Source of the DNA: a bacterium
GTDB lineage: Bacteria; Electryoneota; Electryoneia; Electryoneales; Electryoneaceae
DNA: 64,000 bases
Assembly (NCBI GenBank): GCA_963669175.1
Contig: OY769902.1
Span: 4,416,001-4,480,000, forward strand
Direction of reading: 5' to 3'
Shown piece by piece: positions 1-64,000 of this stretch (its first letter is position 1; each line of letters begins with the position of its first letter). The position numbers and the translations under genes were made by a program. The notes under the pieces are model-generated. The model ran no database searches. It had not been told where the DNA came from and was given only the letters and a program-made list of their open reading frames with translations.

Positions 1-2
1 AC

Positions 3-914
3 ATTGACAATTACGACGAGATGCTTGTTGTTGAGGACATCGCGGACGAGATGGGCAGAATTCTGGATGTCGGCATCCGAATTAATATGGATCTTAATGA
101 TCCGCCCTGGCACAAGTTCGGTTTTAACGTGGAAAGCGGGCAGGCTTACCAGGCGGTGAAGCGTGCCATGAGCAGTGGAAAGCTGAATGTGGTCGGCCTG
201 CATATTCACACCGGCACTTATGTTGATGACACCAGTGTCTACTCGCGCGCTGCTCGCGGTATGGTGAATTTCTACACCATCATCCGTGAACAAATGGGTG
301 TCAAGCTGAAGTACTGGGACATGGGCGGAGGATATGCCTCGAAGAATACCCTGAACTGGGCGTATCTGCCCGGCGAACAGACCTGCCCGACCTTTGACCA
401 GTACGCTGAAGCAGTATGCCCTATCCTGATGAGTGGTCCCTTCCCGGCTGATGAGCTGCCGCGTCTTTTCATAGAACCGGGCCGTGCTCTTGTCGATGAG
501 CCTTTCAGTGTGGTCACTTCTGTCGCCGCTCAGAAAAGATTGCCGAACGGACGTCGTGGCGTTCTTCTCGATGTGGGCATGAATATGCTGTCATCGGTGC
601 AGTGGTATCGTTACGCCATGCAACCCGCACAGGACAGCGGAACCATGCTGGAAGACTCGGTGATTTATGGCGGCCTGTGCATGAACATTGACGTGCTCAA
701 TCCCAGCGCTTCTCTGCCTCCGGTCAGGCGCGGGGATCTGCTGGTGATTCCGCATGTGGGTGCGTATAACCTGAGCCAGAGCTGGCAGTTCATTTTTCTG
801 CGCCCGTCTGTTATTGCGATTGAAAACGGCGAAATTCATGTGATCAAACGTGCGGAAACACGAGAATATGTGCAGGAGTTCGAGGAACTTCCGGATGGAT
901 TTGCATTGAAGTAA
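3..914 (+). CDS. PLP-dependent Orn/DAP/Arg decarboxylase family protein (diaminopimelate decarboxylase-like), 5'-truncated by the window edge
   Basis: Frame is open from the window start. Motifs KFG, GLHIHTG, DMGGG, IEPGRAL, GGLCMNID and GAY are typical of fold-type III decarboxylases. Confidence 0.85.
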   Translation: MDNYDEMLVVEDIADEMGRILDVGIRINMDLNDPPWHKFGFNVESGQAYQAVKRAMSSGKLNVVGLHIHTGTYVDDTSVYSRAARGMVNFYTIIREQMGVKLKYWDMGGGYASKNTLNWAYLPGEQTCPTFDQYAEAVCPILMSGPFPADELPRLFIEPGRALVDEPFSVVTSVAAQKRLPNGRRGVLLDVGMNMLSSVQWYRYAMQPAQDSGTMLEDSVIYGGLCMNIDVLNPSASLPPVRRGDLLVIPHVGAYNLSQSWQFIFLRPSVIAIENGEIHVIKRAETREYVQEFEELPDGFALK

Positions 915-1004
915 TCGCGGGAAGGCGTGCAAACCCAGGGTAAAGATCAGACTATTTCACCCATTCGATCCTGAAGGGATCACACAACATAAATAGATAA
1001 AAAC

Positions 1005-3119
1005 ATGGAAGCAGCAAAACCACAACTGCAAGACAACCTCAGGCACTGGCATATTATCAAGCCTTACCTGCTCGGGTATGGTGTGGTCATTTTTGCTGCG
1101 CATCCGGCGCCGTCTTTCCTGGTCCTGCTTGCGACCTTTTACCATCCGATGGTAGGTGTCATGGGGCTGGCCGGAAACATTCTCGCCAATATCACCGCTC
1201 GCTGGATGGGTGCGAATGAAGAGATCCAGGCCAGTGGAATTTATGGCGTCAACGGACTTCTCGTTGGGCTCGCGCTGGGAATGCACGGCGAACCTTCGCT
1301 CAAAATGCTGCTGTTCCTGCTGGTAGGCTCCGTTGTTGCTGGAATTGTATCCGTGTTCCTCGGTAATAAATTTCTCAAGAATGACCTGCCGATCCTGTCA
1401 CTCCCTTTCATGATGCTGATCTGGCCTTTGTTGATCCTTGTCGGAATCACCAGCCAGGACCGTAGCGCGTTTGCCATTATTCCTGTCCTTCGCAGTTCGG
1501 ATCAGTGGCTGTATAATAATGTCAGCATTGAGGTTTTCCAGTACATCAAGATGTTCGGAAACATCCTGTTCCAGGAAAACCTGATTTCGGGTGTATTGGT
1601 CTATATCGCGCTGGCTCTGTATTCGCGGGTATCCCTGGCATATGCCATGCTCGGCGGTGTTCTGGGTATTCTCACTCACCTGCTACTCTATGGCACCTTA
1701 TCCAATTTCAACGGGCTTAATTATATCCTCATAGCTCTGGCATTCGGCGGGTTCTTTATCATTTCCAACCGTCATGGTTTCCTGTATGCGGTCATTGCCA
1801 TTTTCAGTGTGGGGCTGCTGGATTACGCCATTGTGAAATTTCTCAAAATGACCATCAATCCACGACTTGAAGTATTGCCGACCCTTGTATGGTCTTTTAA
1901 TATCGTTACGCTGGTTTTCCTGTATCCTCTGAAGAAGATCGCCCTGGCTCGTGCGGACCTGAACTTGATTCCTGTCCCGTTAAGTGTTGTGAAAAGTCCT
2001 GAAGCAAACCAGAACTGGCTGAAACGCTGGCAATCCCAACGATTCCGTCAGAAGACGGTATTGTCGCTCCCCTTTACCGGAAGTTGGACTGTTTTGCAGG
2101 GCAACGACGGCGAATGGACGCACAAGGACAAGGGACGCTACGCCTGGGACTTTGTTGTTACGGATTCAAGCGGCAGCCAGCACAGCGGTTACGGACTTTC
2201 ACTGACAGATTTTCATGCGTTTGGGCTGCCTGTTTTCGCCCCGGCCAGTGGGACAGTTGTTGCTGTTGAAAACGCCATCCTGGACAATCCACCACGGACA
2301 GCCAATACGGAGAACAACTGGGGCAACTATATCGTCCTTGATCATGGCAACGGTGAATACACCGAATTAAGCCATTTCAAGCAGGGAAGTATTGTTATTT
2401 ACCTGGGACAGGTGGTGAATCGTGGGCAATTACTCGGTTACTGCGGCAACTCGGGCCGTAGCGCCGTTCCCCATATTCACATGCAACTGCAGGAAGGCCC
2501 GAAACCTGGCGATAAATCCATCCCGGCACGTATCGCTGAAGCTACAATCAACGGTTCCCTGAAAGTGAATTGCATCCCTCAAAAGGATGACACACTTTCG
2601 CCTCCGGAAATCGATACGGAGCATGAATGGACACTCCTGGGCAAAGAAGGTGAAAGCTGGATTGCAGATGTCAAGCTGGGGATGGTCTCTTTCCGAGAAA
2701 CCCTGACATTCGGTTCCGATTACTTCGGAGCGCCTGCCATGCTGGGAAAAAACCATTTCCTCTGGACGATACAGGACCGTCCCAACTTCTTCGAGATCAT
2801 CCCGGATTACAAAACCTTCCCTACACTACTCGCGCCTTCCGGCTGGATGAAAATTGTTGGCGAATCCCTTGTACTGCCCAAGAAGTTGAAGGTGGGCTTG
2901 AAATGGGAAGTCGCCCAGTTTGACAGCAAGGGCCGGAAGAAAATGATCCAGGGGCATGTGATAAGCCGTTCATCCAACCTTTGGCTGATAGAGGTGAACA
3001 ACCTGCAGATTACAATAGATGAAACCCTTGAGCGAATTATACGGGTGATGGTGGAAGGTGACGAGCATTTTCGGTTCGTTGTGCGTGAACCGCAAAAGGA
3101 TGACGTTTTCTACGTTTAG
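1005..3119 (+). CDS. Urea transporter (UT)-like membrane domain fused to a peptidase M23 domain
   Basis: The N-terminal ~330 aa are hydrophobic, with UT-like motifs GIYGVNGLLVG, LPILSLPF and IALAFGG. The C-terminal part has M23 Zn motifs HKDKGRYAWD, WGNYIVLDH, GNSGRS and PHIH. Confidence 0.8.
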   Translation: MEAAKPQLQDNLRHWHIIKPYLLGYGVVIFAAHPAPSFLVLLATFYHPMVGVMGLAGNILANITARWMGANEEIQASGIYGVNGLLVGLALGMHGEPSLKMLLFLLVGSVVAGIVSVFLGNKFLKNDLPILSLPFMMLIWPLLILVGITSQDRSAFAIIPVLRSSDQWLYNNVSIEVFQYIKMFGNILFQENLISGVLVYIALALYSRVSLAYAMLGGVLGILTHLLLYGTLSNFNGLNYILIALAFGGFFIISNRHGFLYAVIAIFSVGLLDYAIVKFLKMTINPRLEVLPTLVWSFNIVTLVFLYPLKKIALARADLNLIPVPLSVVKSPEANQNWLKRWQSQRFRQKTVLSLPFTGSWTVLQGNDGEWTHKDKGRYAWDFVVTDSSGSQHSGYGLSLTDFHAFGLPVFAPASGTVVAVENAILDNPPRTANTENNWGNYIVLDHGNGEYTELSHFKQGSIVIYLGQVVNRGQLLGYCGNSGRSAVPHIHMQLQEGPKPGDKSIPARIAEATINGSLKVNCIPQKDDTLSPPEIDTEHEWTLLGKEGESWIADVKLGMVSFRETLTFGSDYFGAPAMLGKNHFLWTIQDRPNFFEIIPDYKTFPTLLAPSGWMKIVGESLVLPKKLKVGLKWEVAQFDSKGRKKMIQGHVISRSSNLWLIEVNNLQITIDETLERIIRVMVEGDEHFRFVVREPQKDDVFYV

Positions 3120-5020
3120 TCCCCTCTTTTCTTATTCCGGACATTTCTGTCTTTAATCGTATCCCAGGGATTTTTTGCCTTGGTCCGTGATTGCCCTTTC
3201 CCGCGATTTGACCTGCTTTTCGCTTCTGATTTTTCCTGCCTTTCCGGCTTTGTCGTCACCATGTCTTTCTGCTTCCGTTTGCGCCCCCCATCCTTCTCGA
3301 CAAACAACTTCTCCCCGGTAAACGGGTCCATCTCAGTCCAATACATTACGGCAGACCATGTGGATGGCAAGGGGGTAAAGATCTGTACCTGCTCCGGTGT
3401 AATCTTCAATCTTCGTTGGGTATATTCTCGAAGCTGTTCCATATCACGGTCTGTGCATCCCGGATGCGCGGCGATCAGGTAATAGGTCATGAAGACACGG
3501 TTGCCAGCCTTTTCCCGGGATTGCTCAAAGCGCTCGGTAAATTCATCCAGTTCACGTCTTCCCGGCTTTCCCATCGTCTCCAGCACATGATCCTGCGTAT
3601 GCTCCGGGGCGATTTTCAACTGACCGGAAACATGATGCTGTACCAACTCATCCAGGTACGCCTGTCCCTGCTTCTCATCAGCCAGAACCAGGTCATAACG
3701 CAGTCCAGAGGTCATGAAAACTTTCTTCACCTTCGGCAGAGAACGAAGCTTCTCCAGCAATTCTCGCTGTGGTCTGTGATTCACTCGAAGCGCCTTGCAG
3801 ATACCGGGCGTCATACAGCGTTTGATTTCGCAGACCCCTTTTTTCTGCCAGCGCAGGCAATCGAAACCGTACATATTCCCGGTCGGCGACCCGCCATCGT
3901 ACAGGATGCCCTTGAACTTGGGATGATCACTCAGCTTTTCCGCTTCTCGCAGAATGGAAGCCTCTGAACGGCTCTGCACCTGGCGTCCCTGGTGAACCGC
4001 TATCGCACAGAAGTTGCACTCGCCGTAACACCCTCTGTGAGTTGCAAGGGAGAAGCGGATGGTTTCCAGCGCACGAATCTCACCATGCTGCTGATAATAC
4101 GGATGCGCATCACGTTCGAAATCCAGCTCGTAGTAGCTGTCCAGTTCATCACGTGTGGGCGGGAACGCCGGAGGATGCTGTACCAGCCAACGATCCCCGT
4201 GTTGTTGTGCTAACGGCTTCGCGGTAAGCGCATCATTGTTGTGGTAAAATGTGCGGAACATCTCAGTAAATGCAACCTTGTCCCTGGCGACATCTTCATA
4301 GGAAGCAAGAACGATAGCATCATCAGGCGCATCCTGTGCGATACGGCAGATTCCACGGATTCTCTCAAGTTTGATCTGCTCACTTTCCCGGGTGCCAGCA
4401 CCCGGGCCACTCAACTGAAGCGAGCTGTCAGGCGCTTCTATTGCAGGAGAATCTGATGCGTTGGCAAGGTGCTGTTCGAAGTATTTCGCCAGTTCCAGCA
4501 CGGTCTTCTCACCCATACCATAGGCCAGGAAATCAGCTTTGGCGTCGAACAGAAGTGAGCGCCGGATATCATTGGACCAGTAATCGTAATGAGCGATACG
4601 TCTCAGGCTGGCTTCCAGTCCGCCAAGCACGATGGGAACGGTGTTCTTGTAGTGTCTTCGTATCAGACCGGTGTAAACGATGGATGCCCGGTTGGGCCTT
4701 CGGTCATTTACTCCCCCCGGCGTGTAGTCATCATCACGGCGTTTCTTTTTCAGCGCGGTGGTGTTGGCAACCATCGAATCCACACTGCCCGCGCTTACTC
4801 CCCAGAACAGCCGTGGCTCGCCTAAACGTGTGATATCGTCATTTTCCAGACCCGGTTGTCCGATAATACCAACACGATACCCGGCACGGTGCAGCACCTT
4901 GCCAATCAGTGCAATGCCGATAAGCGGCGAATCGATATAGGCATCCCCGGTGACCAGCACCACATCAAGCTGATCCCAGCCAAGGGCTTGCATTTCATCA
5001 CGTGTTGCAGGCAGAAACAT
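3116..5020 (-). CDS. ygiQ: YgiQ family (UPF0313) radical SAM protein
   Basis: MFLP..DVVLVTGDAYIDSP N-terminus, CxxxCxxC motif RGCYGECNFC, LKIAPEH, YYLIAAHPG and EQVQIFTP. ATG at 5020 has GGGAG upstream. Confidence 0.9.
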   Translation of the reverse strand: MFLPATRDEMQALGWDQLDVVLVTGDAYIDSPLIGIALIGKVLHRAGYRVGIIGQPGLENDDITRLGEPRLFWGVSAGSVDSMVANTTALKKKRRDDDYTPGGVNDRRPNRASIVYTGLIRRHYKNTVPIVLGGLEASLRRIAHYDYWSNDIRRSLLFDAKADFLAYGMGEKTVLELAKYFEQHLANASDSPAIEAPDSSLQLSGPGAGTRESEQIKLERIRGICRIAQDAPDDAIVLASYEDVARDKVAFTEMFRTFYHNNDALTAKPLAQQHGDRWLVQHPPAFPPTRDELDSYYELDFERDAHPYYQQHGEIRALETIRFSLATHRGCYGECNFCAIAVHQGRQVQSRSEASILREAEKLSDHPKFKGILYDGGSPTGNMYGFDCLRWQKKGVCEIKRCMTPGICKALRVNHRPQRELLEKLRSLPKVKKVFMTSGLRYDLVLADEKQGQAYLDELVQHHVSGQLKIAPEHTQDHVLETMGKPGRRELDEFTERFEQSREKAGNRVFMTYYLIAAHPGCTDRDMEQLREYTQRRLKITPEQVQIFTPLPSTWSAVMYWTEMDPFTGEKLFVEKDGGRKRKQKDMVTTKPERQEKSEAKSRSNRGKGQSRTKAKNPWDTIKDRNVRNKKRGD

Positions 5021-5021
5021 C

Positions 5022-6503
5022 TTACTCCCGTATCGTCCGTTGTATCCGTGCAACATACATCAAGACACCGAAGTTTACTAGCAGTCCCCATACCCCGGAA
5101 TGCACTCCCAGCGGCTTTGCCGGAAGCAGACCGAATCCCATTTCCAGTATGGTCAGGATCAGGGTAACAATAACACCAGCCAGCATTCCCCAATACACCG
5201 GTTTTGCCTTGATCTGCGGATACAACACCCCCACCAGCAGCGCGGGAGCTGCCTGAACGAAAAACACCAGCTTCAGCTCAATCAATCGCCAGACAGTTTG
5301 CGGTAGTATCATCGCCAGCCAGATCATCAGCGCCATGATAATCCAACTGAAGCCTTTTCCCAGGTAAGTCAGTCGTTTCCAGTCGGTCCCCGGCTTCAGG
5401 GGCAGGTAGATATCCATGGTGAAGATGGAAGACAGGGAAAGCAGCGCCGAATCAACTGTGGACATGATCGCCGCCAGGGATGCGGCCAGGAACAGGATCA
5501 TCAGCCCACCAACCCAGGCATTCCCGGCGCCCAGGTCATTCAGAAATATCATCAGGATCTGTTCGCTTTCCCCTTTGCTCAATCCCGGAAACTGAACCGC
5601 TCCGACAATCCCGATTGTGACGATGAGCAGAGTCGTCACCAAAGGCATGAAAGCCATGAATTGCAGAGATCGTTTTAACGATCCTGCGCTTTTAGCCGCG
5701 AAAACACGTTGTACCATATGCGGATAAGTCGATACACCGAAGAAGAAGATCACAATGGTACTGAACCACGTCATCTTCCCGGTCCAGGAAGGCGCCTGCC
5801 ATATCTCCGGGCGTTCGGTCATGGCACGCTTCGCAACTTCGGTCATGGGACCATATTTCACCATCACGATGACAAACAGAAGCAGACATCCAACCATCAG
5901 GATCACGCCCTGGATCAGGTCAGTCCAGGCCACGCTTCTCATCCCGCCGAGCGTCTCATAAATCACCATAATCAGGGCAAGAATAACCACTCCCCATGCG
6001 AAAGGAATCACACCGCCCGTAGTCGCTTCAACAATATGTCCGATGGCTTTCAGGTTAGACAGGATGTAATTCGCCAACGCCCAGATGCCAAGGATGGAAA
6101 AGGCTATGGTAAGCGGACGATATCCGAAGCGATGCTGAATGAAATCGCCTGGTGTGATGAAGTTGTGCTTTGCGGCAAGTCGTTGAAGTTTTGGTGCAAA
6201 CAGCGCCAATGCCCCAACCACGGCAATCATGAAGGTTGCGCCGACGAGGAAGGCATATCCCTGGCGATAGGCGCGTCCGGCAAAACCGACCAGAGTGTTG
6301 CCGCTGTATTGGCTCGCGTACAGGGTGAAAAACAGGACGAGAAAACCGAGGGAACGTCCTCCCAGGTAGTAATCAGGTGGCGATACTTCTTTCCGGGCAA
6401 AACGTCCCCAGATCCCAACACCAATCAAGGTCAACATATAGAGGCCGACAGCGACAATCCCGCCTGTACCAAGAATCGCACCCGCTCCACCGGTTTCAGG
6501 CAT
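5022..6503 (-). CDS. Sodium:solute symporter family protein (PanF/PutP-like)
   Basis: Many TM segments. Motifs YYLGGRSLG, LGGMRSVAWTDLIQG and AAIMSTVDS. Confidence 0.9.
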   Translation of the reverse strand: MPETGGAGAILGTGGIVAVGLYMLTLIGVGIWGRFARKEVSPPDYYLGGRSLGFLVLFFTLYASQYSGNTLVGFAGRAYRQGYAFLVGATFMIAVVGALALFAPKLQRLAAKHNFITPGDFIQHRFGYRPLTIAFSILGIWALANYILSNLKAIGHIVEATTGGVIPFAWGVVILALIMVIYETLGGMRSVAWTDLIQGVILMVGCLLLFVIVMVKYGPMTEVAKRAMTERPEIWQAPSWTGKMTWFSTIVIFFFGVSTYPHMVQRVFAAKSAGSLKRSLQFMAFMPLVTTLLIVTIGIVGAVQFPGLSKGESEQILMIFLNDLGAGNAWVGGLMILFLAASLAAIMSTVDSALLSLSSIFTMDIYLPLKPGTDWKRLTYLGKGFSWIIMALMIWLAMILPQTVWRLIELKLVFFVQAAPALLVGVLYPQIKAKPVYWGMLAGVIVTLILTILEMGFGLLPAKPLGVHSGVWGLLVNFGVLMYVARIQRTIRE

Positions 6504-6771
6504 CTTCCCTCCTGTCCAGGTTTGAGCTTTGACTTACGTCAGTACAGGATGAATTCTCAGTATTTCCCAAGTCATCCTCACCTGTCAGGCCATCCCAGTA
6601 TGCATGCAGCGACCAGGCAATGAACAGTGCGTAGAACACGGTTATCACCAGTGCCAGAAAACCCCACAAGGGGAATCCCAGAACCTGCACGTTGCTGCTG
6701 CCGGTGAACAACCATGGGGTTGCCAGGACAGGAATAAACAACATCAGGAACCACAACAGGCCTTTCTTCAT
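6496..6771 (-). CDS. Small two-TM accessory subunit of the symporter (DUF997/DUF3311-like)
   Basis: MKKGLLWF...PW...VLGFPLW pattern. Lies directly upstream of, and overlaps, the symporter start. Confidence 0.65.
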   Translation of the reverse strand: MKKGLLWFLMLFIPVLATPWLFTGSSNVQVLGFPLWGFLALVITVFYALFIAWSLHAYWDGLTGEDDLGNTENSSCTDVSQSSNLDRREDA

Positions 6772-6879
6772 GAAAGCCCCTCGGTTAATGTTCACATCTT
6801 GCCAGAAGGGTAAAAGTGGCGCCTTCGATCTTACCATACTCACAAGATGTTACACTATTGGCAAAAGCTTACTTGCCGC

Positions 6880-6908
6880 TTGACAGCCAAACCGTACACG
6901 TATATCGT
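6880..6908 (+). promoter_or_regulatory. Putative sigma70 promoter
   Basis: TTGACA (6880-6885), 17-bp spacer, TATCGT (6903-6908), in the divergent intergenic region upstream of the 7095 gene. Confidence 0.45.
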
Positions 6909-7094
6909 ACTGACTACTGTGGCGGATATTTCTGGTACAATTCCCACCAAACAGGTTCTGTTTTCTGAGGCATCAGTAGTGTTGTATTCCTGTGATTATG
7001 AGACTACAATAATAATAGATTATTGAAAGATGTCCAAGCACTACACATTGCCATTTTGATACAATTCCAACTACCGATTCCATTTGGAGATAAC

Positions 7095-7487
7095 ATGGAA
7101 TTTTACAGCTTACTTCTCACCACATTTCTCATGGCAGTTGTTGTGTCCCTGATCGTCATTTTCGCGTTCCGAAAATCCATCAAGACGATTTTCATGAGGA
7201 TTATTGGAGAAGACATCGCTATTGTCTGGGAGAAATTCCTCGTTTTTGCCTTGTTGGTGGTTGGGATCGCATCCGGCGTCAATATCAGGATGCTGGAACG
7301 CTTTATTGCCCCGGCAACGGAACAGAATCCCACCCCGGAACTGACTACGGAATCCTGGGTATTGGAACTGTTTCGTACCATGCTGAACTCACTTGGCGGC
7401 CTGGCCTGGGCATTGTTGATCTTTTTCCTTGTTGCCTTGATTACATATGTGATTGTCAAAGGGCGGGAAAAGAAACTGGATGGGTGA
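7095..7487 (+). CDS. Hypothetical three-TM membrane protein
   Basis: ATG at 7095 with GGAG RBS. Three hydrophobic segments. Confidence 0.7.
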   Translation: MEFYSLLLTTFLMAVVVSLIVIFAFRKSIKTIFMRIIGEDIAIVWEKFLVFALLVVGIASGVNIRMLERFIAPATEQNPTPELTTESWVLELFRTMLNSLGGLAWALLIFFLVALITYVIVKGREKKLDG

Positions 7488-7528
7488 AGTCCGTTGTTTT
7501 GACTACAACATCCACATGGGAGGTCACG

Positions 7529-8203
7529 GTGAAAAGAACATACACAGCAATATTCTGCCTCGGTATTGTCTTCTCGCTAATATCCGGATGCGCCACCTTC
7601 CGTTCCGGGGTGAAAGGACATTTCTCTGAACCAGGAAGTAAAAACCTTGGGGCTGAAAAGGTAGATGTGCTGTTCATTTTCAGCCACTACGAGCAGGCGC
7701 GTGGGTATGACGCTATCCCGAAACTGGAAAGCCACCACCAGATCATCCGTGATTTTGACGATCTCTTTATAGATGCCTGCGGTGAATTATCCAACCTGGA
7801 CAAGTATACGACTTTCACCGAATACGCATCCGATGTAAGCGAGCCGGAACGCATCACCAAGCGAGACAGCCTGATTGCAGCTTACGATTATGTCATACGA
7901 ATCAAATTCATGAAGGAACACTCCTTCGCACAGCATTTCCTGGGAACCCTGTTTTCAACAGTGTCCGCCACACTCCTGCCCATGCCCTACTCACAACACT
8001 TCTCCATGGAAGTGAATGTGTTTGATGATCAGGATATCCTTCTGCACAGTTATAAACGGGAAGCCTCGATGACAAAATGGGTGCAGACACTGCTGGTTTT
8101 CGTCTACCCTTTCCATACTGAAAAACGGAAGGAAGAAGAAATCTACATCAACCTGATGCACGACGTCTTCAGGCAGATTGAAACGGAAAGAGTGCTGAAA
8201 TAG
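7529..8203 (+). CDS. Hypothetical lipoprotein
   Basis: GTG at 7529 preceded by GGGAGG. Signal peptide ends in lipobox-like LISG-C. Confidence 0.7.
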   Translation: MKRTYTAIFCLGIVFSLISGCATFRSGVKGHFSEPGSKNLGAEKVDVLFIFSHYEQARGYDAIPKLESHHQIIRDFDDLFIDACGELSNLDKYTTFTEYASDVSEPERITKRDSLIAAYDYVIRIKFMKEHSFAQHFLGTLFSTVSATLLPMPYSQHFSMEVNVFDDQDILLHSYKREASMTKWVQTLLVFVYPFHTEKRKEEEIYINLMHDVFRQIETERVLK

Positions 8204-8295
8204 GGTATTTATCTCCCTGCACATTTTGAACTTGAACCAAACTACAACAGCAATTACACCGGCGACACCACTTCATTTCGGAATTTCACCCATTG

Positions 8296-9381
8296 TTATG
8301 AAATAATGATTTTCACAATCTGGTCTATCTCTTCCGTAGTCAGATCGTAATACAACGGTAGACAGAGTATTCTTTCAGCAATCGATTCAGCAATCGGTAA
8401 AGCGCTATCCATAAAACCGCGAACACGATTCAACGATGGATAGAAATACCGTCTTGGGAAAATCTTCTTTGCCCCCAGCTTCCTGACTGCATCCAACAGT
8501 CTTTCCTCGGAATCGAACAATACGGGCATATAACTGTAGTTATAGGACTCTTCTTCAAATCTCTGGAAATCTATGAAAGGTGAAGCAGCCAACTGTTTCT
8601 GATAGTAGGCATATTTCCTTTTCCTGTCCGCCCGAACCTCATCGAGATATTTCAGGTTGACCAGGCCCAGCGCGGCATGAATCTCTGTCATTTTCGCGTT
8701 GGTGCCTTCATCAACAATGTCCTTGCTGTCATCGAAACCGAAAAAGCGCAACCGTTTTATTCTATCCACGATCTCATCATCACGGCAAACACATCCTCCG
8801 CCTTCCCCGGTATTATACAACTTGGTAGCATGAAAACTGAGGCAACTGACATCGCCGTATTCCACCAGGGGACGTCCCTTGTATTCCACTGCGGTTGCAT
8901 GGGCAGAGTCATAAATCAACTTGAGGTTGTGTCGATCAGCAATATCCTGTAAAGCCTCCACATCACACGGAGCACTGAATACATGAACAGGCAGAATCGC
9001 TGCAGTTCGGTCAGTAATAGCATCTTCGACCTTTTCCGGATCGATATTCCATGTGTGCGGATCAATATCAACAAATACCGGTTTTATCCTGTTCCAATCA
9101 ATAATATTGGCCGTAGCGATGAATGAGAATGGCGACGTAATGATTTCGCCCTGAAGATCGTATGCACGTATGGCGAGATCCAGTGCAGCCGTACCATTCA
9201 CTACACACACCATGTTTCTGACCTTGAGATAGGCCATCAACTCACGCTCAAGCCTTTGTAATAACGGACCGTTATGCGTAAGAATACCGGATTCCCACAT
9301 TTGTTCCAGGTATTCATCAAATTCAGGAATCGGACCCAAAGAAGGTCTCGTCACAAAAATGGGGTTGTTACCTTGACTCAT
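8296..9381 (-). CDS. DegT/DnrJ/EryC1/StrS sugar aminotransferase, VioA/DesI-like (C4)
   Basis: NGTAAL, IYDSAHA and SFHATK(PLP-Lys)LYNTGEGG. NAKMTEIHAA and RRYFYP are VioA-like. Confidence 0.9.
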   Translation of the reverse strand: MSQGNNPIFVTRPSLGPIPEFDEYLEQMWESGILTHNGPLLQRLERELMAYLKVRNMVCVVNGTAALDLAIRAYDLQGEIITSPFSFIATANIIDWNRIKPVFVDIDPHTWNIDPEKVEDAITDRTAAILPVHVFSAPCDVEALQDIADRHNLKLIYDSAHATAVEYKGRPLVEYGDVSCLSFHATKLYNTGEGGGCVCRDDEIVDRIKRLRFFGFDDSKDIVDEGTNAKMTEIHAALGLVNLKYLDEVRADRKRKYAYYQKQLAASPFIDFQRFEEESYNYSYMPVLFDSEERLLDAVRKLGAKKIFPRRYFYPSLNRVRGFMDSALPIAESIAERILCLPLYYDLTTEEIDQIVKIIIS

Positions 9382-9407
9382 CTGTTCCTCTGTTCCGAAA
9401 ACTGTGT

Positions 9408-10376
9408 TCAGGCAATCGTACCGGCCAACTCACGAAACTGCCACTGGATAGATGCTTGCGCCAGGATTTTCTCGTATTCCCCCGGCCAGCATGATACATT
9501 CTCAATACTATCACGGAAATGACAGACCATATTGTGGTAATGATTGTCCGGTGGAAGCTTGATGATATTCTTATCGTTCTGGTGTTCGATTATCATTGTT
9601 GGCATGAACCCTGGTGGTGCGGTAAAAATACGATCCGTAGTCAGTTTGCCTTTTGTGCCTAATATCTCCAGTGTACATTGGTAAAAATAGTTGAATCCAA
9701 ATGAAACCTGAGCTACTTGTTCCCTGTCGTTGACCAGCATACCATCGCCATACATATCAACACCACGATCCTGATCATACTCCAGCAGTGCAGAAACAAG
9801 CTTTGTATTGGGGCCAAGCAACAGGTTGCTGATTTTCAAGACATAACCACCTGCGTCCAGAAGCGCCCCACCGCCCAACTCCATATTGTAGCGAAAATTA
9901 TCTGCATTTAAGGGGGGGAAACCGAATGTTGAACGAATCAACCTTACATCACCCAATTCTCCTGAAGCCAGGTAATCCGTAACCCATTTAAACTGAGAAT
10001 GGTGTGGGAAAAGATAATTCTCCACCAGGAGAACACCTTTCTCCCTGGCAGCATTCACAAGCCGTTGCGCAGTTTCGAAGTCTCCAGCAAGTGACTTTTC
10101 TATCAGGAGATGCTTTCCCGCCTCGATAGCATGATTAATCCACTCTTCATGCAGCCCGGTCGGAAGCGGCATATAGACGGCATCAATATCTGGCCGCTTC
10201 AGCAGCTCGTCATATCCCTCGACGGCTTCACAGGCAAACTGCTCTGCGTATGATTTGGCTTTTTCAAGGCTTCTGGAAGCAACAGCGGTTACTTTCACAT
10301 CTTGCGTCTGCATCAGCGCCGGAATCATGGCCCTTTTTGCAAAAGAAGAGCATCCAACCACACCAACTCGCAACAT
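9408..10376 (-). CDS. Gfo/Idh/MocA oxidoreductase, NDP-hexose 3-ketoreductase-like
   Basis: GVVGCSSFAKRAMIPAL, YMPLPTGLH, EKSL and ELGGGALLDAGGY. Adjacent to the 2,3-dehydratase. Confidence 0.8.
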   Translation of the reverse strand: MLRVGVVGCSSFAKRAMIPALMQTQDVKVTAVASRSLEKAKSYAEQFACEAVEGYDELLKRPDIDAVYMPLPTGLHEEWINHAIEAGKHLLIEKSLAGDFETAQRLVNAAREKGVLLVENYLFPHHSQFKWVTDYLASGELGDVRLIRSTFGFPPLNADNFRYNMELGGGALLDAGGYVLKISNLLLGPNTKLVSALLEYDQDRGVDMYGDGMLVNDREQVAQVSFGFNYFYQCTLEILGTKGKLTTDRIFTAPPGFMPTMIIEHQNDKNIIKLPPDNHYHNMVCHFRDSIENVSCWPGEYEKILAQASIQWQFRELAGTIA

Positions 10377-10403
10377 TACACTATCTCCAGCTATCTACAT
10401 AGT

Positions 10404-11897
10404 TTAAATGAAACCCAAACAGGATATCAAGCACCTGGCCTGTACATTGACAAAGTTGTTGTATTTGATAAATTCCTTGATCTGGTTCATGGTCATCCAG
10501 ATATAATTATCCGGAATTTCCAGTTCCTGATCCTGGTCAATCTCAACAATAATATTCCGGTTTTCTTCACGGAAGAAGCGTCCACCTTCCTCTGATTGCA
10601 GTGTATCGTAGCGAATTCGGTCTTTATCTGCCGAAGTGATCTGTTCCAGGAAAGGCGGCCAGAATTCTTTCGGCGCGTCTTTGTAACTGCCGGTTATTGC
10701 CTGAACAGTAGGCGCCATCTCCACAATATCCACGCAACCAGGCTCAACTTTTGCCTGGATCAGAAAATGATAGATACCGTTGATCTTCTTGATCAGCATT
10801 CCAATGATGCCCGGCTCCAATGATTCAACCAGCGGTTGTGTCCAACTTGGCACCTCACGCACCTGCGCTTCAACAGAACAGGCAATCACTTTGAAATACT
10901 TGTCTTCCTCGTGATGAATATCATATTCCGTATGCTCCCAATTGGTCACCTCGTTCAGGGGAATATGGCGCACATCAAGTTCATAACGGAATTTCTGTTC
11001 TGTGAACCAGGCAATGATCTCATCAATGGTGTGCAGACACCTATCGGTATTCAGGGTGCTTTCAAGAAGATCCTGATGGAAATGCGACAGGCTGCTTTTT
11101 TCTTCCTGCAACCAGCTTTCACGTAATGCATTGATTATATAGGCAATCTCTGCACCGGGGAGCGAACGAGTGCCATAATTGAGACCGGACAGGACTGTAC
11201 GCGCATCCATATTGACAATATTATCCTGTCGCATTACCTGGCGAATCTGTCCAAGCGTCAACCATATAAAGTCATCATAAACAGGTATATCATCTTCGAT
11301 ATAGATAATAATATTACGATTACGTTTGCGGAGAAAACGTGCACCCTGTTCTGACTGCAAGACGTCAACGACCTTCTTGGTTCTGACAGGTGGGTCAATG
11401 AAGTACTCCAGGTAAGTAGGCGCTTTTCCCTGGTGAACTCGTGTAAAGTTACTTCGGGTTGCCTGTAATGTTGGTGCAAGTTGTATCATATTGATGTTTC
11501 CGGGTTCCATTTTCGCCTGCATCAGGAAATGCATCACACCATTAATTTTTTTGGTGATGATTCCCAGTATCCCAATCTCCGGTTGATTTATAATCGGTTG
11601 TGTCCAGGTTGACCTGTTTCCATAATTTGTTGTCACATGAATTCCATCAATACTGAAGAATTTCCCGCTGGCATGACACAGATTGCCTGTTTCACTATCA
11701 AAATGCCAGTTGATAAGCTCTGAGAAGGGAATCCGGTTCAGTTTGAAGGTGTGAGCACGTTTCCTGCTTTCAAACCAATCGGGAAATTCCACTGCGCCTG
11801 CCGAAAAGCTTTTGCCCGTGATCTCGGAGATCAATAGTTCGGAGCCAATTTGATTTGGATCGTATAGCGGCTCTTTAATCGTCTGTTTCTCTTCCAC
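10404..11897 (-). CDS. NDP-hexose 2,3-dehydratase (EvaA/OleV/SpnO-like)
   Basis: Two internal repeats, each with W.QP, LxQAKxEPG, APTxQAT/I and QSEx(G)xRF(L/F)RxxNRN motifs. GKFFSIDG and TRSNFTRVH present. Confidence 0.92.
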   Translation of the reverse strand: MEEKQTIKEPLYDPNQIGSELLISEITGKSFSAGAVEFPDWFESRKRAHTFKLNRIPFSELINWHFDSETGNLCHASGKFFSIDGIHVTTNYGNRSTWTQPIINQPEIGILGIITKKINGVMHFLMQAKMEPGNINMIQLAPTLQATRSNFTRVHQGKAPTYLEYFIDPPVRTKKVVDVLQSEQGARFLRKRNRNIIIYIEDDIPVYDDFIWLTLGQIRQVMRQDNIVNMDARTVLSGLNYGTRSLPGAEIAYIINALRESWLQEEKSSLSHFHQDLLESTLNTDRCLHTIDEIIAWFTEQKFRYELDVRHIPLNEVTNWEHTEYDIHHEEDKYFKVIACSVEAQVREVPSWTQPLVESLEPGIIGMLIKKINGIYHFLIQAKVEPGCVDIVEMAPTVQAITGSYKDAPKEFWPPFLEQITSADKDRIRYDTLQSEEGGRFFREENRNIIVEIDQDQELEIPDNYIWMTMNQIKEFIKYNNFVNVQARCLISCLGFI

Positions 11898-11977
11898 AGA
11901 TTTCTTCCTCGTTACTTTGTAACCTTGCAGCAGACTTTGAAAAACAGCATCAATTGGAATCGTACTCCTGCCCCAAC

Positions 11978-12622
11978 TTACTGGCCACGCTTGATTGGTT
12001 TGGCAGGCACACCCACTACCGTCAGGCCGGAATCAATATTGTGAACAACAGCAGCGCCGGCCCCGACTACGCAATCGTTACCTATGGTAATATGGTCACG
12101 TACAGCAGCCCCAATACCAATCCAGCTTCTGGCGCCAATTGTGCAAGATCCCCCGACCCTGGCGCCCGGCGCTATATGACAGGCTTCACCTGCAACACAA
12201 TCATGGTCAACACTTGCACTTGTATTAATAATACAGTAGTCGGAAATCACCGTATCACTATTCACAATAGCCCCGGGCATCACGAGAACGCCAGAACCAA
12301 GCTTCGCAGTGGGTGATATTTGCGTAAATGGATGAATCAATGAGGGAATGTGAAATCCTTTTCTGGTCAGGTTTGCAGCTATCGTCTGCCGGGCCTGATT
12401 GGTCCCAATGGCAATAAATACATCATGCGTATTGCTGGAATAACTAAATAACTCCTGCTCCCCACCCAGAATCTCAATACCGTAAAGAGCGCTGCCCCAA
12501 CGATCTTGATTAACAGTGTCTATCAGGCCAATAATCTCATGCGATTGGTTTTGTTGAACAACATCAATGACCACCTTTGCATGCCCACCGGCCCCGACAA
12601 TCAGAAGTTTCCTTTTCACCAT
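11978..12622 (-). CDS. PglD/NeuD-like sugar acetyltransferase (hexapeptide repeat)
   Basis: GAGGHAKVV, AIGTN, INTSASVDHDC and VVGVPAK. Start could also be the GTG at 12631. Confidence 0.9.
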   Translation of the reverse strand: MVKRKLLIVGAGGHAKVVIDVVQQNQSHEIIGLIDTVNQDRWGSALYGIEILGGEQELFSYSSNTHDVFIAIGTNQARQTIAANLTRKGFHIPSLIHPFTQISPTAKLGSGVLVMPGAIVNSDTVISDYCIINTSASVDHDCVAGEACHIAPGARVGGSCTIGARSWIGIGAAVRDHITIGNDCVVGAGAAVVHNIDSGLTVVGVPAKPIKRGQ

Positions 12623-12667
12623 GAAAATCACCGTTTGGGGTTGAATGAATCTCAGTAATTTAAATAC

Positions 12668-13633
12668 CTAGCCAATAGTCTCATCGTTTTCTTTTATCTT
12701 TACTTCTCTGACAATGAATGTCGTATTTCCAAGCTGCTTTCTGAATGTTCGAATTGTAAATTCACCCTGAATACTGAAAAATACTGCCAGTATCAGTGTT
12801 GAGATGGTAAGCGCATTCAATATCAGGCCATTCGTAACTTCAGGAAGGATTTTAAAATCCCAGACACTGTTAATGATAAGCCTCAAAATGAAAAGATTTG
12901 CAAACAGCAGGCAGGTAATAAATAACTGCTGAAATGGCTTCTCAAGCATCATTATCACATTTTCCATATTGTAATTCCACAACTTGCGAAAAGTCCAACC
13001 AGACTTCCCGTAGCGTCTGGGTGAATGGCTTACGGGAATTTCAATCCTTCGATTGGTATTTCTGATAATATCAGTAGGTCGAAAGGTTTTATGCGCACTC
13101 GGTTCCATTCCCCGAATAAGATAGCCAGCATATAGTTTGAAAGATCCACCAAAATCACGGAAATCACTTTCCGATACCTTCCGCATGATTACATTTGCGA
13201 TTTTTGATGGCAGTTTTCTTGTCCAACTGTCCTTCCTGTTCACACGGTATCCGCTGACAACTTCATACCCCTGATCCCATTTTTCAAGCAATAACGGGAT
13301 TTCCTCCGGATGAAATTGCAAATCACTGTCCATATGGATAATGGCCTTACCTCGCGCATGACAAAGACCTGCCATAACCGCACTCGTTTGGCCAAAATTT
13401 CGTGTCAAATCGATAACGGCATACACATTTGGATCTGATTCGAAAATCTCTTTTAACAGCTCAAAAGTCCGGTCGGTACTGCCATCGTTTACGAAGATCA
13501 TTTCATGAGTTCGCCCTGTTTCGCGAAGCGCCTTCGACAAACGACTATGAAATTCTGTGATGCTGTTCTCTTCAAAATAGCAGGATATCACAGCACTGAT
13601 TTCTGGACGCCAGTTGTCTTGTTCGTTTTCCAC
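12668..13633 (-). CDS. GT2 polyprenyl-phosphate glycosyltransferase (ArnC/GtrB-like)
   Basis: VNDGSTD, RNFGQTSA, MDSDLQ, VVSGYR and RRYGKSGW, with two C-terminal TM helices. GTG at 13633 has GGAGG upstream. Confidence 0.88.
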   Translation of the reverse strand: MENEQDNWRPEISAVISCYFEENSITEFHSRLSKALRETGRTHEMIFVNDGSTDRTFELLKEIFESDPNVYAVIDLTRNFGQTSAVMAGLCHARGKAIIHMDSDLQFHPEEIPLLLEKWDQGYEVVSGYRVNRKDSWTRKLPSKIANVIMRKVSESDFRDFGGSFKLYAGYLIRGMEPSAHKTFRPTDIIRNTNRRIEIPVSHSPRRYGKSGWTFRKLWNYNMENVIMMLEKPFQQLFITCLLFANLFILRLIINSVWDFKILPEVTNGLILNALTISTLILAVFFSIQGEFTIRTFRKQLGNTTFIVREVKIKENDETIG

Positions 13634-14085
13634 TGCGTTGTACCCCTCCAAGCCTTTTAAAAGACATAAGTGTAACACCTGATGGTAAAGCAATGTGTTT
13701 ATTGCAGACGTGATTCGGGTCAAAGCATACAATATAAGAACTACTGTTCAATAACCGTGTCCTGTCTCTCTGCTGAAGATACTAACCGTGAGGCAGGATA
13801 AACATTCTTTTCGATCAAATGAAGTATTTATGTGGTAATCGGAGACTGATGCAGGTAAGCTTCTTCCGGTCGGAAATCGCAGGCGGGCCCGAGTAATAGC
13901 TGACTAATATAAAAGCAGAAAACAGAGACTCTAACACATTGTATTCATTAGGCCATATGCACCATTTTCAGTTATTGGTTCATGATGCTTCATCACTATG
14001 ACAGATTTCCTGGAATGATCCTCAGTGATGGATCTGTATAGAATTCAAGAACAACATCACAGGCAATTGAGCGTACGTCAATCAC

Positions 14086-16341
14086 TCACATGGCCTGGTG
14101 CAGGGTTATCTCGTGTGTTCCTTCTGAAAGCTTTACGCCGATGAAATAGCCATTGGCCAACACGATATCCGTTGTCTCGCCATCAACAACTGCCTGCCAC
14201 TCACCAACATTGCCCTGTGTTACAATCAGGTAGCCCTCATGTGCTGTGACAGCTTTGACGGCAAGACTATTATTTGTATAATCAACAACTTCCACAACAC
14301 ACTGGTTATCACCGACTGGATCAGCTTCGGTAATATCAGGATCACTCAAATAGATGTTTTCGGTCAACTCCTTATATTCTGCGTCACCAAGCAGAGTATA
14401 AATATCCTCTTCTTTAGATACATTCTTTACTCCCGTTACAAAGTATGCACGGGGAAAATATTTTACAGATTCATATACATATATTCCATCAGAACTATCT
14501 GAATAACTATAACAGGTTGAATTTAACGGTACTGTCGTGAACACATAACGTACTCCCAGCATGGCAAGTACTTCTGTATCATAATAAGTATCAAATGCCA
14601 GTGTATCAACAAGATCATTTTTGCTATCATGTGGATTATACAGATAAAGACGCTGTCCATATTCACGATAATAGTCTGCCAGCTCTTTATTTCCCTTTAA
14701 AGCATTTCGTATCACCTGCCCCCATATTTCATGATATTTTTTCGGATATAAATTCATATAGGCATCTGCAGTTTCCAGCCCATAGTAGATTGGATAGCCA
14801 GGATGCAGAGATACATTTTTCCTGTTTGCTACAGATACAACCCGGAAAAGATTTTCTTTCGAGAATTCCTCTCGCGCATCCCAGTATACTCTATTGTCGA
14901 AGTATCTGCTGAAACGCTCTTCACCAGCTAAAGCATCAGAGGAGTTTATGACGATCCGTTTCACCCCCATGCTGAGCGGTATCATCAGAAACAACACCAG
15001 CAGCACCCCACTATACAGCAGCATATTCCTCTTTATAGTCAGCATATAGACACAATACAATGAGGTTATTACTAAAAGAACCAGTACAGCGCCCATGGCA
15101 AAAATCTTCGAGGACAGCAATCCAGAGCTACCTGATTCGATTTGCAGAACCCGCATTACACCATAGAATGATACAAAACTGAATAATATGAGCAACATAT
15201 TGACGAATAAAAGCATCAAAGTTGTAATACTAATCAGTTTTAATGGCGACTTCATAGTCCTTAGTATTATCAATAACCTGTCAGCAGCCACTGCAACAGC
15301 GGCGGCTGACCAGAATGACACAAAAAAGTAGAATCTACTCAATTGATAACCACTTGCTATTAAATCTGCAAAGGTGGATAGTTCAACAAGAAAAGTAAAA
15401 GTTATATAACCAATATAAATAAATAAGTGTTTTTTATTTTTCCACGGCCTGGTAAGTAGTCCCAGAATAATAAGAAATAAGCTGTACACCAGCAGCATAT
15501 CAGCCCGAAAATAGTGCCATAGATGATTTATTATCTTGGCAATCATTGTCCCAATTGTGCTAGTATGTTCTACAGTAGCTGTTCTGTAAGATATTCCTGA
15601 TAGTGCCGTTGTGCTTGGAAGAAATGGGATTGTAACGATTAATACTCCAATACCAACGTAAACAAGCGAAAGTATAGCAGGGAGAAAAGGTTTTCTCTCA
15701 ATAAGCACAATCCAGAATAGTACTACAATGAACATTTGCGGCAGATAGATAACAGATCCAAAGAATGCGAGATAAACTCCCATTGAAATACAAATAAGCA
15801 TGTATAGTATATAGTTTTTCAACTTTGTCACCCACAACAATGCCAGAATAAACAACGGCAAGGATGGCGTAGAAAGAAGATGATAAATGACATATTCTTG
15901 AGGGTTGGCATTTAGTGAGAACATCATACCTGCCGCAAAAGCCACATACATGTTAATATTTACTCGTTTATATAACAGGAGAAAAGTAAAAAATGTTGCA
16001 ATAAAGCGTTGCAGAATCATGAGGATAATATTGGCGACAAAGGGACTACCAAGCAGATATGTTAATGATGCAAAGCCATTAAAATGCCCATTGTAGGAGA
16101 AAGAGCTTGGGAGACCAAGTAGAAAACCATTGTACCAGTTTTCTGTAAACGCACCGTTAATATTATGGACATAGTAACCGATTTTGGGGAGGTTTGCATC
16201 CCCGTTATCATGTATCATAATGTAGCTGTCGGTACCAAAAATATAGAAATAGGATGTTATCAGAAGAGTCCAGACAATAGAAGCTACCAGTATTGCTCGA
16301 ATGTTTCGATTATCAGTCTTATTTGTCTCCAAAGGAATCAT
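14086..16341 (-). CDS. Polytopic membrane protein, YfhO/DUF6044-like (probable GT-C fold glycosyltransferase)
   Basis: Acidic first external loop IHDNGD, more than 10 TM helices, then FRV, GLETADAYMNLYP, MLGVRY, FPRAY and W.A.VDG...GVKLSEG.H.I YfhO-like C-terminus. Visibly AT-rich. Confidence 0.7.
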   Translation of the reverse strand: MIPLETNKTDNRNIRAILVASIVWTLLITSYFYIFGTDSYIMIHDNGDANLPKIGYYVHNINGAFTENWYNGFLLGLPSSFSYNGHFNGFASLTYLLGSPFVANIILMILQRFIATFFTFLLLYKRVNINMYVAFAAGMMFSLNANPQEYVIYHLLSTPSLPLFILALLWVTKLKNYILYMLICISMGVYLAFFGSVIYLPQMFIVVLFWIVLIERKPFLPAILSLVYVGIGVLIVTIPFLPSTTALSGISYRTATVEHTSTIGTMIAKIINHLWHYFRADMLLVYSLFLIILGLLTRPWKNKKHLFIYIGYITFTFLVELSTFADLIASGYQLSRFYFFVSFWSAAAVAVAADRLLIILRTMKSPLKLISITTLMLLFVNMLLILFSFVSFYGVMRVLQIESGSSGLLSSKIFAMGAVLVLLVITSLYCVYMLTIKRNMLLYSGVLLVLFLMIPLSMGVKRIVINSSDALAGEERFSRYFDNRVYWDAREEFSKENLFRVVSVANRKNVSLHPGYPIYYGLETADAYMNLYPKKYHEIWGQVIRNALKGNKELADYYREYGQRLYLYNPHDSKNDLVDTLAFDTYYDTEVLAMLGVRYVFTTVPLNSTCYSYSDSSDGIYVYESVKYFPRAYFVTGVKNVSKEEDIYTLLGDAEYKELTENIYLSDPDITEADPVGDNQCVVEVVDYTNNSLAVKAVTAHEGYLIVTQGNVGEWQAVVDGETTDIVLANGYFIGVKLSEGTHEITLHQAM

Positions 16342-16343
16342 TA

Positions 16344-17510
16344 TTATTCCCCTGTTTTATTATCGAGAATTTCTTTCAAACCTTCACATACGGTATTGAT
16401 ATCCTCATCCGTCATTGTATGGAACAGCGGCAATATGATAGCCTCCTGCTGCGCCTTTTCACTTTGTGCAAGAGAAGTCACCAATGTGCCCCCGTACGCT
16501 GCTTCCAGGTGTGCATTCATGATGCCGCGTCTTGAAGCAATACCGCGCTCCAGCAGCGCCTGCATGACATCGACCTGATTGAAGCCAGGCGCCAGGCGAA
16601 CACAGTAGCTTTGAAAATTGGAACGTGTATACTCTGAGTCACCTGGCAGCGTTAAAGCGTCAATGCCGGAAAGCATCTCAGTATACCGTTGCGCGAGTTC
16701 TCTGCGCCGCAGCAGAATGTCATCAAGACGCTGTAATTGAACACGACCGACAGCAGCTTGGATATCGGTCATGCGATAGTTGTAGCCCACCTCGTTATAC
16801 TCTTCAAAAATGATCTTTTTCGAAGTATGCCTGACAGTATCCGGCACACTCATGGCATGTTGACGCCATAGCTTGAACTTCTCGTCATACTCGGGATTAT
16901 TCGTGGTCAACATCCCACCGTCACCCGTCGTCAACACTTTGCGAGGGTGAAATGAGAATGCTGCGATATCGCCATGAGGTTTGCCAATCTTTTCCCAGTT
17001 TTCCCCGATTTTTATTTCACTCCCGATCGCACAGGCAGCATCTTCCACAACCGGAAGGTTATGCTTATGCGCAATCGTCAGGATACGTTCCATGTCACAG
17101 GGCATACCCATCTGGTGGACACAGAGAATAGCGCGTGTGCGATCAGTAATGGCCGGTTCAATGAGCTCCGGATCCATATCGTACGTTTGCGGATCGATAT
17201 CAATGAAATGCGGAGTAGCGCCACAATAGCGTACGGAATTCGCGGTAGCTATGTAGGAATGACTCACCGTGATAACTTCATCGCCTTCACCAACACCGAT
17301 TGCTTTCAAGGCCAGATGAAGGGCCGTGGTGCAGTTTGACGTAGCGCTCGCATATTTCGAACCGACGTATGCGGCAAACTCTTCCTCAAACGCCTTCACT
17401 TCCGGTCCCTGGGTAACCCAACCGGAGAGCAGAACTTTCGCGACAGCGTCAACTTCACGCTGGTCCAGTACAGGCTTAATAATGGGTATCACTCTTGTAT
17501 GTCCCTTCAA
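16344..17510 (-). CDS. DegT/DnrJ/EryC1/StrS sugar aminotransferase (ArnB/PerA-like)
   Basis: SGWVTQGP, NCTTALHLAL, EDAACAIG, SFHPRKVLTTGDGG and GYNYRMTD. Confidence 0.9.
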   Translation of the reverse strand: MKGHTRVIPIIKPVLDQREVDAVAKVLLSGWVTQGPEVKAFEEEFAAYVGSKYASATSNCTTALHLALKAIGVGEGDEVITVSHSYIATANSVRYCGATPHFIDIDPQTYDMDPELIEPAITDRTRAILCVHQMGMPCDMERILTIAHKHNLPVVEDAACAIGSEIKIGENWEKIGKPHGDIAAFSFHPRKVLTTGDGGMLTTNNPEYDEKFKLWRQHAMSVPDTVRHTSKKIIFEEYNEVGYNYRMTDIQAAVGRVQLQRLDDILLRRRELAQRYTEMLSGIDALTLPGDSEYTRSNFQSYCVRLAPGFNQVDVMQALLERGIASRRGIMNAHLEAAYGGTLVTSLAQSEKAQQEAIILPLFHTMTDEDINTVCEGLKEILDNKTGE

Positions 17511-17537
17511 CTCAACGAAACATGTTTCTGTACAAAA

Positions 17538-18545
17538 TCAGTTCTTTACTTCCCAGTTCCGAACACTTTCATCACGAAGCAGATTGGCAGGCACTTCTCC
17601 CTGTTCTTCATACCACGCTAACAACCTGCGCAATCCCTCTTCCAGGGATACTTCCGGCTGGAATCCCAACAGTTGTTCCGCTTTTGACGAATCAGCAAAC
17701 AAACGAAGAACATCGCCCGGACGGCTTTCCACATGTTCAACCGTAGCTGTTTCAATGCCCGTAACTTTTCGAACAAGATTCGCCAGATCATTAATTTTTA
17801 TTTCTTCCCCCTGCCCAAGATTTACAATTTCGCCAAGTGCCTTTTCGGCGAAACCTGCTTTCAGAATTCCACGAGCCGTATCTTCGACAAAAGTGAAGTC
17901 ACGAGTTTGTTCACCATCCCCGAATACCATCATGGGTTTTCCTGCGAGGGTTCGTAACAGGAATTTCGGGATGACTTCTCCACTGTCCCCCTCATGGTGG
18001 CTGCGAGGACCGAAACTGTTGAACGGACGTACCACTACCGTAGGATAGTTGTACGTTTTCCAATAGGCGCGCGTATAACAATCGCCGGCAAGCTTTGATG
18101 AGCCGTAAACCGTATGCGGAAAAGCCGGTACACTTTCATCCATTGGTACACGAACGGCAGTGCCATATACTTCGGAGCTTGAGACGTAAACAAACCGTCC
18201 AACTCCCAGTTCACGTGATAAACGCAATAAATCAAGCGTACCTGTAGCATTGACATCATGATTTTCACGTGGCGAATGAATGCTGTGACGTACCCCCAGG
18301 CAAGCCAGGTGATAAACAACATCAACATCTTTCAGAAGCTGTGTCATCAGCGGAATGTCACGAATATCGGCTTCATTGAACTGTACACGTGATGACAGAA
18401 CGTCCTCAACATTCTTTCTTTTTCCGTTCACCAGGTTATCAACAATAATAACCTCATCGAATTGCTGCGATGCTTGACGCACAAGTTCTGAACCGATAAA
18501 ACCAGCGCCGCCGGTAATAAATGCACGTTTATGCTGCATCTTCAC
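17538..18545 (-). CDS. NAD-dependent nucleotide-sugar epimerase/dehydratase/decarboxylase (extended SDR)
   Basis: TGGAGFIG, SSSEVYG, YGSSK, RPFNSFGP and GDGEQTRDF. Lacks the RmlB TDE motif, so the exact reaction is uncertain. Confidence 0.85.
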   Translation of the reverse strand: MKMQHKRAFITGGAGFIGSELVRQASQQFDEVIIVDNLVNGKRKNVEDVLSSRVQFNEADIRDIPLMTQLLKDVDVVYHLACLGVRHSIHSPRENHDVNATGTLDLLRLSRELGVGRFVYVSSSEVYGTAVRVPMDESVPAFPHTVYGSSKLAGDCYTRAYWKTYNYPTVVVRPFNSFGPRSHHEGDSGEVIPKFLLRTLAGKPMMVFGDGEQTRDFTFVEDTARGILKAGFAEKALGEIVNLGQGEEIKINDLANLVRKVTGIETATVEHVESRPGDVLRLFADSSKAEQLLGFQPEVSLEEGLRRLLAWYEEQGEVPANLLRDESVRNWEVKN

Positions 18546-18678
18546 TATGAAACCCCTTAAAACAGTAGATCATCAAAGATAACTTACAGGTGAAAAAGGA
18601 TAACGCCGACAGTAATAAGATATCTACCCTTTAACGACATGGAATAACCTTCTTGTTTGAAAAAGAATAATCAAAGCA

Positions 18679-19014
18679 CTATGCGAACAACCACACGCCT
18701 GTAACAATCAACAGCATTCCCAGGAGTTGCTTGATTTGCAGCTTTTCATGCAAAAATATATATGCGGCCAGCGGAACTGTAATGTATTGAATTCCTGTAA
18801 AAGAAAAAACAAAAGCGAGTTCATAATGATCTAAAGCCAGGTTGACAAAAAACGGTACGATAGCGATGCTGGCAAAACTGGCAAACAGATAAGGGTTTTT
18901 TACAATTGTCCAGGGCTTGCTCATAACCAGCCCCCCGCTCGCCTGTTTGGCAAATATCTGCCCGGTCGTTGTCAGTGTGACCATGATGACTAAATATAGA
19001 ATTCCCATATTCAA
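18679..19014 (-). CDS. SMR/EamA small membrane transporter (ArnE/ArnF-like flippase subunit)
   Basis: ~110 aa, four TM helices, GQIFAK and FLHEKL..QLLGMLLIVTGV. Confidence 0.75.
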   Translation of the reverse strand: MNMGILYLVIMVTLTTTGQIFAKQASGGLVMSKPWTIVKNPYLFASFASIAIVPFFVNLALDHYELAFVFSFTGIQYITVPLAAYIFLHEKLQIKQLLGMLLIVTGVWLFA

Positions 19015-19376
19015 CGCCTGCCAACGAAGAGAATACCGCTCACGATAAACAAGGTACCCAGTACCCTGTTCAGCGTGATCGCTTCATCGAACATGAAATA
19101 AGACACAAGGAGAATGAGGGGATATGAAAGACTCATGAAAGGATATGCAACGGATAACGGAACAACTTTTAGCGACATGATCCAGATGAATCCACGAACT
19201 AAAAGTACAGCATAGGCAAGAATAAAAAGAGGATTTAAGAAACGATCAATAGAGAATCCATCAAAACTATTTGCAATAATTTTGTTCAATATATTCCCTA
19301 AAACAAGGAAGAGTATCGTGATGACAACTCCTCCCCATCCCAGCCAGAATTTCTTATCCAACCTATGGTCAGCCAT
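19011..19376 (-). CDS. SMR/EamA small membrane transporter (ArnE/ArnF-like flippase subunit)
   Basis: Four TM helices, PLSVAYPFMSLSY and FDEAITLNRVLGTLFIVSGI. Overlaps the partner gene by 4 bp. Start may be 19430. Confidence 0.78.
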   Translation of the reverse strand: MADHRLDKKFWLGWGGVVITILFLVLGNILNKIIANSFDGFSIDRFLNPLFILAYAVLLVRGFIWIMSLKVVPLSVAYPFMSLSYPLILLVSYFMFDEAITLNRVLGTLFIVSGILFVGRR

Positions 19377-19563
19377 AACCTGCGATACCCAGTTTGCTAT
19401 CACCAAGCAAATCACTGCTTGATAGTGCATTACCGTAACAAACAGTTCATTGACAACTTGTATAATAGTATCAAATACTTTACTTTGGAATTAACAACAA
19501 CAATCCCAATATTTACTGATAATAACCATCAACATATCACTTGTTATACAGGAAAGAATATCA

Positions 19564-20661
19564 TTAATCTTCTATCTTAACACAAGAATTCATATTTAAT
19601 TTGTGTTCCTCTTTAACATGGGACAACAAGGGTTCCAACATGTCATATTCGTGTTTACTTATTATTATTGATGGCTTGTCGGATCTGGACTCTATCATAT
19701 ATTCCAGTGATTTTCTACTGTATTCAAAAATGCGCCACAGGTATTCGCCCAATATCCCGAGCAACAACATGGTTACAGAAATTCCCATCGATGTAACAAA
19801 CATGCTTGAGGCCCAGCCTTCTTGCGGTTGTCCAACCCACATTTTATAGACAAAAACATAAAATGCATAACATGCGCTGACAAGTGATATAGAAAATCCA
19901 AGACCCGTCACAAAACGAATTGGCAAATTGGTAAAGTACATCAGAGTGTTTTTCATATGTTGAACCTTCTTTTTGAAGGTCCAACTACTTGTTCCGGCAA
20001 TGCGCTGGCGTTTTTCAAAGAGCAAGTCAATCTGACGGAACCCTAATGACCTGAGAAATAGCGTAATCGCAACTTTGCGAATGGATGATTCCCTGAGAAC
20101 ATTGACCACGTTCCCATCTACCAGAAAAGCATCGGCGCCGGCAGCGGGTTGATTCTTTAACCCGGGAAGCCGTCGGACCAGCGCATACCAGAGTCGGCCA
20201 TATATGCTTGGCATATAGCCACTCTTTGACTCCTGATGCCTTGCCAGCCAAACAATCTGATAACCTTCCAGCCAGTACCCAAGCATCCTCAGCAATTCAC
20301 CAGGCGGATCCTGTCCATCGGATGCAAGAACAGCAGCGCAACGTCCTGTAGATTGCTGTAAACCCGCTGCAATAGCAACATGCGACCCCTCATTTCGGGC
20401 AAAACGAATGTAGCGTACCCGGGGGTCCTTTTGAGACAGATCTTCTAAAATCTGGGTTGAACTATCGATGGAATGATCATCAACTGCAATCCATTCCCAA
20501 TCAATATCACCGCCAATCTGATCAAAAGTTACGCAGATCTCCTCATACGTCCTTTGAAGGTTCAACTCTTCATTGTAAACTGGTGACACGATTGATATCA
20601 AAGGTTTTGTATCACGCGTAATACTGCTTTCTGAAACCTTTTTAGCGCTACAATCGTCCAC
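19564..20661 (-). CDS. GT2 polyprenyl-phosphate glycosyltransferase (GtrB/YkoT-like)
   Basis: SIVSPVYNEE, VDDHSID, RFARNEG, ASDGQDPP and R.AGTSSWT, with two C-terminal TMs and LGILGEYLWRIF. Confidence 0.88.
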   Translation of the reverse strand: MDDCSAKKVSESSITRDTKPLISIVSPVYNEELNLQRTYEEICVTFDQIGGDIDWEWIAVDDHSIDSSTQILEDLSQKDPRVRYIRFARNEGSHVAIAAGLQQSTGRCAAVLASDGQDPPGELLRMLGYWLEGYQIVWLARHQESKSGYMPSIYGRLWYALVRRLPGLKNQPAAGADAFLVDGNVVNVLRESSIRKVAITLFLRSLGFRQIDLLFEKRQRIAGTSSWTFKKKVQHMKNTLMYFTNLPIRFVTGLGFSISLVSACYAFYVFVYKMWVGQPQEGWASSMFVTSMGISVTMLLLGILGEYLWRIFEYSRKSLEYMIESRSDKPSIIISKHEYDMLEPLLSHVKEEHKLNMNSCVKIED

Positions 20662-20703
20662 TTAACACCTCAACATGAGTTTGCCCCAACACATACGAAT
20701 AGA

Positions 20704-21381
20704 TTATTTTTCAGCACGTTCAAGTTTTTTTGCGGGATTTCCAACAACTACTGCATTCTCATCAACATCTTTTGTTACAACAGCCCCCATTCCCACAATT
20801 GCCCCGCGCCCTACAGTTACACGTTCCTTCACGCAAGAACCTTGTCCCAGATATACGTTTGACTCAACATTTGCGTATCCAGCAAGAATACAATTTGTAC
20901 CGACTATTGTATCTTGCCCAACTGTGTTGTGAATTCCGACCGTTGATCTTGGCATTAGAAGTGAGCGATGTCCAACTTTGGCATGGTGATGCACAACCGT
21001 AAACGGGTATGCAATAACTCCGTTTTCAAGTGTCGCACTTGGTGAGATCCATGTAGAGGGATGAATCAGGTTCAGCCAACGATCATAGCCAATTTCTGTC
21101 TTTGACAGAATTTCAGTTAACCTCCTGCAAGTGCTATAGTTATATATACCATTGATAAAACTGACATCATTGGGCAAACGTGAAGCAGAAGTAAGCTTTC
21201 CAATAACAGGGTAGCCATTTACCATAGCATCAGGTGCATATGCGCCATCATCGAGAAAGCCAAGAATCTCCCACGAGAAACAATTTAGTGAATTCATTTC
21301 TTCAATCATCTCAAGCAGACTTACAGATTTAATGCCTGCGCCGCAGAAAACAACCTTGGCTTTCTCGACATGCTGATACAT
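20704..21381 (-). CDS. NeuD/PglD-like sugar acetyltransferase
   Basis: ILGFLDD, NLIHPS, hexapeptide repeats and GMGAVVTKDV...VVGNPAK. Confidence 0.85.
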   Translation of the reverse strand: MYQHVEKAKVVFCGAGIKSVSLLEMIEEMNSLNCFSWEILGFLDDGAYAPDAMVNGYPVIGKLTSASRLPNDVSFINGIYNYSTCRRLTEILSKTEIGYDRWLNLIHPSTWISPSATLENGVIAYPFTVVHHHAKVGHRSLLMPRSTVGIHNTVGQDTIVGTNCILAGYANVESNVYLGQGSCVKERVTVGRGAIVGMGAVVTKDVDENAVVVGNPAKKLERAEK

Positions 21382-21393
21382 GGAACAGTCCCC

Positions 21394-22488
21394 TTAACAA
21401 TTTTGCAGATTTGCTACAACCTCTTTCACCATCTCGTCAGTTAATTCACCAAATATGGGAAGTGAAAGCTCCTCGTTTCCAAGCCGTTCTGCAACGGGAA
21501 AATCACCTTCAACATAACCTAATTCAGCAAAACAGGGCTGTAAATGGACTGGTTTGGGATAATGAATACCACAGGCCACGCCGGCTTCGTTCAGTTTATT
21601 CATCATTTCAGCGCGGTTCTTGACCAGAACAGCATAGACATGATAAACATGGCGGACATCATCCTGCACCTTGGGTTCGACAACCCCGGGAACGTCCTTC
21701 AGCAGCTCACTGTAGAGCGCACCTGCACGGCGACGGCCTTCTGTCCATTCTTCAATGTAGTTGATCTTTACGCCAAGAACTGCACCCTGGAAACCGGTCA
21801 TACGGTAGTTGAAGCCCTTGTAAAAGTGATTGCCTTTGCCTTTCTGGCCCCAGTCACGCAGACTTCTGACCATCTCGGCGTATTCGTCGTTATTGGTTGT
21901 GACCGCTCCGCCTTCCCCATACGCGCCAAGATTTTTCCCTGGATAGAAACTGAAGCCGGCAATATCACCGATAGAGCCGCAACGCCGTCCCTTGTATTCC
22001 GCGCCATGCGCCTGGGCGGCATCTTCGACCACCAGCAGGTTATGCTTCTTCGCAATGGCCAGGATGGGATCCATATCAGCAGGTTGACCGTACAGGTGAA
22101 CCGGCATGATTACTTTGGTTTTCTCGGTAATGGCCGCTTCAATCTTTTCCGGATCCAACGTATAAGTTTCCGGGTGAACGTCAACCAGAACCGGTTTCGC
22201 ACCGGTATAGTCGACAGCAGCAGCGGTAGCCACAAAGGTCATCGCCGGTACGATAACTTCATCGCCCGGGCCAACGCCGATTGCCAGCAAAGCCAGATGA
22301 AGCGCGCTGGTACCGGAATTGACCGCGATGGCGTGCTTTGCATTAACGTATTCGCCGAACTTCTTTTCGAATCCCTGCACAGACGGTCCCAGCACAAATG
22401 CTGTATTGGCCATGACTTCGTCCAAAGCAACATGTACTTCATCACGGATCTGCGCATATTGCGCCTTCAAATCGACAAAAGGTATCAT
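21394..22488 (-). CDS. DegT family aminotransferase, WbpE/FdtB-like (C3)
   Basis: MIPFVDLKAQY, PVHLYGQ, EDAAQAHG, SFYPGKNLGAYGEGG and IHYPKPVHLQ. Confidence 0.9.
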   Translation of the reverse strand: MIPFVDLKAQYAQIRDEVHVALDEVMANTAFVLGPSVQGFEKKFGEYVNAKHAIAVNSGTSALHLALLAIGVGPGDEVIVPAMTFVATAAAVDYTGAKPVLVDVHPETYTLDPEKIEAAITEKTKVIMPVHLYGQPADMDPILAIAKKHNLLVVEDAAQAHGAEYKGRRCGSIGDIAGFSFYPGKNLGAYGEGGAVTTNNDEYAEMVRSLRDWGQKGKGNHFYKGFNYRMTGFQGAVLGVKINYIEEWTEGRRRAGALYSELLKDVPGVVEPKVQDDVRHVYHVYAVLVKNRAEMMNKLNEAGVACGIHYPKPVHLQPCFAELGYVEGDFPVAERLGNEELSLPIFGELTDEMVKEVVANLQNC

Positions 22489-22515
22489 CTTTATGAAATC
22501 CCTGGTTAAGCTTAC

Positions 22516-23523
22516 TTAGAGACTAACACATTCGCCCTGTTTTTCGAGCGACTGAGTTGCAGCTTCCAGCATACGAACAATCCGTGCGCCGGATATCCCG
22601 CTTGTCAACGGTTCCGCACCGTTCTCTATCACATCAGTAAAATGCGCAACGAGTTCACGCAACGCTTCTTTACGTTCCAGCTTTGGAACCCAGATATCAC
22701 CGGCACGATAACCGACACGCATTTTGTACACATTTTCCGGACTTGGATTTACGGTAATGCCCTTGTCGTAGACACGAACCTTTTCTTCCGGTTCCATGTC
22801 ATTGTACACGACCATCTTTTCAGTGCCACCGATCAGGGTCTGGCGTACTTTCACCGGGGCCAACCAGCTTACATTGATATGCGCAATAAACGATTCCTTG
22901 AAGAACAAGGTCATGAACGCAGTATTGACCGGGCTTCCTTCAACATGAGCAATACCGGTAGCTGACACTGAAATGGGGTGATAATCGAACACCGCTTCCA
23001 TGATGGACAGGTCGTGTACGGCCAGATCCCATAGTACATTTACATCTGTCTGGAAAAGCCCCAGGTTGATACGGGACGAGTCAAAGTATTGAACATCACC
23101 CAGATCACCGGTTTTGACCAGTTCCTGTATCTTCTTCACGGCCCCGGTATAGGGGAATGTGTGGTCAACCATGAGCGCCAGGCCACGCTTATCCGCTTCT
23201 TCAAGCATCTGTTCGCAATGCTCGGAAGAATCAGACATCGGTTTTTCCACGAGAACATGCTTCCCGGCCTGAAGGGCTTTCATGGCCAGATCAAAATGTG
23301 TGTAAACCGGGGTGGCGATTGAAACTGCATCCACATCCTCGGCGTTGAAAACTTCATCCGGGTTTGTGGTCACTTTAACAGAAGGGTAACGCTTTTTAAC
23401 CGTTTCAAGCAGCGCTGGATTCAGATCACAGACATATGTCAGCTCTGTGGAATCATTTTCCATGTAGTTGCGAACCAGGTTTGGCCCCCAATACCCATAT
23501 CCGATTACACCAGTCCGTACCAC
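22516..23523 (-). CDS. Gfo/Idh/MocA oxidoreductase (WbpB-like sugar 3-dehydrogenase)
   Basis: GYGYWGPNLVRN, VEKP, MVDHTF and WDLAVHD. Lies between the aminotransferase and the acetyltransferase. Confidence 0.8.
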   Translation of the reverse strand: MVRTGVIGYGYWGPNLVRNYMENDSTELTYVCDLNPALLETVKKRYPSVKVTTNPDEVFNAEDVDAVSIATPVYTHFDLAMKALQAGKHVLVEKPMSDSSEHCEQMLEEADKRGLALMVDHTFPYTGAVKKIQELVKTGDLGDVQYFDSSRINLGLFQTDVNVLWDLAVHDLSIMEAVFDYHPISVSATGIAHVEGSPVNTAFMTLFFKESFIAHINVSWLAPVKVRQTLIGGTEKMVVYNDMEPEEKVRVYDKGITVNPSPENVYKMRVGYRAGDIWVPKLERKEALRELVAHFTDVIENGAEPLTSGISGARIVRMLEAATQSLEKQGECVSL

Positions 23524-23634
23524 GTGTCGCCTCCCTTATCTAAAAAGCTGTTTTTGTATGTGAATAGCGTGTATATAGGAGGCATAATTCCCGCCCCCTG
23601 TGTGTAGCATCACTTCAACTCCTGGAGTGTTGCA

Positions 23635-24111
23635 TCAGTCTTTGGTGATATAGCGCTTCAGTCGTGCCGGTACCCCAGCCACAATAGCGCCGTCCGGCAC
23701 ATCACCAGTCACCACAGCGCCAGCGCCAATAATGGCTTTCTGGCCAACTGTAACCCCACCCATAATCACAGCGCCACTGCCGATGCTGGCGCCTTTTTTG
23801 ATGAGAGTTTCTACAACCTGCCAGTCGTCTTCAGTCTGAAGTTCACCACCCTCCGCAGTCGCACGAGGATAGATATCATTTATGAATACCACACCGTGCC
23901 CGACAAATACGTCATCTTCAATCGTAACACCTTCACAAATAAAGGTATGAGAAGATATCTTGCAGTTCTTGCCAATGAAAGCATTTTTTTGAATTTCTAC
24001 AAAAGCTCCGACCTTCGTATTGTCACCCAAAGTGCAACCATAAAGATTCACCAGATCGGGCTGGAATACCTTGACATCCTTGCCCAACGATACTGTATCA
24101 GTAATTGGCAT
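23635..24111 (-). CDS. WbpD/FdtC-like N-acetyltransferase
   Basis: VNLYGC, GAFVEIQK, ISSHTFICEGV, FINDIYPRA and VAGVPAR. Confidence 0.88.
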   Translation of the reverse strand: MPITDTVSLGKDVKVFQPDLVNLYGCTLGDNTKVGAFVEIQKNAFIGKNCKISSHTFICEGVTIEDDVFVGHGVVFINDIYPRATAEGGELQTEDDWQVVETLIKKGASIGSGAVIMGGVTVGQKAIIGAGAVVTGDVPDGAIVAGVPARLKRYITKD

Positions 24112-24412
24112 CGTTACTTCCTCGGTTATGTTGCTGTCTGTTTTTTACCTATCAACTGCGGCAATGTAGGATAGCGAGGTTATACTTTCAAGCTTACCCA
24201 CTTGGAGGGGAGAGCTCGTGCTTTCAATAAGTTCTATTTGTGTTTTCAAAGGGAATTTTTTGAAATGCCAGTTCATTTTTACATGACTGATTTATCCTTA
24301 CTTACGCAGAAAAAAATCTCCATCAGAAACAGGCATGGCGCTATTGTACTTCACATCACCCATAAATCCAGATTGGTCAGCAGATAGCCCGGCTATTCCC
24401 CATTCTCGTTAA

Positions 24413-25258
24413 TCATTCAAAACCAAACCGTACCAGCACACTGAGGTGGTCCGATGGGTAAAACCCTTCACTAGATGCCTGGTTCAATATGATTTCTGAA
24501 CTTGCGGGGTACAGAGCCCCATCATCGGGAATGAAGATAAAATCACATCGTTTTACAAGGTTATCGCTTGCAAAGGTGAAGCCGTCGTCGTCAGGATGAA
24601 GAGTCGAGAAACAGTCAATGAAAGCCCGATTCGGATTCCCGTTTGTCACAACCTGGTAAGGCGCAGAACCTGGTATACAGTTAAAATCACCGCCAAGAAT
24701 GATAGCGTCGGCGGGATACGCTGTATTGATAGAATCGATGAACGTATGAATTTCCTCTGCCTGCTTTACCCGAATATATTCATGATCGTCACGATAGCTC
24801 AGATGCGTACAGAATACATTTACCAATCCCATTCCAGCATCCGCCTGCACCCAGATTACTTTCCGTTTCAGCGCTCCCGGCGTTAAATCGAGATAGCCAT
24901 ATTGCAGCACCGGATGGCAACTGACAATGGCAATACCCTCCTGGAATTCACCCCATGAAATATCTGTCGGGGAAAAGAAGAAGTCGTATTCAGTTCCTGT
25001 TTGCCCAGACAGGCCCGCTGCCATTGTACGCCCCATGTTGTCCTGACCGTGCCCTTCAACTGTCTCACACACTTCCTGGAGTAGAATGAAGTCAGGCGCC
25101 AACGCACTTAGCTGGTCGATCTGCATTTGCAGACGTTCTTCCCACTGTGTATCCGGCTTCATTCCCATCATGTTACAGGTGACAATGGTAAGGTTGGGCT
25201 GGGCCAACACAATACTGCTGACCAGTACAAATCCAAGAATCATAAGCAGTTTTCGCAT
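24413..25258 (-). CDS. Secreted endonuclease/exonuclease/phosphatase (EEP) family protein
   Basis: Signal peptide, LQEV, THL, GGDFN, DFIF and SDH motifs. Confidence 0.88.
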   Translation of the reverse strand: MRKLLMILGFVLVSSIVLAQPNLTIVTCNMMGMKPDTQWEERLQMQIDQLSALAPDFILLQEVCETVEGHGQDNMGRTMAAGLSGQTGTEYDFFFSPTDISWGEFQEGIAIVSCHPVLQYGYLDLTPGALKRKVIWVQADAGMGLVNVFCTHLSYRDDHEYIRVKQAEEIHTFIDSINTAYPADAIILGGDFNCIPGSAPYQVVTNGNPNRAFIDCFSTLHPDDDGFTFASDNLVKRCDFIFIPDDGALYPASSEIILNQASSEGFYPSDHLSVLVRFGFE

Positions 25259-25470
25259 GGATGCGCCTCGTTTTCTGTTGACGGTTCAAGGGAAATGTAC
25301 GATCAATAGCGTTGCGGAACACCCTTCAACACGAGTCTTCATCTTTAAAATCAGCATCCTTCCATCCTCTGTTCTCTTACATATCTTTTGTATCTTTACA
25401 CTTTATGGTGTCAACCAAGATTGACACCTGCGCTGCAACAAAACGCTTTTGCGATCGATTGGAACTGTGC

Positions 25471-26658
25471 ATGAAGAAGCGCATCCTTATTCCCATAGTT
25501 ATTGTTTTTATTCTATTTCTTGCCTGGCGGGTTTATCATCTGGTATCCCCTTCAAAAAAGGATCAGGGTTTCGGGCAGGGCCGTCCGGCGGTTGCGGTCG
25601 AAACAGACAACATCAATCAGGGTCCGATTGAGGATGTCAGGTTGTTCACCGGAACGGTTTTCCCGCTGTATCGTTACCAGGTTGCCTCTAAAGTGGCCGG
25701 TCGTGTTGTTCATTTCAACAAACGAATCGGTGATTACGTTCGTCGTGACGAGACCATCGCAACCCTTGATGACGCAGAATTTCGTCAGTCCATGCTGGAA
25801 GCTGAAGCAAATCTCGCCATCGCCAAAGCCTCCCTGGTGGATGCGAAAGCGCAGTTGGAATTGTCCCAGCGCGAATTTGACCGTGCCCAGTCTTTGCATG
25901 AACAGGGCTTGAATTCACCGTCCGATTTTGATGCCGCCCGTTCGCGCCTGGAAGCCCAGAACGCCAAGCTGAAAGTGGCTGAAGCGCAGGTACTACAACG
26001 CGAAGCGGCATTAGAGGTCGAAAAGATTCAACTGGACTACACGGTTCTCCGAGCTTCGGAACCGGGGTATATTGGCGAACGCCTGGTCGATGAAGGCGCA
26101 CTTCTCTCTGTCAACACACCTTTGGCATCCGTGATTGGAATTGATACGGTTTATATCCGTACTTCCATTATCGAACGTGATTATGGACGTATGCAGATCG
26201 GGCAGGAAGCTTTCATCACGGTTGATGCATTCCCCGAACAAACCTTTTCCGGCCGTGTTTCACGAATCGCGCCCATGCTGCGAGAGGAATCCCGCGTTGC
26301 TGAAATGGAAGTCGTGGTGAAGAATCAGGAACAGCTTCTGAAGCCGGGAATGTACGCTCGTGTTCGTGTCGTCCTTGATTCTCGTGACAATGCCCTGCTG
26401 GTTCCAACCAAAGCGGTTGTCCACAGCGGAAGCCAGAACGGAGTTTTTCTTGTGGTTCCCGGTGAACCGGCAACGGCGAAGTGGGTTCCGGTTGCGACAG
26501 GTATTGTTGGCGAAGCCTATACGGAAATCCTCGATCCGGTAAACATTGAAGGACAGGTAGTTTCCCTGGGGCAACATCTTCTTGAAGACGGCGGGAAAAT
26601 CCTGCTTCCCGATCCTGTCAATTCGCCATCGCAGCCAGGCACGAGCCCAGGGGAATAG
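25471..26658 (+). CDS. RND efflux periplasmic adaptor subunit
   Basis: N-terminal TM, lipoyl-like GDYV..., coiled-coil hairpin and LLKPGMYARV. Confidence 0.9.
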   Translation: MKKRILIPIVIVFILFLAWRVYHLVSPSKKDQGFGQGRPAVAVETDNINQGPIEDVRLFTGTVFPLYRYQVASKVAGRVVHFNKRIGDYVRRDETIATLDDAEFRQSMLEAEANLAIAKASLVDAKAQLELSQREFDRAQSLHEQGLNSPSDFDAARSRLEAQNAKLKVAEAQVLQREAALEVEKIQLDYTVLRASEPGYIGERLVDEGALLSVNTPLASVIGIDTVYIRTSIIERDYGRMQIGQEAFITVDAFPEQTFSGRVSRIAPMLREESRVAEMEVVVKNQEQLLKPGMYARVRVVLDSRDNALLVPTKAVVHSGSQNGVFLVVPGEPATAKWVPVATGIVGEAYTEILDPVNIEGQVVSLGQHLLEDGGKILLPDPVNSPSQPGTSPGE

Positions 26659-26662
26659 ATCC

Positions 26663-29600
26663 ATGAGTTTCGCAAAAGGCCCAGTCAATCGCCCCATCCT
26701 GACGGCAATGATCTACCTGATTGTGATCATTGTCGGCGCGGTGTCTTTTTTCAGACTTTCCATTGATTTAATGCCGGACATTACTTTCCCGACAATCTCA
26801 ATTTCAACCAGCTATGGCAATGTCGGCCCGGAAGAGATGGAAGAACTGGTCACACGTCCCCTTGAGGAATCCGTTGCCGCGGTACAGGGAGTTGACCAGC
26901 TCACGTCCACCTCCACGGAAGGCAACAGCACAGTCCGGGTATCGTTCACATGGGGTTATAACCTCGAAGAAGCCGCCAATGACATTCGTGAACGTATCGA
27001 CCGGGCTATGCGTCAACTACCGGACGATATTGACGATCGTCCCATGATCCGCAAGTTCGACCTGTCGGCATTCCCGGTTGTCATCCTCGGCGTTGCCAGC
27101 AACCTGAATCCTCTCGATTTACGCCAGATTGTGGATGACCAGGTAAAATACCGTATCGAAAGGGTTGACGGCGTTGCCGCGGTAGATATTCGTGGAGGAC
27201 TGGCACGTGAAATCCATGTGGATCTTGATGCGGAGAAAATTAAGGCGCTCGGGTTGTCCACTACGACCATTCTTGCCATGCTGCAGAATGAGAACCAGAA
27301 CATTCCCGCAGGAACCTATAAAACCGGTAATTTCGAAGTCTTGATTCGCACCCAGGGTGAATTCGCCAGCCTGGATGAAATCCGCAACACCGTCATCGCC
27401 GTACGCAATGGCGCTCCGATACGGATATCCGACTTTGCCACGGTGAGCGATTCGTGGCAGGAAGTGACACGTCTTGTCCGTGTAGACGGTGTTCCGTCGC
27501 TACGTCTGTCCATAAACAAGCAGTCCGGCGCAAATACGGTCCAGGTTGCCGATGCGGTGAAAGCGGAAGTGGAGCGTATCAACCGGGACATTCCGCAGAT
27601 AAAAATTATCCCGTTGATCGATACGTCAACCTATGTGCGAAATTCTATTAACAATGTCGGCAATTCCACCCTTCTGGGCGGCTTACTCGCAGTCCTTATC
27701 CTGTTCCTGTTCCTGCGCAATGTATCCAGTACGCTGATTATTGCCACTGCCATCCCGGTATCCATCATCGCTACTTTCGGCCTGATTTATTTCGGCGGAT
27801 TTACGCTGAACCTGATGACCTTCGGCGGGCTCGCGCTGGGAATCGGGATGCTGGTGGACAACTCCATTGTTGTACTGGAAAACATCTACCGGTTGCGCGA
27901 AGGTGGCATGTCGCCGCGCGATGCGGCGCTGAACGGCACTTCCGAAGTCGGCAGCGCCATTTTTTCAAGTACGGCAACAACCCTGGTCGTTTTCCTGCCG
28001 GTCGTGTTCATGCGGGGCATGTCAGGCATCTATTTCCAGCAACTTGCCTATGTTGTGGCTTTTTCGCTTTCCTGTTCGCTGGTCGTCGCGCTTACCCTTG
28101 TCCCCATGCTGTCGTCCCGTTTCCTGAACTACCGTTCAGACAGCCATGCCGGTTCCGGGCGGTTCTTCGGCAAGATCTACGATGCCAGCGAGCGAACATT
28201 CAAAGCGGTTGAAGCTCAGTACAGCCTGTTACTGGCATGGGCGTTGGATCACAAACGAATTATCATCCTTTCCGCGCTGGGAATCTTCATTGTTTCCATC
28301 ATCCTGATACGGTTTATCGGGGTAGATTTCATGCCCTCAACAGACCAGGGCGAGGTGCGTGTCAGCATTGAGATGGCCGTAGGCACCAGGCTGGAAGTGC
28401 TGGATGAGCTTGTTCGCCGGGTTGAAATGATTGTCGGCAATGAGGTGCCTGAGATAAAGTCTACACTTACGACCGTAGGCGGTGGTGGCTGGCGAAATGC
28501 CGGAGGACACACGGCCGAGATTCGCATGACACTTGTCCCCCTCGCTGAACGTAACCGCAGCAGTGAGCAGATTGCCGATGCCCTCCGTCCAATCCTGAAC
28601 CGCCTTCCCGGCGCAACTATCCGTACCCGACCGGGCCAGGGTTTATTCCTGCTTCGTATGATGTCGGGGGGTGAAGGAGAAAGTGTTACCGTCGAAGTAC
28701 GTGGTCACGATCTGGAAACATCACGCGAGCTGGCCAATCGTGTCAATGATGCGATCAAGGGAATTGAAGGAATCACCGATACGCAAATCAGCCGTGAAGA
28801 AGGCAGACCGGAACAGGTTATCCGGATTGACCGTGCCAAGGCTGCCGATTTGGGTCTGAATGTCGCCACCATCGGCCAGGCGCTTCAGACTGCAATTGGA
28901 GGATCGTACGCCTCCTATTACCGTGATGCCGGAAAGGAATACCGCATCCTGGTGCGATTGAGCGAAGAAGATCGCCAGAACCTGCGGAACCTGCTGGATC
29001 TGACCGTTACCAACAATCGCGGACAGCAGGTAGTGCTGCGTAATGTTGTGGAAGCAGTGCCTCGTGAAGGCCCGGTGCGAATTGAACGAAAGGACCAGGA
29101 ACGCACTGTTTATGTCACCTGCAATTACAGTGGCCGTCCGATGGGCGATGTGATAAATGATGTCCGGGCTAAACTGCATGAAATACCGGTTCCCAAAGAC
29201 TTCTCCGTGATCATCGGCGGCGACTACGAGGAACAGCAGAAAGCTTTCCGTGAACTTCTGCTGGGGCTTATCCTGTCGATTATCCTGATCTACATGGTCA
29301 TGGCGGGACAGTTTGAATCCTTCAAGAATCCACTGGTTGTGCTTTTCTCTGTTCCGATGGCAGTCATCGGGGTGACCTTGACCATGATTCTGAGCGGAAC
29401 CAGCTTCAGCCTGAACGCCTACATCGGCTGTATCATGCTGGGCGGCATCATCGTGAACAACGCTATCCTGCTGGTTGATTACACCAACCTGCTGCGCGGA
29501 CGTGATAACATGCCCCTGTATGATGCGATTCGAACAGCCGGTTCACGACGCCTGCGTCCTATCCTGATGACGACACTTACTACCGTACTCGGCCTGATGC

Positions 29601-29773
29601 CGCTCTCATTCGGCTTCGGCGAAGGTGGGGAGACACAGGCGCCACTGGCGCGGGTTGTAATCGGCGGCTTGATCAGCTCAGCCCTGATCACGCTTGTCTT
29701 GATCCCGGTCGTATATGCGGTGTTCGAACGTAGAAGTGAAGCGCGAAAACTGGCGAAAGAGACCTCGCTGTAA
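26663..29773 (+). CDS. RND efflux permease (AcrB/SwrC-like)
   Basis: RPI, GMLVDNSIVVLENI, GIIVNNAILLVD, RLRPILMT and PLARVVIGG. Confidence 0.95.
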   Translation: MSFAKGPVNRPILTAMIYLIVIIVGAVSFFRLSIDLMPDITFPTISISTSYGNVGPEEMEELVTRPLEESVAAVQGVDQLTSTSTEGNSTVRVSFTWGYNLEEAANDIRERIDRAMRQLPDDIDDRPMIRKFDLSAFPVVILGVASNLNPLDLRQIVDDQVKYRIERVDGVAAVDIRGGLAREIHVDLDAEKIKALGLSTTTILAMLQNENQNIPAGTYKTGNFEVLIRTQGEFASLDEIRNTVIAVRNGAPIRISDFATVSDSWQEVTRLVRVDGVPSLRLSINKQSGANTVQVADAVKAEVERINRDIPQIKIIPLIDTSTYVRNSINNVGNSTLLGGLLAVLILFLFLRNVSSTLIIATAIPVSIIATFGLIYFGGFTLNLMTFGGLALGIGMLVDNSIVVLENIYRLREGGMSPRDAALNGTSEVGSAIFSSTATTLVVFLPVVFMRGMSGIYFQQLAYVVAFSLSCSLVVALTLVPMLSSRFLNYRSDSHAGSGRFFGKIYDASERTFKAVEAQYSLLLAWALDHKRIIILSALGIFIVSIILIRFIGVDFMPSTDQGEVRVSIEMAVGTRLEVLDELVRRVEMIVGNEVPEIKSTLTTVGGGGWRNAGGHTAEIRMTLVPLAERNRSSEQIADALRPILNRLPGATIRTRPGQGLFLLRMMSGGEGESVTVEVRGHDLETSRELANRVNDAIKGIEGITDTQISREEGRPEQVIRIDRAKAADLGLNVATIGQALQTAIGGSYASYYRDAGKEYRILVRLSEEDRQNLRNLLDLTVTNNRGQQVVLRNVVEAVPREGPVRIERKDQERTVYVTCNYSGRPMGDVINDVRAKLHEIPVPKDFSVIIGGDYEEQQKAFRELLLGLILSIILIYMVMAGQFESFKNPLVVLFSVPMAVIGVTLTMILSGTSFSLNAYIGCIMLGGIIVNNAILLVDYTNLLRGRDNMPLYDAIRTAGSRRLRPILMTTLTTVLGLMPLSFGFGEGGETQAPLARVVIGGLISSALITLVLIPVVYAVFERRSEARKLAKETSL

Positions 29774-29785
29774 ACAGGATTTTTC

Positions 29786-29805
29786 AGCCCGGATATTTCA
29801 TGAGT
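29786..29805 (+). repeat. Isolated terminal-inverted-repeat-like sequence related to the ends of the 44060-44387 element
   Basis: AGCCCGGATATTTCATGAGT matches 44061-44080 at 19/20 positions. Confidence 0.55.
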
Positions 29806-29887
29806 GCGAGGTATTCATTCCCAGAGTGAACATAGACAGGGAATGGTGGCTGTACCCATTTTTTGAAAGCAGGCAGGAATTACACGG

Positions 29888-29979
29888 AAAAGGGCACAGT
29901 TTCCTTTTCTATGCATACTTCAGGAATGTTCTGCATACACGCGAGGAAAAGAATCCCGTCCTCTTTTCCCGGCAATCTC
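29888..29979 (+). repeat. Dispersed 92-bp palindromic repeat, copy 1
   Basis: 80/92 ungapped identity to 40759-40850, with internal inverted arms. Confidence 0.85.
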
Positions 29980-30005
29980 ATTATTGAGTTTACAGCTTCC
30001 TCAGC

Positions 30006-33000
30006 CTATTTGACCAGGACGATCTTCCTGACATCCTGTCCTCTTCCCTGCATCTCAGCAACAATAAAGTAGTTGCCACTGGACAGGCGTGTCAAATCGA
30101 AAGCGAACTGGTGCCTGCCCGCCTGAAAATTGTCTTCTACCAATCCCATGACTTCACGGCCCAGAATGTCAAACAGCTTTACATGCAGCATTCCGGCAGC
30201 AGGCAGGTCAACACTGATTCGTGTAGTGCCATTGAAGGGATTGGGATAGATGGATGAGATTTTGAAATCATCCGGGACCAGGCATTGTGTATGATTCGAT
30301 TCGAGACCATTTACTTCAGCTTGAATCCTCTGTGCAAAAATATCATAGGATGCCATCCGCCCATCCCGCCAGACGGTCAACAAACCATCCTCGCCATCAT
30401 TTGCCAGAAAGATCGTGTATTGAGCGCCATACGTGACTACCAGATCTTGCGGAGTATTATTGTATGAGTTAAAAATGGCGCCATCACTATCCAGATGTAA
30501 ATACTTGTAATCATAATAGTCAGGCCATTCAGCTTCTACTTCAAACACCACCCATGCAGTATTGTCGGAGGTCAGATTCACTTGCCAGTGGTTATGTCCT
30601 TCCAGCTCCACGCCCTCCTCCGGTTCAAACAGAAGGGTTCCTTCGGTGGAAATCTGCTGGAGATAATTTCCGACCAGTATCCAGGCGGAGTTGGCATCCG
30701 GTCCGGTAGACAAAAGTGACCTGGTGTAGTTGGAAATTGGATAGTTAATCGTGACCGGTTCAGGCCATGCCAGGTTACCCAGGGTATCCAGATACGCAAC
30801 CGTATAGGACTGCGAACCGGCTACCGCAAGAAGAAACACGCCATCCCGGGCTGCTGTGATGGACGGATAACAACTCCCCTCCAGGTAATCCAGGTTAATA
30901 CTGGTCAAGTTGCCCGCTTCATCCAGAAGATTAGCTACTAACGTGTTATCCGATCCATATTGAACACAGGAGATGGCTTGTTGAGAATTCAAAGCGCACA
31001 AATGCGATAAGTGAGTAGTACTATCTGCCTCAAAGAACCTGAATGGATAACCGTCAAATGCCCAACATGCTTCACCATCGTTATCGAATTTCTGGTATGC
31101 AATTCCCCTCTCATCATTGATCTGTGCTATCCATGCAACCAGGACATATCCATCATCGAATTGAAGCTGGCCCACGTACGGCATGTCCGTAGATCCCACT
31201 TCCACTCCATTGTCACCCCATAACAATTCGCCATCAGGTCCAATTCTTTGCGCGTGGATAGTGTAACCGTCATCCCCAAGATTGACGTCAGAGACACATG
31301 TCATATTACCCTGATCGTCCAGTAAAACATTGGTTCCTGATATCGAACCTTCCGGGATGTTCTCATACAACTGCCAGGGTTCGCTTGAAGCCTCCCCGCT
31401 TGTCGCATCCAATTTTTGAAGACATATATTGTTCAGACCAGGATATTGCCTGGTGCGGTAAAGTACCCGCACTTCATCTTCAAACTTGGAAATGTGACAC
31501 GGATAAGCATAAATATTTTCTACCTGCCGGAGTATTTGCCCCTCATCTCCGAAGATCGAAGCCCCATTCGAAAGATTGACCCTGTTCATTACTAATATCA
31601 CGTCGCCTTCCACCTGCCCTGGGATATCACCCCAGGTCATGTTTCCCTGACTGTCAATAGCATTTGCCCACTCTTTGTAATAGTAGCTGTCATACTCCAA
31701 CTCAGCAATCACGCACACTTCGCTCGTTTCACCTTCTTCCGTGAGAACAGTTGCCAATAAACCTGAGTAATATGAATCATACCGATTGTCGAAGATCCAC
31801 ATTCGAATTGCCATGCTGCCATCTTCCAGAAGCACACATGGAAAAATTGCTTCGTAGTCTTCATCGTTTGAAACACTATGCAGCAGGACTTCGCCATCTT
31901 CCCAGGCGATACTCAGTTCCTCTTCTCCATAAATGACCTGTGCAAAAAGACTGTCAAAATCCTCCCAGGTCACCAGGGCCCTTTCATCCGGCAAAGAATG
32001 AAGTTGAATGATCCCCGCATAACCATGTTCATCAGAAATTCTTTGCGCCCCGTCCGCCCAGAGTGGTTCTGCTTCCCCTGAAAACCGCTGTGCAACCAGA
32101 GTATGCTGTTCTTCCGAATGCCATGCACAGTAGAACCCATCCTGACCATCTGATGCAATACTGAAATAGTCTGAGATATAATATCCACAATCCGCCAGAT
32201 GAAATGGTACGACCAACACGTCTTCTCCGGAACTATCAATTCCAGATATATTCGCTTGAAAAGAAAAAATATCCGTTTCAATCCGGTAAGCTATCCATAC
32301 ACCATCATCTCCCCTGGGTATTAACTGACAGTCATCAACACAACGACTGTTAATTTGGTTCGCAATGACAATGCCTTCCTCTGTCCATCCTTCAGGGATT
32401 TGACCGTCAGCATCAATCCTTTGGAGGAAAATCGTATAGGGATCCTGGTTGCTGTTCCGAATACTGAATAAAACATAAAGCCCACCTGTTGGGTCAGTCA
32501 GACAGGTAAGCACCGAAGGACCATAGGAGGATTCCATGAGAGGCAGAATGGGAACGCCATTTCCCAATTCACCATTCTCTTCCTGCCACAGCAGCTCGCC
32601 ATTGTTGTTGACTTTCTGAGCACGCCATTGACGATTCTGCGAGAAGATGACAATCCAGTTACCCAGCCCGTCAGGCGCGACAACGGGATAACGCTGCACC
32701 TCGTCACCATACGCGACCGAAATACCACCGGGCCATAACGTATCGCCATCCACATTATAAAGCTGCCCATGAAGGTTGCAGGCGTTGTCTTCCGTATCAC
32801 ACCAGACAACCAGCGTAAGCCCCTCCTGGCTTGCAATGCCATCATTCGTCAAATAGAGGTCATGATCCTGAAACACTTGGATCCCGTTCGTCTCCCACAT
32901 GATTTCCGCTGGACAGATCGAAGCGACAAACAGGAACAACAAGCAGGCGAGTAGACAATAAACAGGTTTTCCGGAAAGACGCAGAGCTGGAGCAGGCACG

Positions 33001-33044
33001 ATTCCCCCATTGATAAACCGGTTTCTAATCCTTGCGAATATCAA
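30006..33044 (-). CDS. Large secreted acidic repeat protein with C-terminal secretion sorting domain (T9SS type-A-like)
   Basis: Signal-like LLACLLFLFVASICPA. Repeated (A/L)Q(R/K)(I/F/V)xxxGxxxWxxxG blades. C-terminal IYPNPFN...FDILGREV...SSGNYF...KIVLVK. Start is uncertain. Confidence 0.8.
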   Translation of the reverse strand: MIFARIRNRFINGGIVPAPALRLSGKPVYCLLACLLFLFVASICPAEIMWETNGIQVFQDHDLYLTNDGIASQEGLTLVVWCDTEDNACNLHGQLYNVDGDTLWPGGISVAYGDEVQRYPVVAPDGLGNWIVIFSQNRQWRAQKVNNNGELLWQEENGELGNGVPILPLMESSYGPSVLTCLTDPTGGLYVLFSIRNSNQDPYTIFLQRIDADGQIPEGWTEEGIVIANQINSRCVDDCQLIPRGDDGVWIAYRIETDIFSFQANISGIDSSGEDVLVVPFHLADCGYYISDYFSIASDGQDGFYCAWHSEEQHTLVAQRFSGEAEPLWADGAQRISDEHGYAGIIQLHSLPDERALVTWEDFDSLFAQVIYGEEELSIAWEDGEVLLHSVSNDEDYEAIFPCVLLEDGSMAIRMWIFDNRYDSYYSGLLATVLTEEGETSEVCVIAELEYDSYYYKEWANAIDSQGNMTWGDIPGQVEGDVILVMNRVNLSNGASIFGDEGQILRQVENIYAYPCHISKFEDEVRVLYRTRQYPGLNNICLQKLDATSGEASSEPWQLYENIPEGSISGTNVLLDDQGNMTCVSDVNLGDDGYTIHAQRIGPDGELLWGDNGVEVGSTDMPYVGQLQFDDGYVLVAWIAQINDERGIAYQKFDNDGEACWAFDGYPFRFFEADSTTHLSHLCALNSQQAISCVQYGSDNTLVANLLDEAGNLTSINLDYLEGSCYPSITAARDGVFLLAVAGSQSYTVAYLDTLGNLAWPEPVTINYPISNYTRSLLSTGPDANSAWILVGNYLQQISTEGTLLFEPEEGVELEGHNHWQVNLTSDNTAWVVFEVEAEWPDYYDYKYLHLDSDGAIFNSYNNTPQDLVVTYGAQYTIFLANDGEDGLLTVWRDGRMASYDIFAQRIQAEVNGLESNHTQCLVPDDFKISSIYPNPFNGTTRISVDLPAAGMLHVKLFDILGREVMGLVEDNFQAGRHQFAFDLTRLSSGNYFIVAEMQGRGQDVRKIVLVK

Positions 33045-33187
33045 TAGAGGTTAAAGTACAACGACACGGTGAGTGTGGTCAATTCCCGCTGCAACTTTCA
33101 AACTAAATATTACTGCCTGGCTTTTCGAATATCTCGAGATGCGCAAGCGCCCAGTAGTAGTCCCATATTCCACCAGGCAGCGCCTGC

Positions 33188-34150
33188 TTATGACGCTAAA
33201 ACAATATCACGCTGCATTTTGGCCGCTTCATAAAACAATGCCCATTTCGTGCTGTAAAAATCATTCCGCCAAACATAACTTGGCGCTGCTTCAACATCAT
33301 CAGGTTCTTCACTTTCTTTCCTTACAAGAGCATCATCTCGCCAATTTTTCACATTATATGCAAATGAATCACTCTCGCCATCCAACAAATAATTAAGATA
33401 ATCATTCCAATCTTCACATCTTCTTTCAAGTTTTACCGTTGGTTTGGATAAATGATAGTGTATATTATTTCTTATTTCAGGCCATGATTCATTTTCTTGA
33501 ATTTTTATCTTTTCATACATAGCATCAACCGCCTTCATATATTCATTCGTATTATCCCGTATAATTTCATCGCCATATCTATTGATATACTTCCATTTTA
33601 AAAATGGCATATCTGGATGCAAACCTGCTTCACCATGGCCAATTTGCGGTAACAACTCCCAAAGCTTTTCAAGCTCACTTTCATCCCACTCATCTTCCTC
33701 GAAAAAGCTGATATCCGATACATTGTTTTCCGGGTGATGACGCCCGGAAAATCGCTGATGCGACCAGGTATCCGCGAACGAATGAAGCGCTATTCCAGTC
33801 CTGATCAATCTTAGCAATTCGTTGTCTTGTTCAGCTAGCGCCGCATCGAGAATCTCGTTTGCCAGGTTTGAATTCGGCACGGTTACCAGAGAACCCGAGA
33901 CGCCATTGGGAGGGAGAAAGTGAAAAGGAATAAAGATATCATTCTGTATTGTTTCGGCGAATGAATTAAGGCCCAGGTATGCTGTTCTGAAAGGCATAAA
34001 TGTAGAAGAATTATCAAAGACAATGATTGTGTTTTCGGTTGCGTCATCGACGTATTGAGAAGCATATGCTATTGTAAGCGCTTCTTCAATTGTGTATCCA
34101 GCCGCCCATGCAATAACAGCCGTACAATAGTAGTGGAAATCTTTCTGCAT
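33188..34150 (-). CDS. DUF6765-like protein (putative Zn-dependent phospholipase C/P1-nuclease-like fold)
   Basis: MQKDFHYY, SQYVDD, PFHFLP, GIALHSFADTWSHQ and IGHGEA..HPD. AT-rich. Confidence 0.65.
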   Translation of the reverse strand: MQKDFHYYCTAVIAWAAGYTIEEALTIAYASQYVDDATENTIIVFDNSSTFMPFRTAYLGLNSFAETIQNDIFIPFHFLPPNGVSGSLVTVPNSNLANEILDAALAEQDNELLRLIRTGIALHSFADTWSHQRFSGRHHPENNVSDISFFEEDEWDESELEKLWELLPQIGHGEAGLHPDMPFLKWKYINRYGDEIIRDNTNEYMKAVDAMYEKIKIQENESWPEIRNNIHYHLSKPTVKLERRCEDWNDYLNYLLDGESDSFAYNVKNWRDDALVRKESEEPDDVEAAPSYVWRNDFYSTKWALFYEAAKMQRDIVLAS

Positions 34151-34425
34151 AATGCCCCCTCTCCCTTTGTTATCCGCTGACAGAAACGACTTTGATTCAA
34201 AACGTCCGCATGTTGATATTCACGTTATTATTACTTGGCAATAACTGGTTTTTGACCTGAATGCGTTTATGTAATCATTTGTTTTTTCTTTGTCAAGACC
34301 AATCGCAGTCATTTTTTATTTAATTTGTTTGCAACTGGAATTCCTGTGGATGAAATGGGGGTTGCCAAACTGGACATCACTCCGGGACATATAAAGTATT
34401 TCTTGAAAGTAATGTCGGATACAGT

Positions 34426-34458
34426 CATCCCCTTTCCCCGGCAATTTTAGTATGACGG
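34426..34458 (+). repeat. Degenerate partial copy of the 92-bp repeat (right arm and flank)
   Basis: CATCCCCTTTCCCCGGCAATTTTAGTATGACGG resembles CGTCCCCTTTTCCCGGCAATCTCCATTATGACGG of copy 2. Confidence 0.55.
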
Positions 34459-34495
34459 GACAAACCGTGATCCGCTATATAAACTGTTCGTATTG

Positions 34496-35131
34496 CTAAG
34501 ATTCCATTTTATCAGCATCAAGATCAGGAAACCACTTTGCGATACATTCAGGGCACATGCTGTGAGTAAAATCCGCTCCTGAATGATCCCGGACATAGAC
34601 CTCTACCTGTTGCCAGTATCCCGCATCATCACGAACCTTTTTGCAACTTGAACAGATGGGGATGATCCCTTCCAGCGTCTTCACTTTGGACAGGGCCGCC
34701 TGTAACTGTAGCACCAGTTCTTCTTTCTGTTTCAGCAACCTGTGGCGTTCCATGGCATATCGAATGGACCGGCACAGAGATACGCTGTCAAAACGTCCTT
34801 TTACAAGGTAATCCTGCGCCCCGATTTCAACCGCTTTCTGGCCGGTATATTCGTCGTCAAGAACAGTCTGCATGATCACTGGCGGTGCAGAAGTGCCACG
34901 GGCCAGAATTTTCTGAAGAATTTCCACCCCGTTCTCACCCGGCATATTGTAGTCGAGCAAAACACAATCAAAATTGTGTGAATCCAGCGCTTTAAGCCCC
35001 TCCGCGCCATCCGGCGTTTCTTCTATGATCACGTAAGCACAGGTATGATTATCAACCAGGTATCGTCTCAACCGCATACGATCTACTTCATCATCATCGA
35101 TGATCAGAATACGGAAAGTATCTTGAAGCAT
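34496..35131 (-). CDS. Response regulator with C-terminal Cys-rich domain (ICSSCKKVRDD...HSMCPEC)
   Basis: REC motifs IIDDD, LLDYNMP and DYLVK, followed by a coiled coil and two CxxC motifs. Confidence 0.88.
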   Translation of the reverse strand: MLQDTFRILIIDDDEVDRMRLRRYLVDNHTCAYVIIEETPDGAEGLKALDSHNFDCVLLDYNMPGENGVEILQKILARGTSAPPVIMQTVLDDEYTGQKAVEIGAQDYLVKGRFDSVSLCRSIRYAMERHRLLKQKEELVLQLQAALSKVKTLEGIIPICSSCKKVRDDAGYWQQVEVYVRDHSGADFTHSMCPECIAKWFPDLDADKMES

Positions 35132-35149
35132 GTCTCCTCCCTCTCTCGT

Positions 35150-35575
35150 TTACGGTAAATCAACAAGGCGCCAGTAATTTTCAAGTGTCTGGATCAGGCT
35201 GTTCAAATTCACACCTGTATTTTCCTTTACGATATAGCCGGCAATATATCTTTCATAGGCGCGTGAGCGGTCAACATCATCCTTGGAAGTCGTTAATACA
35301 AACACAACTGTCTTATGCAAATCCGAATCTTTTCGCAACTCATCTAGGAAAGTAAAACCATCCATCCGTGGCATATTCAAATCAAGAAGCACAATGCAGG
35401 GTTTTGTCAAGCGAAGGCTGTCGTGTTGTCCACGCATGATTTCCAGGGCTTCCACGCCATCCCTTGCCCTGATGATTTCGTTGAAAACCTTTGCCTGACG
35501 AAATCCTCGCTCGATTGCCATGGCATCAATCGCATCATCATCAACCTATAGTATCTTTATCTCTTTAGCCAGCAT
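35150..35575 (-). pseudogene. Single-domain response regulator (Rcp1-like) interrupted by in-frame TAG at codon 10
   Basis: ATG at 35575 with AGGAG RBS reads MLAKEIKIL*VDDDAIDAM. TAG at 35548-35546 sits where ILLVDDD has Leu. The rest is intact (LLDLNMP, LTTS, YIVK). Confidence 0.75.
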
Positions 35576-38264
35576 TCCCTGATCTCCTTTCCATAACCAA
35601 CGGCCAGGTAAAGCGCACCTCTGTGCCATGTGGTTGAACCGTATGAATCGCTACAGTTCCGCCAACATTTTCGATAATCTTTTTCACCAGGGCTAGCCCC
35701 ATTCCGCTTCCCTCAAGTTCATCACGAGGTTTAAGTGTCTGGAACAACTCAAAGACCTTTTCCCTGAATTGCTCCGGGATACCCGGTCCGTCATCTTTGA
35801 TAGAAAACTCGATGAAATCACCAACAGGTTTTGCGGTGATCTCAAGCTTCCCCTTCTCCTTGTCGTGATGTTTCATCGCATTTCCCATCAGGTTGCGTAA
35901 CACCTGGTGGAATGGGGTATGCATGGTGCTGAATCGAGGCATTTCAGATACTTGTAGCGTAAAGCGTTCTTCCAGGTTCAAGCTGAAAGCGATATCCTGG
36001 ATAACGCCAACAGGATCAATATCAACAATATCGGTTGCAGTCCGTCCAACCCGTGAGAATTCAAGCAGGGCATCCAGAAGCGCTTCCATTCGATTGATGC
36101 GTCCCTTGAGCAATTCAAGATGCCTGGCGCTTTCCGGCGGGATTGTATCCGCGAGATCCTGTTCAAGCCATTCGGACAGACTGATAATCGCTCGCAATGG
36201 CGCTCTTAAATCGTGTGATGCTACATAGGCGAACTGCTCCAGTTCGGTATTTGACCTTTGCAATTCCTTGTTCGCTTCCGTGAGTAATTCTTGCCCTTCC
36301 CTGATTACTTCTTCAAAATGCTTCCGTTCAGTAATATCCTTATCCGCTCCACGATACCCTGCATAGTTCCCATCCTGATCAATGATCGGTACGCTGTTCT
36401 TCAGCAGGCATACACGCTGCCCATCTTTGGTTCGTCTCCATATTTCCAGATTCTCCATGGGTTCTCGTTTGACTGCAAAATCGCGAAAGACAATTTCTGA
36501 TTGTTCAGCATCTTCGAAGGTATCCAGTTCAAATACCCGTTTCCCGAGAACCTCCTCAGGTCTGAAACCAAGAATCCTTCTTATTCCACTGCTGCAAAAC
36601 GTGTATCGCCATTCAGCATCGACTTCCCAAATCCAGTCACTAGTGATATTAACAATATCCTGCAACCGTTTTTCGCTCTCCTGAAGTTTGTTTTCTGCTC
36701 GTCTTCGTTCAGTGATATCCCTGGCAGAGTAGAACATCAGGGGAATATTGTTTATTTCAAATGGTTGACCGCTGATCTCAACATCCAGCGTGGAACCGTC
36801 CTTGCGTTGATGAACTGTTGAGAATTCAACTCGTTTACCCCCTTTGTAATGCCCTTGAATAATGCTCACTGCATCGGCCGCTTCTATAAAAGCATCCCAA
36901 TTGGATACGTTCATTCCAAGCATCCCATCTCGACTATACCCAAGCATACTACAAAAGGCTTCGCTTGTTTCAACGACATTACCATCCAGATCGAGGACAT
37001 GGATACCATCGCTGCCGGCTTGCAGGAGCATCTGGTTCTTGGTGAATTCTACCTGTAATGCTTCCTCCGTCTGTTTACGGTCGGTGATGTCAATAGAAAC
37101 ACCAAGAATGCCCGAGACTGCCCCGGCTTCATCCTGTATCGGTATTTTGCTCGTAAGGATCGTTCGTGTGCCACCAGGCGTTTCCAGTGTATCTTCAACA
37201 TTCAATAATGCTTTCCTGCTCTCAATTACTGTGAGATCATCTTTCCAATACTTTTCAACTTCATCAGGCGTGTGAAGCTCTGCCATATTCTTTCCAGCAA
37301 ACTCTGCCTTATCCATTTGATATGATTCTGCCAGGCGCTGATTTACACGGATATAGTTCTTCTCTGTATCTTTGTAGAAAACAATTCCTGGCAGGTTATC
37401 TATAATCAGTTCAAGCTCTTCTGCGGCTTGAGTAGCTTGCTCATTTGAATGTTTGAGCTCTTCCGTGCGTAATTGCACCAGAGTTTCAAGTTCATTCTTA
37501 TGCGCCAAATCCCTTTGCCGACGTACGACAATCTCACGGATCATCCGTCTGAGTGTCCCTGCCAGCAATCCGATTTCATCGTTCCCAAGCGAAGTCGGGA
37601 TATCCACTTCCTGTCCTGCTTCAAACTCCCTGATCAATGTAATTAGCTGATTTAGTTTACGTGTAATTCTCATGGCAACCAGCCAAGCGAACAACGCACC
37701 AACAATGATAGCAATACCTCCAATGAGCACAGCCTGAGTAGCATTTTTCAGGATAGCTTTTTGTGTATTGGCGGTCGAAAACCCGATGCGAACCCATCCA
37801 ATTCTCTTGCCAGCAGACTCGAGTGGTGCGCCAACCTCAATCATCTCAGCTGTCTTGCGGAGTACACGTGTGCATTCTTCCTTGGGCAATTGAATAGTTG
37901 CGAGGGAAAGGCTCAGACTATCGACGAGATATTTTCCCACCAGTCCATCATTTGAATGGCCTATGACCTGCCCTTGCATGTCACTAATGATAATGGTTTC
38001 AACATCTGGTAGAGTACAGGAAAGATCAATGAGATTGTCAATGGCAACGAGATCATTTCCCATCACCAGCCGTAGAGAGCTCTCCCGCATTAGCATGGCA
38101 GAAGAACAACCCCGGCTGATCAACTCTTGATACAGAAGTTTAGATTGGTGCGAAATCACTTCAAACACAAGCGCGACAGTCAGGACAACATGAATGGTCA
38201 CAATCATCGTCACAAGTTGACGAGAGAGGGTTCGGGAGAAGAACCAGGCTAGTGTTTTAATCAC
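35565..38264 (-). CDS. Membrane sensor histidine kinase (TM-periplasmic-TM-HAMP-3xPAS-HisKA-HATPase)
   Basis: DEIGLL HAMP, three PAS/PAC ending in DITD/ER, FAYVASHDLRAP, NLMGNAMKH, DDGPGI and GSGMGL. Confidence 0.93.
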   Translation of the reverse strand: MIKTLAWFFSRTLSRQLVTMIVTIHVVLTVALVFEVISHQSKLLYQELISRGCSSAMLMRESSLRLVMGNDLVAIDNLIDLSCTLPDVETIIISDMQGQVIGHSNDGLVGKYLVDSLSLSLATIQLPKEECTRVLRKTAEMIEVGAPLESAGKRIGWVRIGFSTANTQKAILKNATQAVLIGGIAIIVGALFAWLVAMRITRKLNQLITLIREFEAGQEVDIPTSLGNDEIGLLAGTLRRMIREIVVRRQRDLAHKNELETLVQLRTEELKHSNEQATQAAEELELIIDNLPGIVFYKDTEKNYIRVNQRLAESYQMDKAEFAGKNMAELHTPDEVEKYWKDDLTVIESRKALLNVEDTLETPGGTRTILTSKIPIQDEAGAVSGILGVSIDITDRKQTEEALQVEFTKNQMLLQAGSDGIHVLDLDGNVVETSEAFCSMLGYSRDGMLGMNVSNWDAFIEAADAVSIIQGHYKGGKRVEFSTVHQRKDGSTLDVEISGQPFEINNIPLMFYSARDITERRRAENKLQESEKRLQDIVNITSDWIWEVDAEWRYTFCSSGIRRILGFRPEEVLGKRVFELDTFEDAEQSEIVFRDFAVKREPMENLEIWRRTKDGQRVCLLKNSVPIIDQDGNYAGYRGADKDITERKHFEEVIREGQELLTEANKELQRSNTELEQFAYVASHDLRAPLRAIISLSEWLEQDLADTIPPESARHLELLKGRINRMEALLDALLEFSRVGRTATDIVDIDPVGVIQDIAFSLNLEERFTLQVSEMPRFSTMHTPFHQVLRNLMGNAMKHHDKEKGKLEITAKPVGDFIEFSIKDDGPGIPEQFREKVFELFQTLKPRDELEGSGMGLALVKKIIENVGGTVAIHTVQPHGTEVRFTWPLVMERRSGNAG

Positions 38265-38272
38265 AGGTAATC

Positions 38273-39196
38273 CTATAGTGGACGTACTCGGTCAGAGAAT
38301 TTCTGCAGAAATTCTCTGACCTGATCAAATGTTCTTTCGTTTGCGGGTTCGAAGCCACTATAATTCATGGCCTCCAGCATTCTCTTTCCATCAGGTTCAT
38401 TCGCAAGATCGAAAAGGATCTGCTTTACATGGGACAGAACCGGTTCGGGGACATCGTTGCGCACCACCAACCCATTATTTACCAGTTCCGGTGTTTCCCA
38501 TAGCACTTTCAATGTCGCTGCATCTTCTGGATGCATTGACTGGAACAACTCCCAAGGAGGAGGCCATGTAACCGCGACATCGGTCATCCCCGTAACAGCC
38601 GACATGATGGAGGATTCCTGATTCCCGGTAAAGATAGATGTGACATCATGTTGCACATTTAAACCATGTGTTGTGAAGAAGTATTGAGGGAGCATACATG
38701 CTGCAAGGGCGGTCAATGAGGGATAACTGATCTTCTTTCCGCGAAGATCGGTTACTCTCGTATATGCGCTGTTTATCGGGGCAAGGATAATTCCGCGAAA
38801 CTGTTCGTCGTCGGCAACTTTGCCGAAGATTGTATAGCCAGTATCAGCAGCTTTGACCGTCTCGAGGGGGTTGGGCAGAGAGAAATGGTAACGTCCTTCG
38901 CGTAAGCGTATTTCATAGGTCTCATAGTCCGGGGCAGTCTCGAGCTTGAATCGAAAACCGTTCGCTGAGGAATTCAAGCAATTGATGATGGGAGTGAATA
39001 ACTCGAAAACTCGCTGTTCGCTGAAAAGCGGGTGCGTACTGAAAATGTATACTGGTTGAATACCTTCAGCAGGAGCATCTGCATATACGGGTTCATGTGC
39101 CTCATCCTGATCTTTCCGGCATCCACTGGGCAATGTTAGGATTAGCATCATGATCGCTATCGGTGTAAAAGCGAATCGCACAGCCCGAATGAACAT
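38273..39196 (-). CDS. PhnD/SsuA-like substrate-binding lipoprotein
   Basis: Lipobox LPSG-C, PNP..TVKA, FRGII, DLRGKKISYP and VVRNDVP. Co-oriented with the kinase, with no ABC permease nearby. Confidence 0.8.
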   Translation of the reverse strand: MFIRAVRFAFTPIAIMMLILTLPSGCRKDQDEAHEPVYADAPAEGIQPVYIFSTHPLFSEQRVFELFTPIINCLNSSANGFRFKLETAPDYETYEIRLREGRYHFSLPNPLETVKAADTGYTIFGKVADDEQFRGIILAPINSAYTRVTDLRGKKISYPSLTALAACMLPQYFFTTHGLNVQHDVTSIFTGNQESSIMSAVTGMTDVAVTWPPPWELFQSMHPEDAATLKVLWETPELVNNGLVVRNDVPEPVLSHVKQILFDLANEPDGKRMLEAMNYSGFEPANERTFDQVREFLQKFSDRVRPL

Positions 39197-39391
39197 ATTC
39201 GAACGCCCCCCTGATTAACGATACCATTGTCTCTGTTTGAAGCTGTTTCAGTCGGATGGAGCTAGTGGACGAAACAGAAACACTTGCCAACGGGAAAAGG
39301 TAAGCGATCTTTGCGCCCGAAATGTACTTGCTTAGGTTGTGCGATAGGAATCTGGAGCAAAGAACATATATGCGATATGCCCAGGAGAGAG

Positions 39392-39431
39392 AAAAAAAAA
39401 TGGACAGCCCCCTCAAGTTCTGTCCCCGTTT
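39392..39431 (-). terminator. Intrinsic terminator of the 39454-40338 gene
   Basis: Minus strand reads GGACAG-loop-CTGTCC, then A and a 9-U tract, ~22 bp after the stop. Confidence 0.65.
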
Positions 39432-39453
39432 CGTGTTGGCAAAATGTTGATGC

Positions 39454-40338
39454 TTATTTAATCAGCATGATCCGTGTTGTAGTCATATTCGATTCCGTCT
39501 GCAATACTGCGAAATAGGTTCCGCTAGGTAGATTCTCCCCGGAGAACAGATGAGAATATCGGCCTGCCGATCGATAGCCGTGTTCCAGAACTGTAACTTC
39601 ACGTCCCAGCATATCGAAGACCCGGAGAGTGATTTGGCCAGGCGTATCAATCGTGTATGAAAGTGTGGTAGAAGGGTTAAACGGATTGGGATAGGCGGAC
39701 AGCACCTGGTACGTTTCAGCCAGGCATTCGGATTCTTCGATGCTGTTTTCTTCGAACACGTCCACTCGAAACGCGCTGGCGGTTTCATCATTGATGGTCA
39801 ACCAGTCTTCCCCCTCACGTCGCAGGGTATGGGGACAGGTTAATGTGTGATCGCTGTTCATGCACCATCCGGTCCAAGTAAGATCTTTCGCTGATGCCCA
39901 CAGCCAATAGGTAGCGCCGGAATCGATCCATGTGGTTCCCAATCCCTCAAGGTGGATCGGTGGATCCCACTGGTTCCACGAAGTAAACTCGGTGAGCACC
40001 CATTCTTCCAGCACTTCGAACGTATCCGGAGGCAGTCCGTAGGGGTTCGCAACCAGGCGCATGGTTACCGTATCCGCATACGACGAAGACGGCACGTAAA
40101 AGAATCCGACCCATATGTCGCTCACATAGCCAGCCCCGACGGATTCAAACAACATCGCCTGTTCTACGCCGAATTGCGGATCAACATTGTCACCGGCTAC
40201 GGTCCAACCGGTATTGTACGTATAATCCCATCCGTCATGATCCGCAGCAAAATTGTTGTACACCGAAATCTGTGCTGATGCTAAACCTGCCAGCAGCAAC
40301 ACACACATCACAACCTGGACCATTTTCGCCAAACGCAT
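39454..40338 (-). CDS. Small secreted protein with C-terminal secretion sorting domain (T9SS type-A-like)
   Basis: Signal peptide ...LLLAGLASA-Q. AYPNPFNPST...FDMLGREV...PSGTYF...RIMLIK. Confidence 0.85.
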   Translation of the reverse strand: MRLAKMVQVVMCVLLLAGLASAQISVYNNFAADHDGWDYTYNTGWTVAGDNVDPQFGVEQAMLFESVGAGYVSDIWVGFFYVPSSSYADTVTMRLVANPYGLPPDTFEVLEEWVLTEFTSWNQWDPPIHLEGLGTTWIDSGATYWLWASAKDLTWTGWCMNSDHTLTCPHTLRREGEDWLTINDETASAFRVDVFEENSIEESECLAETYQVLSAYPNPFNPSTTLSYTIDTPGQITLRVFDMLGREVTVLEHGYRSAGRYSHLFSGENLPSGTYFAVLQTESNMTTTRIMLIK

Positions 40339-40758
40339 GGTACTCCCCCCTGTCAATCTTCACAAAACAAATCTGGTAACCTCATCGGTCATTCCTGCAA
40401 GGAAAGCTTCACGGTCCGGCAGTAGTTCCGGCACCTGTATCGGTAGCTGATGCAGAAAAGAGAAATGCCCGCTGCTTCAAATGCAAAGCTATCTGTTTCA
40501 ACCTGGGAACACAAGCTTCAGGAATTCAGCAAAGGCCGGAAAACCTGTGTCCATTGCAAACTCATTTATATTGAGCCCTGGGACCAGATGCCAGCAGTGC
40601 GACAAGTCACTCCCTTATTATCATTCATCCACTATGTTTTTACCCATCTATTGCCCAGCGCGATTTATAGCGATTCACATTATTAATCCGTCATGTGGTC
40701 ATGTGCCAGATCAGTGAAAGGTCAACCATATAGTTGGAATAAAGGATAAGGATATAGA

Positions 40759-40850
40759 AAAAGGGGACAGTTTCCTTTTCCAGAAATACTTCAGGAATAT
40801 TCCGTATAAACGAGAGGAAAAGGATCCCGTCCCCTTTTCCCGGCAATCTC
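40759..40850 (+). repeat. Dispersed 92-bp palindromic repeat, copy 2
   Basis: Arms AAAAGGGGACAGTTTCCTTTTCC (40759-40781) and GGAAAAGGATCCCGTCCCCTTTT (40816-40838) are 20/23 inverted complements. Confidence 0.85.
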
Positions 40851-40998
40851 CATTATGACGGAATAAAATCGAGAACAGCGATACTTCATTCACATTAAAG
40901 TTCAGGGACAACTGAGCCTGGAACAGGACATCCAGTTGATTCGTTCAACTCCGGGCTTTGAAGTTGACCGGTTTTATCCAAGTACATGGGGGCGCAGA

Positions 40999-43900
40999 AT
41001 GCGTTATCTGGGTTCGATTTTTGGCACGACCACCATTCTGTTTTTCGCATTGATTGGAGATTCATTCGCAACCATTCAATGGCAGGAACATATGCTAAAC
41101 TCCAATTTTCCCACAGCAGAAAGAGGCTATGGATTTGATCTGGACCAGGATGGGGATAACGATATCATTGTGGCTGCCGGTGTTACTACAAACTCAATAA
41201 GCTGGTTTGAAAACACGAGTGAAAACGGCAACTTTTCGTTTTCACATCACAATATCATTACAAACCTCGATGGCGCCTGCGCTGCTGATGTGGCAGATTT
41301 GGACGGTGACGGGGATCTCGATGTGATCGGAACCGGCAGTGAAGCTTCGGGCACATTCAAATGGGCAGAAAACGATGGATCTGAGAGCTTTACTATTCAT
41401 AGTGTTAACCATACCACTTTCGGTTGCAGTGATATCTGTGCCCGGGACATGGATGGCGATGGTGATATTGATATCGTGGGATCTTCGTTGACTGATAACG
41501 CCATATACTGGTTTGAAAATGATGGCGCTGCGAATTTTACCCCCCATACCGTGACATCAGGGTATTCCTATTCCCAATCTGCATGTGCTCTGGATATGGA
41601 CGGTGATGGTGACATGGATATCCTGGGATCTGCAGCAAATCTGAATACGATAAGCTGGTTTGAAAATGATGGCAGCCAGAACTTCACAGAACATGAGGTT
41701 TCAGGTTCTTTCAGTGGCGCCAGCGAGGCAATGGGGATTGATGTCGATGGTGATGGCGACATGGATGTGGTCGGAAGCGCTAGCGAGGCCAGCGCCTTTG
41801 CATGGTTCGAGAACGATGGTTCCGAGAATTTCACCCAGCATACCCTGGGAACCGGGCTCTTCGCTCCAGACCATGTTCATGCGGGAGATATCAACCATGA
41901 CACCTTCATCGATGTCGTCGGTCCGAGCCAGCATCACCTGAGATGGTGGGCCAATGATGGCGCTGAGACATTTACACCTATCACCATGGATTTTACGGCG
42001 GAATTCGTACACATCTGCGATATTGATGGGAATGGTTATAATGATTTACTAGCAGGATTAACCGCTGAATATGGGCAGATAGCCTGGTTCCAGAACCTGA
42101 GCAATGCTCCCAACGGCTTTGCGTTCAGCCACCCCGACAGCGCCCATACAATTCATTGCGACACCTTGACTCTTTCGTGGGAAATTGCCACTGATCCCGA
42201 CGAGGATGAACTTTCCTATATCGTTCAATGGTCTGAACAAACAAACTTTCACAGCTTGAGTGCAGATACTGTTCCTGATAACTTTGTAGCCCTGGACAGC
42301 TTGCAGGATGACACCACCTACTACTGGCGGGTAACTGCTCTCGACACCAATGGCGCCGTTACAGCGGGACAGGATGGCGGGTATTGGAGCTTCAGTGTGG
42401 ATATCTATCAACCACCGGCCCCGTTTACGCTGATCGGCCCAGAAGAAACAGACACATGCTGGACGCTGGATACGTTGTTTACCTGGCAGCGTACCTTCGA
42501 TCCCGATCCTTACGACTCCTGGGTCCATTATGATGTCTGGCTGGACACCTTGGCTGATCTTTCCACAGCAGTCCTGATCGCTGACAGTATACCGGATACC
42601 GTGTGTCAAGTCCTGAACCTTCTTGATTACAGAACCTACTATTGGACCGTCCGGGCAACCGACAGCAATACAGGTGGAACCTGGGCGTCCGATACACTGA
42701 GTTTCCGGACTTACCTGCCGGAACATCCCGCCCCGTTCAGCCTGGTATTCCCGCATGACAGCAGCCGGGTGAATGAGGATACGGTGACAGTGCGATGGTT
42801 GTCCTCCAGTGACCCCGACCCGACCGATATTATAACCTATCATGTCGAATGGTCGATTGATCCAGCATTTTCGGCTTACAACTCCGCCACCACGACCGAT
42901 ACATTTTTCGCCATTACCGAGATCGCTGAGAATCTTGCCACGTTGCAGAACAGCATGAATTGGGATCTGGATGAACTCGCAGATGACCAAACCGTTTACT
43001 GGCGTGTTTGGGCGGTTGATTTGTTTGAGCTTGTCACCTGGGCGCTACCGGGTGAAACAGGATGGTCCTTCCAGGTATATATACCGCAACGTCCCATTAC
43101 GTTCGCACTGGTTGCGCCCGAAGATGAAACTGTGATGGATCAGCTTTCCTGGCAGTTTGAATGGGATAACACCACTGACCCTGACCCGGGTGATGTGGTC
43201 AGTTTTCAACTTGAAGTTTCCATGTCGCATGAGTTCCTCGATTCGCTGACTGCACACTATACTGCGAACGCGGATACGACGTTCTTTGTCCCCTGGCTTG
43301 CCGACGACACCGACTACTGGTGGCGGGTACATGCATTGGACACGAATACAAGCGGCACTTACTCCGAGCAAGTCTGGTCATTCCACACCGCTATGCCGGA
43401 ACGTCCGCTGCCGTTCGACCTGCTTACACCGTCAGATGGCGATACGCTGAACCATGAGCTGCAACTGGCCTGGCAGATGAGCTGGGATCCTGATCCGGAC
43501 GAAGATGTGACCTATGATGCTGTTTTCACGGTCTCACTTGATGACGGCTCGGATACCACGCTGGTTTTCACAAGTCTGTCTGACACAGCCTATACCGCCA
43601 GTCTGACCGATTCGCTGCACCTGGAATACTGGGAAGACTACCTGGATGTGGAATGGTTTGTCCGTGCAATCTCCGCAGGCGATACAGTCGAAAGTGATAA
43701 TGTTCTTGCATTCGTGATCGAGCCGAACAGCGCTGTGCCGGAAACAGAATTTGCCGGGATTCCGACAGACTTTTCCATCGCGGCCACCTATCCGAATCCG
43801 TTCAACTCGCGCATGACCGTCGTCATGGCGCTACCGGAACAGACCGAACTCACGCTAGAGGTGTTCAATATCCTGGGCGAACGTGTCGCGCTACTGAGCC

Positions 43901-44031
43901 ACGGCCAGGTTAAAGCAGGCTACCATCCGTTTAGTTTTAACGCAACGCTGCTTTCCAGCGGTACCTATTTCGTCACCGCCACCATGACCGGCGAGAAGGT
44001 GCAGGTGCAGAAAGTTGTATTGTTGAGGTAA
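40999..44031 (+). CDS. Secreted FG-GAP/VCBS-repeat protein with five FN3-like repeats and C-terminal sorting domain
   Basis: Seven DxDxDGDxD...WFENDG-type repeats. Five P..F.L..P...W...DPD...YWRV modules. TYPNPFN...KVVLLR. Confidence 0.88.
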   Translation: MRYLGSIFGTTTILFFALIGDSFATIQWQEHMLNSNFPTAERGYGFDLDQDGDNDIIVAAGVTTNSISWFENTSENGNFSFSHHNIITNLDGACAADVADLDGDGDLDVIGTGSEASGTFKWAENDGSESFTIHSVNHTTFGCSDICARDMDGDGDIDIVGSSLTDNAIYWFENDGAANFTPHTVTSGYSYSQSACALDMDGDGDMDILGSAANLNTISWFENDGSQNFTEHEVSGSFSGASEAMGIDVDGDGDMDVVGSASEASAFAWFENDGSENFTQHTLGTGLFAPDHVHAGDINHDTFIDVVGPSQHHLRWWANDGAETFTPITMDFTAEFVHICDIDGNGYNDLLAGLTAEYGQIAWFQNLSNAPNGFAFSHPDSAHTIHCDTLTLSWEIATDPDEDELSYIVQWSEQTNFHSLSADTVPDNFVALDSLQDDTTYYWRVTALDTNGAVTAGQDGGYWSFSVDIYQPPAPFTLIGPEETDTCWTLDTLFTWQRTFDPDPYDSWVHYDVWLDTLADLSTAVLIADSIPDTVCQVLNLLDYRTYYWTVRATDSNTGGTWASDTLSFRTYLPEHPAPFSLVFPHDSSRVNEDTVTVRWLSSSDPDPTDIITYHVEWSIDPAFSAYNSATTTDTFFAITEIAENLATLQNSMNWDLDELADDQTVYWRVWAVDLFELVTWALPGETGWSFQVYIPQRPITFALVAPEDETVMDQLSWQFEWDNTTDPDPGDVVSFQLEVSMSHEFLDSLTAHYTANADTTFFVPWLADDTDYWWRVHALDTNTSGTYSEQVWSFHTAMPERPLPFDLLTPSDGDTLNHELQLAWQMSWDPDPDEDVTYDAVFTVSLDDGSDTTLVFTSLSDTAYTASLTDSLHLEYWEDYLDVEWFVRAISAGDTVESDNVLAFVIEPNSAVPETEFAGIPTDFSIAATYPNPFNSRMTVVMALPEQTELTLEVFNILGERVALLSHGQVKAGYHPFSFNATLLSSGTYFVTATMTGEKVQVQKVVLLR

Positions 44032-44158
44032 ACAGGTTGTGTATTCAATCAACAGGAAATAGCCCGGAAATTTCATGAGTTTTTGATGTTTGTTTGACAT
44101 CTTGTGAAATACATCAGGAATGTTGTGACCATTCTCAATTTTTGATTGTAGCTTTAGG

Positions 44159-44260
44159 CAACCCGCTTCGGGGTTGAAAGAAAGTTGTCACTCTACCCGG
44201 GGTGCGCGCTAAACAGACAGCGCGTACCCCGGGCTAAATTATTGTACTCCTTCGGAGTAC
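44159..44260. repeat. REP-like cluster of three hairpins
   Basis: CAACCC-GCTTCG-GGGTTG; CCCGGGGTGCGCGCT-AAACAGAC-AGCGCGTACCCCGGG; GTACTCC-TTC-GGAGTAC. Confidence 0.7.
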
Positions 44261-44267
44261 CTTGTTG

Positions 44268-44313
44268 TTTGGCAGTCAAAGCTGATTGGCAGTCAAGGCT
44301 GTTTGGCAGTCAG
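44268..44313. repeat. 17-bp tandem repeat, ~2.7 copies
   Basis: TTTGGCAGTCAAAGCTG / ATTGGCAGTCAAGGCTG / TTTGGCAGTCAG. Confidence 0.8.
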
Positions 44314-44414
44314 GTAAGCAGAATGTTTGACTAATAGATTGGCTGTCTTCGTTGATTCGACATTGCGTTCGTGAAATATCCGGACTAGTGGATTGATCCA
44401 TGTGAATCGGTCCA

Positions 44415-45579
44415 CTAGTGCCAGTTTAGATCAAGTCTGAGTGTTGAGTCGTTTTTGAAAGTAGTGCGTATAAGGGGTAGGTTAACAAGGAGGTTCTGAT
44501 GTCTACCCCAGTGAAGCTTCGTTCTTTGACAGTCGATGAAGGTCATTCCCTTCAACGGATTCGTGATCGTAGTCCTGATCCCGTAGCCCGTCGCCGTGCG
44601 ATGATTTTGTTGGCGACAGATACCGGCCTGTCCCCTGTGCAGCTTCAGCAGCAACGGATGGGGCATGCCAGTTACATCCGCAAGATCGTTCATGCTTTCA
44701 ATGAACAGGGTCTTTCCTGTGTTGGCAGTCAGTACAAAGGCCAGAAGCCGCTCAAGTTCGATGCTGCTGTCCAGAAGCAGATCGTTGACGTTGTTGTTAC
44801 GCCGCCAGACCATCTCGGCTTACCCTTCGGCCAATGGTCCCTGGAGAAGCTTCGCGATTATCTGGTCGCAGAAGGCATCATCGAATCGATCAGCCTGCCG
44901 CACCTGCGCTGGTTGCTGCACAAGAATAAGATCAGCTATCAGCAGAGTAAGACATGGAAACAGTCTCCGGACCCCGAGTTTGACAGAAAAAAAAACGCAT
45001 CCGACGTCTCTATGACGCGCCGCCGAAGGCAAACCGGCGCGTGATCTGCTTTGACGAGTTCGGGCCGCTGGAGATCCGGCCCCACGCGGGTGCGAGCTGG
45101 CATCCTCACAAGCAACCCGTCCGTCTGCCGGCTACCTATACGCGTACCCATGGCACGCGCTATCTGCTGGCAGCGTATGACATCCACAGTGATCAATTGT
45201 GGGGCTGGCAACGTCCAAACCAGCGGTGGCCAGAGGTGTTGGCGTTCTTCAAAAACATTCGGAAACGTTATCCGTCCACTGTCCGGCTCTACATCATCCT
45301 CGACAACCGTGGCTCGCATAAAAAAGCAGAAATCAGACAATGGGCCAAACGAAACCGGGTCACGCTGGTCTTCACGCCGACCTATGCATCATGGCTGAAC
45401 CGCATCGAAGCTCACTTCGCCGCATTGAAAAAATTCGCGCTACGAGGACGAACCTTCATGGACCATCAAGAACAGGGCCAAGCTATCCAGGCTTATCTGC
45501 GATACCGAAACAAACACAAGCTGAAAGGTCAGTCAGACCATCGCGATAAACGAGTTAACTTGATCTAAAATGGCACTAG
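44415..45579 (+). mobile_element. IS630-family insertion sequence
   Basis: TIRs CTAGTGCCAGTTTAGATCAAGT and (reverse complement) CTAGTGCCATTTTAGATCAAGT match 21/22. CTAG/TA at both ends. Transposase inside. Confidence 0.93.
44499..45568 (+). CDS. IS630 transposase, split by a probable programmed -1 frameshift
   Basis: OrfA has HTH (WSLEKL) and SPDPEF. A9 run at 44987-44995; the -1 frame continues KKRIRRLY...VICFDE, LDN..SH, TPTYASWLNRIE (DDE). Confidence 0.88.
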
Positions 45580-46802
45580 CTGTTAATGAGCTTTTTAACA
45601 AACCAGATAAACACACCGGTCAAGAGAAGGTTAAATGCCAGGGATAAAATGGCTACAGTCAGCACTGGGCCACCGATGCCATAACTGATGCTTAAAACCA
45701 GCACGCCAGCGCCAACTTCGCCACGTGGCCACATCCCGATGGACACCGCCAATCGTTCCCTGAGTGTTGCTTCTGTTCTGTACATGAAAACAGGAAACAT
45801 TTTGCCAAGGTTGGATACAATCGTAACCATTAGAACATGAAAAAGAATTGTCCCCCAACCCGGCATCGGTTGTGAGCCTAAAACGCTTGTCGCGGATTCG
45901 ACCATACTTTTCGCCATATCGACTGGCGCAGAGTTAATAATCGAGGGCATGCTCAACCCTACCAGCCCCATAAAAATCGCTGAGATGATCGTAGATACCT
46001 TCTGCTCTTCAGGGCTTTCCGGTCCTTCCTGATGCCCTTCACGACTGTCGTCTGAATGTGGATCAGCCCCCTGGGGATGCTTGATGATAGTACCAAGCAC
46101 AAATGCCGGCAGCAACACCTCAATGTGAATGGGGACAGAATCATCAATGAAAATGCTGAACTTGTAAAGTATCTCACTGACTGCTACGATGACCGCAGAA
46201 TACAGCAACACCCATCTCCAGGAACTTTTGAGATTGATTTTGTGCATCCATTGCCAGGCAATCCAGAGTAAAATTGCCATAATGAAGACGATGATTCCCA
46301 ACTGCCACGCCAATCCGACCATCATGATTTTTAACGGTATCATCAAGAGAACAGTATCCAGATCGTCGAATATTGCCAGGATACGGGCTTTCTTAAATAA
46401 CCAGGTGGCGGACAAACCGGCAGCGGCAAGCATTGAAAACAGGACACCCGCGGAAGTAGGTGCAGCGAAACGCCCGGCCAGCAAAGTCTCCTTCCATGCC
46501 TGCCAGTTGCCAGCCATATCGGACGGCAGCATGAAAAACAGGAAGTACATGGTCACAAATATCCAGGGAAAAGCCGCGGCAGTCATTGCAACCAGGTAGT
46601 CAACCCCGTATTGCTTCAGGTTGCCTTTGTCAATCTCAAATTCATACCCGACATGTATCATGATGAAGGAAAGAGCCACCATCATCAAAACACGGATAAG
46701 GAATGAGATATTTGCAAAACTCTCACCCAGTAATTCCGGTAAGAATTGTGATCCGATCAACCCGAAAATCAAAATCAGCGAGAACAACAAAACTTTCTTC
46801 AT
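45576..46802 (-). CDS. Cation:proton antiporter-like membrane protein
   Basis: Many TM helices. APTSAGVLFSML, AIFDDLD, SNLGK and GMWPRGEVG are CPA-like motifs. Confidence 0.75.
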   Translation of the reverse strand: MKKVLLFSLILIFGLIGSQFLPELLGESFANISFLIRVLMMVALSFIMIHVGYEFEIDKGNLKQYGVDYLVAMTAAAFPWIFVTMYFLFFMLPSDMAGNWQAWKETLLAGRFAAPTSAGVLFSMLAAAGLSATWLFKKARILAIFDDLDTVLLMIPLKIMMVGLAWQLGIIVFIMAILLWIAWQWMHKINLKSSWRWVLLYSAVIVAVSEILYKFSIFIDDSVPIHIEVLLPAFVLGTIIKHPQGADPHSDDSREGHQEGPESPEEQKVSTIISAIFMGLVGLSMPSIINSAPVDMAKSMVESATSVLGSQPMPGWGTILFHVLMVTIVSNLGKMFPVFMYRTEATLRERLAVSIGMWPRGEVGAGVLVLSISYGIGGPVLTVAILSLAFNLLLTGVFIWFVKKLINS

Positions 46803-47238
46803 GATTACCCTCACGCTTGAGCTGTAACACTGTTATTCCAACCGTTTCAAGAAACCGTGCCGCCTGGAATATCCATAGTCCGTCAGACAAATCCGAATTC
46901 TAGAAGTACGAACAAGTTCACCTGCCAAATTTAGAACCAGTTTTCAGTCGATTGACTCAAAGTGCGTTGCAGGAGCAATTCCTGGGAAAAGTGTACTTCT
47001 TCGTAAAAGTATACAGCATACAAAAAGTTAATAGCAACTAACAATATTCTCTCATTCGGGAGTCGAGAGAAGCAATGATTACTTCTTATATTTATAATAA
47101 TCAAGTGGTAATGAGATAGTTTCTGAGGATTAAGAGGTTTGAGTATCGCTTATTGGTGCAGGCGAGGACGCCTTCCAGAAAAACTGTTGTGATGTATCCA
47201 ACAACAGGCGGAAGTCATGAAAGAAGCCGGTATATGTT

Positions 47239-47493
47239 TCAGAGCAGCAGCCAGGGAAATTCTGCATCTTCCAACAGAACAGTATATTCATCAACACGTT
47301 TCACATGTTCCTTTTGAGCATGGAAGGCAGCAGTCTTGGTATTTGTGAAGCGTGCGCGCAACGTAAATGGCGGTTTCGGTGTAGACGGTTGGATAGTGCT
47401 GATTTTCTTTACCGCGCGTTTGGCCGTAGCCCGTATCAATTCATTGGCTTTCTACGGTTACAGATAAATCGCCGCAGCTTCAGTCAGGGTGTT
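47239..47493 (-). pseudogene. C-terminal remnant of an M55 (DppA-like) D-aminopeptidase
   Basis: Reads EAAAIYL*P*KANELIRATAKRAVKK..QP..PKPPFTLRARF...VKRVDEYTV, with two in-frame stops (47460, 47454). Resembles the M55 C-terminus. No 5' part. Confidence 0.5.
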
Positions 47494-47494
47494 C

Positions 47495-50143
47495 TTATTC
47501 TTCATCCACAAGCACTTTATGGATCATGGAAGTCAAAGCTTTCAGATCAAATGGCTTCTGGATAAAATGAACTCCCTGATCCAGAACACCATGATGCGCG
47601 ATAACATCGGCAGTGTACCCGGACATGAACAGGCACTTGATATCGGGATGGATTGACAAAAGGGTTTGTGAAAGCTCACGCCCGTTCATCTTCGGCATCA
47701 CCACATCAGTGATAAGAAGGTCAATCCGACTTTTATGTTCTCGAGCCAGGCTGATTGCCTCATCGGGATTCTTCGCCGCAAATACTGTATAGCCCAGGCT
47801 TTCAAGCATCTCCGTTACCATTGTCAGAATGGATTCTTCATCTTCCACCAGCAAAACAGTTTCTTCTCCTGATCTTGCAACAACCTGCGACTCTTTGGAT
47901 CGCGGCACTGATCTGGCGGCATGGCGTGGTAGAAAGATTTTAAAAGCTGTGCCATGATCCAGTTCACTGTAAACATTGATAAATCCATTATTCTGTTTTA
48001 CAACACCATAGACTGTAGACAGCCCGAGACCAGTCCCTTTACCCATCTCCTTTGTAGTAAAGAAAGGTTCGAATATCTGGGTGAGCGTTTCAGCATCCAT
48101 CCCCGAACCATCATCACTTATGGTAAGCTGAATGTATTCGCCGGGAATATAGTCTGCATGTTGCGTACAGTATTCATCGTCGAAAACAGCGTTAGCGGTT
48201 TCTATGGTTACACGTCCTACACGGTTGCCGATAGCGTCCCTGGCGTTGATGCAAAGGTTGGCCAGAATCTGGTCAATTTGCGAAGGATCCATATTGATCA
48301 AACCGAGGTTTTTGCCGGGAAGCCATGCCAGGTCTATATCCTCGCCGATGAGTCGGCGCAACATCTTGAGCATTCCCGCAACCGTTTCGTTCAGATTGAG
48401 CACTTTCGGGGCGATGGTTTGTTTTCGGGCGAAAGCCAGGAGCTGACGTGTCAGATCAGCGGAATGCTGGGCATACTTCTGGATTTCCTGGAGTGATGTC
48501 CGCACCGGGCTTTCCGATTCAGTTTTCATCAATGCGATCTCGGTATTCCCCAGGATCGCCTGAAGCATATTGTTGAAATCGTGCGCCACCCCGCCTGCCA
48601 ACCGTCCTATCGATTCGATCTTCTGCGATTGAACCAATTGCAACTGAAGCATTTCCTTCTCTGCTTCAGCCTGTTTCCGTTCAGTGATATCAATCCCTAC
48701 TCCCATTAATAACGGACCTTCTGGCGTCATAAGACGATTCATACTAATAAGATAAGGAATATGCTCACCTTTCTTATTCACTAAAGTGGTTTCAAACGCT
48801 CCGCCAATCCCTGTTTTGAGCAACTCCTTGGCTGCCACCAATCCCTTTTCAGCGTCCTCTGGTGATTCATGCCAATCCGGGATATACCAATCGGAAAGCT
48901 CATCGGCACTGAATCCCAGTGCGGTTTCATGGGCTTTATTCCAGCGCTTCAGATGGCAGGTTTGATCATAGAGGAAAAAGACTCCGGGCAGACTTTCCAA
49001 CAGCTTTTCAGTGAATTGCTTCTCTCGCAACAACTCGTTTTCTGCTTTTTTTCGCTCGGTAATGTCCTGTAGCGTGAACTGAAGAAGATGACGTTCCTGT
49101 GTCTTAAAGCTCATCAAATGCACTTCTGCATCCCAAAGCTCACCATCAGCACGTTGATGACGCCACTCGAAAACAACTTTCCCTTCTTTTAGTGCTTTGT
49201 TATTATAATAGGTAGATTTTTCTACAGAGGATGTGCCATCGTACTGTATGGGGGCAGAAAAGTCGAGTGGTGTCTTGCCGATAACCTCTGATCTTGACTG
49301 GAAACGATAAATTTCAACGGCGGCCGGGTTACAATCGATAAACTTGAATGTCGTAGCATCCATGACAACAATAGCAATACGAGAGCCATCAAAGACTCTC
49401 TGGCGAAATTCTTTTTCCAGTTGAAGCGCTGCCTCCATTTTTTTCCTGTCGGTGACGTCTCGCGCAGCAGCATAGATGAGATTCCCATTAGGGATGGATC
49501 GCCACTCAATCCAGCGATAGGAACCATCTTTGCACAAATAGCGATTTGTAAAATTCAAGATTTCCTTTTGAGATTTGAGTTCGTCAACAGCTTTAAGTGT
49601 AGCGTCTAAATCCTCAGGATGAACCAAATCGAAGAATTTCTTGCCTTCCAGGTCTTCCAACCGATACCCAAGCGCTCTTTCCCATTCTCTGTTCAATTGC
49701 AGGAAATGGCCCTCTGTATCCGCAATACATAACAGGTCAAGCGCAGTAAGGAAAAACCTCTCCAATTCCCCATCTTCATTTGGAAATCCTGGCTCGTTCT
49801 GCTTGTGACGGGCATATGGCGCTTTGCGCTTTTTGTCCAGCTTCTTTTCCAAATCCAGTTTGTCCAGCACCATCGCAAGCATTTGCACAGCGTTATTCAA
49901 CTCAGCCAGATCCGGCTCTGTCACTTGAATGCCAGTCGTTTGAGCTATATATCCATAAGTTGAATTTTTATTTGAAATCGGAATAATCGTTTTGCTCTGA
50001 CCTGGTTGGTTTTCTGCATGAATAAAAGTATTGGGCGCGAACAACCGGTTGAGACTTTCCACGAACAAAGCCATGGCCTCAGACCTGTCTCGTAGCTGTG
50101 ACAGATCGCGTAGAAGCTGTAAAAGTCCGCTGGCTTTGTTCAT
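47495..50143 (-). CDS. Cytoplasmic hybrid histidine kinase (3xPAS-HisKA-HATPase-REC, CckA-like)
   Basis: GRLAGGVAHDFNNML, NLCINARDA, FEPFFTTK, GTGLGL and REC LITDVVMP. Confidence 0.93.
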   Translation of the reverse strand: MNKASGLLQLLRDLSQLRDRSEAMALFVESLNRLFAPNTFIHAENQPGQSKTIIPISNKNSTYGYIAQTTGIQVTEPDLAELNNAVQMLAMVLDKLDLEKKLDKKRKAPYARHKQNEPGFPNEDGELERFFLTALDLLCIADTEGHFLQLNREWERALGYRLEDLEGKKFFDLVHPEDLDATLKAVDELKSQKEILNFTNRYLCKDGSYRWIEWRSIPNGNLIYAAARDVTDRKKMEAALQLEKEFRQRVFDGSRIAIVVMDATTFKFIDCNPAAVEIYRFQSRSEVIGKTPLDFSAPIQYDGTSSVEKSTYYNNKALKEGKVVFEWRHQRADGELWDAEVHLMSFKTQERHLLQFTLQDITERKKAENELLREKQFTEKLLESLPGVFFLYDQTCHLKRWNKAHETALGFSADELSDWYIPDWHESPEDAEKGLVAAKELLKTGIGGAFETTLVNKKGEHIPYLISMNRLMTPEGPLLMGVGIDITERKQAEAEKEMLQLQLVQSQKIESIGRLAGGVAHDFNNMLQAILGNTEIALMKTESESPVRTSLQEIQKYAQHSADLTRQLLAFARKQTIAPKVLNLNETVAGMLKMLRRLIGEDIDLAWLPGKNLGLINMDPSQIDQILANLCINARDAIGNRVGRVTIETANAVFDDEYCTQHADYIPGEYIQLTISDDGSGMDAETLTQIFEPFFTTKEMGKGTGLGLSTVYGVVKQNNGFINVYSELDHGTAFKIFLPRHAARSVPRSKESQVVARSGEETVLLVEDEESILTMVTEMLESLGYTVFAAKNPDEAISLAREHKSRIDLLITDVVMPKMNGRELSQTLLSIHPDIKCLFMSGYTADVIAHHGVLDQGVHFIQKPFDLKALTSMIHKVLVDEE

Positions 50144-50824
50144 CAGCCCTCCTTTTGTCCCGACAAACCTGGATTGCTTTTGTTCCGTATTGAATGGAAA
50201 GAAATCCCATGCAGGCTTATTACACCGAGAAACCCGTCTGCAGGCTGTGATTAGCAGTCAGCAGCCGCTATAATATGTCCTGATTGGTCATGTTCAGGAA
50301 TAATTTCAGGTAGCAGTGCAGGAATGAGTAATAACACTCTTTTTGAGGTAGGCGAAACAAAATCAGTGTCTGCTGCGAAAAAACGACGTCAATAAACCCA
50401 ATAACAAATCAATGCAACGCTCCCAAATCCCAACAGCAAAGTGCAGTTTTTTCCACCAAAAAATCCTGCTTGTTCGCCGGTATTGGATATTTCTACGATT
50501 TTTCAACTGACGAATGTTGCTCACATTGAAAAGTTATCCCGTAGTAACTCCGAACGCAATAGAATAATTTTCTAGAACATGGCCCCCATGTTCATTCACA
50601 GATCGATCCGTACGAGAACTTCAGGAAAAGAAACGTCCTGGCGCTTCATCATCGAATTGGTTCTGTCCAAGTGGAACAATCCTCCTTTTACCTCGTACAC
50701 ATACTTGAGGCAGTATCGAGTCAAACCTGTGACTTGTTTTTCATTTGTGGCTTGGCAGGAACATTTATATACTTTGTGGTATTCTACTCTACTATTCGAT
50801 TTTTTAAAGGAACTGCAAGGATAC

Positions 50825-51331
50825 ATGATGGTAGACATGCTGAGGCAACTGGTGGCGCTGGTGTTGGTAGTCGCGATGGCGACGGCCCCAGGTGTGTTAG
50901 CTACGTCCAGTCATGTAGATATGCCGGGAATCTCGTCCGAATCTGCAGTGGAAACGGTATCCTCTCCATCAGGTGCGAGTGCATCATGCTGTGCCGCATC
51001 AGGTAATCTTGACATGCCCTGCGGCTGCTGTAGCCATCCTCCGAGTTCAGGGGAAAACGACACTGAAGCTGGAAATTTCTGTCATAGTACGCATGATGGT
51101 CGCAACGAAACCGATCATCCCTGTTGTGGGTCTGATGAAGATAATGCCTGTGATTGCTCTCAGTGCGCCAGTGTGCAGGTTGTCGCGCAATCGCTGGGTA
51201 TTCTCTCTTCGAATAGTATCTTAATCACAACTCACGGTTCTGATAGAATTCACGCGGATGATAACAGCGATTGTCCGCTTCTGGCGCATCAGCGTAACCC
51301 GTATCGCCCTCCAATATTCCCTCTGTCGTAG
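50825..51331 (+). CDS. Cys/His-rich exported leader protein ending in RPP (candidate DUF2946/CruR-like arrest peptide)
   Basis: AAGGA upstream, N-terminal signal/TM (LVALVLVVAMATAP), 12 Cys including CC, CGCC and CDCSQC, C-terminal RNPYRPPIFPLS. Directly upstream of a TonB-dependent receptor. Confidence 0.7.
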   Translation: MMVDMLRQLVALVLVVAMATAPGVLATSSHVDMPGISSESAVETVSSPSGASASCCAASGNLDMPCGCCSHPPSSGENDTEAGNFCHSTHDGRNETDHPCCGSDEDNACDCSQCASVQVVAQSLGILSSNSILITTHGSDRIHADDNSDCPLLAHQRNPYRPPIFPLS

Positions 51332-51499
51332 TACTGTTCTACAACTCTGTCCCGATCTGAACGAAACATGCGCACGGCCAGCCACACCTGGTCGTCAGGT
51401 CACACGCACGAAATACGATGCGTAAGACCTGACGAAACTGAAATGCGCACTCACGTTCAGAAAAAGACAGAAACCCTACTGATTACGACAGATAGAGGG
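51319..51499 (+). promoter_or_regulatory. Long nested RNA stem-loop pairing the leader-ORF end with the receptor's SD
   Basis: Nested complementary pairs: 51319-24/51494-99, 51322-32/51482-92, 51346-51/51466-71, 51356-63/51454-61, 51369-74/51444-49, 51392-401/51426-35, 51404-08/51419-23. Confidence 0.75.
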
Positions 51500-51503
51500 C
51501 CCC

Positions 51504-53741
51504 ATGTACCATAGAAGGATATACAAGATACTTACACGTATCACAGCTATAATGGCCTTTTCGGCATTGCTTGCTGTGATACCCTTGTCCGTGATTGCTG
51601 CGGAAATAACCGGCATCGTAGTTGATGAGGATGGCTACGGTTTGGCTGGAGTGAATGTGATTGCTGTCGGCCTGGACCGTGGCGCGGCTACAGATCTGGA
51701 GGGCAACTTTTCAATTCCAAACCTGCCTGAGCGTTTGGTCACGCTTCGTGCATCCATGCTCGGCTTTAAAACCTCCGACTTGGAAGTTGATCTGGCTTCT
51801 GGTACAACAGCCACAGTTCGGATCACCCTTCCGGTTGATGCTATCGCGCTTCAGGAACTTACGTTCGAAATCGAGCGCGAACATTCCAATGTGGGCCATG
51901 ACGGCGCAGAACGTCTGGAAGTTCTGACGACAGAAGACCTTGAGACCCGTTCAAGTGATGGCGGTCTGCTATCTGCCCTTTCTGGTGGCAGCGGTCTGGA
52001 CACAAAACCCTGTGCGCTATGTGGAGCGGCGGGGATTGGGATGCAGGGACTTGATCCGAGTTATACGGAAATCACGGTTGATGGCCTGCCGGTGTTATCC
52101 GGCCTGGGCGCTTTGTACGGGCTCGATGGAATCGCTGTCTCTGACCTAAAGCAGGTAGAAGTTAGTAAAGGCAGCAGCCGTGGTGAAGGCGGAGCGGCAG
52201 CGATGGGTGGCGCTGTAAACCTTGTCACCTCCACAACAACCATGGACATGACAAACCTGCCAACGGGAAGTGTGTCACTGATGGGAGGTGAAACAGGACG
52301 GCATCGCGCCAGTGGTGAGATAAGCTTTGACGCCGCAGGAGCACCGTTACGTTTATCCGGTTCATACGCTTCCGAGCCGAGGAAGTTGGACCGTAACCAC
52401 GACGGCCTTACCGATGCACCGTCTTATGATCGTTTCAACCTTTCCGCGACACAGTCACGTCCCCTCGCAGGCGGAACGATAACCGGGCGCGTGCGTGGCT
52501 ATGCGGAAAACCGTTTTGCCGGAGAAACACGGTGGACGGAAGATGATCGTGGCAGCGCAACTGTGTATGGACGTGATATCAATACCACCCGTCTTGATGC
52601 TGGTGGACGCTTCGCTTCGGGGATGTACCCCTGGGGATCATGGTCCGCTGATGCTGCGTATGCGGCCCATCATCAGGATTCCTATTACGGTAGCACTCGC
52701 TACGATGCACGTCAGACTATCGGCATCGCCCGTTTTTCACTGAACCGTACCTGGAACCACGCTAACTCGACGCTTTTTCGAGGGCAATTCCGCTATGAAG
52801 ACTACCTCGATAACCTGAACCTGGGATCGCCGACGGACCGTATTGATCGTGTTCCGGGCTTGCTTGTGCAGCATCAATGGTCGCCGGTGATACGCTGGAA
52901 TGTCCGTGCCAGTGTGTTGAGCGAACACTATGATAACGGCGATTTCGTAGCCACACCTCGTGCGTCGTTGCTGTATTCGCCCTCCGATCACTGGACCTTC
53001 ATCGGTTCAGCCGGAACCGGTTATCGTACCGTAACCCTGTTCAGCCTAGATAAGGCCGCACACGCAGGCTTTGACAACGTGATCATACCGGCCGGACTTG
53101 AGCCGGAACGATCCGCCGGAGGTTCCCTGACCACGCAATACCAGGTCGCCACTTCCGGACGCGCCTTCCAGATCGACTTGACCGGGTATTATACACGTTT
53201 CGAAAACAAGGTCGTACTGTCGTTCGGTGATGCCCATACGGGCGCTGTTCAGTACGCCAATGCTGCGGACGCGTTCACACGTGGTGGCGAGATGCAAGCA
53301 AGCTTGGCGTTCAACGGTGGCTGGACAATACGTGCCAACGCTGCCTATACCGATGTCCAGTACCAGGATGCCGCAGGCTGGCATCGTGAAGAACTGCGTT
53401 CCCTGTACACTGCCGGACTTGCGGTTCAACATGATTGGGAATTGTACGGCCTGACTGCGGATGTCAAGGCCCATCTTTTCGGTCCCCAGGCGTTGCCGGA
53501 AGATCGTGACCGGAGCCAGTCCCCAACCTTTGTCACGGTTGATGCTGGGATCAAGAAAGCGTTCGGACGGTATTCGATTGGCCTGCAACTGGAAAACCTG
53601 ACAGACTATGTCCAACCTGATCCGGTGGTTGTTTCTGACGCTGTCAGCGGTCAGCGTATCGATGCAGCAATGATTTATGGGCCGCAACTGGGCCGTACCG
53701 CATTGTTGACCCTGTCCGCTGATTTTGGTGATTCGAAGTGA
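51504..53741 (+). CDS. TonB-dependent receptor with N-terminal carboxypeptidase-regulatory-like domain
   Basis: Signal peptide, GIVVDE..LAGVNV..GAATDLEGNF, plug PCALCG..GMQGL..VDGLP..VEVSKG..AMGGAVNL and barrel end ENLTD...YGP..GR. Confidence 0.9.
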   Translation: MYHRRIYKILTRITAIMAFSALLAVIPLSVIAAEITGIVVDEDGYGLAGVNVIAVGLDRGAATDLEGNFSIPNLPERLVTLRASMLGFKTSDLEVDLASGTTATVRITLPVDAIALQELTFEIEREHSNVGHDGAERLEVLTTEDLETRSSDGGLLSALSGGSGLDTKPCALCGAAGIGMQGLDPSYTEITVDGLPVLSGLGALYGLDGIAVSDLKQVEVSKGSSRGEGGAAAMGGAVNLVTSTTTMDMTNLPTGSVSLMGGETGRHRASGEISFDAAGAPLRLSGSYASEPRKLDRNHDGLTDAPSYDRFNLSATQSRPLAGGTITGRVRGYAENRFAGETRWTEDDRGSATVYGRDINTTRLDAGGRFASGMYPWGSWSADAAYAAHHQDSYYGSTRYDARQTIGIARFSLNRTWNHANSTLFRGQFRYEDYLDNLNLGSPTDRIDRVPGLLVQHQWSPVIRWNVRASVLSEHYDNGDFVATPRASLLYSPSDHWTFIGSAGTGYRTVTLFSLDKAAHAGFDNVIIPAGLEPERSAGGSLTTQYQVATSGRAFQIDLTGYYTRFENKVVLSFGDAHTGAVQYANAADAFTRGGEMQASLAFNGGWTIRANAAYTDVQYQDAAGWHREELRSLYTAGLAVQHDWELYGLTADVKAHLFGPQALPEDRDRSQSPTFVTVDAGIKKAFGRYSIGLQLENLTDYVQPDPVVVSDAVSGQRIDAAMIYGPQLGRTALLTLSADFGDSK

Positions 53742-53801
53742 TTTAAGTACAAAAGTTAAGGCCGGGTTGATGACCCGGTTGCTAAAACGTGAGGAAATAC
53801 G

Positions 53802-54329
53802 ATGATGAAGAAAAGCATGTTGATTGTGACGGCTTTTGCTGTCCTGATGACCGCAGGCGTGGTCTCGAATGTGTATGCCCAGAATTGCTGCCCACACCCC
53901 TCTGACAACTGTGCGCCGGGTTCTGACAAAGCGATGCAGGAAGGCCCGAAGGAAGGGAATACATGGACAACCAGTACGGATCATCAGGAACGGTTCACCT
54001 GCCCGGTCTGCAACATGATTCATACGGTTGATGAAGCCCAGGCGGTAGCTGTGATTGATGGTGAGAAGTACTACCTCTGCCATCCGTCCGAACAGGCGAA
54101 ACTGCGTGCCGGGAAAGAAACCTATCTCGGTGAACAGTTCTGGGTGCCGGGTAATCTTGAAGAGTGGTCGAAAAACGGCGCTACCTTCAGGGATCCGGTC
54201 AATGGCCAGGTCGCAACACTGTCCGACAATACACCATCATGCCAGATCGGCCATATGCGTTATTTCTTCGTTTCCGAAGAAACCAAGGCACAGTTCGAAT
54301 CGAAGAATAATACGGCTGACGCATCGTAA
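53802..54329 (+). CDS. Exported protein with two YHS-like domains
   Basis: Signal peptide then NCCPH..C. CPVCNM...DGEKYYLC and DPVNG...RYFFVSEETKAQF are YHS-like. Confidence 0.72.
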   Translation: MMKKSMLIVTAFAVLMTAGVVSNVYAQNCCPHPSDNCAPGSDKAMQEGPKEGNTWTTSTDHQERFTCPVCNMIHTVDEAQAVAVIDGEKYYLCHPSEQAKLRAGKETYLGEQFWVPGNLEEWSKNGATFRDPVNGQVATLSDNTPSCQIGHMRYFFVSEETKAQFESKNNTADAS

Positions 54330-54359
54330 GTCAAGATTATGAGCAATAGTTGATAAACG

Positions 54360-54398
54360 AACACCGGGACTGACCCAATGTAGTCAGTCCCGGTGTTT
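54360..54398. terminator. Terminator hairpin between convergent genes
   Basis: Perfect 15-bp stem AACACCGGGACTGAC / GTCAGTCCCGGTGTT. Confidence 0.75.
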
Positions 54399-54555
54399 CA
54401 TCTACCAAATAAATCACCTCGTGATCTATTGCACCTGCTTTACCCCATGACTGCGTTGCTTTCCCTTGAAATAACCCGCTATGTCTGTGGTCAAGCGCCT
54501 TGTCCTGAGGTAAAGCGCGTAGCTCAGAAAACATCATAGCAGGTGCAATGGACCA

Positions 54556-55509
54556 CTAGTACCGTTCTCCCGCCACTCCCTGCTGGATAAGGGATTCCAG
54601 TCGGTCCAGGTGTTCCGGTTGCAGCGTGATTTCCTGTGACGCCCAGTTCTCCTCAAGGCGTGCAATTCGCCGTGTTCCGGGTATCGCTACGATGTGCGGA
54701 TTGCGTGACAAGACCCACGCCAGCGCGACTTGCGCCGCGGTAGCGCCGATATCCTGGGCCAGTTCCGCGACCAGATCGGCCAGTCGGACATTGTTGGCGA
54801 TAGCTTCCTCGGTGAACCGTGGATTTTCCAGCCGCCAGTCGCCGGGTTCAAGGTCGCTGCGTGAACGGATCGCCCCGGACAGGAACCCTCGACCGAGCGG
54901 ACTGTATGCCACAAACCCAATGCCCAGGCGTTGAACGGTTGGGAGGATATCGGCCTCGACATCACGTGTCCACAGGGAATACTCAGTCTGGAGTGCGCTG
55001 ATGGGATGAACAGCATTGGCACGTTCAATAGTCTCCGGGTCCGCTTCGGACAGGCCGAGATAACGTACCTTTCCCGCCTGCACCAGCTCTGCCATCGCGC
55101 CGACGGTTTCCTCGATCGGGGTGTTGGTGTCCACACGATGCTGGTAATACAGGTCGATGTGATCAGTCCCCAATCGTTTCAGGGAAGCATCACAACTGGC
55201 TTTCACATAGTCCGCACTACCCTTGATGCCATACCAGCTACCGTCCTCCCCACGCGACACGCCAAACTTCGTTGCCAGTATGATTTCATCACGACGCCCC
55301 TTGAGAGCTTTGGACAGCAGGAGTTCATTCTTGAACGGGCCGTACATGTCTGCTGTATCCCAAAACGTACACCCGATGTCAACTGCCTGATCCAGTACGC
55401 GTAGATTATCCGCTTCTGATGAGGAACCGTAAAAATCCGACATCCCCATACATCCCAGCCCGATGGCCGGCACGACTAGACCTTGTGATCCAAGCTTGAC
55501 CTGTTTCAT
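54556..55509 (-). CDS. Aldo/keto reductase
   Basis: [35 protein letters not shown] and IPGT. ATG at 55509 with GGAGG. Confidence 0.93.
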
Positions 55510-55677
55510 ACTGCGATCCCTCCTTTGTTCGAGCAGGTAGCATACGCCTGCTGGTTTCTCCTCATGAATCCAGTATAACACAATTTAGATTCTTCGCTGT
55601 TTCGAATGGGTAGACTGAAGAGGCCCCCGTAGTTTGGACATGTATTTATCAGTTTTAAGTGATGGTTCCTGTTTGGG

Positions 55678-56505
55678 TCATGCTGCTTCTGTTCGTTGTG
55701 TTTGCCAGTATACTTGATCTGGTGTTTGACTGTTCAGCGCCTGGTGAGGTCGCTTTTCGTTGTAGAATGTAAAATACTCTCCAATACCCTTTTCTGCCTC
55801 ACGCAAGGTCTCGTAACATTTCAGATACACATCCTCATGTTTCAGGGATCGCCACAGACGCTCGATGAACCGATTGTCTACCCAGCGGCCTTTGCCGTCC
55901 ATGCTGATCTTAATCCCTTCATCCTGCAACCGTGACGTAAACGCCACGCTGGTAAACTGTGCGCCCTGATCAGTATTGAAAATTTCCGGTGCGCCATATT
56001 TCGCCAACGCTTCGTTCAACGCGTCCACGCAAAACAGGTGATCCATCGTGTTGCTCAGCCGCCAGGACAGCACTTTACGGCTGTGCCAATCCATGATCGC
56101 CACCAAATATCCGAAGCCTCGTGCAAGCGGAATGTACGTGATATCAGTACACCAAACCTGATTGGGACGGTCAATCGTCAACCCACGCAACAGGTAGGGA
56201 AAGATCGTATGTCCCGGTGCGGGGTGACTGGTGCGTTTCTTCTTCGGATACACCGTATAGATCCCCAGGATACGCATCAGACGACGCACCTTCTTCCGAC
56301 AGATCTTGTAACCTTCGCCACGCAACAGGTCACGCAACATCCGTGACCCCGCGAAAGGATAAACCAAGTGCAACTCATCCAACCGGCGCAACAGCGTCAA
56401 ATCTCGCTCCTTCAACGGTTTCGGCCTGTAATACGCCGTTGATCGAGGAACAGACAGCAAGGCACACTGCTTCGTGACCGGGAGTGTCTCGGTGGGCGTG
56501 ATCAT
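55678..56505 (-). CDS. IS3 transposase OrfB (integrase core)
   Basis: WCTDITY, FNTDQG.QF and [13 protein letters not shown] (DDE). Confidence 0.95.
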
Positions 56506-56810
56506 CGTTTTACGCTCGGCCTTGCCCCAGGTCCGAGCACACGTGATAAAAAATCACGTTCCATCGTCAACTGACCGATCTTGGCATGCAGCTCCTTGAT
56601 CTCTGCGGCGGTATCATCCTGATGCACACCACGCTTGCCAGCGAAAAGACCTTCCGCCTGCTCAAGCAACTGCTTCTTCCATTGTACGATCTGGTTGGGG
56701 TGAACATCGAACTGCGAGGCCAGTTCCGAAATCGTCTTGTCACCCTTGACGGCGGCAAGCGCTACCGATGCCTTGAACTGCGCGGTTAACTTTCTGCGGG
56801 ATCGCTTCAT
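56502..56810 (-). CDS. IS3 transposase OrfA (HTH)
   Basis: FKASVAL...ELASQFDVHPNQI..WK...LHAKIGQLTMERDFL. T-TTT-TTA at 56553-56547 has an open -1 frame into OrfB. Confidence 0.92.
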   Translation of the reverse strand: MKRSRRKLTAQFKASVALAAVKGDKTISELASQFDVHPNQIVQWKKQLLEQAEGLFAGKRGVHQDDTAAEIKELHAKIGQLTMERDFLSRVLGPGARPSVKR

Positions 56811-57132
56811 CTTCCGCTCCTTCCGAAGAACCTACGGTCCTTCAATGTAGGGCGGAACCATCAACTAAACTACTGTCCAGTTTTTGGGCCCCTCTTCAGA
56901 CCACTGGTTGATAGTATGTGATTAGGAGGAAAGGCTGTCACATCACCTCGACGAAGTGAAACTTGAATAGTGCGGGTGTATAAACCCAGGAAATACAAGA
57001 ACTACCACACCAATCGTCCCCGAAGGGTACGCCCATCTGACGAGTTTATCGGAACTTTTCCGCTCAAGATAAGAGAAATACTGGGACTGGGATTCTCTTA
57101 ACCAGCAATAGAATGAGTGTCATGAGGAGTAG

Positions 57133-57168
57133 ATCCCGGGCAACGCTAAACGGCAGCGTTTCCGGGAT
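57133..57168. repeat. REP-like GC-rich hairpin downstream of the GNAT gene
   Basis: ATCCCGGGCAACGCT-AAACGGC-AGCGTTTCCGGGAT. Loop and flanks resemble the 44196-44233 hairpin. Confidence 0.6.
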
Positions 57169-57234
57169 GACGTGGCGATAAGTTTCGATATGTGATTAGA
57201 GTATTGATGCCCCACATAAACACAGCGAAACACC

Positions 57235-57744
57235 CTAAAAATTGATCGAATATACCCTTACCTTCGGCAGATCCTTGAATGGGGCTGTCTTTTCCAGGGT
57301 CAACCCATTCCGCAGGGCGACGTTGATTGAGGGTTGGTTTTCGGGAACGATCAGTGAGATATAGCGTTGATATCCAAATTGTTTCCTGCCATAATCCATA
57401 CATCCTTTTGCCGCTTCGGTTGCATAGCCATGTCCCCAGAAGGCCGGGTTGAACAGGTAGGCGATTTCCGGCTCAGTTTTCCCTTCGACCTCCTGCATGA
57501 GGATACCACACTGGCCAATCGCTTCCCCGGTTTCTTTCAGTTCTACGATCCATAACGAATGCCCATCATTTTCATACCGTTTCAGCCCCCTGGCGATCCA
57601 ACCACGGATTTCCTCATCATCCAGCACCTTCGGATAATGTTTCATGGCAATTTCACTGGCGAGAATAGGACGAAGAACATCCAGGTCGTCTTCTGTCATC
57701 ATCCGCAAACGTAACCGTTCGGTCTCAAACACGTACTTGTGCAT
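57235..57744 (-). CDS. GNAT family N-acetyltransferase (RimJ/RimL-like)
   Basis: ETERLRLR, IGQCG, EIAY, WGHGYATEAA and ENQPS. ATG at 57744 with GGAGG. Confidence 0.92.
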   Translation of the reverse strand: MHKYVFETERLRLRMMTEDDLDVLRPILASEIAMKHYPKVLDDEEIRGWIARGLKRYENDGHSLWIVELKETGEAIGQCGILMQEVEGKTEPEIAYLFNPAFWGHGYATEAAKGCMDYGRKQFGYQRYISLIVPENQPSINVALRNGLTLEKTAPFKDLPKVRVYSINF

Positions 57745-58212
57745 CTTCTCTCCTCCATGCGTCAGGCACATCAGCATTCACCCATGTGGACCAGGTAGAG
57801 TAACAGACGAAGCATATATTGCGCAAGGTTTGTGATCGTTTCACCTGTGTTCTTTGATACTGAGCCCCACTATATTGGTTTTATTGGCGTTTGATTCCTT
57901 CGAGCGCACAAGCCTCGGTAATGCACTATATCATAACATACAAATAGTCTCGCTGCCCTGCGAGTTTGCGTCTCGCCCCAATTACTAACACTGGACTTTC
58001 ACATTCGTTGCAAAGCATTCGTGTTTCATGTAACTTTTGTATTATGGGCTTATATCTTACGATAGTTTCAACCCACTGTTTATCATTAGAACCTTGTTTT
58101 CTATGCGCTTCCTACAAACTGCTCGCGTGACAACTGCCGGAAGTCATCGCCTGATCTTTCAATACGGATTGTGATTACAGGGCTTCAGCTTCACTCTAAC
58201 CTGGAGGTATCG

Positions 58213-60684
58213 ATGGAGTTAATAAATAGCACAGTCAAGCAGAATAGAGGTGGCGGTTTCTGTTTTACAGCTTTGCTTTCTCTAATCGCACTTCTTGTTC
58301 TTCAAGTCCCTCCCCTTTCTGCGGAAATCACGGTAACAGGTTCCATCGGAATTCCTGCGGCAACGACAGGAACATCTGTTCTGGTAAATGGCGATGTTGC
58401 GTATCTTCCTGCTTTTGAAGGTATGTATACTATTGACATTACTGACCCTACACACCCTGACACAATTGATTATATGGATGCTGTGGAACCTGGATGGTCT
58501 GACATTTCTACCATAGACAATTGGTTGTACTTGACGTGACTTACCGGCGGATTGCACGTGATTGCAATCACCGACCCGACGAATCCAGTTTATACCGGCA
58601 ACTACGATCCCCCGCAGGGTGGCGCCTATGATGTAGATGTTACCGGTGATTACGCCTTCCTGGCCTGCACAAATCATGGCATGCGAGTCGTATCGATGAA
58701 CAGCGCCAGGACTGTCTTCAATCTTGTGGCCGAAGCAACTCCACAGGAGAAGATTGAAGAAGTCAGAATTCGAGGCAACTACGTATATTGTGCAGCAGGC
58801 CGTGACGGCTTGTTAATTTATGATATTTCAGATGTTACAGAAGGAACGCCATCGGATTTCGGGGATGAAGATGAGGTAGGCGATGTTGATCCGGGAGCAG
58901 GGTATGCCCTGGAGCTTTCAGGCGACTATGTATATCTCGCCAATGGAGAGGCCGGAGTGTATGTAATTGATATCAGTGACCCTGCCAACCCTTCTACCGA
59001 ATACACTCTTAACACTGCTGGTAGCGCCAAGTTTTCGAAAGTTGTCGGTGATTATCTTTTCATCGCCGATGATACAGGCGGATTGAGCATCTGGGACATC
59101 ACTCCGTTACCAGACAGCACACCAACACTGGTTGAAACCTATAATGCCAATTCACCCTCGTACAATTACTTGGATGTATCGGGTTTCAACGCTTTTGTAT
59201 CAGACGGCGATGACGGCCTGCGTATACTGGATGTCAGGGACTACGATTCTCCCATGCAGAAAGGCCATCCACGTTTGCAGTATGATATGATTGGTATCCC
59301 GTCAACGGTAGCTAACGGTGATCATGTCACCTTGTTTGGTGATGATATGGGCAACACACCGGGCAGTCCTTACTGGCGTTTGAGCAGATGGGATGATGAT
59401 GCATATAAATATATCCGTCTTAATGAAACAGACAGCCGCGATACACTCACAAACGATGACCCGGCTGATTTTGCTCCGGGGCTGGGATACTGGCTCATAC
59501 AGAATACCGTCGATAACTGCGTTCTTGACATTACCGTCGAACAGAACACCGGAATTGTCAACCAGGCCACCCGGTATAGTGTTCCTCTGAGTCCCGGGAG
59601 ACCGATCGGGTCAAAAACCATGCTGGCAAACCCTTACCATTATCCTTATGACCTGAGCACCACTTATTTCAGCATTGATGGCGGCGCTGCAATTTCATAC
59701 GCTACTGCTGTTGCGGGGGGCTATATCAATGCTTTCGTGTACACATACAACTCATCAACTCAAACCTATAACGATCCTATCCCCTACAATACTTCCCTGC
59801 CTCCCTGGAAAGGCTTCTGGGTGATACAGTCAGACAACACGGTAAGTATTGATTTTCTATTTACGCCGGCTGGATACGGAGCGCTAATGGGGAACAATTC
59901 CGGCGATGATGAACTTGATGAAAGGGATTGGTTTCTGGATTTGTCCGTAGTTTCAACGGATGGCCAATACCAGGACAAAGCCAATAGAATAGGCATTTCA
60001 GCGAATTCTGATGATCTTTACGATCCCTTCGATGCGTTCGAATTCACACCAATGTCTTCCCATTTTGTGCAACTCTATTTCCCGCATAATGACTGGGATG
60101 ATTTCCCCAACAACTACACATGGGATCAGAGGTCTCTCGAATTTAACAGTGAGAAAAGCTGGGATGTTTGCATTCGCTGCTGGAATACACCTGAGACAGA
60201 GTACGTTGTAACCTGGCCAAACATTGATGAGATTTCTGACGAATACTCGTTTATTCTTGTCGACCCTGAATCCGGTGAGAAAATTGTAAACCTGCGTGAG
60301 ACAGATCAAGTCACATTCACAACCGGCGAATTTGCAGGAGATTACGAATACGCTGAATATAGCATAGTCGTAAACTACATTGAAGAAGAAGTGGACCGGA
60401 GTAACAGTGCTATTCCTGAAGAATTCGGTTTGGTCTCGCTTTATCCGAATCCGTTTAATTCGTCCATTTCTGCAACAATCGGGTTGCCGGAAACCTCAGT
60501 TCTCGAAGTTCGAGTTTATAATATTCTAGGAAAGGAAGTTGCTGTTCTGGCAAATAGAAGCTATTCAGCAGGTTATCATACAATGGTTTTTAATACTGAC
60601 GATCTGTCAAGCGGGGTGTACTTCTTAAAGGCAAGTATACCGGGCGAATCTTCAAAGGTGAGAAAAATCGTACACTTGAAGTAA
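58213..60684 (+). CDS. Secreted LVIVD-repeat protein with C-terminal sorting domain, containing one in-frame TGA (58537-58539); either a pseudogene or a recoded gene
   Basis: GGAGG then ATG at 58213, signal peptide. The two ORF-track pieces are in the same frame and join as WLYLT*LTGGLHVIAITDP, a complete LVIVD repeat. LYPNPFN...KIVHLK C-terminus. Confidence 0.8.
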
Positions 60685-60715
60685 AGCCCTGTTTTTGCTG
60701 TTTTTGTCAAACAAG

Positions 60716-60741
60716 AAGGTGACGGTTCTCTGTCACCTTTT
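60716..60741 (+). terminator. Intrinsic terminator
   Basis: AAGGTGACGG-TTCT-CTGTCACCTT followed by TT, ~30 bp after the stop. Confidence 0.65.
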
Positions 60742-60974
60742 GCTCTTCAGGGATCAGCAGTTCGGACCTTAAACAATGATACCACTCTCCTGGCCTGGTT
60801 ATTTCATAACGATACCCGAATGATTATTTTGTTTGATATTGTTCGACAACCGTGAGTTCACGGCTCGGGCAAACCGCAAAACGTGTTCTCTGATCATTGG
60901 ACCTGGTGAGCTCCTGACTTAACGAAGGGAGTTACACCAGGATTTCTGTTTATCCATTGGGGAGTGGAAGAACC

Positions 60975-62315
60975 ATGTCGATGATTACCCACAAGAAACG
61001 TCTTGGGATTCTTGTAGCAGGCGGTCCCGCACCAGGTATTAACAGTGTAATTGCCTCAGCATCCATTTTCGCACTGACAAAAGGTGTTGAAGTCGTAGGA
61101 ATCCTTGATGGTTTCAAGTACATCATGCGTGGTGATATTTCGCATACCAGGGAGCTGACGATTGGTCGTGTCAGTCGCATTCACTTTCAAGGTGGTTCGT
61201 ATATCGGAATCGCACGTGATAATCCCACCAAAGACCCCAGAGATTTACAGACAACTGTCAATTCCCTGCTCCGTCTGAACATCGACAAGTTGATTACCAT
61301 CGGTGGCGATGATACGGCGTTTTCGGCGATGAAGCTTGAGGAAGAGGCGAATGGACGTATCCGTGTCGTTCATGTCCCCAAGACCATTGACAACGACCTC
61401 TACCTTCCCCTGGGCATTCCGACATTCGGCTTCCAGACCGCCTGCAACACCGGTGTGGATGTCATTAAAAACCTGATGACGGATGCCCGGACCACTTCGC
61501 GCTGGTTTTTCGTGATCGCCATGGGACGAAAGGCCGGTCACCTGACAATGGGGTTGGGAAAGGCTGCCGGACCTACGTTAACCCTGATTCCGGAGGAATT
61601 CTCCGGGAAAAACAAAATTACACTTCCCAAGTTGGTCGATATTCTCGTTGGATCAATTATTAAAAGATTGAGCTATGGTTTTCAGGATGGGGTTGCAGTA
61701 CTGGCCGAGGGACTGCTGGAGGGAATGCCCAAATCCGACCTGAAGGAACTGGCAAAAGTAGAACGAGACGAGCATGACAATATTCGCTTCGATGAAATTG
61801 ACTTTGGCAATATTCTGAAACAGGAGGTTCAAAAACGCCTGGCCGCTTTCGGTATAAAAACAACCATTGTTGCCAAAAACCTTGGCTATGAACTGCGTTG
61901 TGCAGATCCGATTGCGTTTGATATGGAATATACACGAGACTTGGGATTCAATGCATCGCAACATATTCTGAATGGTGGAAATGGCGTCATGGCAAGTGTT
62001 CAAAATGAAAAATTTGTACCCATGAAACTAAAGGATATCCTTGATCCCAAGACAGGTCGGACACGCATCCGCCTGGTGGATATCAAGTCAGAAGGATACA
62101 ACATCCTTCGTAACTATATGATTCGCTTATCCCTTGATGACTTTGAGGATCCCCACGAGTTGGCCAAGTATGCCGCTACAGCCAACATGTCGGTTCAAAA
62201 ATTCCATGATCTTTTCCGCTATGTTGTTGAAAACGATCCCTATTACAACCATGAAACTGCCGTGAGACCAAAGAAGGAAATGATAGATGTTGTAGAAGCA
62301 GTAGAAGCTGTATAG
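60975..62315 (+). CDS. pfp: Pyrophosphate-dependent phosphofructokinase
   Basis: GGPAPGIN, IGGDDT (Asp), PKTIDND (Lys), MGRKAGH and GYELRC. The GGDD/PKTIDND pair is the PPi-specific signature. Confidence 0.88.
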   Translation: MSMITHKKRLGILVAGGPAPGINSVIASASIFALTKGVEVVGILDGFKYIMRGDISHTRELTIGRVSRIHFQGGSYIGIARDNPTKDPRDLQTTVNSLLRLNIDKLITIGGDDTAFSAMKLEEEANGRIRVVHVPKTIDNDLYLPLGIPTFGFQTACNTGVDVIKNLMTDARTTSRWFFVIAMGRKAGHLTMGLGKAAGPTLTLIPEEFSGKNKITLPKLVDILVGSIIKRLSYGFQDGVAVLAEGLLEGMPKSDLKELAKVERDEHDNIRFDEIDFGNILKQEVQKRLAAFGIKTTIVAKNLGYELRCADPIAFDMEYTRDLGFNASQHILNGGNGVMASVQNEKFVPMKLKDILDPKTGRTRIRLVDIKSEGYNILRNYMIRLSLDDFEDPHELAKYAATANMSVQKFHDLFRYVVENDPYYNHETAVRPKKEMIDVVEAVEAV

Positions 62316-62380
62316 TTACCCTGTTTCACCCGGGTATGCGTTTATAGTGATTGTGAAATGCACCCCCCATTGAACGAGAC

Positions 62381-62409
62381 AAGCCTCAGTTTATCCTGAG
62401 GCTTTTTTT
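62381..62409 (+). terminator. Intrinsic terminator after pfp
   Basis: AAGCCTCAG-TTTATC-CTGAGGCTT followed by a T-tract. Confidence 0.8.
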
Positions 62410-62447
62410 GCTCCCCGACGACGCGACATGACGGCGCGAGATTCCAG

Positions 62448-64000
62448 TCAATATTTCTCTTGTGGGGAAACGGGATGTTCAGAAATTGGATCGAGTGATA
62501 TCCTTTTGATCCCATCTATATAATCAATACTCTCATATTGCTTCAGGTTGAGCAGTCGTTCAACCAGCAAGTCCATCCGGTCAATCTGCTCACTGACACG
62601 ATTGTGATGACGAAGGACCTCGTCTTTATTGTCCAGGGACAAGTTGGCAACTTCTACTGCGGCCTGGATAATTGCCATTGGATTCCGGAATTCATGTGAA
62701 ATAGTAACTGCGAGTTGATTGGCGATCTGGAATTTCTCCGCCTCTCTTCGCAAACTCGCACTCGCTTGTTCGGACGCTTCTTTTTCTTTCCGCATTCGGA
62801 TATCCTGCACCACGGCCAGGTTGGCCGGGGCGCCCTGGTACTCAATTCTGACTGCACGAACTTCTACCGGGATTTCTTCGCCATCACTGGCTCGCAGGAT
62901 GGTTTCATACTGTTCCGGAGCAGGTTGACCGACCATGCGATTACGATAGAGTTCCATAAGATCCGTATGCAGCCTGTCCGGGAAAAAAGTATCGAGTCTT
63001 TTACCTATCAAATCCTCAGGCTGGTATTTTAATATGATCCAGGATGCAGGATTCACAAAAACAAGGATCTCATCCTGAATAATAACAATCAAGTCCGTAA
63101 GTCGTTCTACCATACTCCGATATTTAATCTCTGATTCCTGCACTTGCTTGTGTTTTTCTTGCACTTCACGAGTACGTTCCTGGACCAGATCTTCAAGATG
63201 AGCCTTATGGTCAAGCAGGGTCTGCTCTACTTCTTTCCGCATGCGGTTTTCGACTCGCAACGATTGCAGCGTATTCGACAGGTTTTCAGCCATCTGGTTG
63301 AAAGCATCTGCCAATATGCCAAGTTCACTGTTTTGCTGAGATTCTATTCGCCCGTCCAACTCGCCTCTGGAAAGCTGGGATGCTAAATGGGTGAGCCCTT
63401 GCAACGGTCGCGCAAAACGTACTCCGAAAAACCAGCCCATAAGTCCGGTGATTGGAATGAATGCTAGAAAGATGATTGCCCCAACCAGCAAAAAGCTGTG
63501 CATTCTCGAACGAATATAGTTCGCAGTTAAATCTACGCCGACAATACCTATTTGGTTTCCCTGTTGATCTTTTATTGGTGCATACCCGGTCAACCAGGTT
63601 CCCCAGTGGTCTGTATACAAGTCCTTTTCGACCAGAACAGTATCGAGGTTTGAAGCATTTTGCCGCAGGGTTTCACTGGCGTCGAAGTATTCTTCGTTCA
63701 GATGCGCCACTCGATCCGGTTGGGTTTCAGCATCTACGACAAAACGTATCTTGCCATCCGAATCCACCCGCATGGTATACACCTCACGAATGTCTGGATC
63801 AATCCGGCGCACGTCCTGAAGAACACGTTGTATCGTACGATACTCTGAAGAGTTCTCCTGGGCGGAATCGGTCACAACCTGATGCAAGTCGGGATCGATC
63901 AAGGTGGAAGTCAGGCTGACAATATTGCGCATACGGTGGCGTATATCGCTAAGCAGATACATGCTGCTCAACTTGGAGAACGCCACAGCTATCAACAACA
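62448..64000 (-). CDS. Membrane sensor (periplasmic Cache-like-HAMP-PAS-HisKA) without HATPase domain, 5'-truncated by the window edge
   Basis: YTDHWGTWLTGYAPI, HAMP ELGILADAFNQM, PAS, ISHEFRNP, then a stop ~80 aa later with no N/G/F boxes. Confidence 0.82.
   Translation of the reverse strand, partial: LLIAVAFSKLSSMYLLSDIRHRMRNIVSLTSTLIDPDLHQVVTDSAQENSSEYRTIQRVLQDVRRIDPDIREVYTMRVDSDGKIRFVVDAETQPDRVAHLNEEYFDASETLRQNASNLDTVLVEKDLYTDHWGTWLTGYAPIKDQQGNQIGIVGVDLTANYIRSRMHSFLLVGAIIFLAFIPITGLMGWFFGVRFARPLQGLTHLASQLSRGELDGRIESQQNSELGILADAFNQMAENLSNTLQSLRVENRMRKEVEQTLLDHKAHLEDLVQERTREVQEKHKQVQESEIKYRSMVERLTDLIVIIQDEILVFVNPASWIILKYQPEDLIGKRLDTFFPDRLHTDLMELYRNRMVGQPAPEQYETILRASDGEEIPVEVRAVRIEYQGAPANLAVVQDIRMRKEKEASEQASASLRREAEKFQIANQLAVTISHEFRNPMAIIQAAVEVANLSLDNKDEVLRHHNRVSEQIDRMDLLVERLLNLKQYESIDYIDGIKRISLDPISEHPVSPQEKY

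Follow-up and report, generated by a model that had tools for sequence, protein, structure and literature searches.

A Cys-rich leader family with a fixed spacer, an invariant proline and a masked downstream Shine-Dalgarno sequence: a candidate co-translational switch ahead of a TonB-dependent receptor

In the window, a 64,000-nucleotide stretch of contig OY769902.1 from a bacterium of the Electryoneaceae, a Cys-rich leader frame was found directly ahead of a gene for a TonB-dependent receptor. The leader itself, the length of the "ruler" between its Cys cluster and its tail, an invariant Pro in that tail, and the sequestration of the receptor Shine-Dalgarno (SD) sequence with its geometry were all conserved among the related loci. 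The leader looks like a divergent relative of the copper-sensing leader peptides CruR and CutF. It may be a co-translational switch of their kind, in which pausing of the ribosome at the Pro motif would unmask the receptor SD, and our confidence in this reading is slightly above even. To our knowledge, ribosome-bound metal-sensing leader peptides are represented by two studied cases, CruR and CutF, and by motif surveys keyed to RAPP/RGPP. Since the present family has the same layout and ruler length but is caught by neither the Pfam model nor the motif, such searches would undercount these switches. It also provides a compact test case, with seven natural variants in which the spacing between an anti-SD and a single invariant Pro is fixed.

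The leader ORF (50825..51331; all features described here are on the + strand) encoded 168 residues, and its homologues aligned from residue 2, with the second ATG at 50828 as an alternative start. The database gene call for the leader, which had 250 residues and began at 50579, was probably too long at the N-terminal side. The first-pass annotation had described a 168-residue frame with a signal or transmembrane start and 12 Cys residues, and the sequence did contain the frame, a hydrophobic N-terminus and the 12 Cys (CC, CGCC, CC, and CDCSQC). The signal-peptide-like N-terminus (residues 1-27, 50825..50905) consisted of a basic residue, a hydrophobic run and small residues, and inspection of the alignment revealed the same layout, with a hydrophobic run of 15-20 residues, in 8/8 family proteins. 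In the AlphaFold model, residues 2-23 formed the sole confident helix, and pLDDT was below 50 for 129 of the 168 residues, with an input alignment that was only 8 deep; the mature part of the leader was thus predicted to be disordered. The acidic Cys-rich zone (residues 55-114, 50987..51166) closed with C111-S-Q-C114 (51155-51166). The length of this zone varied among the members, with gaps in 64 of 96 alignment columns, and each protein contained 9-12 Cys residues. A CxxC motif, C111-S-Q-C114 in the window, was found in five of the eight members, and the other three carried CxCxC, CxC or one Cys at that place. Protein counts here and below refer to eight family members and locus counts to seven loci, the P0004 locus not being among the latter.

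The Cys-rich zone was followed by the ruler (51167..51301), which was fixed in length and poorly conserved in sequence. From the last Cys of the cluster (alignment column 114) to the invariant Pro, the distance was 46-48 residues in all eight proteins, whereas the mean identity in the ruler was 0.18, with gaps in only 3 of 45 columns of the eight-protein alignment. The leader ended in NPYRPPIFPLS. As had been read at first, RPP lay five codons ahead of the stop codon, with CGC (51305-07), CCT (51308-10) and CCA (51311-13) for RPP and TAG (51329-31) as the stop. Within the Y-R-P-P motif (51302..51313), P163 (51311-51313) was the sole invariant residue of the tail. RPP, the stall site of the first reading, was therefore not borne out as the conserved element: the tail variants were [YF]RPP in three members, DHPP in two and DH[VI]P in three, so that PP was present in 5/8, the last Pro in 8/8, and RAPP or RGPP in none. 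Three of the eight members have a single Pro (DHVP or DHIP), and stalling on polyproline can therefore not account for the family as a whole. An Arg or His was located two residues ahead of the invariant Pro in every member, and the Arg of the window motif was one position away from the register of the RAPP/RGPP arrest motifs. Over the seven loci, the invariant Pro was encoded by CCA, CCC, CCG, CCG, CCC, CCT and CCG, and this use of four different codons pointed to selection at the protein level.

The leader preceded the receptor gene (51504..53741), whose product contained CarboxypepD_reg, Plug and barrel domains and only two Cys residues, both in an invariant PCALCG..GM motif of the plug. 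The third gene (53802..54329) encoded an exported protein with two YHS-like domains. This three-gene operon of leader, TonB receptor and tandem-YHS protein was found in seven orthologous loci from five genera; these loci all fall within a single taxonomic family and do not count as independent. Outside the window's genome, the leader lay directly 5' of an orthologous receptor (46-71% identity) in six genomes of four other genera, in agreement with the idea of a conserved leader-receptor pair, and the YHS gene followed the receptor in 7/7 loci. The YHS model (PF04945) matched six of the seven orthologues (best E 2.3e-12), while the window copy had no match at E <= 0.1, and a comparison of the YHS protein with solved structures gave nothing below E 0.29. 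The receptor of G001 (48% identity) had no such leader within 700 nt. An operator search of the upstream regions (n = 7) revealed no 9-12-mer common to at least four of them. With their YHS domains and the CxxC of the receptor plug, the operon partners looked metal-related, and the receptor family with its PCALCG plug and tandem-YHS partner is a candidate for an uncharacterised importer of a thiophilic metal.

Folding of 51290-51520 gave one nested rod of 195 nt with an energy of -81.7 kcal/mol, consistent with the single rod proposed from the letters. Dinucleotide shuffles had a mean of -49.8 kcal/mol, and none of 200 was as stable (z -8.54). The basal helix of 11 bp was formed by 51322..51332, which spans the three final codons, the stop and one further base, and by 51482..51492. 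The receptor SD, GAGGG (51495..51499), was located 4 nt ahead of the ATG at 51504 and had an unpaired probability of 0.00 in the free RNA. Two copies of an anti-SD, CCCUC, were found in the leader tail: copy 1 (51307..51311) within the Arg-Pro-Pro codons, which was the SD partner in the minimum-energy fold, and copy 2 (51319..51323) within the Phe-Pro-Leu codons, which was an alternative partner. The leader end was indeed paired with the SD, as the first-pass annotation had claimed; the partner was not the 51319-24 segment it had named, since the minimum-energy fold paired GAGGGC (51495-51500) with GCCCUC (51306-51311). The originally proposed pairing took over once the first partner was blocked (-75.5 versus -81.7 kcal/mol). 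Copy 2 was placed +8 to +12 nt from the invariant Pro codon, a position that agreed with that of the anti-SD in the other six loci. A scan of the intergenic region for promoter-like or terminator-like sites found none. SD sites were present at 44% of the long ORFs in this organism versus 11% in a control window. In Rfam, the segment 49500-52500 gave nothing relevant; its one match, SECIS_1 inside the leader ORF, scored 22.5 bits, under the cut-off of 35, and was taken as chance.

The masking was kept in the homologues. In the minimum-energy folds of 7/7 loci, the last leader codons were paired with the SD region of the receptor, and the unpaired probability of the SD was 0.00-0.09 throughout. 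The main SD partner was CCUC, CUCC or UCCU, located +6 to +11 nt relative to the invariant Pro codon, and in the window it was the RPP codons. The alignment A6 of the seven intergenic regions, made with MAFFT, was not used for pair counting because the 3' ends were misaligned, and duplex energies and partner offsets were used instead. Duplexes between leader tails and SD regions had a mean energy of -17.2 kcal/mol for cognate pairs and -11.9 kcal/mol for non-cognate pairs, and the observed sum was reached in 0/5000 permutations. The duplex of the window (-18.6 kcal/mol) was matched or exceeded in only 3 of 418 crude pairs of neighbouring genes from the same genome. The large rod, in contrast, did not survive comparison as a conserved feature: neither its size nor its sequence was kept, and the intergenic regions of the orthologous loci ranged from 63 to 179 nt.

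The tip of the rod was formed by a REP-like repeat hairpin of 50 nt (51391..51440; -26.1 kcal/mol alone), which was not specific to this locus. The arms of the "perfect 10-bp" centre described at first were present at 51392-51408 and 51419-51435, but as part of a dispersed 50-nt repeat and not as a locus-specific part of the rod. When a 191-nt query was searched against the genome, 25 matches were obtained, namely the query itself at full length and 24 that covered just the central part. The arms were also common to a 54-copy element of about 340 bp with terminal inverted repeats of about 24 bp, and a 49-nt tandem array of 13 copies was found in the same genome. Three repeat loci gave nothing relevant in Rfam, where no family matched the repeat. 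The arm motif was missing from all orthologous loci, and the eight loci that contained it were all in the window's genome. A short, GC-rich, dispersed palindrome that also occurs in tandem arrays resembles REP-like elements and MITEs, a likeness that applies to the rod tip only. It is very improbable that the whole rod is a mobile palindromic insertion of this kind, placed between two genes and devoid of regulatory meaning. The centre (51391-51440) does belong to a repeat family, with 24 other matches in the genome and arms in common with the 54-copy element; just these central 50 nt were repeated, however, and the orthologous loci without the arm motif retained the basal SD-masking helix, which refuted an insertion as the origin of the rod base.

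In the switch that we favour, the leader would head a metal-uptake-type operon with a TonB-dependent receptor and a periplasmic tandem-YHS protein. In the free mRNA, the receptor SD would be locked in a long-range helix whose 5' strand is the leader's own last codons, so that translation of the receptor would require a ribosome positioned on the leader end. The [Y/F/D]-[R/H]-[P/V/I]-P motif may slow or arrest the ribosome. Since the Cys cluster is fixed 46-48 residues behind the motif, it would at that moment have just left the exit tunnel or be inside the Sec channel, and it could set the dwell time of the ribosome by binding a thiophilic metal or by forming disulfides. The direction of control would probably be off under metal-replete conditions. 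Such a switch would combine the CutF principle, in which a stall unmasks the SD, with a CruR-type target, namely a TonB transporter. A pause is not strictly needed for such an opening, because any ribosome that reaches the leader stop melts the helix too. In the window locus, with its two redundant anti-SD copies, a paused and a terminating ribosome were nevertheless predicted to differ in outcome. A ribosome paused at RPP would cover both copies, and the fold with both copies blocked therefore stands for the stalled state; in it the SD was free at two of five bases and weakly re-paired at the other three (-70.3 kcal/mol). A terminating ribosome left copy 1 free, and in footprint folding the unpaired probability of the window SD was 0.01 with the terminating ribosome versus 0.30 with the stalled one. 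Over the loci, equilibrium folding with a footprint was of mixed outcome and counted against the switch: the SD core reached an accessibility of only 0.14-0.67 upon stalling, and the mean accessibility of the whole -18..+3 site went up in three of the seven loci and down in four.

The main rival to this switch is plain translational coupling, which we regard as unlikely. In that case the leader would function in the periplasm as a Cys-rich protein that binds metal and serves the receptor and the YHS protein as a chaperone or buffer, and the helix would tie receptor output to leader translation with neither a programmed pause nor nascent-chain sensing. The 9-12 Cys residues per protein and the metal-related look of the partners, with the YHS domains and the invariant CxxC of the receptor plug, fit such a role, as does a tail motif that agrees with no known arrest motif, and in every locus the 5' helix strand also lies under a terminating ribosome. 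A spacer that is free in sequence and kept at 46-48 residues to an invariant Pro is nevertheless hard to explain in a folded or metallothionein-like protein, the Cys zone is very variable in length and disordered in the model, and in the window termination alone would let anti-SD copy 1 re-mask the SD. Transcription control of the CruR type, in which a ribosome on the leader end would mainly block Rho, its release would lead to Rho-dependent termination before the receptor, and SD masking would be secondary, is considered improbable. It is the published mechanism of the one studied leader ahead of a TonB transporter (PMC9426467), and C was more frequent than G over the final 120 nt of the leader in 7/7 loci (C 0.28-0.41, G 0.17-0.28) and over the 5' half of the intergenic stretch in 6/7, with a tie in G008. 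The strong intergenic structure (z -8.5 for the window and -3.8 for G006) disfavours the loading of Rho, and the feature conserved over seven loci is the pairing of the SD instead of a C-rich unstructured tract.

A word-indexed protein search with P0001 returned only P0001 itself, protein searches with alignment A2 gave P0002 and P0004, and those with A4 gave P0002, P0006 and P0007. Among 1.84 billion representatives, an exhaustive HMM search yielded three matches, of which P0003, a repeat protein of 1312 residues, was dropped as spurious. In a genome-contig search, only one locus was found (29% identity over residues 1-168), which looked like the G006 locus, and two scans of metagenomes for leader loci found nothing. 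None of the eight family members matched any Pfam family at E <= 10. In a six-frame scan for DUF2946 (PF11162), 0/79 genomes of the phylum reached the cut-off (23.7 bits). The DUF2946 scan of the phylum gave 24 matches in 19 genomes other than that of the window, and most of them were judged to be noise because control genomes gave the same E-values. L017, L018, L035 and L039, together with L015 from the genome of the window, had the appearance of genuine leaders and ended in RAPP, RGPP or RPP. The receptor at L017 was rejected as an orthologue of the window receptor (22% identity, without CALCG). When A2 was compared by hhalign with A3, which consisted of four DUF2946-like leaders from the same phylum, the probability was 0.45% (E 0.13) and CxxC alone was aligned. 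A language-model atlas placed a CzcI/DUF2946 cluster at 0.91 with 97 of 256 features in common, which was a weak lead only. Homology of the leader family to DUF2946 at the sequence level was thus not shown. It is possible, though doubtful, that the family is a separate and unnamed class of nascent-chain sensors, with a multi-Cys sensor, a ruler of 46-48 residues, a new arrest core [Y/F/D]-[R/H]-[P/V/I]-P without RAPP or even a second Pro, an anti-SD in the codons 6-11 nt downstream (in some members, the Pro codons themselves), and an origin independent of DUF2946. The Cys-ruler-Pro design would in that case be a convergent solution for metal-gated import.

Several known systems share parts of this arrangement. 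In classical translational coupling, as between the coat and replicase genes of RNA phages, the ribosome-binding site of the second gene is hidden in a long-range helix. There as here, the end of the first frame pairs with the SD of the second, and a translating ribosome opens the pairing, whereas the first frame here also has a ruler and an invariant Pro motif, and a ribosome at this motif would have the anti-SD within its footprint. Comparison with PMC9426467 and PMC9973294 bore out the layout expected from CruR and CutF, since a putatively exported protein, a Cys motif, a fixed ruler and a C-terminal Pro were all found in the leader family. The group of RAPP/RGPP arrest peptides (ApdA, ApdP, and the SecM-like RAGP) and of RAPP/RGPP uORFs located upstream of TonB- and Cu-related genes (PMC12992588) resembles the present family in combining a small secreted protein, a Pro motif close to the C-terminus and a TonB-related gene downstream. 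The R-[A/G]-[P/G]-P motif, however, has its Arg three residues before the A-site Pro, while the Arg or His is two residues before the invariant Pro here, and none of the eight members would be picked up by a search keyed to RAPP or RGPP.

CruR (Bp2923 of Bordetella pertussis), the prototype of DUF2946 (PF11162), has its CXXC at 90-93 and its RAPP at 139-142, a spacing that varies by no more than 1-2 residues across over 2000 DUF2946 proteins (PMC9426467). Counted from these positions, CruR has a ruler of 48 residues between its last Cys and its last Pro, the same as in the window. CruR also adjoins a TonB transporter in a three-gene operon and has a CxxC and a long intergenic region (162 nt versus 172 nt in the window). 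It differs in that its RAPP is three residues from the end, whereas the Arg of the window adjoins PP and five residues follow; in addition, the Pfam model had no match here. According to PMC9426467, CruR acts via Rho-dependent termination; the conserved RNA feature here is, by contrast, SD masking. CutF (cutFOG of Rhodobacter capsulatus, DUF2946-like) has, according to PMC9973294, a Sec-type signal peptide where the present leaders have a signal-like N-terminus, and its Cys motif lies about 45 residues ahead of a C-terminal Pro motif (45 residues between the motifs). Its intergenic stem-loop shields the SD of the next gene, cutO, the mature protein is unstable or unstructured, and its Pro-rich end alone is not a strong stall. 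Compared with CutF as described there, the target here is a TonB-dependent importer instead of a multicopper oxidase, and the leaders have a far longer Cys zone with 9-12 Cys and a tail of the form [YF]RPP, DHPP or DH[VI]P. Their last codons contain the 5' strand of the masking helix, and there is no detectable sequence homology.

Translation of the leader ORF (50825-51331, + strand) gave a protein of 168 residues with a basic and then hydrophobic N-terminus, 12 Cys in the clusters CC, CGCC, CC and CDCSQC, and the C-terminus ...NPYRPPIFPLS, with the Arg-Pro-Pro codons at 51305-51313, five codons ahead of the stop; the length, signal-like start, Cys content and RPP position were all as the first-pass annotation had described them. 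The publicly annotated version of the leader (P0002, 250 residues, 50579-51331) contains a terminator-like hairpin (50717-50736) in its extra 5' part, and the 167/168-residue start appears to be supported over that at 50579, since it is the one favored by the homologues. The AlphaFold model, built on a shallow alignment, was confident only for a helix at residues 2-23, with pLDDT <50 at 129 of the 168 residues. When the leader protein was used as the query, one homologue was recovered from 41 related genomes, in G006 (160 residues, 29% identical, ending ...TPYRPPITSLS), 145 nt upstream of a receptor 71% identical to that of the window, and an exhaustive HMM search added one more, the metagenomic P0004 (...LFRPPILILS). 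Divergent leaders were sought upstream of every receptor orthologue in the taxonomic family (46-71% identity to the window receptor) and were found in G014 and G013 (both ...SIDHVPKHSLS), G011 (...SIDHIPILSIS), G009 (...NIDHPPASLSFS) and G008 (...SLDHPPQASV); no leader-type ORF was present within 700 nt of the G001 receptor (48% identity). The comparison shows the leader gene to be genuine and conserved.

An alignment of eight leader proteins (A4) revealed a signal-like N-terminus in all of them and an acidic Cys-rich zone of strongly variable length (gaps in 64 of 96 columns). Each protein contained 9-12 Cys, and the zone ended in CxxC in five of the eight and in CxCxC, CxC or a single Cys in the others. 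The spacer after this zone had the lowest identity of all zones (0.18) and a nearly constant length (gaps in 3 of 45 columns), and the last cluster Cys was 46-48 residues from the invariant tail Pro in all eight leaders. The tail motif [Y/F/D]-[R/H]-[P/V/I]-P, followed by 4-6 residues, occurred as [YF]RPP in three leaders, DHPP in two and DH[VI]P in three, with Pro as the sole invariant tail residue. RPP, earlier read as the stalling motif, was therefore not conserved as such: three of the eight leaders carry [YF]RPP and three have a single Pro. The codon of the invariant Pro varied over seven loci (CCA, CCC, CCG, CCG, CCC, CCT and CCG), so this residue is under selection at the protein level.

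In the minimum-energy folds of all seven loci, the last leader codons and the stop codon were paired with the receptor SD region. This SD-masking helix closed the whole intergenic region, of 63-179 nt, in every locus and was the conserved part of the stem pairing, whereas the rest of the intergenic sequence was unrelated between genera. The partition function gave an unpaired probability of 0.00-0.09 for the SD 4-mer over the seven loci, and in six of them the SD paired mainly with a CCUC, CUCC or UCCU that lay at +6 to +11 nt, counting from the first base of the codon for the invariant Pro. The leader-end/SD pairing of the first-pass annotation thus held in 7/7 loci, but the main partner in the window was CCUC within the RPP codons; a second anti-SD copy at +8 to +12 was only the alternative, taking over if the first was blocked (-75.5 vs -81.7 kcal/mol). 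The paired sequences differed by genus (GUCGUA/UACGAC, CUGUCGU/AUGACAG, CUCCGUC/GACGGAG), and in G009 the leader codons CCC UUU CAU UCU C paired with GAGAUUGAAAGG. The SD-pairing statistics overstate independence because all of these loci come from related members of a single taxonomic family: cognate tail/SD duplexes averaged -17.2 vs -11.9 kcal/mol for 42 non-cognate combinations, the observed sum was reached in 0 of 5000 permutations, and 0 to 89 of 500 shuffles per SD region were as strong as the observed energy, depending on the locus, the weakest being G011, whose start codon is uncertain. Among 418 crudely defined same-strand neighbor pairs in the window's genome (40-250-nt gap, SD-like word), three, including the window, reached the window's -18.6 kcal/mol. 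An SD-like 4-mer was found before 44% of long ORFs vs 11% in a control window; the organism uses SD sites.

Folding of 51290-51520 gave one nested rod of -81.7 kcal/mol against a shuffle mean of -49.8 kcal/mol (z -8.54; 0/200 shuffles as stable), confirming the single rod described earlier over the intergenic region. No Rfam family matched the rod, and simple scans of the 172-nt intergenic region found no promoter-like or terminator-like sites. A genome search with 51320-51510 returned the full-length query and 24 other matches (25 in all), and all 24 were limited to query positions 72-124 (window 51391-51443). The rod tip is a 50-nt repeat hairpin (51391-51440, +), which folded by itself at -26.1 kcal/mol and also occurred as dispersed single copies and tandem arrays. 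Its arm motif was present in 8 of the 52 loci compared, all eight from the window's own genome, and in none of the orthologous loci among them. The "perfect 10-bp pair" is present, but because it matches this dispersed, genome-specific repeat it is an incidental insertion at the rod tip, which explains much of the size and stability of the rod. The hairpin arms recur in a ~340-bp MITE-like element with ~24-bp terminal inverted repeats, where they make up the inner stem and close off an inner part of 124 nt; this element, with no match in Rfam, occupied 54 places on contig C1 of the window's genome (e.g. L050, G000:C1:2709900-2710700). One tandem array (L051:189-827, G000:C1:5393888-5394526) contained 13 copies of a 49-nt unit with 96% matches, and a second array of the short hairpin family (L052:300-472) contained 6.7 copies of a 26-nt half-unit; neither is a CRISPR array, since the periods are too short and spacers are absent.

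The receptor gene (51504-53741, +) encodes a TonB-dependent receptor with CarboxypepD_reg, Plug and barrel domains. All eight receptor sequences carried exactly two Cys, both in the invariant plug motif PCALCG(A/S)AG(I/V)GMQGLD, and also shared four His and two internal Met without exception; this is a candidate for a metal site. In 7/7 loci the operon continues with a third gene, for an exported protein that contains two YHS-like domains, matched by YHS PF04945 in six of the seven orthologues (best E 2.3e-12). From the YHS domains and the receptor CxxC, we infer that the operon is probably a thiophilic-metal import system. Upstream of the leader, at a distance of 680 nt, is a divergently oriented gene (47495-50143, -) for a hybrid histidine kinase with three PAS, HisKA, HATPase and receiver domains; this neighbor is not conserved in G006, whose leader has an unrelated ~441-aa membrane protein on its upstream side. 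Two overlapping ORFs of 102 and 275 residues (55678-56810, -) resemble an IS3-family transposase pair, as judged from their translations.

A ribosome with the conserved Pro in its P or A site would cover the anti-SD within its footprint and would have to release the SD. When the footprint was modeled by forcing -12 to +15 nt to be single-stranded, the SD core became more accessible, its unpaired probability rising from ~0 to 0.14-0.67 in the seven loci under equilibrium folding, and the accessibility of the whole -18..+3 site increased in three loci and decreased in four because the freed strand takes other partners at equilibrium. Simple termination coupling would open the SD without a pause, but a terminating ribosome at the window locus exposed anti-SD copy 1 and left the SD masked (unpaired 0.01), whereas a ribosome at RPP covered both copies and gave 0.30, a difference that in the model favors a pause-dependent switch at this locus. 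Polyproline stalling does not fit as the general mechanism, since three members have only one Pro. The first-pass interpretation is supported in part, and we lean slightly towards the view that the leader is a switch that works as CutF does, by unmasking an SD, on a target of the CruR kind.

Sequence comparison did not support membership of the leaders in the DUF2946 family: none of the eight matched DUF2946 or any other Pfam family at E <= 10, and hhalign against four DUF2946-like leaders of the phylum (L017, L039 ...RAPPAR, L018 ...ERPPRLYS, and L015) gave a probability of 0.45% with CxxC alone aligned. A language-model atlas offered the CzcI/DUF2946 cluster as a weak lead only. L015:1480-1809 (G000:C1:1280911-1281240, +) is a second leader-like ORF in the window's genome (109 residues, ending ...QRGPPLS), whose DUF2946 match of 18.6 bits is below threshold. 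Downstream of it, after 220 nt of intergenic sequence, come a His-rich lipoprotein-like gene and a further TonB receptor of the CarboxypepD_reg type. The 96-residue leader at L017:1414-1704 (G046) has CPIC, 44 residues by hand count and then RAPPLTTA, and is separated by ~160 nt from a downstream TonB receptor of the CarboxypepD_reg type (from L017:1865), which was rejected as an orthologue of the window receptor at 22% identity; the phylum thus has RAPP-type leaders as well, with scores under the Pfam cut-off. The tail of the leader is neither RAPP nor RGPP, unlike the CruR-type motif, and a survey keyed to RAPP/RGPP (PMC12992588), which has reported uORFs of that kind ahead of genes related to TonB and Cu, would miss this family. 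According to the CruR report (PMC9426467), CruR is exported, carries its CXXC at 90-93 and its RAPP at 139-142 with a spacing constant within 1-2 residues in >2000 proteins, precedes a 162-nt intergenic region and a TonB transporter, and stalls to counteract Rho. For CutF (PMC9973294), a Sec signal is needed for control, 45 residues separate the Cys and Pro motifs, and the SD of the next gene is shielded by a stem-loop. In CruR and the window leader alike, the last Cys is 48 residues from the last Pro. As far as these sources describe them, the layout of the leader matches both studied systems, with which the family would be grouped by its way of working rather than by family membership.
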